This document shows, one piece after another, positions 1 through 24,000 of a stretch of DNA of 24,000 nucleotides. The notes beneath the pieces are model-generated. The model saw nothing but the letters and a program-made list of their open reading frames with translations, was not told the origin of the DNA and did not search any database. The translations under genes were made by a program, and so were the position numbers. This DNA comes from Salmonella enterica subsp. houtenae serovar Houten. Its GTDB lineage: Bacteria > Pseudomonadota > Gammaproteobacteria > Enterobacterales > Enterobacteriaceae. Numbering within the stretch: the first letter of the stretch is position 1; each line of letters opens with the position of its first letter. The stretch is from assembly GCA_900478215.1 (NCBI GenBank), contig LS483478.1:1353831-1377830 (forward strand). The letters run 5' to 3'.

Positions 1-601
<601 letters not shown>

Positions 602-615
602 AGATCGAAAGAAAG

Positions 616-645
616 CAGGCCCGATGCGTTGGCGTCATCGGGCTG
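616..645. terminator. Stem-loop between convergent mntH and ypeC, probably a bidirectional terminator
   Basis: GCCCGATG (619-626) pairs with CATCGGGC (636-643) around a 9-nt loop. The flank is T-rich on the minus strand (complement of AAGATCGAAAGAAAG) and reads TTATT on the plus strand. Confidence 0.6.
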
Positions 646-661
646 TTATTCAGCAGGAGGC

Positions 662-988
662 TTAGTGGTGATGTTTATGACCCCGGCCTCGCCCGCGATG
701 ATCGTCACGATCGCGCCAGCCTTCCCGATAACCGCGTTCATATGCTTTCTGCTTATCCCAGCCGCGATGATAGCCGTTATCATGGCGCCACCAGCGATTT
801 TTACGCCATTCATAATGGTTGTGCCAGTAATCCCGATCGCGCCAGCGACCGCCGTCCCAGTAGTTACCGTAATCATCGCGATCGCCAATCTGTAATTTTA
901 TTGAGGGCAACAGGGTGATTTCACCCGCACTCGCGGCAAGCGGTGTAAAAGCCAGCAAGGCTGCCGCCAGAATCAGTGACCTGAACAT
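662..988 (-). CDS. ypeC: Secreted DUF2502-family protein YpeC (signal peptide, W/R/D/H-rich repeats, His-rich tail)
   Basis: 108-aa ORF with N-terminal signal peptide [21 protein letters not shown]. It sits between mntH and the next genes as ypeC does in E. coli K-12. The composition ([15 protein letters not shown]) matches recalled YpeC. Confidence 0.85.
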
Positions 989-1101
989 ACTTTCTCTCCT
1001 TCACGATCGAGCCGTAACCGGTCTGTTAATGCAATATTACAAAGCAGTAAAGATTTGTTTCATCGCCTTAACTCTTAAATCATGAAGGAGCGCATTTTTT
1101 G

Positions 1102-2100
1102 CTAAAACCGGCCATCCAGAATAGCGTCAATTTCTGCACATTCCGTGGCTGAAAAACGGCGATTTGCCAGCATTCCTACGGCATCTTCGATTTGCGACGG
1201 TTTGCTGGCGCCAATCAGTACCGACGTAACGTTATCGTTACGCAGCACCCAGGCGAGCGCCATCTGAGACAATTTTTGGCCGCGCCGCGCCGCCAGTTCA
1301 TTCAACTGGCGAACTTTTTCCAGTTTGTCGGCGGTAATCTGTTCTGGTTTAAGGAAACGGCTTCCGCTCGCCGCGCGGGAATCTTCCGGAATGCCATTCA
1401 GATAACGGTCAGTGAGCTGCCCGCCCGCCAGCGGCGAGAAGGCAATACTACCGACCCCCTTTTCCTGCAACAGCGCCAGCAGCCCGTCCTCTACCCAACG
1501 CTCAAAAAGCGAATATTTAGGTTGATGAATCAGGCAAGGCGTGCCGAGATCCTCCAGAATATCGATAGCTTGTCTGGCCCGATCGGCAGGATAGTTAGAG
1601 ATCCCCACGTACAACGCTTTGCCCTGGCGCACAAGGTGATCCAACGCTTTCATCGTCTCTTTAAGCGGCGTTTCGGGATCGGGACGATGGTGATAAAAGA
1701 TATCGACATACTCCAGCCCCATCCGTTTCAGGCTTTGATCGAGGCTGGCGATAAGATACTTCCGCGATCCCCAGTCGCCATAAGGACCATCCCACATGGT
1801 ATAGCCCGCTTTGGTGGAGATGACCAACTCATCGCGCCACGGTAAAAAATCTTCCTGCAGAATGCGGCCAAAATTGCATTCTGCGGAGCCCGGCGGCGGG
1901 CCGTAATTATTGGCAAGATCAAAGTGGGTAATCCCCAGATCGAACGCGCGTTGCAGCAGCGCCCGGCTATTTTCTACCCGTGTCGCATCGCCGAAGTTGT
2001 GCCATAACCCCAGCGAAATGGCGGGAAGTTTGATGCCACTGCGCCCGCAGCGACGATACTCCATTGTGTGATAACGATTCTCATCGGGCTGATAGACCAT
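1102..2100 (-). CDS. Aldo-keto reductase, YghZ/Gpr-like (L-glyceraldehyde-3-phosphate reductase family)
   Basis: 332-aa ORF with ATG at 2098-2100 preceded by GGGGGAAAGG. Long colinear similarity to recalled E. coli YghZ (LGLWHNFG, GITHFDLANNYGPPPGSAE, YVDIFYHHRPD, VLIGAS). Confidence 0.9.
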   Translation of the reverse strand: MVYQPDENRYHTMEYRRCGRSGIKLPAISLGLWHNFGDATRVENSRALLQRAFDLGITHFDLANNYGPPPGSAECNFGRILQEDFLPWRDELVISTKAGYTMWDGPYGDWGSRKYLIASLDQSLKRMGLEYVDIFYHHRPDPETPLKETMKALDHLVRQGKALYVGISNYPADRARQAIDILEDLGTPCLIHQPKYSLFERWVEDGLLALLQEKGVGSIAFSPLAGGQLTDRYLNGIPEDSRAASGSRFLKPEQITADKLEKVRQLNELAARRGQKLSQMALAWVLRNDNVTSVLIGASKPSQIEDAVGMLANRRFSATECAEIDAILDGRF

Positions 2101-2126
2101 AACCTTTCCCCCTGTGGCGTGAATAA

Positions 2127-3945
<1,819 letters not shown>

Positions 3946-3951
3946 GCCAGA

Positions 3952-5187
3952 TTAGGGTTCGTGACGGTTGGCGGCCAGCAACGGTTTTCCCGCCAGCAAT
4001 AGCCAGGCGGGGAGCATCACAATGCAGAGCAGCGGCAGCAGATTGGTATCCGGTACGACGACTGCCGCCATAAACAGACTGAGCCAGCCGTCTCGCGTCA
4101 CTACCAACACTAAGCCAAGAATCGCGCAGGAGACGGTAATCGCCGCGGGTACGGCCTCAACATGGGCATGGAGCATGAGCCCCAGTGCTGCGCCGATAAA
4201 CACAGCCGGAAAAATGCGCCCGCCGCGAAAGCCGCTCGCCGCCGCGATGACCAGCGCGGCGAGTTTGACGACGGCTAAGGTAAAATAATCTCCCGCGCCC
4301 AGCGTCTGGCTAAACGCCATTTGTTGCATTTCGTCCAGCCCTTTAAACAGGGTAAGCGGCCCGCCAATGACGCCCAGGATACCCAGTATAAAACCGCCAA
4401 TGCCGAGAATCAGGACCGGATTTTTCAGCCGGTGCAGCAACTCATGCAGACGCGGAAGGCACCAGACGGCGACCATCCCAGCGGCAATGGCGATCGCCGC
4501 GACGATCGCTCCGCTGGCAATGTCCACCAGCCGCATCTGCGTGTAATGGGCGATGGGTAACGAAAAATGCGGATGAAAGAACAGGCTGGTGGTAAGTGAC
4601 CCCGCCGCTGCCGCCATTAACGGCGCAAACAGGCGATCCCACATGGGAACATCGTTAGAGCCGCTAAGTGTTTGCGAAAAAATCAGCGCCGCGGCGACGG
4701 GCGTGCCGAACAGCGCGCCGATAGTGCCCGCCGAGGCCAGAATCGTCCAGTCTAACGTTGTAATACGCGGAAACAGGCGGGAGCCGAAAGCCACCGCCAG
4801 CGCGATATTTATTGTCATTATCGGATGCTCTGGCCCCAAACTTACCCCACCGGCAAGGCCGATGATTAAGGCGAGAAGCAGTCCAGGCAGCGCAGATGGC
4901 GAGACCGGCATACTGATTAACGGTTCGATGGCCGGATCGGGGCCAGCGTGTCCGGGACTGTAACGGATAATCAAACCCACCACGATCCCGGTTAGCGTGA
5001 GCATACCCACTATCCAGAACGGCGAATCATAAGCGATTCCGATGCTGGCGGGCAGTCGTTGCCAAAGAAATTGCTGAAAAACCGACGCGACTTTCATCGC
5101 GGCGATTAGAATCAGGCTTGACGCTACGCCAATAATCAGTGCAGGGAGCGACAGCAGCAGCATCGTTCGGGCACGCGGGTGGAGCAT
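3952..5187 (-). CDS. yfeO: ClC-family voltage-gated chloride-channel-like ion transport protein YfeO
   Basis: 411 aa from ATG 5185-5187 ([16 protein letters not shown]...) with AAGGAAGAG upstream. Colinear with recalled E. coli YfeO, polytopic and hydrophobic. The ORF-track start 13 codons upstream is not conserved. Confidence 0.9.
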
Positions 5188-5390
5188 AATCTCTTCCTTA
5201 CACGGGGTCGTATACCTATTTTGCACAGCCTGCCCGATGGCATTGCTGCAATTGGTGCTGAAACAAGAAAGTAATTCTGTGATGAAGATCTATATTTATA
5301 GGCAGTCAGCCTGATGGCCGTTGTTGTTATGTCCCCATGAATTTACAGTGTGACAAAGACTTATTTTGACTTTAGCGGAGCAGTAGAAGA

Positions 5391-6356
5391 ATGACAAAGT
5401 ATGCTTTAGTAGGAGATGTAGGCGGCACAAATGCGCGTCTTGCCCTGTGTGATATCGCCAGTGGAGAAATCTCGCAGGCCAAAACGTATTCCGGTCTGGA
5501 TTATCCCAGCCTTGAGGCTGTGGTGCGCGTTTATCTCGATGAGCATAGCGTCAGCGTGGAGGATGGTTGTATCGCCATAGCCTGTCCGATTACCGGCGAC
5601 TGGGTGGCGATGACCAACCATACCTGGGCTTTTTCTATTGCGGAAATGAAAAAAAATCTCGGCTTTAGTCATCTGGAAATCATCAACGATTTCACCGCCG
5701 TGTCGATGGCGATCCCGATGCTGAAAAAAGAGCATTTAATTCAGTTCGGCGGCGGTGAACCGGTAGACGGTAAACCCATTGCGGTGTATGGCGCAGGAAC
5801 CGGGTTGGGCGTGGCGCATCTGGTGCATGTGGATAAGCGTTGGATTAGCCTTCCGGGCGAAGGCGGGCATGTCGATTTTGCGCCTAATAGCGAAGAAGAA
5901 GCTATGATTCTGGAAATATTGCGCGCCGAAATTGGCCACGTCTCCGCCGAGCGCGTGTTGTCCGGACCGGGGCTGGTGAATCTTTACCGGGCGATTGTTA
6001 AGTCCGATAACCGTCTGCCGGAAAATCTGCGCCCGAAAGATATTACCGCGCGCGCCCTGGCGGATAACTGTACCGATTGTCGCCGCGCGTTGTCGCTCTT
6101 TTGCGTCATCATGGGACGATTTGGCGGCGATCTGGCATTAACCATGGGAACGTTTGGCGGCGTGTATATCGCTGGCGGCATTGTCCCGCGCTTCCTGGAA
6201 TTTTTTAAAGCGTCTGGCTTCCGTGGTGGCTTTGAAGATAAAGGCCGCTTTAAAGATTATGTACACGGTATTCCGGTCTATCTGATTGTCCATGATAATC
6301 CTGGCTTGTTAGGTTCCGGCGCGCATCTGCGCCAGACATTAGGTCATATTTTATAA
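5391..6356 (+). CDS. glk: Glucokinase
   Basis: 321 aa, [21 protein letters not shown]..., essentially identical to recalled enterobacterial Glk. The ROK-like ATP-binding N-terminus is present. Confidence 0.97.
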
Positions 6357-6391
6357 GCCAGATGGCGGCATAAATACTTTATCCGGCCTAC
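6357..6391. repeat. REP (repetitive extragenic palindromic) element downstream of glk
   Basis: GCCAGATGGCGGCATAAATACTTTATCCGGCCTAC resembles the REP consensus, which ends ...TTATCCGGCCTAC. Confidence 0.6.
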
Positions 6392-6435
6392 AAAAGTGCG
6401 TCACCAGGCAATTAATAATTCTCTTATCAGTCTCA

Positions 6436-6462
6436 AACCGCGTTCCTCACGCGGTTTTTTTT
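6436..6462 (+). terminator. Rho-independent terminator of glk
   Basis: AACCGCG (6436-6442) pairs with CGCGGTT (6450-6456) around a 7-nt loop and is followed by a T8 run. Confidence 0.85.
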
Positions 6463-6496
6463 CGCCTGTTACATGCCATGCCGACACGCGTCACAT

Positions 6497-6511
6497 TTCT
6501 GCTTAGCAGAA
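6497..6511. promoter_or_regulatory. 15-bp palindrome upstream of the fry operon (candidate operator)
   Basis: TTCTGC-TTA-GCAGAA is a perfect 6-3-6 inverted repeat about 95 bp upstream of the fryB ATG. The cognate regulator is unknown. Confidence 0.25.
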
Positions 6512-6604
6512 TTATTTGTCCAGTAAAAGCATTATTCATCTGGTAACAATCGTTGGCTTCCCACTGACATAATTTCTCTCGTTAACTATTACGAGGAAAA
6601 CGTT

Positions 6605-6931
6605 ATGACTAAGAAACTGATTGCCGTTTGCGCGTGTCCGATGGGCCTGGCTCACACCTTTATGGCGGCGCAGGCGTTGGAAGAGGCGGCGGTAGAAGCG
6701 GGATATGAAGTCAAAATCGAAACCCAGGGCGCTGATGGTATTCAAAACCGTCTCACGGCGCAGGATATTGCCGAAGCGACGTTAATTATCCATTCCGTAG
6801 CAGTAACGCCGGAAGATAACGAGCGTTTTGAATCACGCGATGTATACGAGATCACGCTTCAGGATGCCATTAAAAATGCTGCGGGCATTATCAAAGAAAT
6901 TGAAGAGATGATTGCCGACGAACAACCGTAA
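6605..6931 (+). CDS. fryB: PTS fructose-like enzyme IIB component
   Basis: 108 aa, MTKKLIAVCACPMGLAHTFMAAQALEEAA..., with the phospho-cysteine motif CACPMG. GAGGA lies 8 nt upstream. The position after glk matches K-12. Confidence 0.9.
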   Translation: MTKKLIAVCACPMGLAHTFMAAQALEEAAVEAGYEVKIETQGADGIQNRLTAQDIAEATLIIHSVAVTPEDNERFESRDVYEITLQDAIKNAAGIIKEIEEMIADEQP

Positions 6932-6951
6932 TTCTCGACAGGGATACAGAT

Positions 6952-8199
6952 ATGGCCATTAAAAAACGCAGTGCGACTGTTGTGCCCGGCGCATCCGGCG
7001 CGGCAGCGACCATTAAAAAAACCGAGGCCTCCCGCAACAGTTTCTGGGGCGAGCTACCGCAGCACGTCATGTCCGGTATTTCGCGCATGGTGCCAACGTT
7101 AATCATGGGCGGGGTGATCCTCGCTTTCTCGCAGTTGATTGCCTATAGCTGGCTGGACATTCCCGCCGATACCAGCATCATGGACGCGTTGAACAGCGGA
7201 AAATTCGCTGGTTTTAACCTCTCCTTGTTGAAGTTCGCCTGGCTATCGCAATCTTTCGGCGGCGTGTTGTTTGGTTTCGCCATCCCGATGTTCGCTGCCT
7301 TTGTGGCGAACTCTATCGGCGGCAAACTGGCGTTTCCGGCTGGTTTTATCGGCGGTTTGATGTCCACTCAGCCAACGCAGGTGCTGAATTTTGATCCGGC
7401 CAGCCTGCATTGGGTGACCGCCGCGCCAGTCCCGTCAACCTTTATCGGCGCGTTGATTATTTCTATCGTCGCGGGATATCTGGTGAAGTGGATGAACCAA
7501 AAAATCCAGTTGCCTGACTTTCTGTTGGCCTTTAAGACCACCTTTTTACTGCCGATTCTCTCCGCCATTGTTGTGATGCTGGCGATGTACTACGTGATTA
7601 CGCCCTTTGGCGGCTGGATCAATGGCGGAATTCGCACGTTGCTCACCGCGGCGGGTGAAAAGGGGGCATTAATGTACGCGATGGGAATCGCCGCCGCGAC
7701 TGCCATCGACCTCGGCGGCCCCATTAACAAAGCCGCAGGATTTGTTGCCTTCAGTTTTACCACAGACCATGTGTTGCCGGTGACGGCGCGTTCCATCGCG
7801 ATTGTCATCCCGCCGATTGGTCTGGGGCTGGCGACGCTGCTCGACCGTCGTCTGACCGGTAAACGTCTGTTCAGCGCGCAGCTTTATCCGCAGGGCAAGA
7901 CGGCGATGTTCCTGGCATTTATGGGGATCAGCGAAGGGGCGATTCCATTTGCGCTGGAAAGCCCGATCACCGCTATCCCGTCTTACATGGTCGGCGCCAT
8001 CGTGGGTTCGACGTTCTCCGTCTGGCTGGGCGCGGTGCAATGGTTCCCTGAGTCGGCAATCTGGGCGTGGCCGCTGGTAAGCCATCTCGGCGTCTATATC
8101 GCGGGCATTTTACTGGGCGCGGTCATTACGGCGCTGATGGTGGTCTTCTTGCGCCATATGATGTACCGGCGGGGTAAATTGCTGATTGAAAGTCTGTGA
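6952..8199 (+). CDS. fryC: PTS fructose-like enzyme IIC permease
   Basis: 415 aa, colinear with recalled E. coli FryC ([19 protein letters not shown]...), polytopic membrane protein. Confidence 0.92.
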
Positions 8200-8215
8200 A
8201 ATAAGGACCGATAAC

Positions 8216-9298
8216 ATGACGCGACTGACATTGCTTCGCCAATGGCTCACCGAGCGCCAATTAGATGCGGTACTGATCTCCTCGCGCCCGAACAAGCAGC
8301 CGCATCTGGGCATTTCCAGCAGCTCAGGATTTGTCCTGATCAGCCGTCAACATGCGCATATTTTGGTTGATGCCCGTTATTACGCCGATGTGAAAGCGCG
8401 CGCGAACGGATATTGCATACATCTGCTCGGCGGGCAGCAGACGCTGGCGTCGCTGGTGAATCAGATTATCGCTGCGGAAAATCTGCAAACGGTCGGCTTT
8501 GAAGGCGCGCAGGTCAGTTGGGAGACGGCGCGTCGCTGGCAGACGGAACTGCGGGCCACCATGATCAGCGTCTCCATTGACGCGCTGCGGCGTATTAAAA
8601 CGGCGATGGAAATTGATCGTATTCGTGAAGCGTGTCGCATTGCTGATGCGGGTGCGGAACACATTCGCCGCTTTATCGCGCCAGGCCAGAGCGAGCGAGA
8701 AATCGCCGCTGAACTGGAGTGGTTTATGCGCCAGCGCGGCGCGGAGAAAGCCTCTTTCGATACGATTGTCGCCAGCGGCTGGCGCGGCGCGCTGCCGCAC
8801 GGTAAAGCCAGCGATAAAATCGTGGCGGCGGGGGAATGGATAACGCTCGATTTCGGCGCGTTGTATCAGGGATATTGTTCCGATATGACCCGAACTTTTC
8901 TGGTGCCCGGCGCGGGCGCGCCGCAGGAGCATCCGCTGTTTCCCGTCTATCATATTGTCCTTGAGGCGCAGCTTGCCGCCATTGCAGCTATCCGTCCGGG
9001 CGCGCGCTGTCTGACGGTGGATGCCGCCGCGCGCGACGTTATCGACCGGGCGGGGTACGGCGAGTTTTTCGCCCATAACACCGGCCATTCTATCGGCATT
9101 GAAGTACATGAAGATCCATGCTTTTCGCCTGATGACCACACCGTACTCGCACCGGGAATGCTACTGACCGTGGAGCCGGGCATTTATCTGCCGGAGCAGG
9201 GCGGGGTACGCATCGAAGATGTTGTACTGGTCACGCTGGAAGGCGTGGAAGTGCTCTATTCCCTGCCGAAAACCGTATTACTGACAGGAGCCGCATGA
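8216..9298 (+). CDS. ypdF: Xaa-Pro aminopeptidase (M24 family) YpdF
   Basis: 360 aa from ATG 8216 ([20 protein letters not shown]...), with AAGGA upstream. The M24 motifs [13 protein letters not shown] and VRIEDVV are present. The track start at 8186 is a TTG inside the fryC stop region. Confidence 0.9.
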
Positions 9299-10338
9299 TG
9301 GATTTATCGCTACTGAAAGCGCTGTGCGAGGCGGATGCGATCGCCGCGTCAGAACAGGAGGTTCGCCAGATCTTACTCGACGAAGCGGATCGCCTGCATA
9401 AAGAGGCGCGCTTCGATGGCTTAGGATCGGTATTGATCCGACTTAATGCCTCGGATGGCCCGAAAGTCATGATCTGCGCGCACATGGATGAAGTGGGATT
9501 TATGGTGCGCAGTATCTCCGGCGAGGGGGCGATTGATGTGCTGCCGGTGGGCAATGTGCGGATGGCGGCGCGTCAGCTCCAGCCGGTCCGTATCACCACG
9601 CGGGAGGAGTGCAAAATTCCCGGCCTGCTTGATGGCGAGCGCAGCGGCAACGAGGTGAGCGGACTGCGGGTCGATATTGGCGCGCGTTCTTATGACGAGG
9701 TAATACAGGCGGGGATTTGTCCCGGCGATCGTGTGACCTTTGATAGCGCGTTTCAGGTGTTGCCGCATCAGCGGGTGATGGGTAAAGCCTTTGATGACAG
9801 GCTTGGTTGCTATCTGCTGATAGCGTTGCTGCGTGAATGGCACGATGCGGAATTACCGGCGGAAATCTGGCTGGCGGCCAGTTCCAGCGAAGAGGTGGGA
9901 TTACGCGGCGGTCAAACAGCGGCCAGCGCCGTTGCGCCGGATTTAGCCATCGTACTGGATACCGCCTGTTGGGCGAAAAACTTTGATTATGGCGCGGCGA
10001 ACCATCGGCAAATTGGCCAGGGACCGATGCTGGTGTTGAGTGATAAGTCGCTGATTGCGCCGCCAAAATTAACCGCCTGGATTGAGTGCATCGCAGCGCA
10101 GGCGGGGATACCGCTACAGTTGGATATGTTCAGCAACGGCGGAACGGATGGCGGGGCGGTACATCTGAGCGGAACGGGCATCCCGACGGTGGTGCTTGGT
10201 CCGGCAACCCGCCATGGACATTGTGCCGCCTCGATTGCCGACTGTCGCGACATTCTGCAGACACAGCAGTTGCTGTCGGCGCTGATTACCGGTTTTACGC
10301 GCGATACTGTGGCTCGCCTGACGGATTTCAGGTGCTGA
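9298..10338 (+). CDS. ypdE: M42-family aminopeptidase YpdE
   Basis: [27 protein letters not shown]... is colinear with recalled E. coli YpdE. The ATGATG at 9295-9300 overlaps the ypdF TGA. AGGAG spacing favours 9298, but 9295 is possible. Confidence 0.9.
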
Positions 10339-10359
10339 TTTCGCGCTAAAGGAGTAGTT

Positions 10360-12855
10360 ATGTTAACGATTGAATTTCTCTGCCCGCTACCTAACGGTAT
10401 TCATGCGCGTCCCGCGTGGGAGCTGAAGGAACAGTGCAGCCAGTGGCAAAGTGACATCACTTTTATTAATCATCGCCAGAATACGCGGGCGGATGCGAAA
10501 AGTTCGCTGGCGCTTATCGGCACCAGTACGCTGTTCAATGATAGCTGCGTTCTGAATATTAGCGGGCGTGATGAAGAACAGGCTAAGCGATCGCTGGAGG
10601 CCTGGCTTGTGCGCCATTTTATCGACAGCGATAGCGTTCAGCCAGGGCCAGCCGAACTGGCGGCGCATCCGCTGCCGCGATCGCTGCTTCGCCTGAATCC
10701 GGATTTGCTGTACGGCGAGGTGCTGGCAAGCGGCGTGGGCGAGGGGATTCTGACGCTGTGGCAGAGCGATAATCTGGAAGGCTACCGTACCATTCCTGCG
10801 AACGCTGAAGATCTTACCCGCCTTGAAAATAGCCTGGCGACGCTGGCGGAGCAGCTTAATCAACAGCTTCGCGAGCGTGACGGCGAGAGTAAAACCATTT
10901 TAAGCGCTCATCTATCGCTGATTCAGGATGATGAGTTTGTGGGGAACATTCGTCGCTTAATGGTGGAACGCCATCTGGCGCTGGGAGCGGCGATTATTGC
11001 CAATATGGAGCAGGTTTGTAGCCAGCTTTCGGCCTCGGCAAGCGATTACCTGCGCGAGCGGGTAAGCGATATTCGTGATATTACCGAGCAGTTGTTGCGC
11101 ATTACCTGGCCTGAAAAACAGCCGCGTAATGCGCTGGTGCTAATGCATCCTACTATTCTGGTGGCGGAAGACTTAACGCCCAGCCAGTTTTTAAGCCTCG
11201 ATTTACAGTATCTGTCCGGCATGATCCTGGAAAAGACCGGCCGGACGTCACATACTTTGATTCTGGCGCGCGCCTCCGCGATCCCGGTGCTTAGCGGGCT
11301 CTCTGCCGAAGCCATTGGCCGTTATGCGACCCGGTCTGCGGTGTTGGACGCGCAGACCGGCGTACTGGCGGTTAGTCCGGATACCTCGGTGCGCGGCTAT
11401 TACGCCGTGGCGCAGAAGCTGGCGGATAAACGGCAACAGCGGCAGGCGTGCGATGCGGCGCTGTTAGCCTGTACGCAGGACAACCAGCGTATCGATATTG
11501 CGGCGAATATTGGCACCGCGCTGGAGGCGCCTGGCGCGTTTTCCAACGGCGCGGAAGGCATTGGCCTGTTTCGTACCGAAATGCTATTTATGGATCGCGA
11601 CAGCGCGCCGGATGAGCAAGAGCAGTTTGAAGCCTACCAACAGGTTTTGCTGGCGGCGGGCGAAAAGCCTGTGATTTTCCGCACCATGGATATTGGCGGC
11701 GATAAAAATATCTGCTATCTCAATATTCCGCAGGAAGAGAACCCTTTTCTTGGCTACCGTGCGGTGCGCATCTATCCTGAGTTTGCCGGACTTTTTCGCA
11801 CCCAGCTTCGCGCAATTTTGCGGGCCGCTGTTTTCGGTCATGCGTAGTTGATGATTCCGATGGTGCATAGTCTTGACCAGATTTTATGGGTAAAAAGCGA
11901 GCTGAAAAAGGCGATTGCGGAGCTGAAAGTAGAAAGGCTGCGTCACGCGCAGGATATCCCGTTGGGGATTATGGTTGAGGTGCCGTCGGTCTGTTACATC
12001 ATTGATCATTTCTGCGATGAGGTGGATTTCTTTAGCATCGGTTCGAACGATATGACGCAATATCTGTACGCCGTCGATCGTAATAATCCGCGTGTCTCGC
12101 CGCTGTATAATCCGATTACGCCATCGTTTTTACGCATGTTGCGGCAGATTATCCATGTTGCCCATGAGCGAGGAAAATGGGTTGGTATTTGCGGCGAACT
12201 GGGCGGAGAAAGCCGCTATTTACCGCTACTTTTGGGACTGGGGCTGGATGAGCTAAGTATGAGCAGCCCACGTATTCCGGCGGTGAAAAGTCAGCTACGT
12301 CATCTGGATAGCCAGGCGTGTCGGGCGCTGGCAAGTCAGGCTTGCGAGTGCCGCAGCGCCCAGGAGATAGAAGCGTTGCTGAATCAGTTCGCGCCAGAAA
12401 AAGAGGTGCGTCCGCTGTTGGCGCTGGAAAATATCTTTGTCGGCGAGCCGCTCAGTAATAAGGAGCAGGTTATCCAGTTTCTGTGCGGTAATCTTGGCGT
12501 TAACGGGCGTACCGAACATCCGTTTGAACTGGAAGAGGATGTCTGGCAGCGGGAAGAGATTGTGACCACCGCCGTCGGTTTCGGTGTGGCGATCCCCCAT
12601 ACCAAATCGCAATGGATTCGCCACTCGTCGATCAGTATTGCGCGTCTCGCACAGCCCGTAAACTGGCAGTCGGAGATGGGTGACGTAGAGTTGGTGATTA
12701 TGCTGACGCTTGGGGCGGATGAAGGGATAAATCATGTGAAGGTTTTTTCACAGCTCGCCCGTAAGCTGGTGAATAAAAACTTCCGTCAGTCGCTGTTTGC
12801 CGCCAATGATGCTGACAGTATTCTGGCGTTGCTGGAGACGGAGTTAACGTTTTAG
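10360..12855 (+). pseudogene. fryA: Multiphosphoryl transfer protein FryA (HPr-like + enzyme I + IIA-Fru), interrupted by one in-frame TAG at 11845-11847
   Basis: ORFs 10360-11847 and 11848-12855 share a reading frame and together are colinear with recalled 831-aa E. coli FryA. The junction reads ...AAVFGHA-TAG-LMIPMVHSLDQ where E. coli has ...FGNAQLMIPMVHSLDQ, consistent with CAG to TAG. Confidence 0.85.
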
Positions 12856-12867
12856 CATGAGGTAACT

Positions 12868-12932
12868 GCCTGATGGCGCTGCGCTTATCGGGCCTACGTT
12901 CGTGAGTGATGGTAGGCCGCCGCCATCCGGCG
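12868..12932. repeat. Pair of inverted REP elements (BIME-like) between fryA and ypdC
   Basis: GCCTGATGGCGCTGCGCTTATCGGGCCTAC (12868-12897) is followed by GGTAGGCCGCCGCCATCCGGCG (12911-12932) in inverted orientation. Confidence 0.7.
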
Positions 12933-12941
12933 AACGGTTTG

Positions 12942-13796
12942 TTACTGAAACCGCGCGCTGTAATTCCCTGGCGTCAGGCCAAACTGACGTCGGAACAGAC
13001 GGCAAAAATAATCGCTATTCTGATACCCGCAACGCAGCGCGACTTCGTTAATCGGCAAGTGGTATTTCTGCAACATAATGCGCGCTTTCGCCATTCGCAC
13101 CCAGCGAACATACTCCACAAAACTCATCGTGCCATGCTGAGTAAATAGCCTGGACAGGTGGTTGGCGGTGATATTAAAGAACTGCGCGACGCTTTCTCTG
13201 TTTAACGGCTGGGCGTAGTTATCTTGTACCCAGTTACAGATACTGTGATAGAGAAACTCAGTGCGTGGACGGCTGATATCGGGGGGCGTATTCACCACGT
13301 TCCGGCACAAATGCAGGAGGCTGAGCACCAGCGGCTGAATAATATTTTGCTCCTGAGGCGAACGGCTTAAATGGGTAAGCGCGGTCAGCATTGCTTCGCC
13401 TTCACCGCGTTGCAAATGTGGCAATTCGATACGGCGCGCTGGACGTAAAAGTGATGCTGTACGGTTTTCGTAAAACGATAAACCCAGCCAGGAGGGTGCG
13501 AAGACCAGACTAAGCAGCATCACCGGTTTATCGCTAACCGCCAGGTTCGCCGCACGGGCAGGGATAAACAACATTTCGCCTTCCGTCAGCCGACTCTGCG
13601 TTTTTTCCAGTTGATTACCGTATTCTCCGCGCAGGACGATATCCAGCCGGGGCAGGTCGATACATAAACTGCCGGAGGGTAGGGAGGGCGGTTGGCCGGC
13701 AAACCATACGCGTCCTAATCGGTGTGGATTAAGCACCAGACCGCTAAACAGATCGGCAAAAAACTGTTGGTCTGCCGGTAAGTCTGTTTTTTTCAT
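12942..13796 (-). CDS. ypdC: AraC/XylS-family transcriptional regulator YpdC
   Basis: 284 aa from ATG 13794-13796 (MKKTDLPADQQFF...) with AGGAA 5 nt upstream. The C-terminal AraC HTH is present (ESVAQFFNITANHLSRLF ... GYQNSDYFCRLFRRQFGLTPGNY). The track start at 13823 is a TTG. Confidence 0.85.
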   Translation of the reverse strand: MKKTDLPADQQFFADLFSGLVLNPHRLGRVWFAGQPPSLPSGSLCIDLPRLDIVLRGEYGNQLEKTQSRLTEGEMLFIPARAANLAVSDKPVMLLSLVFAPSWLGLSFYENRTASLLRPARRIELPHLQRGEGEAMLTALTHLSRSPQEQNIIQPLVLSLLHLCRNVVNTPPDISRPRTEFLYHSICNWVQDNYAQPLNRESVAQFFNITANHLSRLFTQHGTMSFVEYVRWVRMAKARIMLQKYHLPINEVALRCGYQNSDYFCRLFRRQFGLTPGNYSARFQ

Positions 13797-14382
13797 TGCC
13801 GTTCCTGTGCATGAATACTTCAACTGTCTGAATTATTTCACTTTACTCTTGCTGAGCGAAAGGTCAAACACTGGCGTGTTGAGTCATAACGTCATGGCGG
13901 TGACCAAGGCGAAAACAGGGATTTATTTTACTATACGTATCCGGTTCGCTGCCTTATTTACGGCTTCATCGCGACAGATTGCCGGAAATGATCCTTATTT
14001 TCGGGGAAAGGTCTCTGAAAAACACCGCAATACGGCATGATTGAATACGATTAGCGTTAGTAAGAGATTTGATTAAAGAGGAAAAACCACAAAATCAAAA
14101 GGGGATTATTTAAGATAAAGTTTATTGACAGGAAATTATCGTCGGCTGCACCACATTAGGTAACTTCAATGGTATCAATTTGTTAATAATATGGTTTGTT
14201 TAATGCTATAAGTGACAAGCTTAAAAAGTGAATTTTTACTGTTGTTCCTCTTTTTTGTCGCTAAAAAATATTTTCATTCCCCTCTCGACAGGAAGAAAAT
14301 GTTCAGGCTATTTTCTAAAGGAGCCACCATCGTGGCAGCGTCGCTCGGACGGTCCGGGCGCTAACGTTAATCTGAGGATATT

Positions 14383-15621
14383 ATGGCTGACTTCCGCCCT
14401 GAGCGTCGCTTTACGCGTATCGATCGCCTTCCGCCCTATGTTTTTAACATCACCGCTGAACTCAAAATGGCTGCGCGTCGGCGCGGCGAAGATATTATTG
14501 ATTTCAGTATGGGTAATCCTGATGGCGCAACCCCTCCCCACATTGTCGAAAAACTTTGCACCGTCGCGCAGCGTCCGGATACGCACGGTTATTCAACGTC
14601 TCGCGGCATACCGCGTTTACGCCGCGCGATTTCTCACTGGTATCAGGAACGTTATGATGTCGATATCGATCCGGAAACCGAAGCGATTGTGACCATCGGT
14701 TCCAAAGAGGGACTGGCACATTTAATGCTGGCGACGCTGGATCATGGCGATACGGTACTGGTGCCGAACCCCAGTTATCCGATTCATATCTATGGTGCCG
14801 TTATCGCCGGGGCGCAGGTGCGTTCGGTTCCGTTGGTCGAGGGGGTTGATTTTTTCAACGAGCTGGAGCGCGCTATTCGCGAAAGTTATCCAAAACCGAA
14901 AATGATGATTTTGGGTTTTCCGTCTAACCCTACGGCTCAGTGTGTCGAACTGGAGTTTTTTGAAAAAGTGGTCGCTCTGGCCAAACGTTATGATGTGCTG
15001 GTAGTGCACGATCTGGCGTATGCCGATATCGTGTACGACGGCTGGAAAGCGCCATCCATTATGCAGGTGCCCGGCGCGCGCGACGTGGCGGTCGAATTTT
15101 TCACTCTGTCGAAAAGCTACAATATGGCGGGCTGGCGTATTGGATTTATGGTGGGCAATAAAACCCTGGTCAGCGCGCTGGCGCGCATTAAAAGTTATCA
15201 CGATTATGGTACCTTTACCCCACTTCAGGTAGCGGCTATCGCCGCTCTGGAAGGCGATCAGCAGTGCGTGCGCGATATCGCCGAGCAGTATAAACGTCGT
15301 CGCGATGTGCTGGTGAAGGGGCTGCATGAAGCGGGCTGGATGGTTGAAACGCCGAAAGCCTCAATGTATGTCTGGGCGAAAATCCCGGAGCAATATGCGG
15401 CGATGGGGTCGCTTGAGTTTGCCAAGAAGCTGCTGAATGAGGCGAAGGTTTGCGTTTCTCCAGGGATAGGCTTTGGTGATTATGGCGACACCCATGTACG
15501 CTTTGCATTAATAGAGAATCGCGATCGTATTCGCCAGGCCGTCAGAGGGATTAAAGCGATGTTCCGCGCCGATGGCGTGCTGTCGGCACATCCGAAACCC
15601 GTTGAAGCGAGCACGAAGTAG
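14383..15621 (+). CDS. alaC: Glutamate-pyruvate aminotransferase AlaC (PLP-dependent, class I)
   Basis: 412 aa, [48 protein letters not shown]..., near-identical to recalled E. coli AlaC/YfdZ. The PLP lysine motif [10 protein letters not shown] is present, and GAGGA lies upstream. Confidence 0.95.
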
Positions 15622-15627
15622 AAAAAC

Positions 15628-15655
15628 AAACAGGAGCCTCATAGCTCCTGTTTTT
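15628..15655. terminator. Bidirectional rho-independent terminator shared by alaC (+) and ypdK (-)
   Basis: AAACAGGAGC (15628-15637) pairs with GCTCCTGTTT (15644-15653) around a 6-nt loop. A T5 run follows on the plus strand, and an A-run precedes it, giving a U-run on the minus strand. Confidence 0.85.
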
Positions 15656-15670
15656 CTCTGCATTGTACTT

Positions 15671-15742
15671 TTAAATCATCAGGGCGAAAGTACCGGCCCA
15701 AACGATGACCATAAATGAAATGCCCATAAAGAAATATTTCAC
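15671..15742 (-). CDS. ypdK: 23-aa small membrane protein YpdK
   Basis: The minus strand reads GTG AAA TAT TTC TTT ATG GGC ATT TCA TTT ATG GTC ATC GTT TGG GCC GGT ACT TTC GCC CTG ATG ATT TAA, giving (M)KYFFMGISFMVIVWAGTFALMI. This matches the E. coli YpdK sequence as I recall it, and it lies in the same alaC-lpxP gap. GGAGAG sits 7 nt upstream. The ORF is below the track's length cut-off. Confidence 0.6.
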   Translation of the reverse strand: MKYFFMGISFMVIVWAGTFALMI

Positions 15743-16033
15743 GTTTCATCTCTCCGCGTACCTGTCGTACGCCTAAATGAACTTACACTTACCTGATTAT
15801 AGAGAGTTGATGCCGGACAATACGAAATTGAGAATAATTCGTGTTTCGACTGCCTGCATCACCTCAGAATTCTGCGCGTCATCGCTCCAGACGGCGCTAA
15901 TGTACGCCTAAAAATGAGGTGAGACAAGAGGCATTTTCTTATTTACTTTTAGTAACTTACAGGTGTCGTGGATCGGCGACAGTTTAATTTCTGACAGTGA
16001 TAAATCGCTATTGAGCGAAGCCGCCGACACATT

Positions 16034-16057
16034 AAAAAACCTCCTGTAAACAGGAGG
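16034..16057 (-). terminator. Minus-strand rho-independent terminator with no obvious gene of its own (second terminator behind lpxP, or end of a short transcript)
   Basis: CCTCCTG (16040-16046) pairs with CAGGAGG (16051-16057) around a 4-nt loop. On the minus strand a U6 run follows (plus-strand A6 at 16034-16039). Confidence 0.55.
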
Positions 16058-16124
16058 CTTATCGCTAAAAGCAGGAATGAATAATTTATGGTATGAATAT
16101 TATGGCAATGCGAAATGACAAAAT

Positions 16125-16145
16125 AAAAGGCCTTGCGGCCTTTTT
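16125..16145. terminator. Bidirectional terminator hairpin at the lpxP 3' end
   Basis: AAAAGGCC-TTGC-GGCCTTTTT has A/T runs on both sides and overlaps the lpxP stop codon at 16144-16146. Confidence 0.75.
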
Positions 16146-17064
16146 AGATATAGAGTGACGCTTCTCCCAACGGGCGAGTCTTGAAACGGCGATGAATCCA
16201 GAGATACTGTTCCGGGGCGCGCATGATCTCTTTCTCAATAATTTTATTCATATAGGCAGCGGCTTGATTTTCATCTGTCGGGTAGCCTTCCATTTCAGGG
16301 GTAATATAGAGACGATAACCCGAGTTATCGGTTTTCCTTACCATTGTAACGGTCAACATGGCGGCGCCAGACAGCCTGGACAGTACATAGGTACCATTGG
16401 TGGTGGCGACGTTTTCAACTGCGAAAAATGGCGCAAAGGAGCTACCTTTAGGGCCGTAGTCCTGGTCGGGAGCAAACCAAACGGCTTCCCCTTTTTTTAG
16501 CGCGCCCACAATGCCGCGCAGATTATTTCTGCCGATCATCGCTTTATTTGAGCGCATACGACCGCGCGTCTGCACCCACTCCATGAGCGGATTGTTATGC
16601 GGACGGTAGGTGGCCATCATCGGCTGACAGAGACCCATCACCCGGCCTCCTAACTCCAGCGACATAAAATGTACGCCAACGACCATTACGCCGCGATTTT
16701 GCGCCTGCGCACGGGTAAGGTTGTCCAGTCCGTCCACATCAAACCATTTTCGAACCCGGCTGTCAGGCCAGAACCAGGCCATGCCCGTTTCAAGCAGCGC
16801 CATGCCAAGAGAGTGGAAATTCTCGGCGATCAGCTTTTCCCTCTCTTCCCGGGAGAGTGTCGGAAAACAGAGTTCAATATTTTTCTGGGCGATCGACTCA
16901 CGTCGCTTCAGGAAGGGGCGCGCCAGCTTACCGGTGCGGGTGCCCAGAAAACGCAAAACCGGGTAGGGAAGCTGCACCAGCAACCAGAGGACGCCAACAC
17001 CAAACCACGTCAGCCAGTAGCGCGGATGCAAAAACGCGCGTGAAAATTTGCTTTGAGGAAACAT
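16144..17064 (-). CDS. lpxP: Lipid A palmitoleoyl-ACP acyltransferase (cold-induced LpxL paralogue)
   Basis: 306 aa from ATG 17062-17064 (MFPQSKFSRAFLHPRYWLTWFG...) with GAAGG upstream, colinear with recalled E. coli LpxP. The 27 extra N-terminal codons in the ORF track run into an ERIC repeat. Confidence 0.93.
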   Translation of the reverse strand: MFPQSKFSRAFLHPRYWLTWFGVGVLWLLVQLPYPVLRFLGTRTGKLARPFLKRRESIAQKNIELCFPTLSREEREKLIAENFHSLGMALLETGMAWFWPDSRVRKWFDVDGLDNLTRAQAQNRGVMVVGVHFMSLELGGRVMGLCQPMMATYRPHNNPLMEWVQTRGRMRSNKAMIGRNNLRGIVGALKKGEAVWFAPDQDYGPKGSSFAPFFAVENVATTNGTYVLSRLSGAAMLTVTMVRKTDNSGYRLYITPEMEGYPTDENQAAAYMNKIIEKEIMRAPEQYLWIHRRFKTRPLGEASLYI

Positions 17065-17133
17065 AAAATACCTTCTGTAGATACGAAAATAATGTATCGC
17101 AGAAGAGTCATTATCCGCAGCGGTACACTCTGA

Positions 17134-17245
<112 letters not shown>

Positions 17246-17608
17246 GTTAGGCCATCATGTACGACAATGGTTCCCGTAAGGAGTGTAAAACTAAGTCAGT
17301 ACTAAACCACGAGGGCATGAACGCCAGGCAGGTTAATGTACCACCAGTTATTTACTCGCGCCCAGAAATTCTTTATCAAGAAGCGTAAATATTTCTTCCG
17401 TAGCAAAAATACGTTAATGATTATTTTTAATTCATTGTTTTTACAGTATTAATTTCATTTCAGCGAAGGTTATTGAAAAATGATTAGAAAAATAAAATGT
17501 GAGATAAATGTTATGGAATTGACTTACTGATAAGGTTTATCTTAAAGGAGGAATGATAGGGAACGTAAGGCTATATGGAAGCCTTGTTACAGACAGGAGG
17601 TATTATAG

Positions 17609-17851
17609 ATGATCTATTTATGGACATTTCTTACAATAAGTATACTTGCCGTGAGTTGTTATATCGGTCAGGTGATGGGGGTTTTTTCTGCGGTTTCTTC
17701 TTTTACTGGAATGGTTATCCTTGCCGCTCTGATTTATTTACTCAATATATGGCTGCAAGACGGCGATGAAATCGTTAGCGGATTATTGCTCTTTCTCGCA
17801 CCTGCATGTGGGTTAATCATTCGCTTTATGGTGGGATACGGCAAGCGTTAG
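17609..17851 (+). CDS. yfdY: 80-aa small inner-membrane protein, YfdY-like (DUF2545) by position and size
   Basis: Strong AGGAGG 8 nt before ATG 17609. There are three hydrophobic segments and its own terminator follows. It lies divergently upstream of lpxP, as 80-aa yfdY does in K-12. The symbol rests on synteny and length recalled from memory. Confidence 0.7.
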   Translation: MIYLWTFLTISILAVSCYIGQVMGVFSAVSSFTGMVILAALIYLLNIWLQDGDEIVSGLLLFLAPACGLIIRFMVGYGKR

Positions 17852-17862
17852 CATGAATAGAT

Positions 17863-17891
17863 AGCGCCGATAACATCGGCGCTTCTTTATT
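17863..17891 (+). terminator. Rho-independent terminator of the yfdY-like gene
   Basis: AGCGCCGAT (17863-17871) pairs with ATCGGCGCT (17875-17883) around a 3-nt loop and is followed by TCTTTATT. Confidence 0.8.
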
Positions 17892-18246
17892 CAGGAAAGG
17901 TTGAGTCATTATTGTGCATCCACAGTAAATTATTGTTATGTAACGTATTAATCCTCTGTTGTACCCGCTTTAGCGCACCAGGATGGGGGAGGTAACAGAA
18001 TAGAATACAGCACACGATGTCGCCCACCAGAAGATAAAATCCGTCATATCAGTCGTCTGGTCCACCATCACGCCAGACAGGCTGGTACTCAACGAGGCGC
18101 CGCTGACGGAACACCTGCGAATTCCCCGTAAAAACGTTATCTGCGCATGAAAAAAGGGCTTAAGTAAAAATTCTGCCATCCCAGTGACGTTCAACCCGGC
18201 TGGCAACATCGGCAGCGATGTTGTTAGCCAAATAACGCCCAATCAC
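17887..18246 (-). pseudogene. Possible decayed gene remnant (identity unknown)
   Basis: One minus-strand frame (GTG 18244-18246 to TAA 17887-17889) has enterobacterial-looking codons (VIGRYLANNIAADVASRVERHWDGRIFT...) and ends at the shared hairpin. It carries two internal stops (TAA 18160-18162, TGA 18049-18051). The uninterrupted 90-aa track ORF (17970-18242, TTG start) is in another frame and is S/T/L-rich, like an off-frame product. Local GC is higher than in the AT-rich flanks. Confidence 0.3.
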
Positions 18247-18442
18247 CGTACAGGCAAGTCATCGAATATTTATTATAGACTCCTTATTATTCACCAGAAC
18301 ATCGAATTCTGTTTCTCAACTTCAATATAAGGTAAAAATGAGTCAAGTTCCCTATCGGAAAAAATGTACTCTTGTCCGGTGATTTGACAATATGAAAACT
18401 CATCACCTCTCCAGATTACTTCTGAATATGAGGGCAAGAGAA

Positions 18443-19381
18443 ATGAAAAAACATGTTATTGCAATGATGATGATCGCCGTATTTTCTGAGTCGGCTTATG
18501 CGGAGTCTACTTCATTTATTCCAGACTTCTCTCCTGATAGTGTCACGACATCCCTTTCCGCCGGGGTATTAAATGGTAAATCCAGGGAGCTGGTTTATGA
18601 TACCGACACCGGGCGGAAGATTAGTCAACTGGACTGGAAAATAAAAAATGTCGCCATTTTACAGGGGGATTTATCGTGGGAACCCTATTCGTTTATGACG
18701 TTGAATGCCCGCGGCTGGACTTCTTTGGCGCCGGGGTCGGGTTATCTGGTTGACCGCGACTGGATGAACAGCGAGCAGTCAGGTTGGACCGATCGCTCAA
18801 TCCATCCTGACACCAGCGTCAATCATGCCAATGAATATGATTTGAACGTAAAAGGCTGGTTATTGCAGGGCGATAACTACAAGGCCGGCGTAACAGCGGG
18901 CTATCAGCAAACCCGTTTTAGCTGGACAGCAAGAGGCGGGTCTTATATTTATGATAATGGCCGGTATATTGGTAATTTTCCTCGTGGCGAGCGTGGCATA
19001 GGTTATAGCCAGCGTTTCGAAATGCCCTATATAGGGCTGGCAGGACATTATCGTATCAATGATTTTGAGTGTAATGTCCTGTTTAAATACAGCGATTGGG
19101 TACATGCGCATGATAATGACGAACACTATATGCGGAAACTTACTTTCCGTGAAAAAACGGAAAACTCACGATATTATGGCGCCTCTATTAACGCCGGATA
19201 TTATATTACCAGTAATGCAAAAATCTTTGCGGAATTTGCTTACAGTAAATATGAAGAAGGTAAGGGAGGTACGCAAATAATAGATAAAACCAGCGGTGAT
19301 ACGGCGTATTTTGGTGGCGATGCCGCAGGTATTGCTAATAATAACTATACAGTTACTGCGGGGCTTCAGTACCGCTTCTAG
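18443..19381 (+). CDS. pgtE: Omptin-family outer-membrane aspartyl protease PgtE
   Basis: 312 aa from ATG 18443 ([20 protein letters not shown] signal peptide) with GAGGG 8 nt upstream. Colinear with recalled Salmonella PgtE ([21 protein letters not shown] ... [15 protein letters not shown]-terminal beta-barrel signature). Confidence 0.93.
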
Positions 19382-19394
19382 ACCATATCGAGAT

Positions 19395-19420
19395 GTCATC
19401 GGTCAATACAGACCGATGAC
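19395..19420 (+). terminator. Perfect 10-bp hairpin after pgtE (terminator-like, weak U-tract)
   Basis: GTCATCGGTC (19395-19404) pairs with GACCGATGAC (19411-19420) around a 6-nt loop. The following AACTTCTT is only moderately T-rich. Confidence 0.55.
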
Positions 19421-19616
19421 AACTTCTTGCGAATCTGCAAATCAGGTAAAAGGAAACATTTTGTAACGTCTGCGGTATTGATATACGCGACAGGTTTTTT
19501 GTCCAACAATCCCTGTAATTGTCCCGCATTTTTGCAACTTCTTTCACCCAACCACGCTTACCCAAACGTCCCTTCAGTCCGTCATTAGTCAAACGTCTCG
19601 TCAGCCTGCTGGCTGG

Positions 19617-20306
19617 CTAGCCGTGTTTCCTGTAAGTCTGCGGCATGCTCCCAATCACCTTACCAAAGACAAAAACCTTGTTCATCTCATCTCTTTCAAT
19701 GGGGTCCCAGGCTGAATAACTCTTGTTATCAGATATGACAAGGAGCTTATCCTTCATCTTCTGCAGCCTCTTAACATGGGCGGTATCGTCATAGAGGAAG
19801 GCGTATATTCCATCCCCATCGAAGTTTTTGATGCTTATGTCTACAAACAGCAAATCTCCTGGCTCAATAGTCCCTGACATGCTATCCCCGCGTACATTTA
19901 TGATGCGGATATTTTCCGCTTTTCTACCATCAAACATGTGTCTGGCGTCGTCCTGTGAGTACTCAACCGAACGGAGTATTTCCACGAATTCTCGATTGAT
20001 AACGCCAGGGCCAGCGCTAACTTCAAAATCCAGGATAGCGATTTTAAATGTATTTGATGATGGAGATGTGGTGATCGGAGTCGTTCCATCTTTTTTCATG
20101 GGGCCAAATCCGGTAGATAGCCATTCCGAATTGACACCTAACGCGTTTGCTATTTCAACAATCTTTGTTGAGCCACGCGCATTTCCGCTTGTCAGGCGCC
20201 AGATCGTTGGCTGAGCAACGCCTGACGCTTTAGCAAGAGCGCCTTGAGATATACCAGCCAGTTCCATTGCCTTGTTGAGACGGTCAGCGAGAGTTTCTTT
20301 TTTCAT
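19617..20306 (-). CDS. Phage cI/LexA-like repressor: N-terminal XRE-type HTH plus C-terminal S24 autopeptidase
   Basis: 229 aa from ATG 20304-20306 (MKKETLADRLNKAMELAGISQGALAKASGVAQPTIWRL...) with GAAGG upstream. It has a candidate Ala-Gly cleavage site (EVSAGPG), the serine motif VRGDSMSGTIEPGD and the lysine motif HVKRL. The track start at 20342 is a TTG. Confidence 0.9.
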   Translation of the reverse strand: MKKETLADRLNKAMELAGISQGALAKASGVAQPTIWRLTSGNARGSTKIVEIANALGVNSEWLSTGFGPMKKDGTTPITTSPSSNTFKIAILDFEVSAGPGVINREFVEILRSVEYSQDDARHMFDGRKAENIRIINVRGDSMSGTIEPGDLLFVDISIKNFDGDGIYAFLYDDTAHVKRLQKMKDKLLVISDNKSYSAWDPIERDEMNKVFVFGKVIGSMPQTYRKHG

Positions 20307-20504
20307 AACCTTCAACTTATACGCTTGCGTATTGATAGTCAAAATACTTTTTACTATTGCATTTTTAATACTTATTGCTATTATTGATTGCGGTCTATAC
20401 GTAAGAGAATGAGTATGACTAAAAAATCAATATAAAAAGCTGTTGTCATTGCAGGGGTATATCCGGACGCAGTGCTTGAAACCATATAAATAACAGGAAA
20501 CACT
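20307..20504. promoter_or_regulatory. Divergent immunity/switch region with candidate operators and promoters
   Basis: There is an inverted repeat ATACGC-tt-GCGTAT (20319-20332), with the TATACG half-site repeated at 20396-20401. Tandem TACTATTGC / TACTTATTGC repeats lie at 20352-20378. A rightward TTGCAT-16 nt-TATTAT promoter lies at 20357-20384. A leftward TTGACT-15 nt-TATAAG promoter ends 9 nt before the repressor ATG. A 6-8 codon ORF (ATGAGTATGACTAAAAAATCAATATAA, 20409-20435) sits where a cro gene would be. Confidence 0.45.
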
Positions 20505-20579
20505 ATGATATTTAAATTAATTACACTGATATTGATCTGTCACTCTTTGGCTGCTTGTACAACTCTTTATTATCGGTAA
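20505..20579 (+). CDS. 24-aa mini-lipoprotein candidate (signal peptide plus lipobox, 7-residue mature part)
   Basis: The ORF ATG ATA TTT AAA TTA ATT ACA CTG ATA TTG ATC TGT CAC TCT TTG GCT GCT TGT ACA ACT CTT TAT TAT CGG TAA encodes MIFKLITLILICHSLAAC-TTLYYR. The lipobox is L-A-A-C and AGGAA lies 6 nt upstream. The stop overlaps the next ATG as TAATG. It is below the track cut-off and could be a truncated gene. Confidence 0.4.
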   Translation: MIFKLITLILICHSLAACTTLYYR

Positions 20580-21088
20580 TGACTATGCGCCGTATATTAG
20601 CCATTACTGCCGCGCTTTCTCTTGGCGGCTGCATTACTGTGTATGGTCCGGTTAAAACGGGAGGGCAGCAACAGCAGGACAGCCAGTCCGGGCAGCAGCC
20701 AGGGATGAGCGAACAGATATCAACCTCATTCATCGGTAACCGCAAACCGGATGAGTTGCTGAATGCCGTGGAGTTGTATTTCAGGGAGAAGGCCATCACA
20801 GCCAGTGTTAACGACCCTACCACAGGGATTATCGCCGGTATCGGAGAGGACCCGGAACTGAGCTCGTTGTATCTGGACTGCTCACTGTTACCACAGACAC
20901 AAAATATCCAGGAGCATTACCGTATCGTCGCGCAGGTCTGGAGTGCCGGTGAAGGTAGTAATGTTTCGATCATGGTGATGGGCACAGCAGGAGTGGATAC
21001 TGCCGACGGTAACGATAAGGTGAAGCCAGTGGAGTGTAAGAGCACCGGAATATTTGAGAAGGATTTGCTGGAAAGATTACGTAAGTAG
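20579..21088 (+). CDS. Lipoprotein of unknown function (Gln-rich linker, two further Cys)
   Basis: MTMRRILAITAALSLGGC-ITVYGPVKTGGQQQQDSQSGQQPG... has a basic n-region, a hydrophobic core and an LGGC lipobox. The start is ATG 20579 (TAATG-coupled) or ATG 20585; the track start at 20555 is a TTG. I recognise no family. Confidence 0.75.
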   Translation: MTMRRILAITAALSLGGCITVYGPVKTGGQQQQDSQSGQQPGMSEQISTSFIGNRKPDELLNAVELYFREKAITASVNDPTTGIIAGIGEDPELSSLYLDCSLLPQTQNIQEHYRIVAQVWSAGEGSNVSIMVMGTAGVDTADGNDKVKPVECKSTGIFEKDLLERLRK

Positions 21089-21112
21089 TCTGAGAAACCG
21101 CGTGAATAAAAA

Positions 21113-21149
21113 GCCCCCGCAAGATGGAATCGGAAGTATCTGCGGGGGG
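21113..21149 (+). terminator. Stem-loop after the lipoprotein gene
   Basis: GCCCCCGCA (21113-21121) pairs with TGCGGGGGG (21141-21149) at 8 of 9 positions around a 19-nt loop, followed by TGTTTAATAAA. The large loop and weak U-tract lower confidence. Confidence 0.4.
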
Positions 21150-21410
21150 TGTTTAATAAAGTCCAAAAGTGTCTTGCAAGGGATAGCACAGATACACATC
21201 CCGCTCATAGTACCTAAGACAAAGACTTCATGTATCAACGTTGCGTAACCAAACGCCAGAAAATTGTTAATGTCATATTAACCAGTTGAATTCACTTTCA
21301 GCCGTACCGGAACATAAAGATACAGACCATTATCGTCGAGAAGTTAATATGGTTTTTCTTTCGGTTTTGCTGCTTTAATCTGCTTAACGGTGAGTATAGG
21401 GAAAATTATT

Positions 21411-21430
21411 TTATCCACTTTTTATCCGCA
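21411..21430 (+). promoter_or_regulatory. Two direct DnaA-box-like 9-mers one helical turn apart, next to an AT-rich stretch
   Basis: TTATCCACT (21411-21419) and TTATCCGCA (21422-21430) each match TTATCCACA at 8 of 9 positions. They are preceded by GGGAAAATTATTT. The 10-mer GAACTGATAA is repeated at 21469-21478 and 21532-21541. Confidence 0.35.
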
Positions 21431-21646
21431 TGGCGTGTGGTTGGCAACGATCTGTCGCGCGCTATGACGAACTGATAATTTACAAAACATCTGATATCCA
21501 GGGAATTCTGCGAACGACTGCGGAGAAGTGTGAACTGATAAATGGTGTCCCCTGCAGGAATGATTAAGCAAGGTAACATCATGACTACTAATGATATTTA
21601 TGAGTTGTGTGTTTGAATGGGATACATAGAGGGATATTAAGCAGAA

Positions 21647-21678
21647 TGGCGGTAACGGAAGGAAGGTTATTACCGCCA
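21647..21678 (-). terminator. Terminator-like hairpin closing the helicase/DUF4160/DUF2442 operon
   Basis: TGGCGGTAA (21647-21655) pairs with TTACCGCCA (21670-21678) around a 14-nt loop, 8 nt after the DUF2442 stop. The minus-strand downstream sequence is TTCTGCTT. Confidence 0.55.
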
Positions 21679-21686
21679 GTGGAGTT

Positions 21687-21935
21687 TTATGCGGCGCTGT
21701 GCGGCCTGAATGTCACATCGCCACGCCCGGCCAGGAGTCCTTCAATAGAAACATCCTCATTGAGGCTATCCCAATGAATACCACGGCGGCTTAACTCAAA
21801 GTCGTTTCGCTCATCAGGGCTGGCGTGCATCAATTTGGGAAACCATGCCAACGGTACGCCCAGCGTGCGGGCATCGCTTAACTCTACCCACATATTGTAT
21901 TCGTCGAACTTTACGTTCTTAGGCGAAATAGTCAT
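21687..21935 (-). CDS. DUF2442-domain protein
   Basis: 82 aa starting at an ATG. The pattern ...WVELSDARTLGVPLAWFPKLMHASPDERNDFELSRRGIHWDSLNEDVSIEGLLAG fits the DUF2442 signature as I recall it (L.DGR...PL..FP.L..A....R..W......GI.W..LDEDIS.E.LL.G). It overlaps the upstream gene by 17 nt. Confidence 0.75.
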   Translation of the reverse strand: MTISPKNVKFDEYNMWVELSDARTLGVPLAWFPKLMHASPDERNDFELSRRGIHWDSLNEDVSIEGLLAGRGDVTFRPHSAA

Positions 21936-22161
21936 TCCACGCCTCCATTAGTAGTTTGCGATTTTCTTCCACCACGCCCACCAGTTCCTTCAGATCGCGA
22001 GCATTAAAACCATCATTACGCGCCAGCAGCACTTCTGGTGTTAGCCAAAATTTTGCCTCACCATCAGTGCCGCGAACGTGAATATGTGCCGGTTCACGGG
22101 GATCACCCTCATTCGAATAGAAAAAGAACCGATACCCCTTAAATCTTAGTATGACAGGCAT
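21919..22161 (-). CDS. DUF4160-domain protein
   Basis: 80 aa, MPVILRFKGYRFFFYSNEGDPREPAHIHVRGTDGEAKFWL...; the GYRFFFYSNE...P.H.HV....EAKFWL pattern is the DUF4160 hallmark as I recall it. Its usual genomic partner is DUF2442. Confidence 0.75.
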   Translation of the reverse strand: MPVILRFKGYRFFFYSNEGDPREPAHIHVRGTDGEAKFWLTPEVLLARNDGFNARDLKELVGVVEENRKLLMEAWNDYFA

Positions 22162-22182
22162 AAATAAGTTCTCAATATTTGG

Positions 22183-22815
22183 TTAATTGATTCGATTCAG
22201 GGGCTGCTTCGTATACAGCAGACCACCAGCCATAGACACAATGAAATCATCGACATAAGCATCAACCCCGTACCACAGGCTTTGCTGTGCTATCCCTTCA
22301 TGTAAAGGATAAATATCAAGGGTTTCAAGAGGCGAAGCATCTTCAGGTATCTCGCCATCAGGATAGGCTTCGGCGTAGTCGTCTGGGTCTGTAAACCGCC
22401 AGAATTCTTCGTGTGTTATACCAGAATTCGCAAAGGTCATCACATTGGTAGTGCAAGCGGCATCTATCAGCGCCGTCACTTCCTGAATGATAAGCCCGGC
22501 GATCATCCTTGGTAATCGTTCTGTATCTATACCGGTGATGACTGTCTGTGCGTATTCTCTGTAGCGTTCGTCAGTGCCACGGTATCTGTATTCTTCAATA
22601 AAGTCAGCAATCAGGCAAAGTGAGTCAGAAATCTCGCGCCTGTCCTTCTCTGCACTTCTCCTGAAGGGGATAGCCATCAGGTTGGTAAGGATATTCAAAA
22701 AGTAAGGCTTAAGCCCGCTAAATCGAGCTGGTAGCGTTTCTACGGCGTTTTTTATGTATGCCTCATATTTCTTTTTAGTCCCAAAGCTCGACAGCCGCAG
22801 CCATATCTCGCGCAT
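22183..22815 (-). CDS. Hypothetical 210-aa protein with no family recognised (helical N-half, strongly acidic C-half)
   Basis: Uninterrupted ORF with an ATG start at 22813-22815 and a weak SD. It overlaps the helicase 3' end by 41 nt. The alternative start at Met47 (22677) would remove the overlap. It is co-oriented in the operon. Confidence 0.6.
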   Translation of the reverse strand: MREIWLRLSSFGTKKKYEAYIKNAVETLPARFSGLKPYFLNILTNLMAIPFRRSAEKDRREISDSLCLIADFIEEYRYRGTDERYREYAQTVITGIDTERLPRMIAGLIIQEVTALIDAACTTNVMTFANSGITHEEFWRFTDPDDYAEAYPDGEIPEDASPLETLDIYPLHEGIAQQSLWYGVDAYVDDFIVSMAGGLLYTKQPLNRIN

Positions 22816-24000
22816 GGCCTACATCATTGCTTGCCATTTCTGCAATCATGTTTTCCTGTACAGCTTCAAAAATTTCAGTTTCGGTGTAACCGGTTATGCT
22901 TGCAGACATCATCCCGGCAGCATAAACAATGCCGTACAGCGCGTGCGCCCTGACTTTGTGTCCCTCACGTGCGTTCATTGCTTCGGAATACTGCTCGCGC
23001 ATCAAGTCTTCAAACTGCATTGAGTAGGTTTTTAAGTTAGCTTGAACTCCGCGCCATCCAAGCTTGCTCAAATGATTTAGCCATTCCACGCCCGCTACGC
23101 CGTTGCATGACAGCATTGCAGATGTCAGGGCACTGGCGAAACTTCTTATATCGTTGTAGCCCTTGAGGTCTTGCGGTTCGATGAAAGGCTGCTCAATCAA
23201 GCGTCCTTCCGCGCCAGCTTTAAAACGGTGCTTCTCTTTTTGCCAAAGTTCGTCGGCTATCGTTTTTTCCGCAGTCATCAGGCAAATAGTGCTAAACGAA
23301 GTTACGGGCAGGTTTTTACCGTCTTGACCGCTGCGGCCTTTGGCCTTGCCGTTCGCTATCGAGTAAACAAGGTTTTCAAAGTCAGCACCCCGAAGGTTGG
23401 GCATTGCTGACAGGTCATCGATACGCATTGCAGAACCGCTGGAACATACGGCGCTATTGATGATTGCTGTATAGGTGGCGTTCGCGCTTTCAGTGAGCTG
23501 GTCAGGATTGCCCCATAAGCTTGCGCCGAGCTTCATAGCCAGTGTTTTACCTTTGCCTGAGCGCCCATATACATTGACCGTGATACCTTCAGCTTTGATT
23601 GAGCCGTTACGGACAGGAAACAGAACGGATGCCAGCTCAAGCAGGATCTGAAACGTAAGGCTGTGGTTGCCTTTGGTTAGCTCAATGACGCTTGTCCGAT
23701 AATCCTCAACAGTACCAACCGCAGCCGATCTGTATTTGCTATCTACTGGACTATCGAACTCAAAAAGCACGCTGTCAGACAGATATGTTTTACCGGATTG
23801 GGATACATAGAATTTTATGGCGTTATGCTCATGCCAGCCCGGAGCCGAACCATATACAGCGGATGGCAAATCTTGCTCAACAAGATAAGCGTTGCGATAG
23901 AAATCAATGTACGCCCCATCTACAACGACTTCTGAGCCGAGCGACCTTAAAGCGGCGGCGAGGCGCTTAGCATCGCTTGACCATGGCAAAGAAACGCGGC
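22775..24000 (-). CDS. DUF927-type P-loop replicative helicase (Cch/SaPI-Rep-like), C-terminal ~408 codons; the N-terminus lies beyond the window
   Basis: The frame is open to the window edge, and the track start at 23989 is an internal TTG. Walker A is VYGRSGKGKTLA, and a Walker-B-like SAMRIDDLS lies downstream. Overall similarity to DUF927 proteins is judged from memory. Full-length relatives usually carry an N-terminal primase/Toprim region. Confidence 0.8.
   Translation of the reverse strand, partial: RVSLPWSSDAKRLAAALRSLGSEVVVDGAYIDFYRNAYLVEQDLPSAVYGSAPGWHEHNAIKFYVSQSGKTYLSDSVLFEFDSPVDSKYRSAAVGTVEDYRTSVIELTKGNHSLTFQILLELASVLFPVRNGSIKAEGITVNVYGRSGKGKTLAMKLGASLWGNPDQLTESANATYTAIINSAVCSSGSAMRIDDLSAMPNLRGADFENLVYSIANGKAKGRSGQDGKNLPVTSFSTICLMTAEKTIADELWQKEKHRFKAGAEGRLIEQPFIEPQDLKGYNDIRSFASALTSAMLSCNGVAGVEWLNHLSKLGWRGVQANLKTYSMQFEDLMREQYSEAMNAREGHKVRAHALYGIVYAAGMMSASITGYTETEIFEAVQENMIAEMASNDVGHARDMAAAVELWD

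Follow-up and report, generated by a model that had tools for sequence, protein, structure and literature searches.

Pairs of DUF4160 and DUF2442 proteins are already known as a toxin-antitoxin (TA) superfamily, which has been validated in Dickeya dadantii and on Thermus plasmids. In D. dadantii 3937, the DUF4160/DUF2442 operon dhiTA is toxin-first, co-transcribed and autorepressed, and DhiT inhibits growth in E. coli and is neutralised by its antitoxin; in the same study, a gain in plasmid stability was reported for ccdAB2 only and not for dhiTA (PMC8198452). A DUF4160/DUF2442 'persistence-enhancing module' of Thermus thermophilus raised plasmid persistence, a construct lacking the second ORF gave zero transformants, and in E. 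coli no effect of its ORFs could be seen (PMC12724237). Menshen NsnC-like proteins, too, use DUF4160 as an effector domain (PMC12065111).

The window analysed here, a 24,000-nt stretch of Salmonella enterica subsp. houtenae DNA, carries such a pair close to its right end. A sequence-only reading had grouped this pair with a neighbouring 210-aa ORF and had offered the group as a candidate undescribed system. For DUF4160/DUF2442 the novelty falls away, as the two belong to the DhiT/DhiA TA superfamily (PMC8198452; PMC12724237; PMC12065111), for which NCBIfam holds a toxin_DhiT model; among the functions which that reading had listed, toxin-antitoxin was the right one by family membership. In our view, the locus is probably a decayed satellite-type island at argW, whose sole intact genes are its cargo, a DUF4160/DUF2442 pair of the DhiT/DhiA type II TA superfamily.

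The DUF4160/DUF2442 pair

The DUF4160 gene (21919-22161, 243 nt, minus strand) is intact and encodes an 80-aa protein, the predicted toxin of a DhiT/DhiA-superfamily pair, in which residues 9-76 match profile positions 1-65 of 65 of PF13711. The DUF2442 gene (21687-21935, 249 nt, minus strand) encodes the predicted cognate antitoxin of 82 aa, in which residues 6-71 match profile positions 2-70 of 72 of PF10387. The four minus-strand ORFs described earlier, with junctions of -41 nt (22775-22815), +21 nt (between the 210-aa ORF and the DUF4160 gene) and -17 nt (21919-21935), were all recovered, together with their DUF927, DUF4160 and DUF2442 domains (Pfam E = 2.8e-27, 8.3e-23 and 2.4e-20, respectively). 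These Pfam matches are far above the gathering scores, and the ORFs that carry them are not chance ORFs. The last junction is the overlap of a toxin-first bicistron, with a GGAGG Shine-Dalgarno for the DUF2442 gene lying within the 3' end of the toxin gene. The stem-loop proposed earlier at 21647-21678 (minus strand, inverted repeat I2), 8 nt past the DUF2442 stop, is likewise present and is a plausible intrinsic terminator, with a 10-bp stem, a 12-nt loop, the tail UUCUGCUU and a folding energy of -14.2 kcal/mol (z = -2.5 versus shuffles); with a loop longer than 8 nt, it was missed by a simple terminator scan. The pair could not be given a promoter, as nothing is conserved upstream of the toxin ATG across contexts and promoter-consensus matches were at chance level, and a search for a TA operator found none.

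The likeness to Dickeya DhiT was judged through the NCBIfam DhiT model (toxin_DhiT, NF048015) as a proxy for the Dickeya sequences. This model matched the DUF4160 protein end to end at 23 bits (E = 8.9e-5) against an equivalog cut-off of 100, and no NCBIfam model matched the DUF2442 protein. For these reasons, the DUF4160 protein is, as judged from its sequence, a superfamily member of a distant subfamily and not a DhiT orthologue. Homologues of DUF4160 numbered 2143, and an alignment of 42 sequences held 27 invariant columns, including N17, E18, G19, E23, H26, H28, E35, K37 and D50; the conserved Glu, His and Asp residues are compatible with a small enzyme. No PDB match was obtained for the toxin fold, and the DUF2442 protein gave only weak sequence matches to PDB entries 2x8n (E = 0.0075) and 3k8r. 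By analogy with the characterised homologues, the 80-aa protein would inhibit growth and the 82-aa protein would bind and neutralise it.

The geometry of a 243-nt and a 249-nt gene overlapping by 17 nt is shared by Y. ruckeri pYR8, an Erwinia phage-plasmid and C. rodentium. The same cassette directly follows a rep gene on a Yersinia plasmid of 6.9 kb and a serine recombinase in the Erwinia phage-plasmid, and homologues were found on 61 plasmids.

The island boundary, the primase fragment and the 210-aa ORF

The off-window part of the locus was read from L007, a near-identical locus (99.7% identity with the window). The attR of the island is marked at 21545-21561 (minus strand) by ATTCCTGCAGGGGACAC, which directly repeats 17 bp from the 3' end of tRNA-Arg(CCU): the tRNA end at L007 7598-7614 is repeated exactly at L007 11255-11271, which corresponds to 21545-21561, so that direct repeats of the tRNA 3' end stand at both island boundaries. 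With up to 3 mismatches allowed, this is the sole match in the window (0.03 would be expected by chance). The tRNA is located about 1.2 kb past the right end of the window, and tRNA and Rfam scans of the window gave no match. Since the element ends at this repeat, and not near 19400 as implied by the 4.6 kb that the sequence-only reading had counted as visible, only about 2.46 kb of it falls within the window. To the left lies a separate, older remnant with an IntS-like integrase (34 codons, 21296-21397), a lipoprotein, a cI-like repressor and an omptin. In a megablast of 21400-24000 against E. coli genomes, the match was limited to the att and intS-upstream stretch (21402-21567), with no part of the four-ORF module matched. 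The host chromosome appears Salmonella-like, with an island presumably inserted at the 3' end of tRNA-Arg(CCU) (argW), and 21545-24000 is likely to be the attR-proximal part of a decayed satellite-type (PICI/P4-like) island.

Intact islands were compared from Citrobacter (L009), Hafnia (L011), Leclercia (L013) and Scandinavium (L018). Their order is int, an Icd-like gene, AlpA, a primase-helicase of about 1040 aa with Zn-ribbon, Toprim and DUF927 domains, an iteron origin, a head-morphogenesis-like gene, a DNA invertase, a gene of about 296 aa (here fam296), variable cargo and attR. Examples of intact islands include those of Citrobacter sp. RHBSTW-00671 and Leclercia adecarboxylata CP035382. 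No P4 sid, psu or delta, capsid or packaging genes were identified in the island relatives.

The DUF927 ORF of the window (22775-24000, minus strand, running off the window) is an internal fragment of such a Toprim_3/DUF927 primase-helicase gene. In L007 it is 764 aa long and aligns to residues 157-919 of the 1039-1045-aa intact primases (84%, 64% and 83% identity to L009, L011 and L013, respectively); the Zn_Ribbon_Prim domain, N-terminal in the intact protein, and the C-terminus are missing. Its start and stop codons sit at deletion junctions: the segment unique to L007 (7748-10038) coincides with the primase ORF (7747-10041), and the stop codon (22775-22777) is the first 3 nt of fam296-derived sequence. 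The fragment begins 133 bp after tRNA-Arg in L007, where int is lacking, the iteron region that follows the primase gene in L009, L011 and L013 is deleted, and AlpA, present in L009, L011, L013 and L018, is absent from L007. Against PADLOC-DB v2 it gave just a spurious Cmr5 match (E = 0.032). Because the ORF is an internal fragment that ends at junctions, and because origin iterons, integrase and AlpA are gone, the comparison indicates that this is not a functional gene for satellite replication. The earlier call of a satellite-island helicase was therefore right in placing here the end of a satellite-type island, one that carries a Toprim/DUF927 primase-helicase, and wrong as to the gene, which is a fragment (residues 157-919 of ~1040).

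The 210-aa ORF (22183-22815, minus strand) is a 5'-truncated remnant of fam296, and only 22183-22777 is homologous to that gene; its first 13 codons, ATG included, come from primase-derived sequence translated in a different frame. Full-length homologues are mostly about 290-300 aa. A Salmonella homologue of 296 aa (P0002) shares 99% identity with the 210-aa ORF (94% of the query covered) and is longer by about 86 residues at its N-terminus, with conserved R58, Y77, L78, G82, R85 and R92, and the window-type copy corresponds to fam296 residues 100-296 (tblastn). The alignments thus indicate a truncated remnant without the conserved N-terminal ~99 residues. In the intact relatives, fam296 always stands directly behind the DNA invertase. 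The family is a small one, with 23 profile matches among 1.84 billion representatives, the distant ones without informative Pfam domains, and just 4 loci in a scan of genome contigs with the fam296 alignment. Neither the 210-aa nor the 296-aa protein matched PADLOC, PHROG or NCBIfam, and the 210-aa ORF had no Pfam match. For fam296, AlphaFold2 with an alignment of 18 sequences yielded a poor, all-helical model (pLDDT 60.8), and Foldseek against the PDB returned nothing under E = 0.18.

A deletion or recombination junction at 22777/22778 accounts for this arrangement. Homology to L005, the Salmonella configuration that contains the invertase, ends at 22777 (BLASTN, 99.5% identity, restricted to 14179-22777), and the breakpoints of L007 against L005 are at L007 7747 and 10039. 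Sister Salmonella strains, with flanks 99.5% identical, carry an integrase fragment, the invertase and the full 296-aa gene there. Two deletions in this lineage probably produced the present state, one from int through primase codon 156 and another from about primase codon 920 through fam296 codon 99; they would have left an internal piece of the primase gene next to a fam296 fragment without its 5' part, with the -41 nt 'overlap' as the junction. By this comparison with the L005-type sisters, the 41-nt overlap and the adjacency to DUF927, read earlier as tight packing, are the product of a lineage-specific deletion and not of operon packing.

These results bear directly on the proposal that the 210-aa, DUF4160 and DUF2442 proteins make up a single, undescribed defence or interference system of three genes, which would be co-transcribed with the satellite DUF927 helicase and functionally tied to it. 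Four tightly packed same-strand ORFs with a single stem-loop at their end would suit such a system, as would a cassette that probably rides on upstream transcription because it brings along no conserved upstream region. In addition, none of the three small proteins, nor the full-length P0002, matched PADLOC-DB v2. However, two of the four 'genes' are fragments that have been cut short, the DUF927 ORF at both ends and the 210-aa ORF at an N-terminus whose ATG lies in foreign sequence, and their juxtaposition is found in one Salmonella configuration only. Moreover, fam296, whose partner is the upstream invertase and not the TA pair, occurs without the pair in L009, L013, L015, L017 and L018, and the pair occurs without fam296 on plasmids and in one phage. 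The comparative context largely refutes a three-gene system, and we consider it highly improbable. The neighbourhood comparison that the sequence-only reading had suggested thus uncovered a variable cargo slot and not a conserved trio.

Cargo slot and persistence of the pair

The accessory-cargo position that had been postulated for the small genes was borne out by the related islands. Behind fam296, Salmonella carries the TA pair, Leclercia retron Ec48, Citrobacter a 72-aa ORF and C. pasteurii the PADLOC candidate PDC-S31 (E = 6.5e-48), while Hafnia carries DUF2442 and the last 17 codons of the toxin gene. DUF4160/DUF2442, retron Ec48, PDC-S31 and a CxxC mini-ORF are the cargoes seen at this hotspot. 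In Citrobacter, one cargo is flanked by a duplicated stretch of 77 nt from the fam296 3' end.

The decay of the island can be followed through Citrobacter sp., Hafnia, the two Salmonella configurations and C. rodentium. In C. rodentium ICC168, this locus retains scraps of int and primase and a fam296 pseudogene with stops, alongside an intact TA pair (96% amino-acid identity). Such decay raises the question of whether the whole region, the small pair too, is inert debris, with TA genes that are unexpressed and merely not yet mutated. The loss of the island integrase, AlpA, origin and invertase would fit, and no convincing promoter was found. On the other hand, both small ORFs of the window are full length with all family-invariant residues, the C. 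rodentium pair is intact while its neighbours have stops and deletions, and Hafnia keeps the antitoxin alone at 97.6% identity after loss of the toxin. Values of dN/dS against C. rodentium were 0.09 for DUF4160 and 0.035 for DUF2442, and 0.088 for DUF2442 against Hafnia, and are to be read as coming from few substitutions (9 synonymous versus 3 nonsynonymous, and 7 versus 1). The substitution pattern indicates that the pair is under purifying selection, including in the more decayed islands, and inert debris is in our judgement a quite improbable account.

A second question is whether the pair was selected for defence and not for addiction, as primarily anti-phage (abortive-infection) or helper-interference cargo. 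Satellites reportedly carry defence hotspots (Rousset et al. 2022; Fillol-Salom et al. 2022), and the same slot in sister islands holds retron Ec48 and PDC-S31; the pair also lies inside the Erwinia phage-plasmid as a moron-like insert, and DUF4160 is a Menshen effector domain (PMC12065111). Yet no PADLOC model matched, the literature searched holds no phage phenotype for the DUF4160/DUF2442 family, and survival in dead islands is equally explained by addiction. The pair's frequent location immediately downstream of plasmid rep genes points to stabilisation instead, as does the effect measured on plasmid persistence (PMC12724237). A phage-defence (abortive-infection) role of the pair is possible, but defence as its primary function seems unlikely. 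On the preferred reading of a TA pair in a decayed island, loss of the locus would free the toxin, as in the characterised homologues, and therefore the pair could stabilise its replicon or island; such stabilisation would explain why it outlives the rest of the island.

A bolder proposal is that the invertase and fam296 mark a cargo-exchange hotspot in argW islands, with fam296 as a new invertase or cargo-turnover accessory factor and DUF4160 as the satellite's abortive-infection effector. The 77-nt duplication beside the Citrobacter cargo would be a hint of such a role for fam296. The recombinase of the undeleted configuration is invertase-like (phrog_125). A search for invertase crossover sites gave no convincing inverted repeats flanking fam296 or the cargo. 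We hold this proposal to be improbable, and its mechanism cannot operate in the window, which has lost the invertase and the 5' end of fam296.

The locus removes a false lead, as the packing and the overlapping 'orphan' beside the helicase were made by deletions and not by operon design, and offers a clear natural example of a TA pair outliving its mobile element. It also points to a highly conserved 80-aa DUF4160 subfamily and to a cargo hotspot downstream of invertase and fam296 in a little-studied island family.

Comparison with known systems

The pair resembles DhiT/DhiA and the Thermus module in its domains, toxin-first order, overlapping genes and protein sizes of about 80-90 aa, as well as in lying on mobile DNA, as a rule immediately downstream of a gene for replication or recombination. 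It differs from DhiT/DhiA in the overlap (17 nt versus 3 nt), and, whereas DhiT/DhiA and the Thermus module are carried on a plasmid or the core chromosome, the predicted pair of the window lies in a dead island.

The intact island relatives share with PICI and P4-like satellites a tyrosine integrase beside a tRNA, AlpA, an Icd-like gene, a Toprim/DUF927 primase-helicase with iterons, a head-morphogenesis-like fragment and a variable slot with defence genes. In contrast, integrase, AlpA, origin and invertase are missing from the window copy, whose primase is cut short at either end. The relatives additionally carry the conserved pair of DNA invertase and fam296, which to our knowledge has not been described for PICIs or P4. 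With the Cch and SaPI-Rep helicases of SCCmec and SaPIs, the island protein has the DUF927 domain in common, and an intact relative matches the NCBIfam SCC Cch1 helicase model weakly (47 bits, far under the equivalog cut-off of 700). Unlike those helicases, it fuses an N-terminal Zn-ribbon/Toprim primase, as do P4 alpha-type proteins, and in the window it is a fragment.

Finally, plasmid stability modules such as RK2 parCBA/parDE combine a resolvase with a toxin-antitoxin pair. The undeleted island configuration is similar in that a serine recombinase lies just upstream of the TA pair on a replicative element, and in the Erwinia phage-plasmid the recombinase directly abuts DUF4160/DUF2442. It differs in that no res site was identified in the undeleted configuration, the recombinase is invertase-like, fam296 intervenes and, in the window, the recombinase is deleted.

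Truncated genes at the right end of the window

Four minus-strand ORFs occupy the island remnant, comprising a DUF927 ORF that runs from 22775 past the window end (Pfam DUF927, E=2.8e-27), a 210-aa ORF (22183-22815), a DUF4160 ORF (21919-22161; Pfam E=8.3e-23) and a DUF2442 ORF (21687-21935; Pfam E=2.4e-20). The sequence-only reading had placed these ORFs at the same coordinates, and its junctions of -41, +21 and -17 nt and its three domain calls were reproduced. The stem-loop that it described 8 nt past the last stop (21647-21678) is real by fold energy and z-score (10-bp stem, -14.2 kcal/mol, z = -2.5, tail UUCUGCUU).

The 210-aa ORF is a 5'-truncated copy of a ~296-aa island gene family, termed fam296. 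Its homologues, which are confined to Enterobacterales (Enterobacteriaceae and Hafnia) and are mostly ~290-300 aa long, align only with its C-terminal ~197 residues. A 296-aa Salmonella protein (P0002) is 99% identical over the homologous part and carries ~86 extra N-terminal residues, family-conserved positions among them. In a BLASTN comparison of two Salmonella configurations, 7748-10038 of L007 (a near-identical contig extending beyond the window) stands in place of 8237-10296 of L005 (the other, invertase-type configuration), with clean breakpoints and flanks that are 99.5% identical. Window homology to the invertase-type configuration ends at 22777, and the 210-aa ORF takes its first 13 codons, ATG included, from primase-derived sequence. 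A deletion scar, rather than translational coupling, accounts for the -41 nt overlap, and homologue lengths, P0002 and the BLASTN breakpoints led us to reject an orphan gene. Pfam, PADLOC and PHROG held no match to the 210-aa ORF, and Pfam, PHROG, NCBIfam and PADLOC none to fam296, which had only 23 matches among 1.84 billion representative proteins and whose poor, all-helical structure model gave no fold match. Because it is truncated there, fam296 is probably irrelevant in the window.

The DUF927 ORF had been taken for a working satellite helicase, which was not borne out, as the ORF is truncated at both ends and its iterons are deleted. Over its full length, the 764-aa L007 ORF matches residues 157-919 of intact 1039-1045-aa primase-helicases (84, 64 and 83% identity to three relatives), and so is without the N-terminal primase zinc ribbon and ~120 C-terminal residues. 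Its ATG was formed at the left junction from one flank base plus TG, and the ORF stops at the very triplet with which the fam296-derived sequence begins. In intact islands, arrays of direct and inverted iterons, deleted at the window locus, lie just 3' of the primase-helicase gene (Citrobacter sp. L009 7242-7530, Leclercia L013 8213-8491, Hafnia L011 7962-8270). The repeat unit differs island by island (TAATATGCATTTGGCTCCAAA / ATGGAGCCA, TGCAGACA, and GGTGTCAA), and the arrays are likely origins, each matched to the C-terminal domain of its own primase.

Intact relatives and a variable slot

Gene order in intact islands was read from Citrobacter (L009), Hafnia (L011), Leclercia (L013) and Scandinavium (L018): tyrosine integrase, Icd-like, AlpA, Zn-ribbon/Toprim/DUF927 primase-helicase, iterons, serine recombinase, fam296 and a variable slot. 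In the Citrobacter copy the integrase adjoins yfdC, and a head-morphogenesis-like fragment lies between iterons and serine recombinase. The latter is a 190-aa protein of DNA-invertase type (phrog_125, E=1.9e-54), and fam296 begins 32-36 nt past its stop. This layout is shared with PICI/P4-like satellites, so the earlier proposal of a satellite-type island was right in kind.

The slot after fam296 holds DUF4160 and DUF2442 in Salmonella, DUF2442 with the last 17 codons of DUF4160 in Hafnia, retron Ec48 in Leclercia, a DUF2971 protein in C. pasteurii (PADLOC candidate PDC-S31, E=6.5e-48) and a 72-aa ORF in Citrobacter sp. Since the contents vary among sister islands, fam296 pairs with the invertase and the DUF4160/DUF2442 pair is interchangeable cargo; the small genes were correctly assigned to an accessory-cargo position, and a co-functioning trio is not upheld. 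The 72-aa CxxC-motif ORF insert is flanked by a 77-nt direct repeat, 94% identical (L009/L010 10753-10829 and 11237-11313), that is the 3' end of fam296; the fam296 end was apparently duplicated as this cargo came in, which recalls site-specific insertion. The Hafnia alvei island also carries a Fic/Phd toxin-antitoxin pair just upstream of the invertase.

Island boundaries and other elements at argW

L007, 99.7% identical to the window, also includes yfdC, mlaA, fadL and fadIJ at one side and omptin at the other, and its tRNA-Arg(CCU) lies 133 bp ahead of the DUF927 ORF. The final 17 nt of this tRNA gene, ATTCCTGCAGGGGACAC, recur exactly at 21545-21561, the single site in the window (chance expectation 0.03). 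The island remnant is therefore ~3.66 kb, with only 21545-24000 inside the window, and the 4.6 kb previously ascribed to the element was too large.

Sequence to the left of this repeat belongs to a different and older remnant (21296-21544, leftward to ~18392). The 21305-21561 interval is ~78% identical to the E. coli intS-argW (CPS-53/KpLE1-type) region (megablast match 21402-21567), and an IntS-like integrase is reduced to its first 34 codons on the minus strand at 21296-21397 (82% identity). Left of this scrap lie a 177-aa ORF without a family match, called a putative lipoprotein from reading its sequence, a cI-like HTH/S24 repressor and omptin.

In some Salmonella strains (L003/L004 1-9100), P22/lambda-like early-left prophage genes (N-like, cIII, kil, Rad52/Erf or an alternative, anti-RecBCD) adjoin the shortened integrase of the island, so mobile elements stand in tandem at argW. 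At the same site, E. coli PSJ-42 (L002 6600-12169) carries a different satellite, encoding an HTH regulator, a P2-family major capsid protein, an Icd-like protein and a ~895-aa DUF927 protein only ~25-32% identical to the window fragment, and it looks like a capsid-forming satellite.

A probable pair of a known toxin-antitoxin family in a decayed island

The pair persists as the island decays. Salmonella L003-L006 have lost AlpA, primase and origin and keep integrase codons 1-254 fused to the invertase, full-length fam296 and the pair. At the same site, C. rodentium ICC168 retains a 5' piece of the integrase, 143 bp of primase and a fam296 pseudogene that carries stop codons and deletions, and the pair is intact (DUF4160 96% identical in amino acids). 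Based on small counts, dN/dS against C. rodentium was 0.09 and 0.035 for the two genes, and 0.088 for the Hafnia antitoxin. In Hafnia alvei (L011/L012 10897-11182) the toxin is cut to its last 17 codons and the intact DUF2442, 97.6% identical in amino acids to that of Salmonella, is an orphan antitoxin.

The window-type DUF4160 subfamily has 2143 matches, and in a sample of 42 sequences, drawn among others from Enterobacterales, Pasteurellaceae and Marinobacter, 27 columns of the 80-aa protein are invariant. This subfamily occurs on 61 plasmids and in a phage-plasmid, and the pair has identical geometry (243 + 249 nt, 17-nt overlap) in Y. ruckeri pYR8, behind rep, and Erwinia pETR003-a, behind a serine recombinase. 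In the latter (E. tracheiphila, L022 3405-4475) the cassette is lodged in a phage-plasmid between terminase and portal, where it directly abuts the recombinase gene, a further case of recombinase-TA adjacency. The antitoxin Shine-Dalgarno GGAGG lies within the toxin 3' end. No upstream promoter or operator was common to the different contexts, between which homology starts at the toxin ATG, and the cassette probably rides on transcription from upstream.

By analogy with homologues, the DUF4160 protein would inhibit growth, the DUF2442 protein would neutralise it by direct binding, and loss of the locus would be penalised, stabilising the carrier; such stabilisation would explain the survival of the pair in a dead island. 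An abortive-infection role, drawn from the slot neighbours, is possible but unsupported, and a PADLOC search of the module gave no defence-system match for the pair.

Toxin-antitoxin function was among the options raised earlier and was the right one, but the system is not undescribed: DUF4160/DUF2442 is an already published type II family, known from Dickeya dadantii and Thermus. DUF2442 proteins come next after most DUF4160 proteins, and Menshen NsnC-like proteins use DUF4160 as an effector domain (PMC12065111). On Thermus thermophilus plasmids the two genes directly follow rep and raise plasmid persistence, and introduction of a plasmid without the second ORF failed (PMC12724237). In dhiTA of D. 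dadantii 3937 the toxin gene comes first and is co-transcribed with the antitoxin gene; DhiT stops both D. dadantii and E. coli from growing, DhiA co-expression cancels the effect, and the DhiT/DhiA complex represses the dhiTA promoter (PMC8198452). The window toxin aligns end to end with the NCBIfam toxin_DhiT model, yet scores 23 bits against an equivalog cut-off of 100, and is a member of the DhiT superfamily rather than a DhiT orthologue.
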